Shown: positions 1 to 64,000 of the stretch, piece after piece
Position numbering within the stretch: position 1 is the first letter of the stretch
How the letters are laid out: each line of letters begins with the position of its first letter
Assembly: GCA_965645245.1 (NCBI GenBank)
Contig: OZ287071.1
Span: forward strand, 744,001-808,000
DNA: 64,000 nucleotides
DNA from: Massalongia carnosa
Lineage: Eukaryota
Direction of reading: 5' to 3'
Notes under the pieces: model-generated
Seen by the model: the letters and a program-made list of their open reading frames with translations, nothing else
What the model was told of the DNA's origin: nothing
Databases searched by the model: none
Translations under genes and position numbers: made by a program

Positions 1-2616
1 GAGGATAGAGTCTTCTTGTAGCGCCCAGCATCGTAAGGCAACCCAAATAGTATATTATCCTTTATGGTAGCGTTCTCAATCCACGGGATCTGCGCAACAT
101 ATGCAGTTGCAGAATCGATGATCCAGTCGCTTTTATTTGCTTTATGGTCATGTCGATCTTTCACCGAAGGAGCCTTTGGGACTTTGATTTTTCCTGCCAT
201 GAGCTCCGCTTCCCCCAAGAAAGACGCTAATAAGAGGGTTTTGCCGCTACCCGTTTTTCCTGATATGACTGTGAGCTCTTTCTTCGGCAATCTAAAAGTT
301 ATACTCCTAAGCATAAACCTATCAGCTTGCTGCTGTTCTGAATCCGAAGGCCATGCGATTGAAGCGTTCTCAAAGACGATATCCTCGTTAGGGGTAATGT
401 AATCATCTTGCTCCGGGCCACCGAGATATTCACCGATTCTGAAAGCGCTCACCCAGGCTTCCAAAGCTTGTGCGGTCAGCTCGGGGATTATCGCCAGTAC
501 GGATTCAATCTGGGCGAAGATTGTGATAGTGGTGAAAGCGACCGAAGGCAGAAGACCTCCATGGAGCAAGCCATAAACAGCCAGTGACACTGCTGACAGC
601 ATCACCGGGCTGATAATCCATATCGTGATGAGCACAGTATCCCACAGAAAGACTCTTCGTTGTGCAGCAAGTTCCTCACTGCGTTTATCGCCGATCTTTG
701 CCTGCCATTGTTTTTCGAGGGCGGAGAATTTAATCTGTCTGATACCTTTATGATGTTAAAAAATACAACTCTGATCGATCATAACTTATTTAGAGAACCT
801 TTCGCTAGGTTAACTGATGGGGAAATAGATGTATAATGGAGCAGGCCTCCAGCCATCCAACTGCCTGACTTCGTGACTAGGTAAAAAAAACGCAGCCGAA
901 AAAGGATCGGTAGCTCGCACTTAAACTTAAAGAAACAAACCAGCTAGGAGTTGTATGGCATAGCTTTGATTCGTTCGTCGATCATAGACTGCGCTTGTTT
1001 TGCGAGCTGCGAGCTTTATGAACAGCCTGGCTTACCAATATAACGTACAAAGCAATCACACTAGTCTCCCCCAAGCAAAGCATGATCTTACAGGAAAAAG
1101 ATAGATCAAAACATACCTTGTAAAGCTTCCGTGACCACAACCATCTTTCGATCACGCGCGTTCATCAAGTCCGTCTGGCTTCTTGCATAGCTTTTGGAGG
1201 CATAAATATTGACCGGGGTGATGAGAACAGAAATGGCCATGCCCGCCAGGAGGCTTTCCCACCCGATTAATTTCACAAGAAATATAATACTAGCAGTTAG
1301 TTTAGCTGCCGTTTGAGAAAATATGAAATGAAAAGTAGCAAAATCAGAGATCCGCTTCGTATCTACCGCAAGCAGATTTATAATGCTTTGACGTGATTTC
1401 TGGATGTCTTCGTCGTTCTCGAGCTCGGGCACAACATCGAGCGTTTGTGGAACCGAATCTACACCTTTTACATCTTTCCGACGCATTGACTTGGCAAATA
1501 TCAAAGCTGATAACTCTGTACGAATGGGCAGGCCGAGCCTGGCCAACACAATCCAATGCGTCCATGTTTCCAACCAAGCTGCTAAAACAACGAAAACCCC
1601 AAGGCCCAGCACCCATGCCCAGGCTATCGCCGAGGTTGAAATGTCGTCGGTGCTCTGCTCTAGTAACTGTAACAGCTTGTACATTGCGAGTTGTGGTCCA
1701 AACTGAACGAATCCTTGGAAGGCTGAAAGCAAGGACTGTGCAATCAGTTCCTGATAGTGAAAGGCAAGCAGAGTTTTCCAGAGTCTTTCTTTCTGTTTCA
1801 TCGAACGAAAACAGCCATGTAGATATTCTGCACGTTGGTGAAAATGTAACTTGGGCAAATCTGTTAAAGCCAACCCGTTCACCCTTGCTGTGGCAAGATA
1901 TTCGCCAGCCCAAGTCCACGTCCATCGGTTAAGTGCTGAGACGGTGTATTGTTTGTCAACGGTTTGGCCTTGGTGTGATACTGAGGGCCGTCTAGGGAAA
2001 AGAAGAAACGAAACCAATGAAATCAACGCAGCGACAACCTGAACCGCAGTAAATATGCTTTGATGTCTAGGTAGTCCATGAGAGAACGATGAATATGTCC
2101 TTAGTGTATATTCAAGGCAGACAGCGGACATAAGAAAGAAACAAGCTATAGCAGCTTCGATGCCGAGATTGTATCTTCTGATGGAGCATCGCTCAAGGGA
2201 TACATTTATTACCAGAAATATTATGATCATCTGTGTCTCACGTCAGCTCCCAGACTTCTAGAAATCGGTTTGTTGTCATCAACCCAGCTTGCAAAGGTGA
2301 GCCAACCCCCAATAAAAAAGCCCTCGTTCTGATGGATGGTACTGGAAAGTGACCCAGCAAGCGATCCCAACGTCCCTAAAAGACACCCTGCGAAAATTAT
2401 GTACCCAGGCAGCATGTCAGAGTACTCGCTTTGGGATTCCACCGTGGCGCTGCCGTCCTGGTCTTCATAAAGCTTGTTGAGTCCATCATCGCTGCTGATA
2501 GACTTTTTCGGTCTCGCCCTGGTCAACAGACTTCCAAATGCTATCAGAAGAAGAATGAATAGGAGACCCAAGGCGATATGGCTGGGAGCAACCAAAGCAG
2601 CGCCGCCGTAGTCCAT
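1..2616 (-). CDS. ABCC (MRP/YBT1-like) ABC transporter, 5' part (N-terminal TM region, TMD1, start of NBD1); runs off the left edge
   Basis: ORFs 2227-2664 and 1106-2230 give TM helices and ABCC TMD1 motifs (INLLAVDTKRISDF, VVTEALQG). After the 746-1116 intron the frame continues IRQIKFSALEKQWQ, then a Walker A (GKTGSGKT, about 240-265) and AYVAQIPWIENATIKDNILFGLP. Start ATG at 2616 is inferred. Confidence 0.9.
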
Positions 2617-5229
2617 GATAATGTTCCACGCTAATCGGTGCGATAGACAAAGATTGTGCGGCACATTTTGTTTAAAAACCTAGTGTTTGGTGACTCATGT
2701 AGAAAGAAGTGTAGTCGGAGACGGATGAAAGATAAAGGGAATGATGTACCGCCGATTCACGCTATAGGGCTTACTCGAAGTCCCGGGTATTATCTTATAC
2801 TTCTGACATTAATACCTATTTGTTCACTAAGAGATTCAACTCCCACCAAATGCCGGCGTAAGAAGATATGCAAAGCCCTGAGACAGCAGTCCTATATCGT
2901 ACTTCTGAACGCGCGCTAGTGACCGAGAGTATTTCTCACGCCCGGACAGATCAGCGCGGGGTTCTGATTGGGTCGCAAAGGAAAGAAGGCGCATCTCACC
3001 TTCTCACTGATGGCGTTAACAGGGCTAAGTATTACAGTAATGTGGCCAGTAAAATCGATATCGATTTCGATTGCTTTTGTCCCACCTGAAGATTTACATC
3101 AAAATATTGTTTCGTTCCCCCAGAAACCATCATTGCTAACTAAGTATGTAATTAATCCACATCATATTGACTTGTCAGGGTGTTTTAATGATCCTTCGAC
3201 CGCTTGCCGTTGCCCTCAGCACGATCCGCCCAAACGCTTTAACCCGAACAATCTCCCAAAGTGGTTCGGTTCGTACTTAATAACGGAGAATGTGCTCCGG
3301 TAAGATTCCGTATCTCGTGGTCAGTCGTAGATGCTATGACTCAAATCTATCTCAATGAAATGGCATCATGCGACGGTAGAACGGCCATACCTTGTATCTG
3401 CCCATTCCCTCTCACGAAACCCATAGACTGGTTACTAGATGGCTGTCCCGGCCCAAGCAATGTGATGGTACGATTAGAAACCCTCTTGAGCTAAGTCCCA
3501 ATGCATTTATCACCTAGTTTTCTGAGGAGTAATGTGATCGAGCAGGACGTCTACGTTGGAATCTCTGAATCGTCCAGGAGGTGCGGTAAAGTGGAAAACT
3601 TTTTACAATCATGGCAGGCCTGGGACAAGCCTCGTTGGTGAAAACACGTGAAAGATTACGATAGATAAGGCTAGTCTACTTTTCATACTACAATTCAGGG
3701 TGCAGAGTATGATTTGAGGTTTGCTCCTATTGAAGCGGAGGAGGCGGGAGATAGAGGCGCCACGAGCCAGCGAAGAGAAGGGCGAAAGAAAGGTTTGAAG
3801 GACTTTAGTGGTGCGGTAGTAAGGTGGTAGGTAACTCCATCGACGGAGATGGACAAGAGAAAATAAGAAAGGCAGCATATGATCCCCAAGTATGATACCA
3901 AGGTAGATCAAGAGCGGCCTCGAGATAGGGAGTGACTTGAAAACAAGCAGTTGGAGCCAGGTCCGAAGGCTGATTTTCAGGAAGAGGGCGTCAATCTTAA
4001 CCAGTTCAGTTGTGTTGCTAGCATCTATGTAATCATTCTACTACACACAAAACAAATACGAGTGCACAATACTGCTGTGCAAAAGTTCTTTAGTTCTTCA
4101 TCACTGTTGTCGAGTCTCATGAGGGTCGAGTATCAAGTTGACCAATGAGGAGCGACCTTCAAAATCAAGAAATGGTGTTCTAGCCAAAGCAGTCAACATG
4201 GATTTGGATCTTGTGACAATATTCTTGGCCTATTGGTTAATGTTGGTTCATTTAGTAGAGTCAAATGGCTAGATCGCAAGATGCCACCTACCTTCCTCCC
4301 AACAAGATGGCTAGTTGGTTTTCTTTGCGTCCATGGGTTCCAAAGTGGACTGCCTTAACTAGTCATTTCTCGACACTGCAAATCGGAACGGTAAATACGC
4401 GGGTACAGGTGCCAATCATGATAAGTTGAGGGGAAGCTGCGGACCAGATGACTTGTCCTATGCAAAAATGGGCTATACGAGTTATCGCTCACAGACTTTA
4501 CTCTGGAGTTTTCGGATCCCTAGTCTTCCCATCTTCACGGTCTTTATCCATGCAAAGAGGATGGATCGAAAGTCTATCGGGGGGTTACATAACCCGATGG
4601 ATAGTGGAAGGCCCAGAGAAAGCTCACCTATCAACTCTAATCATGGCTTTTCAAACACTGCGCTCCCGATGTGAGCAAGCAATCGAATCCTTTCATAAAG
4701 TGTGAAGGCATCGAAACTCAAGTTGGTGCATTGATACTCTGTACAGGGTACTCTGTACAGAGTACTCCGTACTTTATACTTTATACTGTACCACCACAGA
4801 AAAGTCGCTGATGGTGAAACAGGACTTACGCGTATGCGCCTTCGTCCACCTCCTAACTGTGCTAAACTTTCACTAGCTGTATTTACCCTCACTAGCTGTC
4901 CACTAGGTGTAACTTACCCCCGAGGCGAGACAGAACATATGCGGAGAGCTCTCCTACAATCGATCTTTGGCGCTATATCAGCTTGCTTTTGATTTCCACA
5001 TTAATTGATCAACTCACTTTGTCCATGGTTTGATGCCCAAACCATCAATCAACCGGAGAGAGTCATTGATGCCATAAGTCTACTCGGTGCATACAAGGGA
5101 GTTCCCCAAACTATCGGCTGGAAAAGGGCACTATATTTGGCCGTGCAGTCAGTCTTTGTTGCAAGTCCTGCGTATCTTCAACAGCCAGAAACGGTCTCAT
5201 TGATTATCTCATAAGCTTGAACAGTCACG

Positions 5230-7589
5230 ATGAAGGCATCGCCGCTCTTAATATCATGGCACAACGACAACACCCCGATTTACTCGGTCCATTTCGAGCC
5301 TCACGGGAAAGGTCGGCTAGCAACAGGAGGGGGAGATAACAATGTCAGGCTGTGGAAGGTGGATCGAGATGGAGAGGAAAGAACGGTGACTTATTTAACG
5401 ACGTTGATCAGAGTGAGCTTGTCAAATGTTCTTCGCGGCCGTGGCTCTGGCTGATGAGTCTGTACAGCATACCCAAGCGGTAAATGTGGTTCGCTTTGCT
5501 CCTCGAGGTACTGAATCTACAATCATGCCTTAAGCCATATCGCTGACTTGGTTAGGTGAAATGCTCGCAACAGCGGGCGATGATGGCAATACGCTATTGT
5601 GGGTTCCATCGGATACCCATGTTCACGCATCAGCCCTTGGCGACGATGGACTCGAAGACAAGGAGACTTGGCGGGTCAAACACATGTGCCGCTCTTCGGG
5701 CTCAGAAATATACGATCTTGCCTGGTCCCCGGATGGCACTTTCTTCATTACCGGAAGTATGGATAACGTCGCGAGGATATACAACGCTCACAATGGTAAC
5801 TAGATCGTTTCCTTTGATCTGCCATGTGTAGCTTCTAATTGGAGCAGGACAAATGGTCCGACAAATAGCAGAGCACAATCACTATGTTCAAGGTGTAGCT
5901 TGGGATCCCTTGAACGAGTACGTTGCAACTCAGTCTTCCGATCGGTCGGTTCATATCTACAATCTCAAAACAAAGGATGGGCAGTTCACGCTTAATCAGC
6001 ACAACAAAGTTACAAAAATGGACTTACCTGGACGAAGGATCTCTTCAAGTAGTCCAGCTCCACCGGATCCTGGACTGCGGCCCTATATTGCCCCTGAGGC
6101 ATCCTCGCTCGCTCCTAGTTCGCCTGCACCTTCAATGCCTGGAACACCAACGTCCTTGGCGCTGCCAATGAACCCTCCCGCCATGTCTCATAGTCGACGT
6201 TCATCCTTCGGATCTTCCCCTTCCATTCGAAGATCTGCATCTCCGGCTCCCTCAATGCCACTGCCTGCTGTAAGACCTATGGAAAACTCCCCCAACCCGT
6301 TTGCGGCAAGTGGTTTTGCTGTAAAGAACGCGAATCTTTACGCCAACGAGACTTACACCTCATTTTTTCGAAGATTAACATTTGCTCCAGACGGTAGCTT
6401 ATTATTCACTCCCGCTGGGCAGTACAAAACCTCCCATCCTACAGATGGAGCCAAGAACTCCGAAGATGTAATCAACACGGTCTACATCTACACTCGAGCT
6501 GGACTCAATAAGCCACCAATAGCGCATCTTCCGGGACATAAGAAGCCGTCGATCGCAGTCAAATGCTCCCCAATATTCTACACCCATCGCCCTGCTGCGA
6601 AAAAAACCATTCAGATCACGATGGATACCACCTCCTCAGAGGAGTCGATGGCACCTCTACCCGATCCGCTGGTACCTTCCAAAGCACCAACAACGCATTC
6701 AGCGATGGACCCACCTCCACCGGCCAACACCGCAATGCCATCGCCTAACGATTTAATCAGGGCCCCTCTTTCTCCAAAGCCTTCAGACGGCGAGACTACC
6801 ACACCTGTACCTGGACCGCCGCCTGCTTTCGTTCTTCCATATCGAATTGTCTATGCAGTTGCTACGCAGGATGCAGTGCTTGTTTATGATACGCAACAAC
6901 AAACCCCCCTGGCTGTCGTAAGCAATCTCCACTATGCTACATTTACCGACATATCTTGGTACGTATCTCCATCCACTCCTCCCCCACGCTTCAGCTGAAT
7001 TTATACTAGGTCGAACGACGGGCTTACTCTGCTTATGAGCTCGTCCGATGGATTCTGCTCAAACCTCTCCTTCAATCCTGGCGAGTTAGGGCAAATGTAT
7101 ACCGGACACGTACCAACAGCCCACCATCCATCACCGGCGATATCTGCGTCTTCTTCGACTCATCCAACTCCAACCCCTACGCCCACTGCAGCTTCAACCC
7201 CGCAATCTGAAAAACCTTTTGTGCCCCTGACGGCAGCTTCGATTGCGCCTGCGCCATTAGTCAATCCACCCAGTCCGACGAGGTCAAACTCATCCTCGTC
7301 CATCATGACCCAGCCATCCCAAACCCAGACTTCGACGGGTGTAGTTACCAGCAACCCTACCCCGACCATTGGCAATGTTCCTAGCGTTTCGGCTTCCAAC
7401 TATTCGTTCACCGGCTTACCTTGGACAACTCCACCGCAAACACCCATGTCAGGTGTAATGAGTACCGCAAGCTCAGTAAGTGGCAGCGTTCTTGGGAAGA
7501 GAGATACGAGTGAATCCGAGCGAGAGGATCAAGCGGTGCAACCGAAGAAACGAAGAATAGCACCTACCCTAGTGGAGACTGATCCATAG
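5230..7589 (+). CDS. CAC2: Chromatin assembly factor 1 subunit B (p60/Cac2), WD40 protein, 5 exons
   Basis: MKASPLLISWH..PIYSVHF..RLATGGGDNNVRLW, HTQAVNVVRF, EIYDLAWSPDG, AEHNHYVQGVAWDPLNEY, SFFRRLTFAPDGSLLFTPAG, and a C-terminal B-domain-like KKRRIAPTLV. Introns at about 5413-5467, 5508-5555, 5796-5847 and 6959-7009. Confidence 0.95.
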
Positions 7590-8800
7590 GTAAGCATGAG
7601 TTCATGACAGGTTCGTGAAAATGAGCATGAGCAGATGGAGCAGGGATATTTGCAGCATGGTGTCTGGAGTAGAATTCTGTCGCGATCCTTGAGGCGGAGC
7701 TTCTGGTTAGGGATTCGATGGTGGCTAGACGTCCTTTGGGCAGGAATTAGTTGCGCCATCGCCACTGGATATCGCATGTAATGTGACAAGGAAGGGCCTA
7801 GGCGTGGTAGGTAGGATCCTTCTGTCCAATGGCATTCACAGAGCTGTGGTAGTATACTTTCACCGCAGGGCTAAGCAATCTACTTCGTTGGCCATTGTAT
7901 AAAAATTCCACAGTTCAGCTATTTATTGAATGATATTGAGTCTATAGCATTTGAATTCATTTCGTTCAAATCAATCATAGATTTTTCTCCTTAAATCCGC
8001 GCCGCTTCCCCCTTTGAATATGCAACGTAGAAATCTACAGATATGGCTATGTATGCATGTCAAGTTTACTCCCCCCCCGAGACCATAATAACCACGCATA
8101 ACCAAATCCCTCTCTCCAGAACCCTCACTCACCCGTCCACCTACCCTCTCCCCCCAACGACCCCAAACCGAGAGCCTTTCAAAAACGGCCAAAAAGCCAG
8201 ACGCCCCCTTATTCACCAGGTATTCCTATTTCGTATTCATTCATGTATATCCACACATATATAACGTATGGGGTACGCGATCATCCATCCATCCATACAC
8301 TGAAATAAGCACAATTTAGAAACGGAAATTCTGGGGATGAGCGAGCAAGAAGAGAGAGAGCGGAGAGTTTACTTATCCTGTTAGGCACGCCCGATAGCAG
8401 GGATTGGGGCTGGGCATAGGGAAGAGAAGTGAGGAGGGGGGGGGGGGGGGGTTTCTTCCTTTCTTTCAGGCAGACGGTGAATTGGATGGTGATAAAGGGA
8501 CGAAGGGAGAATTAAAAGGCAATCGATGTGGATCGGATTGTACCGGGACGGGAGAAAAAGAAATGGGGAAAAGATAGGTATAGAATAGGTATATGTATAC
8601 TCCGTACAAACATATGTTTTTAGTAGAAAAAACCCCCTCCCGCACCAAACGCCGCGCCATGCCATGCACGCAACACGCGAAACCAGAGAGGCGAGAGAGA
8701 CGAATGAAAGAATGAAGAAAGAAAAAGAAAAAAAACTTGTACAACACGCCCTCTCGCTCCCCTTGCTCTCCCCCATTCCCTTTCCTCCCAGAAATCCCCT

Positions 8801-9368
8801 CTACTCCCTAAAAACCCTCGGTTTCCACCCCTCACTGACCGCCCTCCTTTCCGCCTCCTCCCGCCACCCCTCCACCTCCCTCTCGATCCTCTCTCTCGCC
8901 CTCAACACCTTACTCTGCAGATAAAAGCTCCCCCCCCGCTCGACCTCGTTCGCGTCGAACAGCTGCTTGAAGCGCTCCATCACGGGGCCCATGTCGACCT
9001 CCGCGGCGCCTGCGCCCGTGGCGGAGGGGCGCGCTGGGGGCTTGACATTGAGGATCTGGCATGCTTCGCTTAGGGAGATGTTGCCGGTGGATATGCTGAG
9101 GGCGGATGGGGAGGAGGAGGAGGAGGAGGAGGAGGAGGCGCCGGGGGTGGATGAGGTGTATTTTTTGGTCGCGGAGGCTTGGCGCCAGGCTTCGGTTACG
9201 GCGCGGCCGAGCACGCGGGAGGAGATGGCGACGATTTGGAAGACGATGCGGTGGGCCTGTTTTTTATTTTGGGTGGTGGGTTTAGTGGGGTTGGAGGAGA
9301 ACGATTCGGGAGTGAGGGAAGGGCTCCGTTGGATTGGGGAAAGGTTTGGGGGGTTTAGGGCTTACCAT
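8801..9368 (-). CDS. PAM16: Mitochondrial import motor J-like co-chaperone Pam16/Tim16
   Basis: Exon 1 is the ATG alone (9366-9368), followed by a GTAAGC intron 9365-9257, then AHRIVFQIV..RVLGRAVTEAWRQA..ISLSEACQILNV..RFKQLFDANEVERGGSFYLQSKVLRARERIE. Confidence 0.93.
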
Positions 9369-9882
9369 GAGATTGGTTGAGGGGGTGGCGAGGGGAAACT
9401 ACTGGTGAAGTTTGACTCTTAATGTAAGAGAATAGCGGTTTGCGACGACGATGGGGACATGGTTGGCTTTTTGGGTGGGACTTTTTGGTAGTGGAGGAAG
9501 AAGTGAGATGCTCTTTTTTTGGAGGTGAATTTCGCCTTCTAGATTAGGTCTAGAGTAGGGACGCTGGCACGTGATTTCACTTCCAGCGATTCCTGGGACA
9601 TGATATGAAGGACATTCATTCGTCAGACATCATTTGAGAAACACTTGGCTCATTGATATGGTTGATAACTGAAACTCATTTCGCACGTAGGCACATACAC
9701 ACACACAAATATTACCGCCTCTAGCTGTCCCATGAGGCCAACGCGGCCATGGTTACCGTAACTAACGAAATGTAGTAACCTCGCAGAAAAGCTTGCGCAT
9801 CAAAGCCGGGTATTCCGCCTTTCCTCTTACTCTCCTTCATCTCTACTTCTCACCAACCCAACCGAACCGAGGAATGGCCAAA

Positions 9883-11498
9883 CTAAACTACCGTGGGTCT
9901 CTCCTCATCCCGTCCCCTCGTCTCAACGTTCCCATGACCATGTGCGCTCAAAACATCCTCGCGCCCCTCCTCCTCTTCTTCGTCGTCGTCCACGTACTCG
10001 CGGTGCGCACCCGCGGGGACCCAGAGCCCGCTCTCGCGGTCCCTAAGATTCGAGTCTTGGCCGGAGAGATCAACGCCTTCAGGGTTGCGCTGGCCTCGGG
10101 CTTGCTTTCGGCGCTGGGAGAGATTCGAGGCGCGGGTGCTGAGTTTGGAGCTGACGGCTGCGTTGGCGGAAACCCAATTGGTAAGAGCGTCTTCGCAGTC
10201 TTGGATGATGCTAAAGGCAAGAAAGTTGTTAGCTGCGAACGTGACAAGACATGGCAATTAGAAATCGACAGTAACGGGAAAACGTACGCCTTGCTGGCTT
10301 CATAACCGTCGTAAGCTTCGCGGGTCTCACCGGGAGTGACTGGAGTGTCATCAACAAGCTCTAGAAGATGCTTCCCGAAGCCGGCGATGATGGCAAGTTT
10401 CTCACTGTGCTCACGCAACGCATCAAATTGATAGGTGAAAGCGGCTTTTAGTTTCTCGCGGGTGATATTTGAAAGTTGAGCTTCTGCAACCAATGATTCG
10501 GCCTCGGCGCGGACGAGTTCTTGCTCAAGAACGACAATTTGAGGGCTATTAGGCTCTTTGTATTTGAGCTGGGCGATTTTGTCAGTAATTTTTTGTTTCC
10601 CTATAGATTTAAAGTAAGTTTTAGATCCCTAAGTGTAAGTGATGCGTCTAACGTACGATCTCTGCTCGGCTGTACGGAAGCTTCAATGTTGCGAATGCTC
10701 TTGATGGTCACACGATATTGATCGTAACGATCAACAAATTGATCTTCCAGTTCGCCAACCTCGTATATCAGAACACCAAGTTTATCCGTCACGTCTGAAA
10801 CATCGTCATCGCACGCTTCACCCCAGATCGAGAGTTGTTGCTGATTGATCGTTAGCGCCAAAGTCAGTCATTTATCCGATAAAAATACTTACAGCAACTT
10901 CCATTCTCTCCCTTCCCACGAGCTCCATGCTACGCATCACATTCTTCTCCATTTTTACTAGCTGCGATAACTTCTTCGCTAGATCCGGCCCAAAAGCGCC
11001 TGCGGTAGTTTTGCGGAAAGCATGCCCCGCACCACCTTGAAGTAGTAAGACAAATTAGTTTGTGTCATGGAAGTCAAATTCCGCCTGACTGTCATCCTAA
11101 TAACCTGATCCAGCATGTATATGTCTTGTAATAGTTGTGATCACTCGCAATGAAATCAAGGCCGGTAGAGAAGGCTATCAGTGTGAAGAAGTAGGTCGTC
11201 CATTGCAAAGAGACCTCTTCAGCTTGATGTATGGCTTTGGAGGAGGGGGGGATATAAATGCCACGAGAAAACCGCTAGGGTAGCAAATGTAACAGATCGG
11301 CGATCGGTTATTGAGTGGGCAGGCAACGGCACCACTCTCGCATCACACTTTTATTTATCGCAAGAGAAAATTGCACTTACCAAGTCCAGCTTTCCCAAAG
11401 AAACGACCCGACTTTGTTGATGAAGAAGGTGGAGGTGGATTCTGGATTTGCGAGGCTGTGGGAGCGCGCGACTGGCGCATTGAATATGTGCGGTGCAT
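9883..11498 (-). CDS. PIL1: Eisosome BAR-domain core protein (Pil1/Lsp1 family, PilA-like)
   Basis: Exon 1 (11498-11381, missed by the ORF track) reads MHRTYSMRQSRAPTASQIQNPPPPSSSTKSGRFFGKAGL. Later exons read HAFRKTTAGAFGPDLAKKLSQLVKMEKNV, QLSIWGEACDDDVSDVTDKLGVLIYE, LVRAEAESLVAEAQLSNITR, DDTPVTPGETR..IIQDCEDALTNW. Confidence 0.93.
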
Positions 11499-12219
11499 GA
11501 TGAGGCTGTGGGGTGGTGTAGTTAGGAGATTGTGTATGATTTAAAGGGTAGCAGATGTTCCTTTCTTGAGAGCAGAGCAGTCAATTTCGAAGGGGAGTAC
11601 CGAAAGGACGAGTCACGTATAAATATGTGAGAGGGGTTGTTTTTCGGATGAAATTAACTCAAGTTAAAGCAAAAACGCCTCTGACGGGCAATTCTGTCGC
11701 AAGATGACGTATGCACAAGCGGCACGAGCTCTGCTCAATCTAAAGGAGAAGGAAGCACAAGTTGGAGAATCGTGACCAATCAATCAAGAAGCTCAAGCTT
11801 GTCACACAACGGTGTGACAACCCATTCGCAGTCTGATCTGCACAGGGCGGCACGACAGTCTGACAGACTACTGTGTAACAACACCGAAACACCATTTCGT
11901 GCCTACTCGACACGATGTCCACCCCTTCCTCCAGCTCAGGAACAGGTGATTAGGAAGCTCGGGGAGATCTGCGTTGGGATGGCCTTACTCATTACGTCAT
12001 TCTCCTACCTTCCACCTGTTCATTTTCATTTAACGAATCCACCGCTTCTTACCGCCCTGATAGACTTCGAAGCGTGTGAAACAAATCCGAGACTCGAGCT
12101 GACATGCATCGAGCTAATTCTCTACCTACCATGGGGCGGAAACCCCACGCCAACTTGCTAGATATCTGTCCATAACGTCAATTCACCTCCATTCTTCGAG
12201 CGAGTGTAACCACTTGGCC

Positions 12220-15200
12220 TCAGCCTGTTTCTTTCGAGCTCTGGCTAATGAAAATAACCACTGGTATCTCGTTGCTCCATCCCCCATCAAGCCCCAACTC
12301 GTTCCACGCCCGCTCAATGTCGACGTGTAGGACAGCTTCTGATGGCTTGGACGTGACGGCCTGCAACGGAATGCCTTTGCCCAGAATAGTGATCAAGATG
12401 GTATCCTCAATTGATCGTTCGGAAAGGTCGGAGATGTAAATTCCTGTTCAAGGTGGTGCCGGTCAGCTCAAGATACAGGTCAAGGATCTGTCGCCATTGA
12501 GCTATACGTATTGTACGCACCTAACACTCCCAACGCCTTAATGGACGATTTGATCCGTAATCGTCCATTGCCATCGACTTGCATGTCCGAGTTCAGAACC
12601 GCCGCCGCACCAGTCATTTTCCCCAAAAGCCCCAACACTGCCACCTTTAACCCCGAGCGCTCAGCACCTTGGCCCTGTCCCAATGTAAAGGAACGCAAAC
12701 GGTACGCTGACAAAATCTCCCAGCCCTTTACCTCAACCTCCAACGACACTACAGCGGCTTTGTCGTCCACTTTGATCACACTTGAGATTTCCCCGGTGGT
12801 GTGTCCTCGCACAATGTATTCCTCGCCAACTTGAACCCCAGGAAAGGCGTTAAGGTTCACGAACTCAGATAAAACCCGATGACTTACGTTGAAAAGACCG
12901 AGAATGCCCGTTCCAGTACTTTTATCTCCCGTGAAGGTACCTACTTTTAATAGGCGTTCTTCTTCATACGCAGTATAGACTGCTGTGGTTTTGCCAATAA
13001 CGGTAGGCCGAAGGATAATGGTCTTGCCCTTGGTTGTCTGTGCCGTCATTTGACTGATCAGATCAACGTCATGTTTTCCCGGCTCGTCGGTGAAATAGAT
13101 GGGCCCACCAGAAATGCAGCGCCCAGCGGCATGGAAAGAGGAGTAAGGATGGGACGTTTGGAACATATCCCAGTCAGGTAGAATATTGAGGTGCGAAGTC
13201 ATGAGAGAATTGTGTGCGTTGGTGAAAATATGCCAGGGGTGGGAGGTAGGAATGGTTGGGAAAAAATCTATGTAAATAAGACTCTCATTAGGGAAATTAA
13301 CTCCAATGAGGATTAAGATTGGTCATCACCATCCGAGTTTCGCGCCATGAGACGAGGTTTGTTCGTCGGTAATTGGCTGTGGAATATAATTTGCGGGGCC
13401 TGGGACATGCCTGTTGTAGAACCATGAGTAAGAGGTTTTGAACTTGTCAAGGCTACGCACATGAGATAGCTTTGGTGGAAAAGTACCGGAGACTGCTGAT
13501 GATCCATGCATCCTGATATGTCTTGATAAATCTTCGTCTATCATCTGCATCTTCAAGCATCTCGAGCATGAATTGAGCATCAGTCTTCACCGAGTCAATG
13601 CCTGCGTCCAGGAGGAACCTAGAAACCTCAATGAGCCATATTATCTAAAGGGGGGAATATAAGAGTTCATAAGGCAGATAGAAGTGTGAGCTCACCGATA
13701 GAAGTCGTCATACATCTGCTGCGCATCGTCTGCGTCAACAACGGTCATGCTTTCACCGTCTTGCTTGCGGACTTTTCGAGTCTTGTACTTTTTCGCAATA
13801 TTGCCGCTGGGAGAGATGCCACCCCAATAGCCTAGCTAATCAAATCGTCAGCAGGATTGGATATACCGAACTAAATACTCACAATTGCATGCCAGACGGC
13901 AATGTGCTCAATATCTTGGTGCTTTTTCCGAATCTGAGTTATAGTATTTTTAATTCCTTGAGGGAACCCTTTCTTGTGGGCGTCAAAATCTGACCATCCT
14001 ATGGTGCCTTGATTCTGACCATAATTGTCCTGCCACATAATAAGTTTCTGTATTCTGAGCTCAAAATAAAACTTACTGTCGACTGCCACCCATCATCTAT
14101 TATCAGATTTGTGACTACAAGCAATATGAGCGTGAAACTAAAGCCAGCGTTCAAGGCTCACTCTTGATCCCGTTGTCCTTCAGAACATCTAGCGCATCGT
14201 AGATTTTCCGTTCGTTTAGGTTTTGGCCAAGTCCGTTCCAAGTGCAATAGGTTAAGCCATCGTACCAGTTTTCCAACCATTCTGCGTCCGCTCCGTCTTC
14301 CGCTAGAGCTTCAGCTTCAGCCTGTTCTTGGCCGCTCAAGTACTCATCACCATGGATGAGCTTTCGAGCGTGGTACCAGACTGCGGCATTGGCACTCTCA
14401 AAGGTCTTACCGACTGCGGCGATGACTCGGATTTGGCCTTCTTTTGTGCTATCGTTACGGGAAGAAATGATTACATTCCCTTGCCCATCTGATTTCAAAA
14501 CAGTCAAAACGTCGTCTACGCCGCTAACGGCCAACAGGACCAGATGAAGACCATCCCAGCGCAGAAATGAGCAAAGAAGAACATCCTCATCAGGAGAGAA
14601 ATCTCCCTGGCCATGACGAGGAGCGACCCAGGGAACCCATATTCTGACAAGGGAGAACCACCTCGTAAAGCTGCGTGGAGTACCAAGGCTAATTTTAGCG
14701 AATGCTGAGGCTTTCCCTTCCGCTGCTGATATTGGGGCAGAGATGGACCATAACTGAACATCCAGGGCTTTGCTGGCGACAGAATGCACAGTGAGCTCAG
14801 AGCTGTAGTCCTTCAAGTAATCAAAAAGCTCCTGAGGTGGATTGTGACACTGGAAATAGAGCTCCCCGTCCTTTAGACCCGAATGCTGATTTATCCATTT
14901 CCACGATTCGCTGCGAGATGTCCTAAACTTCAAAGTAAATTGAACGGCATCGTGGCTTCTCGGTCTTGGAAGATCAACTAAGAAGTAACGACGATATACA
15001 TCGGGCCGGCTTTTCGAGCTGAATGCAAGCTGAACGTAGTTCAGAACTTAATTAGTACAAAGTATTGATAACTAGCTAACAAACTCACTGGTCCTCCACT
15101 CGTCGCCGTAGTCAGTTCTTGGAGAGCTAATTCCCTCCATTCTCGATTTTCATGGCCATTATGCCAGAGTACCGCTTCCCAACCCTGCTCTGGGAAAGAT

Positions 15201-15369
15201 CTGCTAGATTCGATCAATACCGTGAAATGTACCTATCTTATATCAGTGCGGAGAAGTTACAAACATCAATTCGGGTTCTAGAGTTTGGGCGTACATTTTG
15301 CTGATGCAATGGAATGATAGTGGCTTGCCCCAGAGGGGGATCACACACGATGTTGGCGAAGAGAATCAT
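12220..15369 (-). CDS. GH36 raffinose synthase / seed-imbibition (Sip1)-type alpha-galactosidase, about 10 exons
   Basis: LTYCTWNGLGQ, NLIIDDGWQS, AVWHAI-LGYWGGISP, GIDSVKTDAQ (nucleophile), RNSDDFFP, LPDWDMFQTSH (acid/base), FHAAGRCISGGPIYFTDEPGKHD. Exons join through GT-AG introns. Confidence 0.93.
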
Positions 15370-15839
15370 TTGCGCTGTTCTGACATAGTACAGTTTGAAA
15401 GGCTTGCCAAAGGCATCAGAGATCATGATGAGCAGAAGAGGGGTAAATAGTGTACTCTGTACAGTCCGCCTTGACTATACCGATGGGACTTTAATATGAA
15501 AACAACTTTGTTATTACGAATAAAACCGGCCGAGTACTTTTACACACTCTCATGTACAAAAATCATTCGAGGCGAGTTGTCTGCTCCATAACCAAATCCT
15601 GATGTGGCGCTTTCAGCAGTAACTGCTAAACCTCACATGTCAAGCCATGTATCGTAAATCACATTATGCACGCCCCAAAGCCTATAAAAACCAAAACAAT
15701 GGCTGATATTTTAGTGCAATAGTTAGATAGCTGGTTTCGTAATTACTCAGTAATTGATGCTATAACTCTGTATTATAAAATTAAATTTCACATCAATTCC
15801 TTCAAACTACGAACTGAGAAATCTTTGGGAACAGATCCA

Positions 15840-17919
15840 ATGCTGTTACTTCGTACCCGAAACTTTCGGGGTTCACCACACTTATGTTTCTTATGTGCAA
15901 GAAATCTGCAAATTCCTGTCTATTCTCCCTCCAATTTCAATGACCAAAGACGTTCGATCACTCAGAACTGGCTCCGACAAACGGCAGCAGCAGCAGATCG
16001 ATGGTGTCAACAAGCTCAAGAAATCAGAGCCGGAAAAAGGCAAAGTATGCTAGCATTGCTTGAGGAGAGAGGATATGTAAACTCAGTAGTAGGGTAATGA
16101 TTCAGCTGTTCAATCCATTCCTGACCCCGCTGATCGTTTTAGGGACCGAGACGCTTTGGATCGATTAATGATAGACAAGCGGATTGGAGCCTACGTAGGT
16201 ATAGACCCTACAGCGCCATCGCTGCATGTGGGCCATCTATTACCGCTTATGACACTCTTTTGGATGTACATCAATGGCCTTCATACAGTCTCGTTAGTAC
16301 GGATTTATCCAAGGCCTGCTCTCGCCAGCACCCTCTAACCTGTATAGCTTGGTGGTGCGACTGCAAGAGTGGGAGACCCTTCAGGTAGGACGACCATAAG
16401 AGAGGATCAACACTCATCGATCCGTAAAGCCAATATGGCTAGTATGCACATACAACTCAAGAAGCTATGGATGAATGTGGAACAGCACACGAAAAAATAC
16501 AATTATCACTGGGAATGGGCATGGCATCGAGAGTTATCAAATAATAATGCATGGCTGAACAAGCTAGAAATCACGGAAGTTTTGCGCTTACTTGGATCCG
16601 GCCTTAGGATGGGGACGATGTTAGGAAGAGATACGTAAGTAAGTCCTCCTTTGACCTGTATGGCCGCCAACAGTTTACATAGCTAATGCTAGGTACTGAA
16701 AAGGGTGCGCACACGAATGAAGAGTGGAGACGGCATGTCGCTTGGGGAATTCTTATATCCAGTGCTACAGTCATGGGATTGGTGGCATATGTATCATACA
16801 AAAGGCATTCAGGTACAAATTGGCGGGTCCGATCAGTTCGGGAATATTCTTGCGGGCATTGACGCTATAAAATACATCAACAAGAACCACTACGATCCCC
16901 TATATAGGCAGGAAGAGGAGGAATTCTTGAACACCCCCATGGGCTTTACCGTCCCTCTCTTGACAGCCGGTTCGGGCGAGAAATTTGGAAAGAGCGCTGG
17001 CAATGCCATCTGGCTGGATCAAGATATGACAAGCACATTCGACCTATATCAGGTATGTTGACAATTATAACTACTTTCATGCCCATAGCTGAATTTAGTC
17101 AAGTTCTTCCTCCGCACTTCTGATGCTGATGTCGGTCGGTATTTAAAACTTTTCACATTCATGCCAATTAATGCTATCGAGAATATCGTGAGAGAGCATG
17201 AAAACCAGCCATCGAAGCGTATCGCTCAACACAAATTAGCCTACGAAGTTCTTGAGATCATTCATGGGAAGGAAGCAGCAAAAGAAGCCGAAAAGCAGCA
17301 CGGATTGGTATTTCAGGGGCAGCCTGTGACTAAAAAACCCGCGGACGGCATCCTTCAATCCAACGAAGACATTAACCCCCAACTTAACAAGCACGCGCCG
17401 CAAATAACAGCTGCTAACACCCCATCACACCATATTCTATTGCCCAAATCTCTGGTTTACAACCAGGCGATGGCTCGCATACTTTATTCAGCTGGACTAG
17501 TGTCCTCACGTAGCGAAGGGCACCGGCTAGCAAGTAAGCAAGGCGCCTACGTCGGCAGTCGGCCTGGGGCTAGCGGAACTATGGGAGATCAGCTCGAATT
17601 CACTCCGGTGGCGAACTGGTTCCCTAAGGATACTGAGAAGTATGTCATCGATGACGATCTGCTGATCCTTCGGGTTGGGAAATGGAAGTTGAAGATTATC
17701 AAAATCGTGAGCGACGAGGAATTTGAGCGGCAGGGCTTGACGGCTCCTGGATGGAAGGAGGAGCCAGAACCCTGGGAAGATCGAGCGAAGAAGGGGACGC
17801 ATGGGCAAACGAAGAGCCCGCAGTGGCAAGCTAAGGGAGAGTTATGGAAATCAAAAGTGAAGGAGTGGCAACCGAAGAAGTCCCCAAGAAACTCAATTAT
17901 TCGGACTATCAATACTTGA
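15840..17919 (+). CDS. cyt-18: Mitochondrial tyrosyl-tRNA synthetase (CYT-18/Msy1 type)
   Basis: [19 protein letters not shown] (HIGH motif), [32 protein letters not shown] (KMSKS motif), an S4-like C-terminal domain and an N-terminal targeting-like sequence. Four introns. Confidence 0.95.
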
Positions 17920-18766
17920 AAGCCCTCGCTCAAGGTTCTTATGATCCGTTCGGTCTCGGTTTTGTTTCCTACCTCTCAAGCCACTTGTTGTTTTCATCAT
18001 CTTTCATGCATCTTCACTATTTGGGTTTGAACATTGTAATTTTAAAAGAAAGCAATGGAGAAACTCCGCGTTTTCTTTCACTTGATTTGTCCTAAAGGCT
18101 TGAGTGAAGAGAGATCACGCCTGCCCTTAGGCTGGCGGTAGAGAATTTCATCACTATCAATTCTGCTTCTGAACTAGATCCGGTCCAACAACTCGCTCTA
18201 GGTGTACTAGCCCTTTGGATTTCAAGACCGTTCCTGGGATAGAGTTTACCCTATGAACCCTTTTCTTCGTATATGGATACTCTTCCCGCTCAATCAAGGT
18301 TTGCTGCTATAAGGTTTTATATCACTAACCCGCGTGCCTATTCAAATACTAGCTTACGCAGTCCCCAACCAAGGGTTTCTACCGCACAAAACTAAAAATG
18401 GAAACAAAAAATCCCCTTGGCTATAAGAGGAACATCCCCTCTCCCTCCAGCTAGGTGAGTGTTCTTAGTCACTGCCTCTTTCTGTTTGAAAATATTAAGG
18501 AGATGGCTTGTGAGGGGCTATTGCTGAATGGAGGAAACTTCTAACGCAACCTTCCATAGTAGTTAATTTCGTTGACCTACTTACTCGTGGCCCAAACGTA
18601 CTCGAATTTTTTTATTTTAAAAACCACTAACACAAATCAAATATTGGAGCACCTTTAGGCGACGCGAGTAGATAGGAAAATCAAAAGCTCGTATGAAAGG
18701 AATCATAGCCTATAAATTACCAAGAATACACGATATCTGAATGTGTAAATTTGTGTACATTTAAAA

Positions 18767-18857
18767 ACGCGTGCTAATCACGGAGAACCCTACTTAAAGT
18801 TAACTTACGCGTTGTTTTATCAACGCGTTAGTCCTTCGGTGAAAGCGCTAAACGCGT
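18767..18857. promoter_or_regulatory. Cluster of four MluI cell-cycle boxes (ACGCGT) upstream of MSH6
   Basis: ACGCGT at 18767-72, 18807-12, 18823-28 and 18852-57, 126-216 bp upstream of the MSH6 ATG. Confidence 0.8.
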
Positions 18858-18982
18858 ACTTCAATCAATCACGTCTGCCCCAGCAAGCTCCATTCTCTCG
18901 CAACATAAATTCATATCTCAATTCCGCGAATTAGTGGAGGAAAAATAATCTAGTCCATGTTTTGATATTTGCTTTCTGAATA

Positions 18983-21900
18983 ATGACGAACACCAAACAG
19001 CCTAGGCGTACCTCCTCAAACCCAATTCCACCTCCGCTAAAAAAGTCGAGTTCCGGCTCCCAGTCAAGCAAGAGTCAGCAGTCGATTACTGGATTCTTCC
19101 AGACGAGACCCGTCGATTCGCCCCAAGCAAATCAGAGATTACCGTCTAGGAGGCAGGGGCTGGCGAATTCTTTCAATGGATCAGTACTGGCAAAAGAGGA
19201 ATCCAGAGGATCCAGCTCAAGTCTTACTCCTGCGCCCAGCAGTGATGCGCTAGAAGAACTTGACTTGGTGGAGACAATGGAAATTGCAAAAATTTTAGAT
19301 ATTATAGACAACGGGCTGCCATCACCAGTAACGCCAGCTGGTGGTGCTGTGAACGGTGACGCTTCAAGCTCTCCGAACCTACCATTAAGTTTCAGTAGCC
19401 CATCGCGAAAGGTGTTTGGTTCTTTCTTATGGATATAATCTTGGGCTAATACTAGAACTCATCAGACTAAGAAAGTTATTAGCTACGCTGAGTCGGGGGA
19501 CGAGGAGGGGGAGGAGGAGGAGGAAGAAGTATTTAGGCCTACGAGAAGCAAAAATACAAGGGGGAGAGCATTAAAAAGAAAGAAGACTGTGGTCAACGAC
19601 GAGGATGACTTTGCGGAGAGCAGCGAGGCTGAAGTGATTGATGAGGGTACCATCCCCTTTCTGCTCTCTCTAGCCTGTAATCCACCCTAGCTTACATCTG
19701 GATGATCTACAGAAGATTTCGTCGTTGCCGATGACTCCGAGGACAATGTCGTTCCAAACAAGAAACGGAAGCGATCAACAAATTCAATACCTATGTCTCG
19801 AAAAAGCGCTTCCATCGTACCATTGGTGGTTGAAGATGAGATTGAGACGTCAACCGGATCTACTGCCCAGCAGTGGACCTATGATCCCGAAAGCACTCAA
19901 CCTCTACAGCCTCGCACTCCAAACGCCATTACTAGGAAGCCTTCTTCAGACAAAAAGTGGAAGGAAAAAGCTCATATCAGCGAGCCTGATCAAAGATATC
20001 CTTGGCTAGCAGCGATGACTGACTCGGACCGAAATCCACCAGGACATGCGGACTATGATCCAAGAACAGTTTACATACCACCAATGGCGTGGGCGAAATT
20101 CTCCGCCTTCGAGAAGCAATACTGGGAGATTAAGCAAAAGTTTTGGGATACAATAGTTTTCTTTAAAAAGGGTAAATTCTACGAACTGTACGAGAATGAT
20201 GCGACCATTGGCCATCAGCTATTTGATCTTAAGCTTACCGATCGCGTCAACATGAGAATGGTAGGCGTTCCTGAGATGAGCTTGGATCACTGGGCAAATC
20301 AGTTTGTAGCAAAAGGATTCAAGATCGCTCGTGTAGACCAACAGGAATCAGCATTGGGCAAAGAAATGCGAGAACGGGATGGCAAAAAGCCCGGGAAGGA
20401 AGACAAAATCATCCGGAGAGAACTAGCGTGTGTGCTTACTAGTGGAACCCTGGTCGACGGCGCGATGTTGCAAGATGACATGTCAACCTTTTGTGTCTCT
20501 ATCAAAGAATCCGAGAGGGATGGACAACCGGAGTTTGGCATATCGTTTGTTGACACCGCCACCGGCCAGTTCTTTCTCTCTGAATTTATAGATGACGTCG
20601 AGATGACGAAGTTCGAAACTCTCATAGCACAAACCAGACCCCAAGAACTTATTTTGGAGAAAGGCTGTGTGTCTGTGGGAGTTCTGAGAATACTCAAGAA
20701 CAGTACTGGACCAACGACCATTTGGAATTATCTCAAACCTGGTAGAGAATTCTGGACAGCGGATGTCACTTGGCGTGAACTTGACGCTTGCAAATATTTT
20801 GTGTCAGGTACAGAAAGCAACGTTGAAGCTTGGCCGAGAGCTCTACGCGAGGCCAAGGAGAAAGAAGTGTTGATGTCTTCATTCGGCGCATTAGTGCAAT
20901 ATCTCAAGACCCTGAAGATTGAGCATGATCTTCTCACGTTGGGGAATTTCTCCTGGTATGATCCAATCAGGAAGGCAAGTAGCCTCGTTTTGGACGGCAA
21001 AACGTTGATGAACTTGGAGATATTTGCTAACTCCTTCGATGGTGGCGCCGATGGTACCCTCTTCATGCTTCTAAATCGTTGCATCACACCATTTGGAAAA
21101 CGCATGTTCAAACAGTGGGTCTGCCACCCTCTAATGGATACTGCCAGAATCAATGCTCGGCTAGATGCTGTTGAATCGCTCAATGCCGACAACACTGTAC
21201 GAGATCGTTTTACAACCCAGCTCACCAAGCTGCCTGACCTAGAAAGGATGATATCCCGGATTCACGCAGGAAGCTGTAAAGCTCAGGACTTTGTTAGAGT
21301 TCTGGATGGCTTTGAGCAAATAGAATACACGATGAGCCTTGTCAAGGACGTAGGCTCTGGAGAGGGGGTTATTGGTAATCTAATATCTTCTATGCCTGAT
21401 CTACGAGGCGTCCTCAAACCATGGAAAGAAGCTTTCGATCATCTAAAAGCGAAATCCGACGGGGTTCTCGTACCTGAGCAGGGCGTGGAAGAGGACTTTG
21501 ACAACAGCCAAGATCATATCGAGAGTATTTTGGAGAGCTTGGAGACTCTCCTGAAGAAAACCAGAAAAGACTTGGGGTCTACCGCCATTGTATACAGAGA
21601 CAATGGCAAGGAGATTTACCAGCTGGAAGTGCCAATCAAAGTTAAAGGCATCCCGAAACACTGGGATCAAATGTCAGCAACGCAGAAAGTCAAGCGTTAT
21701 TACAGTCCTGAGCTTCGAAATCTTGTAAGAAATCTTCAAGAAGCCCAGGAGACTCATAGTCAAATTGTTAAGGAAGTCGCCGGCCGATTCTTTACACGTT
21801 TCGATGAGAACTACGCTACATGGCTGGCGGCGGTGCGGATCGTTGCTCAGTTGGACTGCTTGATCTCACTGGCCAAGGCCTCTTCAAGCTTGGGTGAGCC

Positions 21901-22867
21901 GAGCTGTAGGCCCGAGTTTGTGGAGGATGAGAGAAGTGTGATCGAGTTTGAGGATCTAAGACATCCGTGCATGGTTTCCAACATGACAGACTTCATTCCG
22001 AATGACGTGAAGCTAGGCGGAGACACCGCCAACATCAACCTACTGACCGGTGCCAACGCCGCCGGCAAGTCAACAATTCTCAGAATGGTAAATATTGTCT
22101 TCTTTCCCCCTCCTTTCGCTCTCTACATCAACCGAACAAAACCTAACACAACCCTCGTGCAGACCTGTATCGCCGTCATCATGGCCCAGATCGGGTGCTA
22201 CGTCCCCGCCCGCTCGGCGCGCCTCACCGCAGTTGACCGCATCATGTCGCGCCTCGGCGCCAATGACAACATCTTCGCGGCTCAATCAACCTTCTTTGTT
22301 GAGCTTTCGGAAACCAAGAAGATCCTCGCGGAAGCCACCCCGCGCTCACTCGTCATTCTCGACGAGCTGGGGCGGGGCACCAGCTCCTGGGACGGCGTTG
22401 CCGTCGCCCAGGCCGTGCTGCACCACATCGCTACCCACGTCGGCGCCGTCGGTTTCTTTGCCACGCACTACCACTCCCTCGCTGCAGAGTTCGCTGCGCA
22501 CCCTGAGGTCCGTTGTAAGCGCATGCGCATCCAGGTTGACGAGGAGGCCCGGCGGGTCACATTCCTGTACCTGCTGGAGGACGGGGTGGCGGAGGGGAGC
22601 TTCGGTATGCATTGTGCAGCCATGTGTGGGATTCCTGAAAAGGTAGTGAAACGGGCCGAGGTCGCGGCCAGGGAGTGGGAGTGGACGGGTCGGTTGCAGG
22701 AGAAGGCCGAGGTAGCCATGCGGGGGGGTGGGGTGCCGCTAGGGTGGCTGAGCGATGTTGCTTGGTTGTTAAGAGAGGGTGGTGAGGGCATGGACACTGG
22801 GGAGGAGGGGCAAGCGGTTGGAGAGAAAGGACTGGATGTATTGCGGGAGGCGATTGGAAGGCTTTGA
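18983..22867 (+). CDS. MSH6: DNA mismatch repair protein Msh6
   Basis: PIP-box-like QQSITGFF near the N-terminus, FFKKGKFYELYE mismatch-binding motif, LLTGANAAGKSTILR Walker A, STFFVELSET, LVILDELGRGT, FATHYH. Introns at about 19412-19465, 19648-19712 and 22088-22162. Confidence 0.97.
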
Positions 22868-23656
22868 GTAGCGTATATTATTCGCTCGGTGGCTTTGCTT
22901 GGTGATGTGAAAAGCTTCTAGTGGAATTAGTTGGCTTTTTTGTTGTGATAAAAAAAAAAGGTGGGTTGAGGGAGCGGGTACTTCATAGACCGTTGTAGCT
23001 AAACTTTTGGGATCGAGGAGTGTTTTGAAAAGGTATTTAGATTACCTATCGCAAAATGAACCGGCAAAGATACTTCTGTCTAGTTTGTGCATTCAATACC
23101 GTCTGAGATGTCGACGATGACTACTTTGCACGTTACGAACGGTACGCATATGTGGGTCTAGCAGAATGAAAAGAATCCCCAACTCGCTTAGTAGCTAACT
23201 TATCAGGATCCCATTTCTCCAACCCCCCACGAGGGGGAGTGAGACGAGAAAAAGATACATAGCTAAGAAACGAAGCGGGATGGAAGACGAAACCAGGGCA
23301 AACAGTTCAAACGCTGATCCGCTTGCCTATCTCTATCCACCACCGTGGGAACGCAACAGTAATCCTTCAGGAGAGCATAACAAGACACAAGATAAGGGAG
23401 ATGTGGGGACCGCGAAAAGCCGGGGGAAAAACACAACCTGCGAGCTCTCTACCCTTCCACGATGGGGGTGATTGATCGCCGATGCGAAAGACGATGAAAG
23501 TGGATAGGTGGAGAAGAGTGAGTTGGTTGGATGGCGGCGTTTACGGAAATCCACCCTGCCTGGGCAAGAAGGGACTTATGATTAGCATTAACAGTTGAAA
23601 CCTTATGAAATATTGGGAGTGAGATTGTGGAATGGATAGAATGGGAACATACCTCT

Positions 23657-24986
23657 CTAATCGTCCACATCAGTGTTGACGAAGGCATCAAACAATGCAT
23701 CGTCCTCTGTCTTTGCGTCTCCAAGTTCCTGCTCTACCGCTCCGGTCGCAATGGCAAGCGCAACACTCAGATTAGCGACTTCCTCATTGTCCGCTTCAGC
23801 GCCAGGACCGGAGAGAACGGAACTGTCGCTAGGGATGTCGGCAATGACAGTAGTTTCAGTTGTCATATCATGCTCCTTGTCACCGTTGCTGTCAGACTCG
23901 TCGTGTACCAATTGGGTGCTCTTAGGTGCAGAAGCTCCTTTCTTTGCACGCTTTGAGGATTGCTTGTCACCCTCTGGCTTTGGCTTACGACCCCGCTTCT
24001 TGAGCGAAGGAGAAAGGGCGGCAATGCTCGCGTCTTCGGCATCTTCGTCAGCTTTGAAGCCACCGGCGGCCGCCTCAAGCTTGACGCCTTTGGCGCCTCG
24101 CTTCTTATCAGAGAAATTTGCGGGCGTAACTGTATCATCGCCATCGCTGGCGGTTTCAACCTTTAGTTTCGTTGCGCGTTTCTTACGGGCAGGTTTTACG
24201 GGGGTGGCAACTTCATTGCGATCGGCATCCAGCTCCATCTTCGCTTTGGAGGCACGCTTCTTGGGGGTTGGAGCTACGCTCCCTTCGCCGTCTGCCTGCT
24301 CATCTGTCTTCACTTTACGTCCCCCAGGCTTCTTTGATTTGGCGATAACTGGGGTTACCTCTTCCTCGTCGTTGGCTTTATCATCAATCTCATCATCCAC
24401 TTCATCATTACTCCCAGATTTGGCCTTGGTCTTTTTTGGGGTTGTAAATGCGGAACTAGGATTTGTAGATGTAGTAGCGCCGGCCAAGATCTTCTTTTTG
24501 GTTGCCAGGAAGGATGTATTCGCAGATGCTGCGGTTTTAAAATTACCCATGGCAGCTAACTTATCGTAATCAACCTGAATATTATAGTAAGCATTAGGCA
24601 AACTGGAGAATGAACACAGTACATAGAGAGAATCAAAGAATTTAATATGCTGTGCGGGTGGATAATGACTTTGAATAACTTTGAATAAGAGGGCAGGGCA
24701 AATTAAGTGAGAGATTTGTGCTAAACTTAGTGAACTGACTTGTAGTGCATTGAAAGTGGTGAAGTAAAGAGAAAAGGCAGTAGCCGACGAGCAAGGTTCA
24801 CAATGATTAAGATACATAAACAGTGAGGATTCGATGATTTTTAAGTTCAAGGCAAACAATTGGAGTCCGAGTTACTAAGCAAGGAATTGGTTAACTGACC
24901 TTGAATGCTGATGGATCTTTAAGGCATTGAAATGCCATGCTCAAGAGCTCCATTTCACGCGGTGTAAGTGACATGTTTGCTGACAT
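23657..24986 (-). CDS. Hypothetical Lys/acidic-rich protein with a short fungal helical N-domain and an AT-hook-like KKRGRKPK; possibly chromatin-associated
   Basis: Exon 1 (24986-24900) MSANMSLTPREMELLSMAFQCLKDPSAFK, intron 24899-24575 (GTCAGT..CTAAT..CAG), exon 2 VDYDKLAAMGNFKTAASANTSFLATKKKI followed by a TPKK/SP-rich disordered tail. Confidence 0.75.
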
Positions 24987-25504
24987 CTATTGTAAAGTCT
25001 GAGGATGTGAAGCAAGAGAGCAAGTGTCCACTGTTGATAGTTTTGTATTGATCTTACAAAGAGAAGATGTGGATGTGAGTAAGGTTAAAGAAAGGTGAGC
25101 GTTGATCTTATTAACCACTAGGCTAATTTCAGGGGCCTGAAAATGAAACGAGGAACGAAAGGAACGCTTAACGGAACACCCTAGATGTTGCCGGGTGAAT
25201 GAATTTGGAAGGAGATGAAAAGATGGGCAAGCTATAAGTCTGAATGATTCGGGCACCAAGTACAGCTAGGTTATCCGAGCTGTAAAAGGTGCGAGCAGCC
25301 CAAAGAGGTCAGTAGTCTGAGATAGTCTTTTGGTATTCCGTGAACTGCTTTCTGTAGATATAAACAACGACCTCACTTGATTGTTGCCGACAGGACTCCC
25401 ATCCCGAAACTCGGTTTGGTCTTCTTATGTTAGGACTAAGATCATTCGGTCTCTGACGAGAAGAAGGCCACATTGCTGTCATATATAATATAGAAACTCC
25501 TCTT

Positions 25505-26348
25505 CTATGACTGGCTTTTAATACGGCCCAGGACAAACTGCCACAGATCCTTTTGCCAGGCGGCAGACTTCCAAACAAACTTTCGTCCCTTTACGATGTC
25601 ATTAGCCACATAAAAACAGTCCGGTTCTCTACCCATCCACCATGGTCTGCTCTTGCTGACGGTAGAATTTGAAGCTCTGGCAAGGTTCGCAACACCCAAT
25701 CTAGCTTTGGTCTCTTTTAGATCTGATAGAAGCATACGACATACGCGAACCCGGCCAGAAAACCGCATGGTCGTTAGATCAATCTCGGTATTCGCTGGCA
25801 CTTGCTCAATCCATTTGACCAATTGCTCCTTGGAACGGCGAGCAAAGGCCGGCAGCTTGATATGCACATAGCTCACAAAGGGTGCTGTTGTGTACGTTAC
25901 AAACACCATCGGAATGGCTCCACCAATGATGACTAACAAAATTTTAGTCATGTAAGCATTGTCCTGCCAATACCTCCTCACCTCCAAGCAAAATCCAGTT
26001 GGACCAATCAGGAGAAAGATAAAATGAAGGGGCAATAACCAAGCAGGAGAAGGAAAATAGAAAGATAGTATTTATTTTCAAGCAGCCAACGAACACGGTC
26101 CGTAAAGTTCCTGCACGATAGACCAAAAGACGCTCTGGAAAAATGGCTGTAGAGGTCAGTCGTGTATACTTGATCCTTATCGCTCTACAGACCATACCTG
26201 CTTTAGGGGGGGTATAGCCAGATTTCGAGTAGGCTCGACGAAGTAGTTTACACGGCGTGGCTGTGGCTTCTTTCCTTAGGATGGTTTCCCAGGAATTTCG
26301 AGCTCCAAGTCGTCGAAAGACGCTCGTCCAGATTCTCAGCTTAATCAT
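25505..26348 (-). CDS. Hypothetical two-TM protein, probably mitochondrial inner membrane
   Basis: Arg-rich presequence-like N-terminus (..LLRRAYS), then FPERLLVYRAG..VFVGCLK..TM1, intron, VIIGGAIPMVFVTYTTAPFVSYVHIKLPAFARRS..; two GT-AG introns join ORFs 25944-26348 and 25505-26035. Confidence 0.7.
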
Positions 26349-28243
26349 TACTTTGGACGGGTAAAGACTGAAGGACGGGAGTCTGAAAGTCCTTCAAAGT
26401 GAAACCATTGGTGGTCGTCGTTAGCGATTGTGGCGCAGAACACTAACGATATTCAGAGTAGGTGGTTTTTGTTGTGGCTGATCCCAATCTTGAAGCTGCG
26501 CCTCATCAACGGGTACATTTTTCTTGTCCTCGTTCAGGCTCTTAGAACTCTCAATCAAGTTTGTGCCAAAATCTTCAGAGATGATACGAATAACTGGGCA
26601 TCTGCGTGGCATACGGTCTTTTGCTAGGAGAAAAGGAGGCGGAATAATTTCACTAAATGACCTTTTATTAAACCTCTTGTCACATAACTTCAGAGAGCGG
26701 AACTCCCGGGGCTGTTGACATGGACAGGGAAACACATCACGACCACAAGGACTTATTTACTAGATAGAAAAGGAGTAAGACCGAAAGATTAGTCAACCAA
26801 CAGCCTTGGGACCCTCATGCCTCATGCCGCATCAGCTTTACCTCCGCGATTCCTCTCCCTCCTTACTATTAGGCAGCAGCATATTTGCAACTAGGAGTAT
26901 AACTGATACAACCCAATAAAATCAAAAGACTATGGGAATTGCTAAATTTACTCAAGAATATAACTAGGGATGCAATTTTTAATATCTTCAGCACCAGTCT
27001 CAGCCGAAGGCTCAGCCGGATACATAATTTATTTCTTTGGATAGGTGGCCTAATATTTTAGAGGAGAACTCAATGTTGTCCTTCCCAAGATGGTATTTGT
27101 ATTCTTCACCCTAGTTTTGGATATCTTCTTCATGCTATTGGCTGATTAAATAATATAGAGTAGCAAGGATTTTGATTAAAGGTATCTGGTGACAGCCATA
27201 TCTGCTAACAACTCCTCAATACAATACTAGGGACTTATAGATCTCATCGTTGTGTCTCCATCTATATACAACGATGATTTTCACGAGCGACCAACGAGAT
27301 ATGGGTTGATTCAATCTCCTATGTGGAGCTTATGTCAGCTATAAAGCTTGCAAAACTCAAGTCTACAACTAGAAGGTCAAACCCACTTTCTCTGTTGCAT
27401 ACAGACTATCGGGCACTTCCATGACTCCAACTTTGGTATAATTTCAGGACACCTGGCAGGCATCCTCCTAAATTAGGGATATTTGCAGTGGAACATCAGA
27501 CCTTGAAGAAATTTCTCCAGAGTATAGAGTTTCCGAAAGTGGGCAGCTAGCTGCTAGGAATTGTATCGGTTTTGTTTCTATCGGGATCACGAGAGTGAGA
27601 AAAAGCCGTGACAACTTCTCTCAAAAACCACCTATTGCAGTAGCCTTGGATCGCAGCCAAATGGTGTTTTCTTAGACAATAAAACCATGATATATCAGCT
27701 GAATATTCGATTTTTGGAGAGATCCCAATTGAATAAGTCTCGGCTCTCCAAATGAGCTGAAGGGGCAACTTGACAGGACTATGTTTTGACGGCGGGTGGA
27801 TGGATGGGTACTTCGTTTGGTTGATACTCTGTAGCACCTTGCCGATAGTGATAGTTAAACCCCAGAGTCATGACGAAAATGCAACGCTCCAAACTATGAT
27901 GCGCTTATTCTGAGCCAGACTGTAATGTGCGTAAATGTATGTTCACTCAATCTAGATTCTTGTCTCGATGCTCTGTATTTGCCAGAGTATTCTCTTAGAA
28001 ATTCCTCAAGCTGTTTCGAGCCAGAACGGGATGCAGGGGGTAATCTTGATGTAACGTCTCGATTAGGGAACATTCAATGGCCAAAGTGCCTCATCACCAA
28101 ATCCGTGTCTTCCTCCCATCAATCCCATCTAGACACTCGTTATTTCCTAGAGTTGCTCATTGGCGTCTACGATGATCTGCTTTGCTGCCAGAGTGTCTGG
28201 GCGATAAAATGAGCCAATTCTTTAACACTCGCAGATCGGCAAC

Positions 28244-29545
28244 ATGGCTCGACCTTTCTCCATTCTTCACTTCTTGTGTGTCTTAGGTATGATCTGCCTG
28301 GTGAGGGCATACTCGACTCTTTCAGATGACACCCTGCACGCCATCCCCGGTCCCGGCGACGATTTCAACATCCAAACCGGCAAACTCCTCGCCCCAATCC
28401 TCCGGCCTCGAGTCCCAGGAAGCCCCGGCTCCACCGCCGTCCTCAACCACTTTGTTGATTTCTTCCAAACGAGGCTTCCGGAATGGCGCCTCTCATTCCA
28501 AAACTCTACTTCCAAAACTCCCGTGACAGGGGATGCAGATATTCCTTTTGTCAACATGATCGCCTCACGCGACCCGCCGTGGATCAAGCCGGGCGACGTG
28601 GGTCGCCTTACGCTGGTGGCTCATTATGATAGTAAACTGACTCCGACTGGCTTCATCGGGGCTACAGATAGCGCGGCACCGTGCGCCATGCTCATGCACG
28701 CGGCGCGTAGCGTAGACGGAGCGCTGACGAAAAAATGGGCCGCGATGCAGGCCAAGGGCGTGGGGGAGGACACATATCTAGGGATGGAGGATCACCAAGG
28801 TCTACAGATTATTTTTCTCGACGGCGAGGAGGCATTTCAGTCGTGGACGAAGGAAGACTCCCTCTATGGCGCGCGATCCTTGGCTGCGGAAATGGAAAAC
28901 ACCCCCCATCCGGCCATGTCGAGGTACAAAAGCGCCATCTCGGCTATCTCCCTCTTCGTGCTGCTCGATCTTCTCGGCGATAAGAACCCCCGGGTGCCAT
29001 CATACTTTGAAACTACGCACTGGGCCTACCGGAACATGGCTACGCTAGAAAAGCGTTTCCGCGCCCTCTCCCTTTTCCAATCTGCTAGCCAATCTTCCAC
29101 CTCGAAGCGATTCACAAATCCCAGCAGCAGCAGCAAAACCAGCCGCCGAAACCCGCACCCCAGCAAGATGCAGAACAAGAACAAGAAGCCCCGCCAAGCG
29201 AAACCCGACCCCAACCCCAAGCCGTTCCTTCCGGATATCGACAAGCAGGGCCATTTCTACATGGCGGGTATGGTGGAGGACGACCACGTGCCGTTCATGG
29301 CCCGCGGCGTCGAGGTCCTGCACCTCATCCCCACGCCCTTTCCGAAAGTGTGGCACCACATGGCCGACGACGGGGCGCATCTCGACCTCGACACGTGTGC
29401 CGATTGGGCCGTTCTAGTCACGGCCTTTGTGGCCGAGTGGATGGATCTGGAAGGGTTTTTCCATACCCTGCAGCCGGGTTCGGCGGAGAGGGAGAAACGG
29501 GACGGCGGTGGTGGGGCCGTCATCATCAGCAAAACCGAGCTGTGA
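28244..29545 (+). CDS. Glutaminyl-peptide cyclotransferase (M28 family, Zn-dependent), with signal peptide
   Basis: Hydrophobic N-terminus, RVPGSPG, LVAHYDSK..FIGATDSAAPCAML, FLDGEEAF..SLYGARSLA, LFVLLDLLG, VEDDHVPFMARGVEVLHLIPTPFPKVWH..DD. Single exon. Confidence 0.92.
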   Translation: MARPFSILHFLCVLGMICLVRAYSTLSDDTLHAIPGPGDDFNIQTGKLLAPILRPRVPGSPGSTAVLNHFVDFFQTRLPEWRLSFQNSTSKTPVTGDADIPFVNMIASRDPPWIKPGDVGRLTLVAHYDSKLTPTGFIGATDSAAPCAMLMHAARSVDGALTKKWAAMQAKGVGEDTYLGMEDHQGLQIIFLDGEEAFQSWTKEDSLYGARSLAAEMENTPHPAMSRYKSAISAISLFVLLDLLGDKNPRVPSYFETTHWAYRNMATLEKRFRALSLFQSASQSSTSKRFTNPSSSSKTSRRNPHPSKMQNKNKKPRQAKPDPNPKPFLPDIDKQGHFYMAGMVEDDHVPFMARGVEVLHLIPTPFPKVWHHMADDGAHLDLDTCADWAVLVTAFVAEWMDLEGFFHTLQPGSAEREKRDGGGGAVIISKTEL

Positions 29546-30813
29546 GTCCAGCCGTATCGTATCGTATCGTTTTTTTTCTTCGGAGACTATGTCTCATGTG
29601 GGGTTCATGGGCTTATTTTTTTTGTTTGTGAAGCGGTGGTGGGGGGGATGCGATTGGCGGTTTCTTAGGCCTCATAGGTCTTTTGAGTTGTGATTGATAC
29701 CCCCGTACTGGTACATATAGATATATTCCGTAGGGATTCGTCATCTATTGGTTTCTTTCGCTTCATATTCGATGGAAAAGGAAGGAAGAAGATCGTTAAA
29801 CGTTTTTTTATCTTCCATCCAGAATCCCAAAATCCAATGACCAGCAAAAAAAAGCACAACCCCTCCCCTTTCCTTTCCTCGTCCATGTCCAGACGATTCG
29901 ATCCATCGACCCATTCCTCCATCCAAGCTATCCAATCCACCACCCTCACCAACCAGCATCCAATATCCAAAGCCCTCCCTCCCACAGTCGCTTCACTCAC
30001 TCACTCACTCACTCACCCACTTAATCATTCTATTCAGCCTACCCAACCAGCCAGCCCGGTACCCCTTTCCCCGGAACCGTGATGGAAGAGAAAGAGATTT
30101 ATCCATTTAGCTATCTACCTACCTACCTACCTACCTAACCTATGTAGAGAAAGGGGAAATGATCGAATACCGAATAATCGAAGAGCGAGTTTTTTCTCTT
30201 TTTTTTTTTTAAAAAAAAAGCCAAAAAAAACAAAAGATGGGATATAGACATATATAGGTATATCGCATTCTTACTTACCTACCTAGCGAGAACGGCCGCC
30301 TGCATTTTACCCCCCCCCCCCCCCCAAAAAGTCCTGAGAGGGATGGATGAGGGGCGAGGGTGAGATGTTTGATGTTTAGGTTTGGGGGGGGGGGGGAACT
30401 GGGAAAGGGGGGGGGAAGGGAGAGGAACTGAATTTGTATGTATATGTATGTCGATATATAGTTACTTTTCTTACCTTGGTTGATAGAGAGAGCTGAGCTG
30501 AGAGAGAGGGGCGGGAACGGTAACGAGAGAGCAGGAGGAAAGATTGATTCCTTGTTGTTGGCACATAGCTCCTTGCACCCGCGAATCGAACCGGGTCGAA
30601 AACGAGCGAGGTTCGTTATTGCATGGAATCTTCAAATACACTATATATATCCGTTGCCGGGGGGGGAAAAAAAAAAAAAAAAAAAAAATTGATGCAGGAA
30701 GATTCCATGTTAGGATTTATCCTCCGACGCGACCAAGACATGCGCCCATGGAAAATATCACCAATCCCGCCACCACAACTCCCCCCTCCCTCAACCCCAT
30801 AGAACTGGCTTTT

Positions 30814-31948
30814 TCAATGACTTGGAGGATGAGCCCCGTATCCACCGTCCAACTCCAGCGGCGTCTCTCGCAACTGCGGCATCTCGTGCCTTGCTGGATC
30901 CGTTCCATCGGACAGCTCCGACCGGAGCGACTTGATCGGATCGTTCTTCACCACCGGCGGCGGTGAGGGGAGTTCCTTGGCGCCTTCGCCGGGCGACCAG
31001 GGTGGGGGATCCCCACGAGAGTGCTGCCTCATGCTGGCGTTCGACGAGGAGATGGTGGCGTTGCGGTTCTTGCGCTTGCGGGAGCGGAAGATGAAGAAGA
31101 CGGCGGCGATCAGGAGGCCGGCGCCTAGACCGACGACGAGGCCGGTTATGAGGCCTGCGTGGGAGGTTGATCGAGAATGACGGTTGGCTGCGCTGCTGGT
31201 TGTGGCAGCGGCCGCGAGGGGGTTGCTAGTTGTTGTGGGGGTCTCGGTGGAGACGACGGTTAGGCGCTATTGCAAGGTTAGAGCGGGGACAGTTTGCCGC
31301 CAACGAGAGGAGACAATCGTACCTGAGTGGTTTCGAGCGCAAACCCGTCGATGGGATGGGCGTAGGCTTGGCCCGAGGTCGTAAACAGCATCACGCCGCT
31401 GGAGCTGCTGTTGTCATATTGGGTTACGGTTTGGCTGAAGATGTTGCTGTAGCAGGTTCCTCCATAGCCTGGGCGGCCTGGAGTCGAGGTGTCGGGAGGA
31501 TGAAAGCCATAGTTACTGTGCGATTGCAACTGTATCAGCGGACCACCAGTGCTTCGTTCCGAACCATGGGAGTTTACCTCGGGCAGCAGGCAACGTAGAG
31601 CGGGCGAGATGTCACGGTTTGGTTGAAGATGGTAAAGTAGTTGTCCGGACAGACCAGCGGACTGAAGGCTGGGAGAAAGGTGCCGCTTGCGGAGGCGAGA
31701 TAACTCGTCACGAATTGGGTTGGATAGCAGTCGGAAATGGTGGTATTGGCTACGGGTCGAGGCTCGTTCAGCCAGATTTGATATGCCGCCGACATCAACA
31801 TGGTTAGATGGCCGGCAGTGCATGATGCAGGAGGTGTGAACGTTGTGGTGAGTGCGGGTGTCTGGAAGTTTAAGACGGGCGAGACTTGGGCGGACGAAGA
31901 GATTGTGCGCGTTGGTGCAGATGTTGGAGTTGGGGTTTGCGGCGCCAT
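30814..31948 (-). CDS. Hypothetical single-pass membrane protein with a Cys-containing, S/T-rich ectodomain
   Basis: ALTTTFTPPASC..DCYP..AFSPLVCPDNY..ACCP, intron, GYGGTCYS..AHPIDGFA, intron, S/T stalk, TM LITGLVVGLGAGLLIAAVFFIF, basic RSRKRK, cytosolic tail ending at 30814. Confidence 0.75.
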
Positions 31949-32332
31949 GGTGGTGGTTTATGGGTAGTACAGTAGTATACGGAGAATCCTATCTCTCTCT
32001 TCACGAGGCAGTGTTTTATTTGCTCCTCCCGTACAAGGTGGATAGAGTTTTTGCTGGATTATTCAGGAAGGATGACTGTACGGGCCATGAGACGAGCGAT
32101 AGGAGAGAGAAGGAAAACGAGAAAAGAACAAGGACAAGGAAAAGGAAAAGGAAAAGGAAACAGAAAGGAAGGGGAAAGGGAAAGAAAGGTGGAGGAAGGT
32201 TGAAGGATGCAGCGAAGAGCAACGTTGGGTATGTCTCTTTGCTCGAGAGAGCAGGTATTCGATTCGAATGCAATATCACTCCTATTGAGTGCGTAGTTTG
32301 TAATTCGAGTGATGCAGCAAAACGGGGGATCC

Positions 32333-32383
32333 CGTGATCCCGTGATCCGTGATCCGTGATCCGTGATTCGTGATCCCGTGATC
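32333..32383. repeat. Heptamer microsatellite (CCGTGAT)n, about 7 imperfect units
   Basis: ccgtgatcccgtgatccgtgatccgtgatccgtgattcgtgatcccgtgatc is directly visible. Confidence 0.9.
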
Positions 32384-34550
32384 GACTATCTCTCTCTCAC
32401 TCTCTCTCTGTGTGTCTCGGTCTATCGCTCTCTCCCCTCGTCCTCCCCCTCTCCCTTCCACGCTTAATTTCAGAATGATTACAGAGTGGAGTACAGGGTA
32501 TGACAAGTACCTGGAAGGGTGGGGCACCCCTCATTAGCTCCCTGGGTGCGCTTGGCCTCATGCAGATCCAAACACCAGCGTTATTCTCGTGTTGGTGCAT
32601 TTGCTATATTGCTGCATTTGCTGCATGGAGCGTTAAAGGATCCCAACCCTCAGGGTTTGGCGGGTTAAGCGAGAGTGATGAAACGTGATCCGAACAAAAG
32701 AGACCGGGTCTGGGAAGTACAGAGCCATTTATAGATCGTCAGTGACAAGCCTATCAGCGACGATCCTGTAAGCGCTCTGCCTCTGGATTGGCTACGCACT
32801 GCAGAGCTGCAGATGCAGAGCAAATGAGCTTGTGCGAATGAGGGAGAACGGCAGCACGCCTGACGAACCTAAAACTGCACGGTTGGTGAACGGAGTCAAG
32901 GGTCGCCGGAGTTAAAGCCACCCAAGCCCATTTCACTTCTTGATTTTATACGGAGTACCTACCTAGCAGAGTACCTAGTGACTCGATGCCGAGTTACTCT
33001 GTACCGAGTTACTCTGTCACCCTGTACCGATCCCAATGGGCTATCGAGAGACCCGACGACAGGCACTCTCGGAATAGATTGGCCCGTTGGTTAGATGAGA
33101 GAACGAAAGATTGCCGAGTCATCCAAAGACGGCTCGGGATACCTAACCCCCCTAGCTTCTTGACCCGTGTACTCTGCAGAGCGGGTTAGAATGGCAACCT
33201 GTGCAAGGAAAGATGCAAACAGGGTCGAAGAGATGGCAAACAAAAATGTCGCAACAGGTGGCTGTGCTTATGCACAGGTGTGTTTTTTATCCGCGCTGTG
33301 CCTCACAGTTGTACCAAGGAACCATAGGTTCCTCGCTGCTTCGCCGCGAGACCTTCATAGTCCCCACCCTCTCCCTTGAATGATATCCTATCTGTTCATC
33401 ATGCGCTGGAAATCGGTCACGGTCAAGTCCTTTGAGACTGTTCGTGGCGATCGAGCAGTGATGGTTCTGCAAAACACCGTTGCCCTTCAGATTGAATAAT
33501 TCGTTGATGGTAATACCACAAGTCTGTCCTTCACCTCTGCCCCGGACTGTGATCCTGCAAAGCTGTGTCGTTGCGCGACCAAAGAGCGTTCTTCTGAGCC
33601 CGCTGATGTTCCACACGACGTAGTCATTCTGTATGTTAGCACGTTAACCCCAATCTGCGATCCAGAGTACCGTTCGTCGTGAGAGACCTCCGACGATCCA
33701 ACGCATACTCATATGTCTAACGAGGAGATCGTTTGAATGCCTAGCTTGGAAGGATACGGTTGAAAGGCAGACCTGGAAAAATGCTCCTGAAAAGCTTGCC
33801 ATCCTCCTAAGAATATTGGACCCTTGCCGCCGTCTCTGTCGTAATACGTCAGGGGGCCCTCGATGAGAGGAGTGCTTTGTATATTTCCGGCAGCATTTAT
33901 TTCCTTGGTTCAGTGTGGGCTTCTATGTTCAACAAATGCTCCAGGCCATATCTTGTCATTTGTAAACGAGAGGGACAGAGCGGAGAAAACACATGTTCAC
34001 ACACAACGGCCACGGCAATACTGAATACCAGTCGTATGAGACAGAGGCGCACATGGGTGTCTCTCATGCAAAGCCAGCGAACATGAAATCGCGTGGGATG
34101 GGTGAAGCATTTCCAGATGAACGATGAGTGGCGGAAAGGGACAGTGAAGGTTCAACGCTATGCCGACCCTCTGGAAGAGGGTTAGCGGGGTTCCTATGTG
34201 TACGAATACGAAGCTCCTTTCGGGTTTTCTTATGGAGTTCCCTCACATCAAAGGCGAGAACCTAACCTGTTTCCTATTCTCCCACCAACGCCATCTTCCT
34301 AAGCACTACTGACAATGGATAAGCGTGGGTGAACCGATCAGCTTCTCCGGTGGATTTTGTACGTATGAATTTTGTCTGGACCTGTGCGGTATCAACAAAG
34401 GGGTGCCTCATGCAGGATGCAACGCGGTGTTGTTTTGCACGCGATTGGAGCTTCGCTTGCCTGTGCCAATCCGAAACACGTCCTATTGACGAAGATGGTT
34501 TTTCACTCCAGCAGAGAAACATTGGCTGACAAACGTGTCTGGTCGCAGTC

Positions 34551-36269
34551 ATGTCAGGTAAAACCAACAGTACGGTCAACAATCTGCGGGCCATGTTTGA
34601 GCAGAATCAAGATTCTACATCACCCCCTTCCCGCGGCCGATCGCCCGTGGGCTCGGAGAATCTGACCGCCGTCGATTCACGACCCCTTTCCAAGGTGCGA
34701 ACAAGCTTTGTCTCTGTCGAACGGATTGGACAAAAAGCTCCTTTTAGCAATATGAAGAAGCAAAGTGACAATAACGATCGTAGCTGTGATCCCGAGGGTG
34801 GAAGCGACTCTAAGGTAACTGCTGACAGCGCTGCCCCCAAAGTACCAGAGCTCAACGGAAATAAAATGCACCAGTCACCCGGAAAGGCTTCGGTGAAAAG
34901 CGACACGTTATCAACTGGGAAGCCTGCAGATGGACAAGAACATGTGGATATGCCTAGTGTTGGCGATTCCAAGGTGTCATTGGTTAGCGGCATTGATAAT
35001 GCGCAGGACACAGAGGCTGAGGATACGCTTAAAACGAGTCCTGCTCCAGCACCCGATGCACAATCCGAAGAATCCAATATAGAAGCTTCGAAACCCGACG
35101 AAGAGCCCCAAGACCTGGGCGCGATTCTCAAAGGGGCTCCTTTTGAGCAAGAAGGGAAGATAAAGCCAGATGCTTCACAGAAGGCAGATGCAAGTACACG
35201 CAACGGCCCCGCCTCAACCTCGAAAGAGACAACTACTTCAAAGTCTGAGCCATCAAATAGCCACATCAAAATCGGTCCGACTGCAAAAGCTGCTTCGCAA
35301 CAGAAATTTACATCGAGCTCTTCTCGCCCACCAGCCATCAACACGAAGAAATCTTCTCCCAAGGCGGCCAAGGTGGCAGCGGCGTCGACCGACAGTTCTA
35401 AGGCGTCTCCTAAAGCACCACGCTCGCCAAATGCCATTGGGAGACTAACGTCGTCCAAGACCGCATCACCAAGGCAGCAGGTTCCATCCAAGCCTTCGAA
35501 CAACATTGGTCGAGAAAACAAAAAGGAGCCCGTCTCAAAAATAAGTCGAGCTCCCGCAGGAGCAAAAGCACCAGGAACAACGACGGCCAAGGCCGAGAAA
35601 AGCGTCCCTAACGGCAATCCGGTCAAAAAACCTAGCCTAAGCTCTCCTACCGCAAAACCTCGACCAAAGTCCCCTACACGTCCTGTCCGTCTTCCTGCCG
35701 CCGCGACAGCCACAACGGCCTCTTCTGCAGCAAAACTCGGCGACACTGCACCCTCCCGACCTCCAAGTCGTGCAAGCACCACGAACACTAGCAAGCCCTC
35801 TCTGCCCGCAAAAGATCGTGGGGTGCCTTCGTCTCGAGAACCACCTCTAGGCGTCAAGTCAACCGTTCGCAAATCCTCCTCCCGTCCTTCCTTGCCAGCA
35901 CCATCAACCACCACCCAAAAATCGAAAGCACGTTTGAGCATCGCCAGTACGAAAGCGCCCGAAGGGTCCTTTCTAGCGCGGATGATGCGGCCCACCCAAA
36001 GCTCGGCAAGCAAAACGCATGAAAAAGTCGAACATGCTCCTCCCGGCAAATCACATCCTATCAGATCCAAGAGGAAGAGCGGTGGCAGCGAAGAGGATGA
36101 AAAAGGAGCCGGTGCAGACGAGCCCCTCCCAACGGCTTCACGGCAGCAGGATGAGCAAGGTCCTGCGCCAAACGCAGAAGCCACGGATGATGCTCTCCAC
36201 GAAACCGCAGCCACGGAAGAAGCTGTCCACGACAGCGAAGCCAACCCGATGGAGATGACACCTGCGTGA
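34551..36269 (+). CDS. Disordered S/P/K/A-rich protein of unknown function
   Basis: 572-aa single-exon ORF with short ordered-looking motifs VNNLRAMFE, RPLSKVRTSFVSVE, PKSPTRPVRLP and SFLARMMRPTQSSASK. Confidence 0.8.
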   Translation: MSGKTNSTVNNLRAMFEQNQDSTSPPSRGRSPVGSENLTAVDSRPLSKVRTSFVSVERIGQKAPFSNMKKQSDNNDRSCDPEGGSDSKVTADSAAPKVPELNGNKMHQSPGKASVKSDTLSTGKPADGQEHVDMPSVGDSKVSLVSGIDNAQDTEAEDTLKTSPAPAPDAQSEESNIEASKPDEEPQDLGAILKGAPFEQEGKIKPDASQKADASTRNGPASTSKETTTSKSEPSNSHIKIGPTAKAASQQKFTSSSSRPPAINTKKSSPKAAKVAAASTDSSKASPKAPRSPNAIGRLTSSKTASPRQQVPSKPSNNIGRENKKEPVSKISRAPAGAKAPGTTTAKAEKSVPNGNPVKKPSLSSPTAKPRPKSPTRPVRLPAAATATTASSAAKLGDTAPSRPPSRASTTNTSKPSLPAKDRGVPSSREPPLGVKSTVRKSSSRPSLPAPSTTTQKSKARLSIASTKAPEGSFLARMMRPTQSSASKTHEKVEHAPPGKSHPIRSKRKSGGSEEDEKGAGADEPLPTASRQQDEQGPAPNAEATDDALHETAATEEAVHDSEANPMEMTPA

Positions 36270-36810
36270 TTCCGTGGACTGGGTTTCTCGGCTACAAGTC
36301 TTGCGCGCGTGCAGCGAGATGTGGCTCGGAACTTTGCGCTCCCTTTGCTTGTAGGTATTCATTTTGAGTAAGGAGCCCAGCATTGTGATTTGCGATGGGG
36401 AGTGAGGGAATGTGTGAAGCGGGGGAGCCGGTTTCCAAGCGGTTGTACTTGTAGCATCATCCTAACTGCACGCTGCGGAGAACCCAAGCGCCGGTCGTTG
36501 TAGAGCTGAGCTGAGCGTTGCGTTGAGGTTTTGTTTATCACTCACTCCCGTCTTACATTCTACGCGTTCTCGGGCATCGTGACGGCTTTATCTACACGCA
36601 GCCTTGACTTTCTTTGGTTCAAAGTCTTCCCCTATTCGCCACCACCTCCTTGCCAAATCAACGAAACTCCAGCAAATGCAGTATGATAAACCGCTATGTC
36701 CCCATAAACGCACAATCCACTGGCAGGACCCCCGAATCTCATCCATCTCCCCTCCCGCTCCCAGATCTGCCCCTGGGCCACCTAAACCCATCCATCCCCC
36801 ATCCTCCCCC

Positions 36811-37413
36811 TTAATAAACCGGATTGACCCGACACAGCAACATCCCGCCCGTCTTCCTCTCCACACACTCCCTAATCTCCATGATGCCGCGATCGGTACT
36901 GACATACAGGCTCTCGCCCACGCCGCGCAGCCCGCCCACGTACCCGGTGTTGTCCCCACGACACAGCACCTCCAGCTCGGGGACGCCCATCCACACGCGC
37001 CGCGTGGGCTTGCTGACCACGCGCATCTTGCGCAGCACGGGCTCGTTGCGATGATACTTGAGTCCGACCCAGAGCCGGCGCGAGGCGATGTTTTGCTGCG
37101 TGATGAGCGGCGTGGAGGAGTTTTCTCGCAGTTCCTCCGAGGACGAGGAGGAGGAGGAAAGGGGAATGGTGGGGAACGGGCCACCGCCGCCGGTGACGTT
37201 GTCGAGCGGGTTTGCGGAAAAGGTCGGGGAGAGCGCGGACGGGGGGGGTGGTTGCGGGCCGCCGATGGTGACGGCGCTGATGTAGCCGCTTTTTTGTAGC
37301 GACAAGAGCAGGTTGTGGAGTTGTTTCGTGGATGGGATTGAGGTCAGCCCGAGGCGCGCGGCGGAGGCATTTTGGAGGTGCGAGCAGGCGTGCGAGAGGA
37401 GGACGAGGGACAT
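36811..37413 (-). CDS. MRPS8: Mitochondrial small-subunit ribosomal protein uS8m
   Basis: MSLVLLSHACSHLQNASAARLGLTSIP..LQKSGYIS..NIASRRLWVGLKY..PVLRKMRVVSKPTRRVW..VSTDRGIMEIRECVERKTGGMLLCRV. Confidence 0.93.
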   Translation of the reverse strand: MSLVLLSHACSHLQNASAARLGLTSIPSTKQLHNLLLSLQKSGYISAVTIGGPQPPPPSALSPTFSANPLDNVTGGGGPFPTIPLSSSSSSSEELRENSSTPLITQQNIASRRLWVGLKYHRNEPVLRKMRVVSKPTRRVWMGVPELEVLCRGDNTGYVGGLRGVGESLYVSTDRGIMEIRECVERKTGGMLLCRVNPVY

Positions 37414-39267
37414 TTTTGGGGGAAGAGAAATGGGAGAGAGGAGGAGATGATTGGTGGAGTCTTTCTCTGAGCGCTTTGGGGAGGAGAGGGGAGGTGTGGT
37501 TGGTAAGGTGGTGGGGACTGGGAACGGGGCGTAGGGTTTTCTTCCGGTTTGTCTAGATGGGTTATCAATTGATATGTTCAGGGTAGGTATGGTTGGTCCA
37601 CCCGTTGAGCTAGGAGCCTGTGTTCATGAAGAGCCAAACGATTAATGGTTTATCTAAAAGATTTGTGAGGTCTATGTCTTAATCGTGATCAGCCCTATAT
37701 CAAGGGCACTTTGTTGAAAGATTCTCTTGTCCAATCGGATGTTCGATTTGATGAATCAGCATTCACCGGAACGTCACAGCGTGAGAATGCATCAATCCAT
37801 GATTCTGGAGGCGGGCTCATCAAGACTATGTTTCGGAGAAGAGTATGGCTCATTAATGAGGATTGACTGAGAGGTCGATCTTGATGTGATATGTTGTTCT
37901 CTGATGTTAGTTATATATAGCCTTTCCCTTTAGCAGATACCGCTTCTCATATTGTGATTGCCTGTCTGACCGTATATGATATTTTTTCTTCCTCCGAAAG
38001 CTCCCTTTTGCTTTAGCTCTAGGCCTATTCTTCATTAGTGTCATAAGGTTTGTCGTTCTAGGATTTGCCTCTCGCATCTGGGTTGGAATTTAATCTATGA
38101 GTTGTTGTTTCTGGCGAGTGTTAGAAAAAGTCATTCAGCTTTCAAGACGCCGTGTAGCAAGGAAGTCATGTGCAAAGCTTTAGTCATGCAGTGATGGAGT
38201 TGGTTTCATCTATGTTCTGGCTCTTGTCCTGATGTTTCCGTCTGGCTAAGGAAGAGTAGTCCTGCCCAAGATATATATGGATAAGAGATTGCTTTCTCGT
38301 AAGCCATGTTCGTCATCTTCTTTGCACCCGTTGAAGGGTACTTCATGGATCTTGTGAATGAAATCGCCTGGACTTGTCAGAGTTGTGTTCCTTTTCGTAA
38401 GTACCTGATAAGACAGCGCACCCAGTCCGGCGGCTCCTCGAATCTCGATGGAGTCAACCATGCGATACTTGCCTCTCTGAGAGATAGTAGAGTTCAACAT
38501 ATTAGTCTCTAACTTCATCAGGCTACGTTTACTTGGAAGCGGCAAAGCGCTTGGTCCCGTCCTTTCACTTGGTGTTATTGCTGTCAAATCTTATTTGTTG
38601 CTGGCTGGCGTACGCTCCTTAATATAGGTCTCAGGCGTGAAATATATCGAACGCACTGTGGACATAGCAAAGGGACCAGGTGAGGAGAATTAAGTCGCCG
38701 CTATCGAAGGGCAGACGATATCTAAAGGAAGGTTCCTACCGATAATAAATGTTTCCACCAAGGTTTTCTTCGATAAAAAGGTATTCAAAGGACCGCGCTA
38801 CTGACACTTGATCTAGAGAATGGATTTTGCACAAACCCTTCCCAGGTCTTTTTAAAAAGCAGTTATTCACCGCCTGGAAGCTGACACCATGGATCCCAAT
38901 TGAACTAGCTGTGTAGATGAAGATCTCGTTGTGACCTCTTTGGAGAAAGAGAAAGGTTTCCTCTACTGACCGCCTTGAGAAGCTGCTACGAGAAGGAGGT
39001 GGGAGCTATAATCGTCTCCTAAAGTGGTTTAATACGACCAGCTGAGTCGCAACTTCCATCCAGGACTCTAAAACCAGGTAGGAAGCGTTCTGTCTCTATC
39101 TGTCAAGGATGTTGTGTATTTCAATTCCCAAACATCATTCGATTTTCTTGTTGTTCTGCAGTATTCGAGTGGACTAGACGTATACTCAATTATCTTGCAG
39201 AGAACAGGTCACATTAAATATTCTGCACCTCTAATACTTTCCGATCGACAATACCATCTTATTCAGC

Positions 39268-42200
39268 ATGGATAAAAGTAAAGCGATTATTGAGGACTCA
39301 TCTGAGGCATCATTGAGACCAGTTGTCGTCCCAACTTCTATCGATGAGCCAGTGTCCGTTCATCCTCCAAGTACCTTATACTTGACTGCCACAACAGAAG
39401 CGCAGTCTCCCATTTTGCCAGTCAGTACGACAGGTGTTCCAGAGTCCAAGTGGAAACCACTCATTGGTACGCCGAGTAAGCCACCTGTTCCAGATGATAT
39501 CCTGGTGCCAGATCCATCACCAGCACGAACATTTTCCGACACCGACAGTCCCACATTGCTGGCCCCTTCCACCCCAGGTTCGTTCATTCACCAGAGGCGT
39601 CAAGGAGAATATGTGCCACGACCTCCAGTTTGGACGACGTACAGAATGGATGGAAGCTCCTTTACCTCCCGTGATCCACCAATCGAGCTTGATCTTACCC
39701 CGAACGGAAAAACCCTATTGCTCCCATTCCGAATGAAGCAGGAAAACCGCAAGCCAAGTAGCCAGAGCCTGTTCGGTGAAAAGATTCCAGGTAGTAGTTT
39801 TGACAATAATATTCCGAAAATGGCAGAAAGTTTCAGAGAATCACCTCTTGTTGTCAATATGATGCAAAAGTTAACTCCAGAGCTCCATCCAAATCCCGAT
39901 GCGCCGCGTCTACCATCAATCGATGAACCTAGCTTTGCAAAAGATACAGCTTTTGCGAACTTGACCGGTTCCATGGAGCAGAATAATTCCGTCCAAGGGT
40001 CTCCAACGAACGCTATGACTACGACTGGACTCCAAGCCAATGCTGTGAATAATTGTACACGGCTCCAGGCTGGAAGTGGCACAGACCTTGAATGCGCAAT
40101 ACGTCCGGCAACGGCAGTCACGGAAAATAGCCGTAATCGCTTTCCGGAAGAATCGAACTCGATCCAATGCAATTCTATGGTTGGAGGTACATCAACGCAG
40201 CAGGCTATGAACTACGGTTCGGATGACCTGATTACGCCTGCACCCGTAAGAGATGTTTCTGGGGAACCGTCTTTCGATATGATGGAGGGTCCATGTAGGT
40301 CGCTAGACAGGATTTTAAGCTATAGGGACATTCGAATTAAGCCGGCTCCAAATAGCAGTATCGACAGTAATTCCATGGTGGTAGGTTCTTTGGTTACTTT
40401 TGTCGGCCGTACTCTGGTTTCAGACGACAATGATAGCGGAAGCCATGAAGTGAATCTGCCTCGAGGCGATCGATACATTGTTATAGAGATGTATGGAGAC
40501 TATTGGGCTCTTTTCCTCAAGCTCGAGCGTGGCCTTCAGCTGGGTGAGATTGAGCAGAGTAGCTTTTTCGGTTGGAAGCCAAAACCTAAACCACCCCGCA
40601 GGACTGAAGCAGGAACGGATTATATTGGAGTTCTGAACCACCCTACCATTTTCGTTTACGCTCCTCTATGTGCGTTCAGTCTTGCTATAACTCCAGGAGT
40701 ATTAGAACCTCAACGAGGTCGTCTTCATTCTCAGAGCTCAGCGACTTCGCATGGAGGTCTGGCTCAAGCGTCGATTCGCAGCTACAGTCTTCTGCCGGAG
40801 CGTGAAGATGTGAAGCGGAGGTTTATCTGGATTCCTAAATCGATCTACCAACAGTACATGAACATTGTTAATCCTCCAACGCCCACCGTCGATGCCGCTG
40901 CCATTGAACCGCACGGGCAAATAACACCTATGACGACGAATAACTCTTCAAGAAGAAGCTCTCGGCCATTAAATATTATCAGAGCGAGCACAGAACCTGT
41001 GAATTATTCACCGGCTCAGAACATTAAGAATTTATTCAACCGGAGGAAGAATGTTCAGGTGGTCGCAACTCCCGCCGCGAGACTCGACGAAGCAATTTAT
41101 CCTACGGACGTTCAATACGGTGATGGGGCGGGTTCTCCCCACGACCAGCCGACTGTTACTGCTGATTCTCCGCCACGGCTTGTTCCTGTACTATCTTTAC
41201 AGTCCCTCTCTGAGCACCCTGACCTTCCCACCTATGTTGTCGCCACCCAGGCACGGGATCCGGATGCCCCGCGAGTGCGAGATACCACTTTAACTACGCG
41301 CCCAGTCTCAGCCGATGATCTTGCAGTTCATTCCAGCGACGCTGGTCAGCTGGCCCCAAGCGAGCTTGTGATTCGACCAGTGACGATGGCCATGCGTAAA
41401 TCAAGTGATCCAACTCCAAGACCGAAGCACAAGAGTCCTTTGACGAATGCTCCGTCTGCGGTTGCAGAAGATGATATTCCAGAAGCGAGCGGCAATAGTA
41501 AGAAAACTTATTTATGGGATACTAGGGTCTTTTGCTAAGTTTGTGTGCGCAGAAGAAAATCGAGTGCTAATGAGAGTCAAGTCATTTAAATTTGGGACAG
41601 CGACGAAAAGCGCTGGGCAAACCATTAAAAGGTTGATGCCAGCCCTTCTCGAGGGCCACTGGAGACCCACTGCTAAGGCGCCCGCTTTGGAAGGGACAGA
41701 GGGGTATCAAAGCAGTTCTACCCGCCGACATCTAATCGAGCCTTGCAAGAATGCCGCTCGATCATGGAGGGACTTCAAAGCAAAACGTCACCCACGCAAA
41801 TCGATCCTGCCGCAGAATTTCCATCAGCCGGACGCACCCCTAGAAGCCCTGGCTGGCTCCAATGATGACCTTGCTGACGAGATGCCTGTACTAAACGACC
41901 AACATTCAAGCATCGCTGGCGATCTCATGGGCAGAACCCGTCCCTTGACAATGGAAGAAGCTTTGGCCGCTCCCGCCATTGAGGGCTTTACCGGCGACAA
42001 TCTCTTAATACAAGATAGACAGCTAAGTATCGCAGGTGACAGCACGAGCAGCAACCGCCGAATGACCATGCAAGAGATATTGGCCTCTCCCGATGCTGAA
42101 GCAGCGCACGAGAACGAGCAGCTACGCCACGAACTGGATGCGCAGGAGCCCTTACCGACCAACCAGACCAGTAACCTCGATGCCAACGCCAACGCTCACA

Positions 42201-42382
42201 CCGAGCATCGGGAGGAAATCCTGGCCGAACTGTCCGGCGAGGCGGCGGACCAAGATTCTAGTCCGCTCCTTCCAACCCCGGGCCTCCTCTCGAGCCATTT
42301 GAGTGAGATTGCGCCAGATAAGCGTGTTAAGGGTTTGCTGGACGTTAGCGCAGAGGATTTAGTACGGAATTCCCGAGGGTGA
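39268..42382 (+). CDS. Large hypothetical protein with a central divergent SH3-like segment
   Basis: The 756-aa and 311-aa ORFs join in phase through intron 41498-41552 (GTAAGA..GCTAAG..CAG). The segment HEVNLPRGDRYIVIEMYGDYWALFLKL..YAPLCAF resembles an SH3 pattern. Confidence 0.7.
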
Positions 42383-43154
42383 ATTCCAATCCAGCATTGA
42401 AAGGTTGCGTTTGAGGCGCAGGTATAAACAAATGGCCGGATTGGTGGTTTCGTGTGCTCTTTTTTTCGCTTCGCGAAAGGGGGGAAAAGGTTATGATAAG
42501 GATTGTGGTAATGTGGCTGGCTTAGCGGGTAGGTAGCAAGTAGGGTAGGGTAGGTTTTGCGTCTGTTTTTTTTCTTTTCTCGCTTCATTGTTATATCGCC
42601 CCTTTTAGTAACTTGCCTGCCTGCTTGGTGGAACATGGAGCTCCCCTCCCCCCCTTTATTTTTGTACTTCTAGCTATTTTGTTGGCGAATGAATGATGAC
42701 TGTTGCCGCTGTCTTGTGGTATGGGTGAATAGATTGAGTTGAAATGGCTAAAATCGCTTCGCCGGCTGGGGCTTTTCTTTACTCGATTGCCTATTTTTTT
42801 TTTCCATGTGCACCTCTCTACCTGGGGTAAGCACCTCATCCATCCATCATATTCACGATTCCCCACGAACGAACGGACTCGGACTCGAAAACAGGGGAAG
42901 AAGAGTTGCTTGGCGCAGCTCGGAGAATAAGTTAAGTTCTCTCGCATTTCGCGAGACGCGAGAGGCTTTCTTCCCCCTTACTTTGTGTGGGTTACTACCT
43001 TACATTTCCCCTCTTCCCCTTTCTGTTCTTCCGGCGCCATGTAAAGCAGATAAAGACCTACCTACCTGCGTGCGTGCGTGCGTGCGTGCGTGAGCCCCGG
43101 ATAATAAAAAAACCCTCCCAAAAAAAACACCCATCAATCTCTCGGTTTCTCCCT

Positions 43155-45275
43155 CTATAACACCCTCCTCCCCTTGCCCTTCCACGCCCCGCTCCCCTTC
43201 TCCCCCTTGCCCCCGCCCGCACTCCCTAGAACTTCCTCGTAAAACCCATAAAAGCTACTTCTCCGATCCCTAGGCGCGGGGCTACCGGCCGGGAGCGGCG
43301 GCACGGGCGGCACCGGTGGTGGGGCCCCGGTATGAACGGTTAAGCCCGCTGCTGCAGCACGTGGAGGTCTTTTCCGCTGTTGATGCTGGCTTATCGTCGC
43401 CCTTTGGAGTGGCCGCGGTGGCGGTCGCGACCCACCGTTCTCGTCTTGGTCGTCGTCGACGTGCGCAAACGGGCGGTGCCGGCGGCTGCTAGCAGCGCAG
43501 GTGGAACCCGGCGCGAGGGTTTGACTGTCACTGCTGGTGGAAGTGTCGTGCATCGTTGTGGAGGAGTTGCTGGAACTGGCGGAGAAATAGTCCGATTCCG
43601 ACGCAGGGATGAGCGGGCTGGGAGGCCTGGGGTTTGGGGAACCGGTGCCGTTGCCGTTACCGTTGTCATTCCGCAACGGGGACGAAGGGAGGGGTTTGCG
43701 ATGACGGGTGGCGTTTCGGCGCTGGGGCGGCGGTGCGGAGGAGTTGCGAGGGCCGGTGGGGGCGGTGGAGAACGGGTTTTGGGCTTGGGCATGGGAGGAG
43801 TTAAATGGGACAGGGGTGGGGGTGGAAAAGGGGTTCGCAGCGGCGGTGGAGGCGTAGGGGTTCGTGTCGCGCGTGAGCGGAGGAGTGGGAAAGCGCGTGC
43901 GAGGATGGCGCAGGAACGGGGACTCAAGCGGTTGCGGCTGTGACTTCTGGCGTGGGACCTCTGGGGCGGGAGCGCTGTCGCTGGGAGTGGTGACGGTGGA
44001 GAAGTTCGGCAGCGAGCGCATGGAACTGGTGCGTGAGACTGGGGGCGAAGCTTCACCTCCGTAGAAGCTCGAGGGCACCGGGTGGAAGTCGAAATCGGCA
44101 AAGTCCTTCTCCGGCGGCGAGGGTGGACATAGGCTCCGGAACGCAGGGTGAAGGTGTGACTGCGGATTTGCGGCTGAGGCCGCGCGCTCGGGGTGGAATG
44201 CCTGGTTGGCGCAAATGGCACAAAGGTTTCGGTGAATTTCAGGGTACGTAGTGACTTGGTTGCCGCCTTGGCAGGCGTCGCAACGGGCTAATTCACGCGT
44301 GCGACGCTGGGGGGCGAATGTTTGGAGAGGTGACGGTCTTGCCGTAGATCGGCGACGTTGGGAGGAGATTTGTGTGGAAGCGTTTACTGGGTCCCGCAAC
44401 GGATGGCGGCCCGAAGACGGGTTCCTTGCGGTGCTGGGGAACCCTACGGAGGCTCTTCGAGCGCTTCCGCCGCCTGGAATGAAGTCGTTCCAATGCGTGT
44501 GGTTGGTCAAGATTGAAGCTCGTTCGCTGGCGACTCCGTGGGGAAACGGGGGCTGGATGTGCACCGAGTGTCTACGTACCATGTATACTGGCTCTGTGAT
44601 ATCCAAGGAGGGGTTTCGTGGATGGATCCGCCCGGGGAATTGGTCGTCTTGGCTGAGATCGACCAAGTTCGTTGGATTGGAGATGATCGGCTTGGTCTGG
44701 AACGACCTTTCACGGAAGGACGAAGCGCGAGCGTGCCTGTACGGAGGGCTTTGTTCCCGCTGGCGATCTCGGTCTCGCGAACGGTCCCGATCTGTATGGC
44801 GCCGTCGGTGGCGAGGGCGGAGGGGCCGATCGCGGTCATATCGATGCTCGCGATGACGGCGTCGAGGGGCCGAGTCGAAGGTTTCCAGGCCAACTTCAGC
44901 GATAGTATCGACAGCCTCTTGCCAGTCGCGTCTGATGCGCTGGGTAAAGGAGAGCTTGGCCTTTTCGGGCTGCTGGGGGAACGGAACTTTAGCAGTGCCC
45001 TTGCGGTTGGTGGAAAAGGAGTTATTATACTTCCTTTGCGAGTCCTTACGCTTCGGGTCGTTTCTCTGGTTGGTTTCGTTGACCGTTCGCCAGAATGCTG
45101 CGTCTGGCGCATCATGCTTTGGCTGCTCCTGGCCTGCTTGATCGTCGAGGAAGGGGTAGGAAATATTGGGTCGAATAGGTTTCTTAAAATCCCCATTCAG
45201 GTGTTCGACAATAAAGCGGAGGATTTTGCTGCTAAGGGATCGTGGTGGAGGCTTGTAATTGTTTTGGGAATCCAT
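43155..45275 (-). CDS. Hypothetical P/R/S-rich disordered protein with a CxxC-x16-CxxC knuckle
   Basis: 706-aa ORF; CDACQGGNQVTTYPEIHRNLCAIC; C-terminal RDRRSSFYGFYEEVL. Confidence 0.7.
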   Translation of the reverse strand: MDSQNNYKPPPRSLSSKILRFIVEHLNGDFKKPIRPNISYPFLDDQAGQEQPKHDAPDAAFWRTVNETNQRNDPKRKDSQRKYNNSFSTNRKGTAKVPFPQQPEKAKLSFTQRIRRDWQEAVDTIAEVGLETFDSAPRRRHREHRYDRDRPLRPRHRRRHTDRDRSRDRDRQREQSPPYRHARASSFRERSFQTKPIISNPTNLVDLSQDDQFPGRIHPRNPSLDITEPVYMVRRHSVHIQPPFPHGVASERASILTNHTHWNDFIPGGGSARRASVGFPSTARNPSSGRHPLRDPVNASTQISSQRRRSTARPSPLQTFAPQRRTRELARCDACQGGNQVTTYPEIHRNLCAICANQAFHPERAASAANPQSHLHPAFRSLCPPSPPEKDFADFDFHPVPSSFYGGEASPPVSRTSSMRSLPNFSTVTTPSDSAPAPEVPRQKSQPQPLESPFLRHPRTRFPTPPLTRDTNPYASTAAANPFSTPTPVPFNSSHAQAQNPFSTAPTGPRNSSAPPPQRRNATRHRKPLPSSPLRNDNGNGNGTGSPNPRPPSPLIPASESDYFSASSSNSSTTMHDTSTSSDSQTLAPGSTCAASSRRHRPFAHVDDDQDENGGSRPPPRPLQRATISQHQQRKRPPRAAAAGLTVHTGAPPPVPPVPPLPAGSPAPRDRRSSFYGFYEEVLGSAGGGKGEKGSGAWKGKGRRVL

Positions 45276-45827
45276 GGACGCGGGTGGAGTCGACGCAGAT
45301 GCTGTGAATATTCACGACTTGGTTGATGAGGGACTTTGTGAATCTTGGAATTATAAAAGAGAAAAAATAAAATGTAAAAGGATGAATGCTATTATAGAGT
45401 GAAAAGAGGAAACAAAGACTGTAAGATGTAGTCTTTTTGAGACTGCCCCTTGATTGTACAAGTTTATGTCTTTGTCCTTCTGTTAGACAATGCCAATAAT
45501 TCCAGCTATATCCATTATGCAACGCTCTAGACCATGTCTCCTCTCACAGGCAGCAACGCATTGCCAATTTTGTCCATTGCAATAAGGCTAAGGTAATGGT
45601 GTTCAAGACTATTATGACATTAAACTAGCATTTCATGTATATGAATTTCAAAGAGCTTCGAGCCTCAGGATGAAGGAAGAAAGTGAAATAAGAACTCCAA
45701 CGAGAATGCCTGGGCTCTACCAGAGATGTTAGCTCAACCCCATGAGCGTAAAGAAGCTTCTGGTCCCACCAGCATCGAGGGACCACCGGATGAACTTACG
45801 TTTCAATACGGGTGTTCATCGATATGA

Positions 45828-46760
45828 TTATAGCACATAAGCCATTGCACCAATCATGCCAAATAACCCAATAAAGACCGACCCCGCGCATGACAAACTT
45901 ACTGCAGCACCGGCGAAGGGTGCAACACCGGTAACAGGGCTACCACTTCCAGAAGCTGGAGCTCCGGTAGGCAGGACGCCAGTGCGGCCTTGGGATGTCG
46001 GGTAGATCGGAGCAGAAGCTGCACCACCCGCAGCGGGAGCAGCGTTGCCGGCAGGAGAAGATCCACCTGAAGCAGGAGACAAAGCGCCGGGGTATTCTTG
46101 AGAAGCAGATTCACCGGAGGAGGGAGTCGTGCCGGCAGGAGCTGCACCCACAGGAGGAGCTGCACCAGGATGGCCTGCAGCGGCAGGAGATCCACCCACG
46201 AGAGGAGCATTATCAGGAGGAGGAACAACACCGGTTGGAGGAACATACCCGCTTGGAGGACTGGTTGGAACAGCGGGAACAGGGACCGGAGCTCCACTAG
46301 GTCCGGGACTCGGAGCGATGGAGAGAGGAGCAGTGAGCGTAGCAACGACCGGAGTCTCTGCACACACATGGCACGTGGCGGTAGTAACAGTAAACCCTTG
46401 AGGCACGTAGTTGGCCGAACGAGGCTGATCCAGGCTGCTGCAGGATTCGGTCACAGTGTACGTTATTTCCTCCAAGTACTTGGAACCTGTTGAGCAGAAC
46501 TGCGAGTAGACGGTGGTATAGGTTGTCAAGATACGGGCTTCCGGAGTATAAATTCCTCCTCCCTCGCAATCGGGACAGTATGAATGAATGACAGTATCCG
46601 TCACGGTGGTCTCGCTGCTGGTGCAAGCATCGTAATACTCGTAGACATAAGAGGGTTCAGGAGCATTGGTTACCAGAGGAAGCGGCGGCTCGTCGGCATA
46701 GGCTCGAGTAGAGGCTCCAATGGTGACTATGGCAAGAGTAAACGCTATTGGAGATTTCAT
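45828..46760 (-). CDS. Predicted GPI-anchored cell-wall/surface protein
   Basis: Signal peptide, Cys motifs (YCPDC, YSQFCSTG, PQGFTVTTATCHVC), P/A/G/S-rich stalk, and PFAGAA followed by a hydrophobic C-terminal GPI-signal-like tail. Confidence 0.85.
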   Translation of the reverse strand: MKSPIAFTLAIVTIGASTRAYADEPPLPLVTNAPEPSYVYEYYDACTSSETTVTDTVIHSYCPDCEGGGIYTPEARILTTYTTVYSQFCSTGSKYLEEITYTVTESCSSLDQPRSANYVPQGFTVTTATCHVCAETPVVATLTAPLSIAPSPGPSGAPVPVPAVPTSPPSGYVPPTGVVPPPDNAPLVGGSPAAAGHPGAAPPVGAAPAGTTPSSGESASQEYPGALSPASGGSSPAGNAAPAAGGAASAPIYPTSQGRTGVLPTGAPASGSGSPVTGVAPFAGAAVSLSCAGSVFIGLFGMIGAMAYVL

Positions 46761-48417
46761 CTTGCCGTTCGTAAGTTGTATTAGAAATTATATGTTGTTT
46801 GATGGGGATATAGAGAAAAACGATGATGAAGCGTTGGATCAAACGAGCGAATGTAAGAGATTTAGCTAAAGACACCTTGAACCAACTCGCTGCAAACGAT
46901 AATGAGTGTGAGAGAGCAAAGCTGGCTGGGTGAGCTGATGCGATAGGGAATTTATAAGAGGAAGTTGGGCATGTGGTAATTTGCATATCTTTCATCTCGT
47001 GTTAGGAATGTGAGGTAAATTTTGCCGATTGCAATCAGTCATAACAAACACGCCTGAAATAGCCATGCCTAATGAAAAAGGAATGAGACATCAAATTGCA
47101 CTCGCGGTCGCGATGGGTGATGCACATTCTGTTGCGAAGCCCGATCTTATAAAAACCGAATCTATTCGCCGCATTCGCCTGTCATATGTGGAGCAAACCG
47201 GGCATCCAACAGAGACATGAACGACACAACGATCCTGTGCAGCACCCGTGTGCTGTCAATATGAAAGGATCCCAGCCAAACGTAGACGAAAACGTATTCT
47301 AGACTCGATTTCCCGTAACGGCATTGCGCCCACAACATCCCTCCTCAAATCAATATGCCCAGTCCAACCATGAAACAAAAATCAGTAAAAGTATCACGCA
47401 AAACCCCCATATCCAACGTCAATAAGTGATGTATCCCATCTATCGACATTCCCCTCCCATCGCTCTCATCGAAGAGAACCCGGAAAAATAACGAGAAGGA
47501 AACTTCCTATCCGGGACTAAATGTATATATTCCATCTTCAGAGCCGCTGCTAGACTCTAAGGGAGGTTCGCATGGCAACGCATTGCTGTGGAGGACTGAG
47601 CAATGGTCGTGGCTGGCTCTGTTTGCTTTTTGATGAGGAAGGAAAAGAGGAAAGAAAGTGAGGTCTTGGAGCTTTTTCTCGGGTGATGGAGCATCGTGCG
47701 CTAGGCTGGTTTGACACTAGTCTTCGTTGCGGCCACTAACTAGTTATGGCTTTTTACAGTCACGAGACTCGCAGCTACAACGAACCAAACGCGTGATCGA
47801 CTACCTTGAGTACAGAGTACGCCGAACGTCATTTACCAGATCCAACGATAGACTGACACTTCACTGTTTCTACAAAGATCTGCCTCGTCATGGAATGGGT
47901 AAAGAGCCGGAATCTTCATGGGTGTCTTGTAGAATTACTAAAGCTTCCCCATCAGCGCAACGACCCCGTTCATCCACCCCTTGCCATACTCCCTATTGAC
48001 CAACTCCACGCTTGCAAGCCTTGCCATGAAAGCACCCAAAGCCTCCCTAGTGAATTTAATCTCACTAACACAGCGAATGAAGAGTTTAACAAAAGGTACA
48101 GCGAATGACGAAAACGCTCCAGCACGCCGCCGATATGCCAGTGGGTATTATAACCGGTTTCCCTTAAGAAAAGATGCAAAAGACACCACGACAATGGCCA
48201 CTGTACTCTGTCGCAAAGAAAACGAAACAAGTCTGTCATATGTTCTAGTGCGTGGACGTACGAGTACGGTATGTGTAAACATGAGATAGGATCACCGGAG
48301 CGCATGGTCCCCCGAGATACGACTAAGTGTGCAGTTAGCAACCTCGGTCTTACAAGCCGATGGCTTCGAGCGTCTCCGTGAAGCCAATTGAACTCATACC
48401 TAAACCGTTGGAGTACT

Positions 48418-48978
48418 TCAATCCGGTCCACCAATCTGTCCTTGCGAATTAACATTCTTCCAGACTCCGCCTCCCACGGCCTTTGAAATCCCAATTCCAA
48501 TGCCGACCGCAGCACCAATGACGACCAGTGCAATGAGAATCTTGACCCATAACCTTGGTGTTTTAGGGAGACCTCTCAGCGGGCTGCATCCCTTGTTTCG
48601 TTGGACCATGAGAGACTTCTTCTTCATCTGCTTCGTGCATGGCCATACCGCACACTCCTTGTGATTCCTTGAGGTTTCCAACGACGAGAAATGGGGCGAC
48701 GCGGCTTCGAGGTCTTGTTCGATAACCTTGATGTGAACCTTGGACTCTGATTGATGCTGTTCGAGCGAGGTGCGGGTAGTAGGATGGGAATAGAAGGCGG
48801 AAAAGGGATGTGATGAGGTTGCGTCATATTCTCCTGCCGGCGTTGATGTCTGCTCGAATGTAGGAGCGAGAGAAGAGCTGGAGGTATTGTTGGTTATGAA
48901 ACTTGGCGGTGCGAGACTGGCGGATTTTGGGTTGAGGTTGACTTGGGCTCCAACTACGGATTTCTCATTGAGCGACAT
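48418..48978 (-). CDS. Small hypothetical protein with a C-terminal TM helix
   Basis: MSLNEK..HPFSAFYSHPTTRTS..DLEA..ECAVWP..LWVKILIALVVIGAAVGIGIGISKAVGGGVWK. Confidence 0.7.
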   Translation of the reverse strand: MSLNEKSVVGAQVNLNPKSASLAPPSFITNNTSSSSLAPTFEQTSTPAGEYDATSSHPFSAFYSHPTTRTSLEQHQSESKVHIKVIEQDLEAASPHFSSLETSRNHKECAVWPCTKQMKKKSLMVQRNKGCSPLRGLPKTPRLWVKILIALVVIGAAVGIGIGISKAVGGGVWKNVNSQGQIGGPD

Positions 48979-51734
48979 GACCACCACAGTTTCCAGGCTG
49001 TACGAATGGATTGAAGTTGAAGGCTTCTGTGGATGATTGTAGACGTGTGTTGCCGGAAGGTCTATGGGGTGATGTTGGATAGTTAGTTTGCTTAGGGTTG
49101 AAGATCGAAGGACTTCAGTGGTCACAGCTAATCACGCAGTTGCGTCATTTTGCGAAAGCGGTTGAAAAACGACGTGTGAGAACGAAAAGAAAAGGGCGAG
49201 CGAGAGTGATGATGGGATTGAAAGACCGTGTGAAGGAAGTGCACAGTGTAACGAACTATCTGGGATTCCCTGTGAGTAGATATTGTGAGTTGTGAAGGAG
49301 ACTTGCAATGGGGTCAATTGGGTCGATTGGATCGATTAGACTTTCATCATCCGGACCAACCCTGTTCCCTGCCGGTTAATTGCATTCACTAGCCCTCTTT
49401 GGAAAGCTGTACGCGCTATTCCGTTTCGGTCACACGTGATAATTACGCGACATCGATGCCAACCCTTTCCTTGTCATTCTTCATCGACAGCCTATTCGCG
49501 TTACTCTGGACGGTGTTCATTCCTCTCCGCCTACGCTACCCTTTCCTATGTTGGTTATCCCACAAATGACCACAGAGTAAATATTTCGATTGTCCCTGTG
49601 AAGGAAAGGGTATTCGATTGGGTTGTAGGAACCGTTCCAATATGGAGTGCGCCGCTTTCGATCAAGACCCTGCGCCTCAGGAATGATCGACAAAACGCTA
49701 GCCTTTCGCCCCCTCGAAACCTGGATCTCTCGTCAACCCGAAAGCCAAACATCTCTCTCAGATTGAATGTTGTCCATTTCTGATCTGCATCCGTCTGAAT
49801 CTGTCCCTTGTGTTCCGGCTTTTAGCAACTTCAATAAGTTTGTACACAGTAGAGTATTCACAGAATCTTCGCCTTCCGACGCGTACGTCCCTGCCCGAGA
49901 GGAGATCACGATTCAGGAAAAGGCGCGTTGAATGGCCAATTCCTTTCCTGTTCCTATGCGGGATCCGCCCGCCTTTTACCTGCTTTATCGACGCCACGAC
50001 GCCACGACGCCTCAACAGGGCTACCATCCAAGAAAGGGACAAACCCGCCACACACGACGCAAGCACTAGAAAAAAACCGGGAGCCAATAACGTTTCACGA
50101 TGTAGTGTCAATAGCGCACGGAACCAAAGGATTCACCAGATTCAACTGCGAACACTCTGTGTCCACAAGTTCAGAGTTGATGGTTGATGCTCGGTCCATC
50201 GCATAGTTAAACTAAATCGCTGAGCGCTCTTTTTGCGATCCTGCCATTGATCTTTGAGTAAGACATTTTCCCTCATCGGCCGCGTAATGTCAGGCTGCAC
50301 ACCATTTGCCGGTAGCCAAAAAGTCAATGAAAGCCATTTTCCTTCTTTCTCGTCGGACATATGAGGACCTTTTTCATTAGCAGCGAAAGTCTATATACGA
50401 ACAACGGAGAACACGTAACGAGTACGAAACAGTTGTTGGAAAGGTTGGAGGAAGCTTTCTTTGTCGGAGAATGGGGATGACTGTATCATTTCTCAGCTCC
50501 CAAAGACCTAGTCTCATAATTACGCAAACTTCAAGATCTTGCTAACAGAACAAACCCAAAATCATGCTTTTTCTATCAAAGTTCTCGACTCCTGCCTCCT
50601 GTACACTCATGAGTCCGTCTTGAGACATCGCTGAGGTGGTAATCAGACGTCCAATTTGCAGGTTCTTGAAACGATAACATCATTATTGACAATACGCAAT
50701 AGAACGAGGCTTGCTTGCTTGCTTGCTTGCTTGCTTGAACTCTGCACCGCTGCACGTCCGTCAGAACGCCTTGTGTTCACTTCACCGAAAGCTCACCTTG
50801 AGAAGCATTCCAAAGGACATATCTTAACAGATCCCTCTTTCTTCACACTTCCGTGCCCTCCGTTTCCCTTAAATTACACAGCCACCGCCCCTTGTCAGAT
50901 GATGCTCAGACTATGAAATCAGGGTGGTTGGAAAGAAGAATACTTGCCCTTTTTCTAGGGGGCTCAAGGGCGGTAGTTTTCATACACTTATCTTACCTAA
51001 CCTTGCTCCATTATCGACATGAAGAATCTTAGCTATGAACTAAGAGTATAGGAAGCGTAGATTTCTCTCTCTCTCTCTCTCTTTTTCTCTTCAGAAGTTG
51101 ATGATTGATCAATCAACTAACCATCCAACCAGCCAACCACCCACACCTGTTCTACTTCTCTCTCTCTTCTTTTTCTATCTTCCTGTGACATCTTACCTCT
51201 CCAGCAAACCAAACTCGCTGTTATGTATACTTGCATAAAGTAAGCGGAAAAAAATTGGAGGAAAAAAAAAAACTCAGCGAGGAAGGTGGACTATCTCTAG
51301 TAGCTATTTATCTACTCATCTACGTATCGATAACGCGAGTGCCAAGCAACAGGTAACAGTAATGGGATGTTTAACATGTGAAGCAGCCCTTGTACCATAA
51401 CCTAAACATGTTAAATTGATTTTGCAAAAATTCGTCGCCTATCTATTTGACGGCAGCCGTGACGCTAGTCTCGTCTCATCCATCTTGTCTCATGTCCATA
51501 TGTAGTGTGTAGTAGGTATGTATGTAAGCTAGGCATGTTCGGATTCGGCCCTCGTTGAAAATTTCCTAAGGGGATTCGTAGGAAAAAAGGGGCAAGGAGA
51601 AATCATGGGGACATGTAGGCACGTAGGCTCCTACCTCCATTTTAATATCAACATCCCCTCAAAGCCTCGACCAAGTAGGAGTCTTCCCCTCCACACCTAC
51701 AAGAACAGGAGAACGCCCTACTTATACCTACGCC

Positions 51735-54700
51735 TCAAATCCCTTCCTCATCGAAGTCCTCCCTCCGAATCCCGCTCCGATCGCACATGGCGCGAAACCC
51801 ACCCCGTGCCTCCCACAACTCTAACGGTGGCCCTAACTCGGCAATGCGGCCCTGATCCATGACGCAAATGCGATCGTAGTTGATGATGGTTTTGAGCCGA
51901 TGGGCGATACAGAGCAGGGTTTTGCCGCGAAAGGCCGTGGCCATGGTGCGCTGGATTTTGCGATCCGTGTCAAGGTCGACGCTCGATGTGGCTTCGTCGC
52001 ATACGATAATCTGCGAGCCACGCACGAGAGCGCGGGCGAGCGCCATCAGCTGGCGCTGGCCGAGGCTGAAGTTCAGGCCTTCTTCTTCGACGACGTCGTC
52101 GAGATGGATGCGATTGTGGGAGTTGTTGTTGAGGGTGGTGGCGGTGGCGATGAAGTCATCGGGATTGGTGGACGCGTCAACGAGGTCAGATTGCCGTAGA
52201 GCAGACCAAAGTTCCAGGTCGGTGTGTTCGTTGAAGGGATCGAGATTGGAGCGGACGGTGCCGCGGAAGAGGGTAGGGTCTTGGGGGATGATGGCCAGCC
52301 GGGTACGGAGGTCTTTGAGGCCCACGGTGGAAATGTCGACACCATCGACGCTGATGGAGCCGCTGGTAAGCTCGACAAGGCGGAAGAGCGCGGACATGAT
52401 GCTGGACTTTCCGGCGCCCGTACGGCCTACGACGCCGATTCTTTCGCCGCCAACAACACTCATATTCAAGCCGTGGAGCACCAAGGGCAGGCCTGCGCGG
52501 TAGCGCATTTGAACCTCGTTGAATACAATAGAGCCCTTTTCCGGCCAAGCAGAGGGGATTTCGGCTAGATGCAAAGGGGGCTCTTCGTCGAGTTGGGTGC
52601 CGTAGTAATGCAGACGTTCTGTGGCATTCATCGCGTTTTCTACTTCGGCGAGTTGGCGGACAGTGAATTGGATCATTTGCACGATTCCTAGAATATATGA
52701 AAGGACCAAACCGCCGATGCTGGGGGATACGTTGAATCTTGAGGTCACCACCAATATGCCTGTCGTAAACACAAGCAGGTTTCCGATTGTATCAAGGCGG
52801 ACGCTGAGCCACCGTTGATTGGAAAAGGTAAGGTAGTAAGCGGAGTTCATCTCATCAACAGATAACTGGATTGCCCTGATGAACCGGTTCTGAAGGCCAT
52901 ATGCCCGAATGCTGGAAACGCCGGAAACGCCCTCACTGAAGCGTGCAAATACGTCAGAGCGAAGAACTGATTCGTGCCGCTTCACCTCTCTGGCAGAGGC
53001 TCGGTAGTAACCTGCTGAGAGTACGAATAACACCAATAGCGGCCCAAGAGCAACTGCGAAATAATGGAAGTAGACGATGATCAAAATGAAGACGGAGGTA
53101 ATCATAGACAGCGTGAACAGATACAGTCTCATGGCGTCAGTTAGATTGTTATCCATGATATCAATATCCTTTGAAAACCGATTCGTGATACGGCCAAGAG
53201 GAGTGGTGTCGAAGAAACTCATGGGTGCTCGAAGGACTCGCGTCATGGCCCGTTGCAACATGACCTTGCTTGAAGTCGTGCCCAAATAAGAAAGCGAAAC
53301 GGAAAATGCAAACATCATGAACGCTTGCAGTACTCCGAGAGCGGCGTAGATTCCAATATACTTGCCCGTTGAATACCCAAATTTATCAGACACCCACCAG
53401 GAAAGCCATAAACTCGTGGTGATGTTACAGCCTTGGAATATCACAAGTATGAGGATGACTATAGGACCGTTGAGTATCGTGCCTGAAGCTCGAATATAAG
53501 CGTCGTACACATCCCACGACACACTCTTTACCGCTCGTTCCTCTTGCTGCATGAGTGCTGCGCCACGCTTGGCGGCCTTTCGCTTCTTTGCTTCTTTCTT
53601 TTCATTTTCCACTTCATCACCGTCAATAATTTCCTCTTCCTGTTTCTCTTCCTGGGCCGTGGTAGCCATCATTTTCTGGAAGGCCTCATTGTATTTCATT
53701 AAGTTGTCGAATGTATCAATAGTTTCAATGCGTCCCTCTCGCATCCAGATAATTCGATCGCAACGATGGAGAACATGAAGCTGATGAGTCGCGAGGATTC
53801 GACATTTGTCCTTCATCAATCCACAAATGGCCCGATCAAATATGTGACGTCCTACGTGGGCATCGACAGCTATTCAATTCGATTAGCTACTATTCCTGAA
53901 TGTAAGGAAGGCGGATAAGTTTGCTAACCTGATAGTGGATCGTCTAGTAGAATAATATCGCTGTTAAAATAAATGGCTCTAGCTATATTCATTCGTTGTT
54001 TCTGGCCACCCGATACTGTGATGCCTCGTTCCCCAATCTCCGTCTCATCGCTATTCGGCAGCATTTCCAAATCCGGCCGCAATGCACAAGCATCAATGAC
54101 TTTGTTGTACCATACTCTGTCATAATCCTTACCAAATAAGACGTTATCTTTCACTGTTGCGTTTTGGATCCAAGCATACTGTGGGCAGAAGGCGCGGGTC
54201 GCTCCTATCGTGACACCGCCGCTGGTACGACGCATATCACCCGCAAGCGCGGCAAGCAACGAACTTTTTCCAGAACCAACTCCACCAATGACACCAATTA
54301 GCTCTTGTCGTCCGACGGTAAAGTTCATATCGCGAATTCGAAATGGCTCAGCGGCCAAGGCACTTGAGCTGTCCGCAGAGCCGTTCACGGCTGGGGTTTC
54401 CAAAACATCTTTTTCCAATTTTCCGACCTTTTTCGTATCCTTATCTTCGGGTGTCTGAGTTACATTACGCTCCCAAGTGAAGTCCGCATGGTCTAACCAG
54501 ATGGCCTTTTCGCCCTGCAGATCCCAAACAAAATCGTCAGGTTGCTCTTCCGCCAAAAGAAACTCTTGGACACGACCAAAAGAAGCCCAAGCGTCAACCA
54601 CCTGACCGAGAACGAGCGGTAGTAAGCTGAGAGGCATGCGCAGGGCATTGAACAGGGCTAGGGAAGAAAATATAGGGGCAGGATCAAGCGGATGCAGGGA

Positions 54701-56221
54701 AAGAGAATACGTGATAAAGGAAAGCATTGAGGCAAAAATAGGTAGAGACATTGACACCGCGTTGATTCCGTTCCTCATCGCGAGCAGCACTTGGATGGCC
54801 CGGATTTCTCGCTTTCTAATGTCTCCTATTCGTTCCAAAAAGCTGCTCTCCCATCCAAAATACTTGACGAACCTCACAGCCTGCAATATTTCCTGTGTGA
54901 GCGAAACCCTTTGATCCGTGATTTGATTGATGGCCCTTCTCCGTATAAAAAGTCTCTTGATGGTCTGATACAAAACTGGAATGCCTATCACTAAGAACCC
55001 AAATCCCGCGAGCGCTGAGTAAGAAAGGTTGACGAGCAACAAAACTAACGTGATGACGATTCCAATAGGCGACGTCCAGATCATATGAAACATTCCCGAT
55101 GCCTGGTCTATTCGATAGGTATCCGTGGACATAAGATTCACCACGCGCCCATTTCCCCATCCAACCCCGTCCCCTGAGATACCAACGGGGCTCTCAAGCA
55201 CTGGTTTGGGCTGGGGGGGGAACGCTTTTCGGAACATTCCTTTAAAGAAACCGTCGTTGGTGGTAGAAACTACCTTTTCGCTATCTTTTTCGCCCTCCTT
55301 TCTGGGCTCAATTGCCATTCCTCCTGCTCTGGCGCGTCCTGATATTTTCATGGATTTCTCGAAGATCAAAGTGATTAGAACGCCTCTTGCTTGGGCGCCG
55401 ACTATTTGTCCACGATAGATGAAATGATTGGTTCCTAGGCTCTGCAACATTTGCATAAGCGTAATTCCCAAAACCAATCCTACACCATGCCCTATAAGTG
55501 GTCCTGTTGAATGCGCCCTTTGCGCATAGTATGCTCGAGTGGCGAAGGAGATTAGATATCTTAAGACAAAAGGCGATAGGACCTGAAGCAATGTAGCTGA
55601 AAGGCTGCAGAATCCTCCAATCCAAAATTCCTTGTAGAAAGTCTCATGCATCGCCCAAAAAAGAGGATGTTTATCACCACGGGCAGCTCGTCGTTTAAAT
55701 GACGCTCGGAGAGTATTTGAGAGCACATCAGCCTTCCGATCGGGGTTGACGAGCCAGATGTCGTTGAGTTCCAACGGCCTTTGATATCCCACCTAGCATT
55801 ACCGTTAACCGCAAGTTCTATACGCTACTTACGAACCCTTTACCTTCATCACTGGTGACATCCACTGAAAGGTCAACATACTCAGAAAACTTGCGCCGTA
55901 TTCTTTTGAGACCGTCCTCTCCTTGGGAACACGTGGAAGCCTACGGCTCTTGAAAGGGTTTAGGCGTTCGTGCCATGGCTTCCTGCTCATGGACCGCGAC
56001 CTCTCTGACTCAGCCGTCAAACTCGACGTAGTTGTGGTTTGCGTTACCGTCCTCGTTGCCTTTGGTAGGCCCTCTTTCTCCGGATCAGAGACAGACAGAT
56101 CACTCTCAGATTCAACATATTGCAGGGGCTCAAAGACGGCGGGCTCCGATATGTTGGTCGCATCGGCGGTAGCAAGGGAGTTGATGGGTTTTGGGTCTTT
56201 CTCATGGTCAGTAGTGGCCAT
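51735..56221 (-). CDS. YOR1: ABCC multidrug transporter, Yor1-like
   Basis: TMD1-NBD1-TMD2-NBD2 layout: LTFQWMSPVMK|VGYQRPLE, GGVGSGKSS, VSGGQKQR, LLDDPLS|AVDAHVG, FFDTTPLGRITNRFSKD, GRTGAGKSS, FSLGQRQ, DEATSSVD. Introns 55843-55793 and 53928-53870. Confidence 0.93.
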
Positions 56222-57350
56222 GGCTACTTGCGGCTGGGGGTGGAGAGGGTTATTGACGGGTGGAAACTAAGGGAAAAGACATGATGAGAGAAATGTCAAG
56301 TACAGATACTATGTAGATACGGATGAAAACGATAATGATGCAGGCAGGCAGTTCGACGTAGATTAAATATAAAGTTATGTCATGATATCCTCGATTGGAT
56401 TGTTGCTTCGTTGACCGCACTGTGCAGAGCACCCTATGCCACCCGATAAACCCATTCCCGTCGGTTCAACCACGCTTCTCGGCCTTCCAAGAACCCGACC
56501 CGCCTCGATATCCCTGTCTGTTACTAGAAAAAGTTAGCCGCTCATGTCAGCACGCTTTCATTGAAGTCTCATTAGATCGACACGCCACCCCGCCTAGTTA
56601 TATCCTATCTCCGTGCCGTCTTCGGCTAAAAAAGCTCGATTTCATGAGTTAATGAATATTCTACGGAAGTAGTTACGGGGTACGGAGTACAGGCCAGCAA
56701 CCAGCAACCGGCAACCTTGGAACTAGCAACTGACAGCTCCAAGGCTGGTGGGAGATTGGAGTAGCACTCCGTACAGAGTGTCATGTACGATCATCTATGT
56801 ACCCTTGGGCCGATATCATCAATATCGAGGTGATTGCAACGCCTAGGTTTTTGGAAGGCCACGTGACTAGCGATATCAAGGCTTAGGTACAGAGTAATTA
56901 TAAGGGGCTGCGGAGGCCGACTTACTGCTTTGCATGCAATGACCATCGAAGAGCCTTTCTACCAAAATAGATCAAGGCCAGAAGCGCTCAACATCTCGCA
57001 AGTCATTTACGTACGCTCCCGCGTTGCAGGTATTCTTTCGCTGAGAGCCCTTGATACGAATACTCTATGTTACGTTGATGTCGTAAGTTTGTCGTGTAGC
57101 ATATTATACAAATGCCTGCAAGGTACTCGTCAAAAAAGGGGTGTGGACCTGAAATAAGCCTTCTCATTTTCTACATCCCGAAAAATAATGGCAAGTGAAC
57201 ATAAGCCGGCCCGCGAAACTTGTCGCGACAACATTTTCGTGAAACGTCTCGCTTCATGGGAATCTTATTAAATCATCACAGTCATAATCGGATACGCCAT
57301 CGAGAATTTTCAAAATTTCCAGGTGTGAAAGCCAGAATTCTTCAGAATTT

Positions 57351-59509
57351 TCAACGAGTTCCTCGGTCAATCATGCGTCCTGCGTATGCAAGAACAGAAA
57401 GCGGGTCCGCATGCGAACTAGGAAAAGCTTCGTAGTTAAAATCCTCGTTGTTCGAGTTCGGTCTCTGATCTTGTTCTAGGGAGAGTTGTTGGGTAGTAGG
57501 CAGAAAAGGGCGATGTGGAGGCCGTTGTGCCTCTGAAAGCTCTCGCGCTAACTGCTCATGATCATTGCTCGAGTCTGGATTGATACCTGTAAGCGTCAGA
57601 TTCCTGAGCGACCTCCTTTCTTGCGTTATATCTTCTCGGCACCAGAAAGATTAGCGAGAATTTGGCTAACTAACGCTACCCAGCATGAGGCAAAAGGAAT
57701 AGATGGACGAAATGGAAAGGCTTACCGGATGACGATGACGAGAGAAATTGAGATTGCAATGGTGGGGGCAACGTGTAGGCCGAGTTAGGTTGACTGCCAA
57801 GGGGCGTATATACTGATGGTCCGCCAGCATCTGCATACGCAGAGCTCAATATAGGCTTCAGTCCAACGGTGGATAAAGGTGGCAGAGATCTCTGAGACTT
57901 TCCTTCCTCGGTTAAAATCACCGGAGTGTGGATGGAGGAACCGGGTGTGACGCCGCTGGATAATGACGACGACTTGGACGATACCGAAGAGTCCTGACGA
58001 AGAAAAGAGACAGGGAGTCTACTTGATCTTCGAAAATTGTGTTTTGGGCTGATGCGCCCTCGCGACGCTTTCGGATCAGCCAAGAGAGCAGAGATATTGC
58101 TTGGTATCATGTGCGTATCCCGAGTATCTAAGGGAATCATCCGAGGAAGGCCATGACCGTGCATGATGTCTGTGCTCCTGTCTAAGTGATTCTCCCCCAA
58201 CGGCTGAGGCTGCGACAACAGCTGAGGAGAACGCTGAAGGGTGGGCTCTTGGCGAGTGTCTGTCAGAGGTGGAATGGGAGATTTTGGTGCGAAGAGCGAA
58301 GAATGATTGCCGAACATATTTGGGGGTGCCATTGTAACAGGCACGCTCCCGGACGAAGGCTGATCGTTTTTCGTTGGATGCATGTGTGTCGCGCTTACGG
58401 GCTCAAATATTCGTCCAGTAGCGTTAGTGGTTGGCGACAATTCTCCTGCTTCTGCGGGGCTTCCAGCGCTTCCACTTCTCGCGGTGCTGGTATCTCTTTC
58501 GAGTCGAGGCCGCTTACCCTCTGGCCGAATTAGCCGTTTAAATGCATGATATTACACCTAAGCTAATTTTTGGGAGATGGATAGAGTCTCCTACCTGCGT
58601 TCGACGCGTTTTTGGCCTTGAACTCGGCCAAATAAAGCGCATACTCCTTGTACGCATCGGTCTTTTTATATTTGGCCATTTCAGCGTGATATTTTTCCTT
58701 TGCTGCCGAGGCCTGGGATTCGTATGGTTCCTTTCCCTCAGCTAACAGTACCTGCCAATTCTCTCCGACACGTTTCGCAATGTCCGTGAACGATAAATTC
58801 TGCGGTCTAAGCTCTTCTCTTATTCCTACAATAGAATTAGCCAGAGAACCGGCGGAGAGAGTCGAATCAAGCACTGTTTGAGAATATGACGTAGGCCGAT
58901 GGAGGCCGTTCAGGAGCATTCTCGTCGGCCTATTGAGGCGCCATCGATGAATTAGCTTGAATCGCTCAGATAGAGCCAGTTAGGGTTGACACAATTTTCT
59001 GCAAGAGGAAAAATTAACAACGTACCTTTGGATGACGGCGATATTTCCTTTTCCCACCAGCACCAGCACCAAAAGCTCTGTTGCCGTTCCTGTTGTACAA
59101 CGATTTGTCTTCGATTCCAGCGATTCTGCCTTGCTCCACCGACGGTGAAGTCCTAGGGGATGCGAGGTGCCGCTCAACAGTATAACCTCGTGCACTGGCT
59201 ATTTCCCGTTGTAGCTTCTGTTTTCAAATTAGTCGCCTTTCAACAAGTACAAGCTCCATTGGAATATGAGAATATCCACAAGGTTCAAGAAATCTCTCTG
59301 GCTTACCCTTCTGTGGCCAAGCTTCACGTTAAGAGCATCGCTGGGTTTACCACTTAGCCGAGAAGCAAGATGACGAAATTCAAGATAGCATACAGGTCTG
59401 ATTCGGTGATATCCAAGATTGTTTCCCACGTATCGAACCCTTCATCAATGAAACTCTCTAAATATTGAATCAAACCCAACCGAGACAAGACTGGACCCAG
59501 TTCCGTCAT
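57351..59509 (-). CDS. SAM-domain plus HMG-box transcriptional regulator, multi-exon
   Basis: N-terminal SAM (LSRLGLIQYLESFIDEGFDTWETILDITESDL|DALNVKLGHRR|KLQREIA), KRKYRRHPK|ADENAPERPPSAYVIFSN|RIREEL..LSFTDIAKRVGENWQVL..KEPYESQASAAKEKYHAEMAKYK (HMG box). Last exon ends ADPLSVLAYAGRMIDRGTR*. Confidence 0.88.
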
Positions 59510-60920
59510 ATAAGCTGACAGTTCTTGGAGTATCGAGATACTCCAAGATGACTCCACCTATCCCTTTGTTTCCTCCAACGCGGCGTTTAGTCCTTGTTGA
59601 GAATGGCGACCTGGGTGCAACTTTCCCATACGATGCAGATGTCAAGATATCGTTCTCAGAAGCCACCAGTGGTTTCGGTCACGTTGCTCACTTTGAGCTG
59701 CGTATTTTTTGATACTACAATCGAGTTGACGTTGAAGATAGACCAGAAGATGTAAATTTAAGGCAAAGTGGTAGACACCCCATCGGCACCTCGACTCGCA
59801 AGTAACGATCTACCGAAAGTACCCTTGTATGTAACAATAGTTTGCTTGCAGTATTCAACATCAACAGATGGGACTTTTGAGTATAGTGGCAGACCTCAAA
59901 ACTTCAATGAACAGGAAGAGATGGGAGGGATGTTCCGAACAGGCGAGCTAAGTTGAATTTGATGTCGAGAGAAACCCTGTTGACCGTCTATGGGTCTGAG
60001 AGGTTAGCTCCATTATGCCTTATTTGCGCAGGATATCATGCCAACCTGAAAGCAGCACTGCGGAAAGCATTGTGGCCCTTTCGACATAAAGTCAGGATGG
60101 GTTGGTTATACTTTTCGAGCGCATTTCCTTACCGGTGTGAGTTTTACCGTGACGAGACCATAAAAGATATGAGCAGGCAATGATGGGCATCAATCGCGCT
60201 CTAGGTTGTCGTGGGGGCGGAGGTGAGAAAGAGAAAGTGGGAGTCGGGACGTGCAGATCAAAATTCACCAAGGGGTATAGTTAACGCAGCAGACTCGAAG
60301 CGCAAGGGAGGGTCTCGATGATGAAGGATTTCAAGATCGAAAGGATCGCGATGTAAATGATAAAGCTGATGGGACAATGGGAATGTAGATGGGGAGACGG
60401 GGATGGCAAATTCGGTTCGCATCGGACACTTGCGTGTTCTCCCATGCGGAACGCCAGACAAAGACGAGCTGAGAGTAAGAGGAAAGGAAACTCGGAGGGG
60501 TGGGAGAATAGGAAAATACCGATTCGTGGTGTCTGATTGATGCGAACATTGTGGTCTGCACGTCCACGCAGCAGAGCGTTCTTTGGATGGAAATCGACGA
60601 TATTAATGGTGAATCGTAGATTCAGCTGGTCGGAGAACATGGCCATGACCCGGGGAATCAAGCGATGGTCAGCCCAAGACGCGACGACTATTTAATCTCA
60701 GATCTGATGTTAGCGGCACTAATAATACTAACAATACCGAGGACGAAACAGGTAACAGCCTGACATGGGGATGCATCATTGGTTCGTGGGGCATGCCAGG
60801 GACCAATAGTCCAACGATGGTTGGTCGATGGGAGTGGAGAGATGGCATGAAATTTACGCTAGTGGAACGCATTTAGATGCACTCCAGAATACTCGATCTT
60901 GAATTTGTTTGAAGCCGGTA

Positions 60921-63410
60921 ATCGTCGGCTCGCTTAGCTCCGTGGATCCGACTAAAATGCGAAAGCATTTTAGTCGGGGAAAGCGGTGCATCCAGCCAAA
61001 ATCATCAAATTTTCATCTTTTTCACCTTTTACCCTCAATCATCTGAATAACTACCTTGATTATTGACGATTTAATCACCTCATATTGATAAGTATAGCCT
61101 TCCCAGCATTTATTCCTAAAATAACTAGTTATTTCATCGGATTGTCGCATATTCAGCTTTTCTATACGTCCTCAATCATCCTTTTTATCCATCATTCTTA
61201 ACCCACTCCATGGATAGTAACGCCCCCATTCTCAATCCCATGGAGGAAGCGAAGCAATTTCTGAAGACAAATCCCAAAGAAACCAAGATGACTGCATCTA
61301 GACTTTTCAACGTCAACGTTAAAACGTTGACTTCTTCCATTCGTCGTTGTTCGGGAGTGAAAAATGGAGGACAAAATCAGATATTGAGAGATCATGAAAC
61401 AAAGGCTATCAATGGTTTTATTCAATCTTTGTTGGTGCATGGAATTCCACCTACGCATCGAATCGTTTTTAATGCCGTTGTAAGCTTGAAAAAGCTCATA
61501 ATCCCCTCGATGTAGGGCCGTCAAGACGATGGTTTCGGGATTGGTGGAAGCGTAGCAATTTGCATAAAATCAAGACAAAACCATTGTCCATGATCCGATT
61601 TGAAGCCGCTCAGGAATCGGATGTGACCAGATGGTTTGCTGATTATAGGCATGCATTGAAAACACTGAATATTCGAAAAAGACGAAATATTCTGAATTTT
61701 GATGAAGCTGGCTTCCGCATTGGGTGCATGAGGGGACAGGAAATTCTTGTTCCCATGGAAATTAAACAATTCTACGCGGTCAGCCCGGAAAACCGTAGAT
61801 CGGCGACGATTATCGAGACAATCAATGCTGCCGGCGACTATCCCCTCCCTCCAATGGTCATCATACAAGGTCATGACATCATGGCCATATGGTTTTCGGA
61901 TGATCTGCCACAGGGCACGCATATCGTGCCTTCGGACAGTGGATTTACATCTGATAAGATAGCAGTTGAATATCTGAAGCATCTTATCAAGAATTCAGAT
62001 GCAGGACCGAATGCGGATTGGAAATTGTTGCTTATGGATAATCACGGCAGTCATATTACTCCTGAATTTGTTGCTTTGGCCAATGAAAATCATATTCGTC
62101 CTTATCCACTAATTCCGCATTTAACCCACTGTATGCAGCCATTGGATGTGGTGGTATTTCAACCCTATAAGCATTGGCATAATGTGGCTATTCAAGAGAC
62201 TATATCGGAGTCATTTATTGAGTATTCCCTGACGCAATTCCTGAAGGATTTGGTCAAAATCAGGAATAATACCTTCAAACCATCCACTATTCGACATGCC
62301 TTTGAAAAGTCGGGCATGTGGCCTGTTAATCCAAAAGCATGCATTCAACAGCTGAAAACATTCAATCCCAACAATCCAAACAATCTGACTGAGATTCTGA
62401 CCGAGACGAATAATGATAATCAGCTCCCATTACCCCCCCTACCTCGTCAAATCCAACCAAGGGAAATAGCCGACATAGAATATGGATTGGATCATCAATG
62501 GGGACCAAAAATTCAGGAATCTATGCAATGGAGTGACCCCATTCGGGCTGAGGAATTTGACTCATTCGTTATCAATGCAAAAGAAGTTATTTCGAACTCG
62601 ATTCTCAAGGAAACGGAGCTGAAAATGTGGCAACAGACACGAATGCAACAGTTAAACAGTAGAAAATTTTCTCGCAAACGACTGAGACCTGAATCAGGAA
62701 AATTGGGACTGACTAAGGAAGATGCGGAGCATGCCTTAACCATGAAGCTACAACACGAAAAAAAGGCTGAAAAGAAACGAGTGGACAATAAGTTTATGAA
62801 GATATGGAGAATGGAAAGAGACGAAATTCACGTCAAGGGAATGGCTGCTCGAAAAGCAGAAAGGGATCGAGTCAAACTATTAAAAGAAATGACCAAAACC
62901 CTCAATCCCATACCAATTGAGTTATATGAAGCAATTTCTGACCCCGAGGCCTTATGGAAAGCGACGAATGAGGTGTGGATAGCTGAGGAAGCGAAGAAAG
63001 AAGCCAGAAAAAATCCACGTGTCAATGCTACGATTGATGAGGAAGACCGCGATTGTAGTAGATGAAGAATCATGGGTGCAGAGAGATTTCGGGGGCTCCA
63101 TCGAGATGCAAAGTGATTTCGTATCTTTCATGGATGAAGAGGATGAGGAGAATGCGGGGTATGGGGGGAACCGGAAGAATCGGGGGGATCGAAGGGATCA
63201 GGGGGGTCGAGGGGATGATTTTGATGATGGTTATGATGATGACACTGTTTTTCAAGCTTTGTATGACGTTAGCTAATGATTAACCCAGATGATTGAGGGT
63301 AAACGGTGAAAAAGATGAAAATTTGATGATTTTGGCTGGATGCACCGCTTTCCCCGACTAAAATGCGAAAGCATTTTAGTCGGATCCACGGAGCTAAGCG
63401 AGCCGACGAT
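60921..63410 (+). mobile_element. Fot1/pogo-type (Tc1/mariner superfamily) DNA transposon, 2490 bp, 125-bp TIRs, TA target-site duplication
   Basis: TIRs at 60921-61045 and 63286-63410 match at 120 of 125 positions. TA flanks at 60919-20 and 63411-12. Internal DD35D transposase. Confidence 0.96.
61210..63276 (+). pseudogene. Fot1/pogo DDE_1 transposase broken by two apparent frameshifts
   Basis: HTH-like N-terminal ORF 61210-61515 continues in another frame after an A5 run at 61489-93 (..SLKK/AHNPLDVGPSRRWFRDWWKR..). Catalytic residues NFDEAGF, LLMDNHGSH, QPLDVVVF (35 aa between D2 and D3). The acidic tail resumes in another frame near 63046. Confidence 0.85.
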
Positions 63411-63735
63411 TAATATTACTCTCTGTATCTGTACTATACTTACAGAGAGTCAAAAGGCGAACGTAGATGGCGGAAAAGGCTCGTGCAAGGTAAGACCACG
63501 CGAGTAATCTTTGGATCCACTAATTGTAAACACGTCAAGTGCCTGAACCGTACGGAGAAAATTTCAGGACATTACGAAATCGGTCGATGGTGAGCCCGAA
63601 CACGATCAAGCCACACTTCCTCGAGTCAGGTCAGCTCGGCTGCGTTAAAGAGTACGGCAGTTTAAGCTGATGGACTTTCAACTCCTAATTTCAGATTCCT
63701 GATTTCCTAATTTTTAATTCCTAATTCTAATTCCT

Positions 63736-63798
63736 GATTCCCGATTCCCGATTCCCGATTCCCGATTCCCGATTCCCGATTCCCGATTCCCGATTCCC
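63736..63798. repeat. Heptamer microsatellite (GATTCCC)9 with a degenerate AT-rich 5' extension from about 63686
   Basis: Nine perfect units counted, preceded by aattcct/aattct/gattcct variants. Confidence 0.92.
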
Positions 63799-64000
63799 GA
63801 ATGCTGATTCCTCTTCTTATCGCCCACGGACGGCATTCTCTCCCCGTATCCGCCTTACACCCAAGGGTCCCGTGGATTCCAGGTAGAGTTATTAAAGTCT
63901 CGAAAACTCTTCCACCGAAGATCTTGAAAGCCTCCTCCAAGTTTCTAACATTACCACCTTGACCTTAGAGCTAAGGCGGTCAGTCTACATCCCACCACCC

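Follow-up and report, generated by a model that had tools for sequence, protein, structure and literature searches.

The two ends of a dead transposon in the 64-kb stretch of DNA analysed here (hereafter the window) are no longer exact inverted copies of each other: a four-base loop at the centre of a perfect palindrome within each terminal inverted repeat (TIR) has the same sense at both ends. We consider that the best explanation, with a probability of roughly 0.7, is a neutral inversion of this 4-bp loop, arising in a single event by template switching at the palindrome, in a dead copy of a Fot-type element. Its catalytic domain, TIRs and target-site duplication identify the element, which lies in a fungal genome, as a dead cut-and-paste transposon of the Fot family (pogo superfamily). 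The case is a known type of mutation, palindrome loop inversion, in a known kind of fungal transposon end.

Organisation of the element

The features to which the text refers are given below with their coordinates in the window.

60921..63410, plus strand: Fot/pogo-type DNA transposon, 2,490 bp; single TIR pair and single transposase match in the window
60919..60920, no strand: left TA target-site duplication; context ...ccggTA followed by ATCGTCGG
63411..63412, no strand: right TA target-site duplication; context CCGACGAT followed by TAatatt
60921..61045, plus strand: left TIR, 125 bp, from inverted-repeat search and arm comparison
63286..63410, minus strand: right TIR, 125 bp, from inverted-repeat search and arm comparison
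60948..60977, no strand: left nested palindrome with 13-bp stem; loop at 60961-60964, GAAA on the plus strand and GAAA read end-inward
63354..63383, no strand: right nested palindrome with 13-bp stem; loop at 63367-63370, GAAA on the plus strand and TTTC read end-inward
60971..60977, plus strand: TAGTCGG block, outer part of the 3' stem arm; mirror copy at 63354-63360
60978..60993, plus strand: subterminal repeat unit GGAAAGCGGTGCATCC, one copy here; mirror copy at 63338-63353
61210..63276, plus strand: transposase gene (DDE_1, DD35D), frameshifted; three pieces against P0123, and contig differences
61027, no strand: fifth TIR mismatch, T versus G at the mirror position 63304

With the TA included on each side, the inverted-repeat arms (60919-61045 and 63286-63412) span 127 nt and are 96% complementary. 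No second copy of the element was found in the 64-kb window when TIR words, the hairpin and the transposase were all searched. Read from the end inward, each TIR consists of a TAATCGTCGG terminus, a GC-NNNN-GC octamer, the TAGTCGG block and a GGAAAGC-type subterminal repeat, a layout which is that of the clade to which the element belongs. The subterminal repeat is probably a transposase-binding site, and its GGAAAGCGGTGCATCC unit is tandemly duplicated in some contigs of sequencing runs X3, X4 and X5 (loose ends at 60978 and 60993). In relatives that share this terminus, the flanking TA is followed by any of the four bases (t, c, g or a), and this variation indicates that the target-site duplication is TA and not TAA.

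The transposase and the state of the copy

The DDE_1 domain (PF03184) is recognised in the window reading frame (E 4.5e-16), in the intact relative P0123 (E 1.2e-14) and in 18 of 19 aligned relatives. The DD35D triad of P0123 comprises D165, D277 and D313, with 35 residues between the last two; in alignment A1 D165 is invariant and D313 nearly so, and D277 is present in the consensus but is not among the invariant columns listed. The transposase of the window copy aligns to P0123 as three pieces that are 97.7-98.7% identical to it, and, with the majority contigs and intact 689-aa relatives as reference, is broken by two frameshifts, where deletions have removed 1 bp after 61488 and 2 bp after 63045. 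The window copy is a dead element carrying a frameshifted pseudogene. An intron between two of the transposase frames was considered and ruled out, because the intact 689-aa relatives, together with the additional A that follows 61488 in most of the contigs, identify the interruption as a frameshift. No N-terminal HTH was matched by Pfam in P0123 at E up to 1, and HTH_Tnp_Tc5 is represented in 3 of the 19 relatives by weak matches (best E 0.011); no solved structure matching the transposase profile was found. The named protein relatives are hypothetical proteins of fungi, which we take to be Leotiomycetes; subfamilies among the relatives form clusters at 72-84% protein identity.

Probable inversion of the palindrome loop

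The first-pass annotation had described a 30-mer that is repeated directly inside the inverted repeat, 27 bp from each end. A repeat search recovers this exact 30-nt repeat, CCGACTAAAATGC-GAAA-GCATTTTAGTCGG, at 60948-60977 and 63354-63383, and the hairpin does begin 27 bp inside each terminus of the element (60921-63410). Comparison of the arms likewise bears out that the loop reads GAAA on the plus strand at both ends and that the four loop bases make up four of the five TIR mismatches: aligned with the reverse complement of the right arm, the left arm shows 5 mismatches in 127, four of which form a block at 60961-60964 (GAAA versus TTTC), and the stem arms are mismatch-free. Since this block is an exact reverse complement, it is attributable to one event and not to four substitutions, and it is bounded by perfect 13-bp inverted arms, as is characteristic of a template switch. 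A search for the palindrome in which any loop was accepted and as many as three mismatches were tolerated returned two matches in the 64-kb window, and none of 100 shuffles contained any.

The 30-mer folds as a hairpin whose 4-nt loop caps a stem of 13 bp (z = -9.0 for DNA and -8.8 for RNA). The energies of the hairpin with its two loop versions are -13.8 versus -13.4 kcal/mol as DNA, 0.4 apart, and -19.7 versus -18.8 kcal/mol as RNA, 0.9 apart, so that in the nearest-neighbour model the loop version is predicted to matter little to hairpin stability (less than 1 kcal/mol).

We infer the following mechanism for the flip. During DNA synthesis the nascent strand would, inside one arm of the stem, change its template to the complementary strand, copy the loop backwards and then return inside the other arm; inter-strand template switching of this kind would leave the stems intact and give an exactly reverse-complemented loop. 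The change would be neutral or nearly so. Loop-only inversions at perfect hairpins have been reported in 69 template-switch cases, typically with 4-nt loops (PMC8794818, in excerpt), and hairpin-associated minute inversions in plastid DNA by Kelchner and Wendel in 1996, as summarised in PMC3123225 (in excerpt). The window element resembles template-switch mutations (PMC8794818, PMC5453318) and the minute inversions of plastid DNA (PMC3123225, PMC2903610) in that a short loop, here of the typical 4 nt, is exactly reverse-complemented between unchanged arms. It differs from documented loop inversions in its site, a TIR belonging to a nuclear DNA transposon, and in that both the event and its polarity are reconstructed from sequence. 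A micro-inversion at the palindrome was one of the two readings offered in the first-pass annotation, and it fits all the tests run.

Loop states in independent sequencing runs

Four runs (X1, X3, X4 and X5) were compared as contigs built from 31-mers. These contigs end at the TIR borders, with either loop type placed on the end that it fits, and because of this break the loop state is not assignable to a given end or copy. Contigs from the runs of two other studies carry the right-end loop version with its flanking context, and every 31-mer across the loop extends past the palindrome, which makes the two loop types distinct words. The window letter at 63370 accounts for a depth of 21.4 of 50.4 in X3, 2047 of 6236 in X1 and 24111 of 38744 in X5, and among the differences listed none falls at 63367-63370 besides a separate A>C variant. 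As contigs from independent runs contain each of the two loop states, we take the pattern not to be an artefact of assembly. It is therefore extremely improbable that the right loop is in truth TTTC on the plus strand and was altered during assembly or polishing, even though assembly is prone to error at palindromes and inverted repeats and the runs were compared as contigs.

The A>C change belongs to a diverged variant that differs by six other letters and one gap in 75 nt, has the right-type orientation and carries the octamer GCGAACGC on the plus strand (A>C at 63370 and 63373). Its orientation implies that the state is not private to the window copy, or that it has had multiple origins. 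Summed depths, which as contig depths are not a measure of copy number, are approximately 36-42 for the left-type loop versus 21.4 for the right type plus 29 for the variant in X3, at most 17517 versus 2047 plus 4189 in X1, and at most 68155 versus 24111 plus 14633 in X5. The ratios thus differ from run to run, where a fixed design with one loop of each type predicts about 1:1, although this is a weak argument. In X3 the depth of the right-type loop (21.4) is close to that of contigs from the interior of the element (24-27), which would fit most copies of the subfamily having one flipped end; if so, the state would be inherited and would not prevent transposition, and it might have a role.

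The occurrence of both loop states, and of the diverged variant in right orientation, at substantial depth in X1, X3 and X5 also bears on the idea that the element is chimeric. Copies uniform for one loop state at both ends would then coexist with copies uniform for the other, the window copy having acquired one end from each class through gap repair or gene conversion between copies after excision, and the inversion would have happened earlier, in another copy. The varying depth ratios would suit such an origin, but we think it unlikely, as the TIRs of the window copy are identical save for the loop and one base, the variant, which differs at six letters and has one gap over 75 nt, was not the source of the right TIR, and at least one loop inversion would still be required. 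No empty-site joint connecting 60918 to 63413 is present among the joints listed.

In X4 the right-end hairpin is without a contig (bins 63314-63480, depth 0.05 and 0), and the left-type contig, at a depth of 2.97, has two different outside flanks. A copy whose loops are inverted in the normal way could account for this, but a hole at a depth of 2 proves nothing.

Terminal repeats of related elements

The comparison set comprised 41 related metagenome loci with TIR pairs, the metagenome relatives being 27-50% identical. The median TIR length over these loci is 91 bp, with 18 of the 41 having TIRs of at least 100 bp. Nested TIR palindromes are found in 12 of the 41 elements, 17 in total, and their loops are normally inverted in 15 cases and diverged yet closer to normal in the other two. 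With 0 of 17 flipped, same-sense loops are not a design of the clade.

Parts of the TIR are conserved in relatives. In alignment A3, positions G41, C42, G47 and C48 of the GC-NNNN-GC octamer are invariant across 12 aligned TIRs, as are G55, T56, C57 and G59 of the TAGTCGG block in 12 sequences. The octamers of the relatives are GCGTTCGC, GCATTCGC, GCTCTCGC or GCTGTCGC, mostly without a long stem. As far as these alignments go, the octamer is a clade-conserved TIR block around which a long stem is usually absent, and in the window lineage it lies at the centre of the perfect 13-bp palindrome. Words of the form GCGN(N)AGC are approximately 9-fold enriched in the TIRs of the clade (3.0 versus 0.34 per kb per strand) and show a consistent strand arrangement there; on these grounds the octamer itself may have a genuine function. 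The relatives carry these words on opposite strands at the two ends, as normal inversion requires, and in at least three lineages the word is found at the apex of lineage-specific palindromes.

Wider scans were also made. Two bacterial palindromes from a pattern scan of genome contigs are taken as chance matches, and scans of viral contigs gave no match. Among reading frames crossing the loop with an end-specific tail, four window frames are absent from the protein collection and there were no other candidates.

Concerning polarity, the left end is somewhat the likelier of the two to have flipped. The right loop, read end-inward as TTTC, matches the pyrimidine-rich GC-NTTC-GC block of the relatives in alignment A3, and this alignment, combined with the strand rule of the GCGN(N)AGC words, favours the right end as ancestral. 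Alignment A2, which was made without the right end, places the left loop on the repeat core and favours the left end as ancestral, and pairwise scores are evenly split, each of the two versions giving the better fit to 5 of the 10 relatives. The proposal that the left end is canonical, its loop resembling the repeat core, was dropped after alignment A3 and the strand rule.

Comparison with known transposons and terminal hairpins

TIRs of approximately 100 bp (type 3, FotC), a DD35D triad and TA duplications are described in Fot clades, the TA duplication being confined to FotC and FotD (Gao et al. 2020, PMC7386202, in excerpt), and Fot1-type TIRs hold two 17-bp direct repeats (PMC2836289). As these features are already on record, the suggestion in the first-pass annotation of an undescribed pogo subfamily is not upheld. 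The Fot family (Fot1, Tan1, Aft1, Trem; FotC/FotD) has DDE_1, DD35D and TA duplication in common, and a length of about 2.5 kb, one transposase gene, TIRs of about 100 bp and TIR-internal 17-bp repeats are common to this family and the window element (PMC7386202, in excerpt; PMC2836289). Unlike the described Fot elements, the window element has a perfect 13-bp palindrome nested in each TIR, and no description of such a palindrome in Fot elements was found in the literature searched.

Transposases of the DDE class act on double-stranded ends. Tc1/mariner elements with IR/DR-type ends, such as Sleeping Beauty and Tc3, possess long TIRs in which an outer site is accompanied by inner, repeated transposase-binding sites; the window element is analogous in its long TIRs with putative outer and inner sites, but differs in the word at the core of its repeat (GCGAAAGC/GGAAAGC). 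IS200/IS605 elements and Helitrons use HUH/Y1 or Rep enzymes and are without TIRs or TA duplication, and their hairpins act in single-stranded intermediates. In parvovirus flip/flop, a palindrome at the physical terminus of a linear, single-stranded genome adopts two loop orientations and is resolved by a Rep nickase. Parvovirus hairpin priming is mentioned in PMC8794818 (in excerpt). If the palindromes were functional, the window element would resemble these systems in its strand-specific hairpins near the ends or in its two loop orientations. However, in contrast to IS200/IS605 and Helitrons it has 125-bp TIRs, a TA duplication and DDE_1 as the only enzyme family found, and in contrast to the parvoviruses its palindrome lies 27 bp inside an integrated dsDNA element with host DNA on either side. 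No Rep-like protein was found.

The mini-hairpin word and its possible role

The other reading in the first-pass annotation was a fixed, strand-specific structural signal, in which the sense strand of the transposase would retain a stable GCGAAAGC-capped hairpin at either end, acting in ssDNA or RNA and making the ends non-equivalent. The exceptional stability of d(GCGAAAGC) on which it drew is supported, the Tm being 76.5 C versus 33 C for GCTTTTGC (PMC13037366, in excerpt), and this counts in favour of such an asymmetry, as do the enrichment of GCGN(N)AGC in the TIRs of the clade, its apical position in the palindromes of three or more lineages, and the depth of the right-type loop in X3, which is near that of the element. 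Nevertheless, it is very unlikely that the loops constitute a signal of this kind, and the fixed signal finds no support: the words of relatives lie on opposite strands at the two ends and 0 of 17 palindromes are flipped, on a 13-bp stem the cap is predicted to add less than 1 kcal/mol in the nearest-neighbour model, and a cruciform in dsDNA shows one loop of each kind in either orientation. Furthermore, the enzyme is a DDE (DDE_1) transposase and not an HUH enzyme, Rfam gives no match in 60800-63500 at E up to 1, and the copy is a pseudogene. The proposal that constant GAAA/GAAA loops among copies would support function is a weak criterion, since young copies receive both ends from one master and constant loops would show only that a flipped end is tolerated.

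The octamer at the apex in the window is exactly the d(GCGAAAGC) word of mini-hairpin DNA, GCGN(N)AGC, and the octamers of the relatives, read on the other strand, are GCGAACGC, GCGAATGC, GCGAGAGC or GCGACAGC, all of which are listed with a Tm of 67-72 C (review PMC13037366, in excerpt). In the window element the extra stability of the word counts for little, because the stem that it caps is 13 bp long. It is conceivable, though doubtful, that GCGN(N)AGC is a single-strand or cruciform transposition signal, or a nucleation point for the growth of fold-back palindromes and for loop flips. The word may then be located 10-40 nt inside each end on the transferred strand, the 3' end of which is the terminus, and the apex palindromes of at least three lineages would have unrelated stems (13, 9 and 6 bp). 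If this were true, the window family would be a natural case in which both loop isomers circulate among mobile copies.

As it stands, a neutral loop inversion by template switching is of little significance, beyond illustrating that a cluster of TIR mismatches may reflect one event. Should ends of both loop states prove mobile, the orientation of the octamer would be irrelevant to a pogo-type transposase; alternatively, transposon-end palindromes would be hot spots of template switching at which events are countable in each copy. What might merit the attention of specialists is that GCGN(N)AGC words are enriched in TIRs across the clade. Loop-length differences misalign the arms in alignment A4 of a second nested palindrome (L064 group), which presents candidate co-varying stems.

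The inverted repeats and the flipped loop

The only DNA transposon of the region is a Fot/pogo-type element whose ends, in window coordinates, are organised as follows:

60921-63410: the element, with TA at each flank
60919-61045 and 63286-63412: inverted arms, 96% complementary
60948-60977 and 63354-63383: exact 30-mer direct repeat, CCGACTAAAATGC-GAAA-GCATTTTAGTCGG

The left arm and the reverse-complemented right arm differ at 5 of 127 positions, namely the four loop bases (GAAA versus TTTC) and position 61027. When the 30-mer was searched with a free loop and no more than 3 mismatches, two matches were found in the window, and none of 100 shuffled sequences contained any. The first-pass annotation's description of the terminal inverted repeats (TIRs), the 30-mer and the loop was right in all details according to this comparison and search. 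Inter-strand template switching leaves a signature of this kind: the loop exactly reverse-complemented, the perfect arms around it intact. PMC8794818 describes 69 inversions confined to the loop, which is typically 4 nt long, with a route for their origin, and PMC3123225 links minute inversions in plastid DNA to hairpins, the stabler hairpins inverting more frequently; PMC5453318 and PMC2903610 also deal with template switching and loop inversion. A perfect 13-bp stem is a good substrate for such switching. The exact reverse-complement loop and the untouched arms support the earlier proposal of a micro-inversion, and the loop flip is an ordinary mutation. A variant of this reading, in which the window copy is a chimera built from copies of opposite loop state, needs a loop inversion somewhere in the family anyway. 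The literature searches turned up no account of palindromes with flipped loops in Fot/pogo TIRs among the papers listed.

Nested palindromes in related elements

A metagenome scan recovered 80 loci (handles L001 and onwards) encoding relatives with 27-50% identity. TIR pairs were found in 41 of these, with a median length of 91 bp and at least 100 bp in 18 of the 41, so that long TIRs are normal in this group. All 41 were searched for nested palindromes (stem of at least 7 bp, up to one mismatch, loop of 3-10 nt), yielding 17 spread over 12 loci, a count that includes the copy pairs L064/L069 and L045/L065, each of one family; the 498-bp arms of L050 extend to both contig ends and are a possible artefact. 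Loops are exactly inverted between the ends in 15 of the 17 palindromes, and the other two, from the L045/L065 family, are diverged, with the normal state nearer than the flipped one. Flipped loops are thus seen in 0 of the 17 palindromes from the 41 loci, and the window element is alone among the elements compared in having same-sense loops. The L075 lineage may represent a further case, as the loops of L075 (3356-3475; TGGA, TAAA) resemble at both ends the reverse complement of those of its relative L064 (3798-3917; TCC, CTTCT), loops too short for certainty. A second nested TIR palindrome occupies the same place across families in alignment A4 (L064:3859-3879, L068:3609-3627, L075:3416-3433, L072 and L080). 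Its constant place, together with covariation of the inner stem pairs (GGGCACCT/AGGTGCCC, GGCACTC/GAGTGCC, GCACGTC/GACGTGC and GCACGT/ACGTGC), indicates that it is maintained.

It had also been proposed that the same-sense loops provide a functional, strand-specific hairpin signal at both ends. This is unsupported and unlikely, since the two loop versions differ by only 0.4 (DNA) or 0.9 (RNA) kcal/mol in computed folds, a cruciform in duplex DNA presents both kinds of loop, one each, whichever way the sequence is oriented, the transposase is of the DDE type, the loops of relatives stay normally inverted, and no Rfam family matches the element region (60800-63500, E up to 1).

A conserved octamer and the polarity of the flip

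Alignment A3 comprises both ends of the window element and ten TIRs with a TAAT(C/A)G terminus. Its invariant columns are G41, C42, G47 and C48, which form a GC-NNNN-GC octamer, G55, T56, C57 and G59 within TAGTCGG, and A63-C66, the repeat core. The octamers of the relatives (GCGTTCGC, GCATTCGC, GCTCTCGC, GC-TTCGC, GCTGTCGC and GC-TCCGC) are pyrimidine-rich when read from the end inwards, as is that at the right end of the window element (GCTTTCGC). The GCGAAAGC "cap" was therefore inherited as a block instead of being built for the purpose. L005 and L006, which have the closest TIRs, possess the octamer without the long surrounding stem.

Mini-hairpin words, GCGN(N)AGC as defined in PMC13037366, number 52 across the TIR arms (8,658 nt) and 61 across the element interiors (90,220 nt), or 3.0 versus 0.34 per kb per strand, an approximately 9-fold TIR enrichment in the Fot-like clade. 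They are located as follows:

Window, 60959-60966 and 63365-63372: GCGN(N)AGC words
TIR arms of L003, L008, L012, L014, L018, L019, L036, L049, L052, L056, L061, L064 and L069: GCGN(N)AGC words

A bottom-strand word is found in 14 loci at offsets 9-41, and it precedes the top-strand words in the five loci that also have these, a rule by which the right end of the window element would be canonical and the left end flipped. Against this rule, alignment A2, built without the right end, matched the left loop with the repeat core, and pairwise scores of the left and right versions against relatives are tied at 5 to 5. On these sequence comparisons we lean slightly towards a canonical right end and a flipped left end. 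The clade-wide pattern of GCGN(N)AGC words is the single feature that might repay more work.

Other copies in sequencing runs

The element is present in five runs from three studies, and four runs (X1, X3, X4 and X5) were examined. All four consist of contigs assembled from 31-mers and interrupted at the TIR borders, which do not allow a loop state to be assigned to an end. The right-end loop version occurs in X1, X3 and X5, and this recurrence makes an assembly artefact unlikely as the source of the flipped loop. The window's letter at 63370 has a depth of 2047/6236 in X1, 21.4/50.4 in X3 and 24111/38744 in X5. A diverged variant with GCGAACGC on the plus strand at the right-end site (A>C at 63370 and 63373) contributes 38-67% of depth; it has the orientation of the element's right end and the octamer of L006, and the contig bearing it in X3 differs by 6 letters and 1 gap over 75 nt. 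Outside flanks vary among X4 contigs, indicating that the family is inserted elsewhere too. A 17-bp subterminal unit, GGAAAGCGGTGCATCC(C), single at each end of the window copy (60978-60993 and 63338-63353), is tandemly doubled in some contigs of X3, X4 and X5; two internal 17-bp direct repeats are reported for Fot1-type TIRs in PMC2836289.

Summed depths of left-type and right-type loops (the versions at the element's left and right ends) show no constant 1:1 ratio across runs, and in X3 the right-type depth of 21.4 is near the interior depth of 24-27, a comparison that is only a hint as contig depth is not copy number. These data cut both ways, hinting on the one hand that the family as a whole has no fixed same-sense design, and making it probable on the other that several copies of the window's subfamily have the flipped state in common.

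Transposase and family assignment

The long frame of the element contains a DDE_1 domain, and an intact 689-aa relative (P0123) has D165, D277 and D313, giving DD35D. The protein collection includes 14 relatives of more than 90% identity, which lie on several megabase-scale contigs and of which three are intact at 689 aa; additional clusters, of 55, 29 and 17 members, stand at 72-84% identity. Pfam detected no HTH domain in the intact protein at E up to 1, and HTH_Tnp_Tc5 matched in 3 of 19 relatives with a best E of 0.011. The named relatives, all hypothetical proteins, come from Scytalidium, Drepanopeziza and Pseudogymnoascus, all of them Leotiomycetes.

The window transposase aligns to the intact protein in three pieces (97.7-98.7% identity). 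Its gene is one A short after 61488 and two bases short after 63045 relative to the majority contigs in all four runs, so that the window copy is frameshifted; an intron was ruled out by the extra A of those contigs and by the intact 689-aa relatives.

In PMC7386202, DD35D is reported for nearly all Fot elements and TA duplications for the FotC and FotD clades alone; TIRs of "type 3", ~100 bp long, occur chiefly in FotC. The window element matches Fot elements in its DD35D, TA duplication and ~100-bp TIR, features already known for these clades, so that the suggested undescribed pogo subfamily is unsupported; the element belongs, as a new member, to a transposon family that is already known.

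An 18-nt unit repeated 2.1 times (63179-63216) falls within the transposase's C-terminal tail, which is acidic and rich in glycine. Two 7-nt tandem repeats, ATTCCCG x 11.7 and TCCTAAT x 8.4, adjoin the right side of the element (63683-63811), and an HMG-box reading frame (58566-58979, minus strand, E 1.2e-09) lies 2 kb to the left of the insertion.
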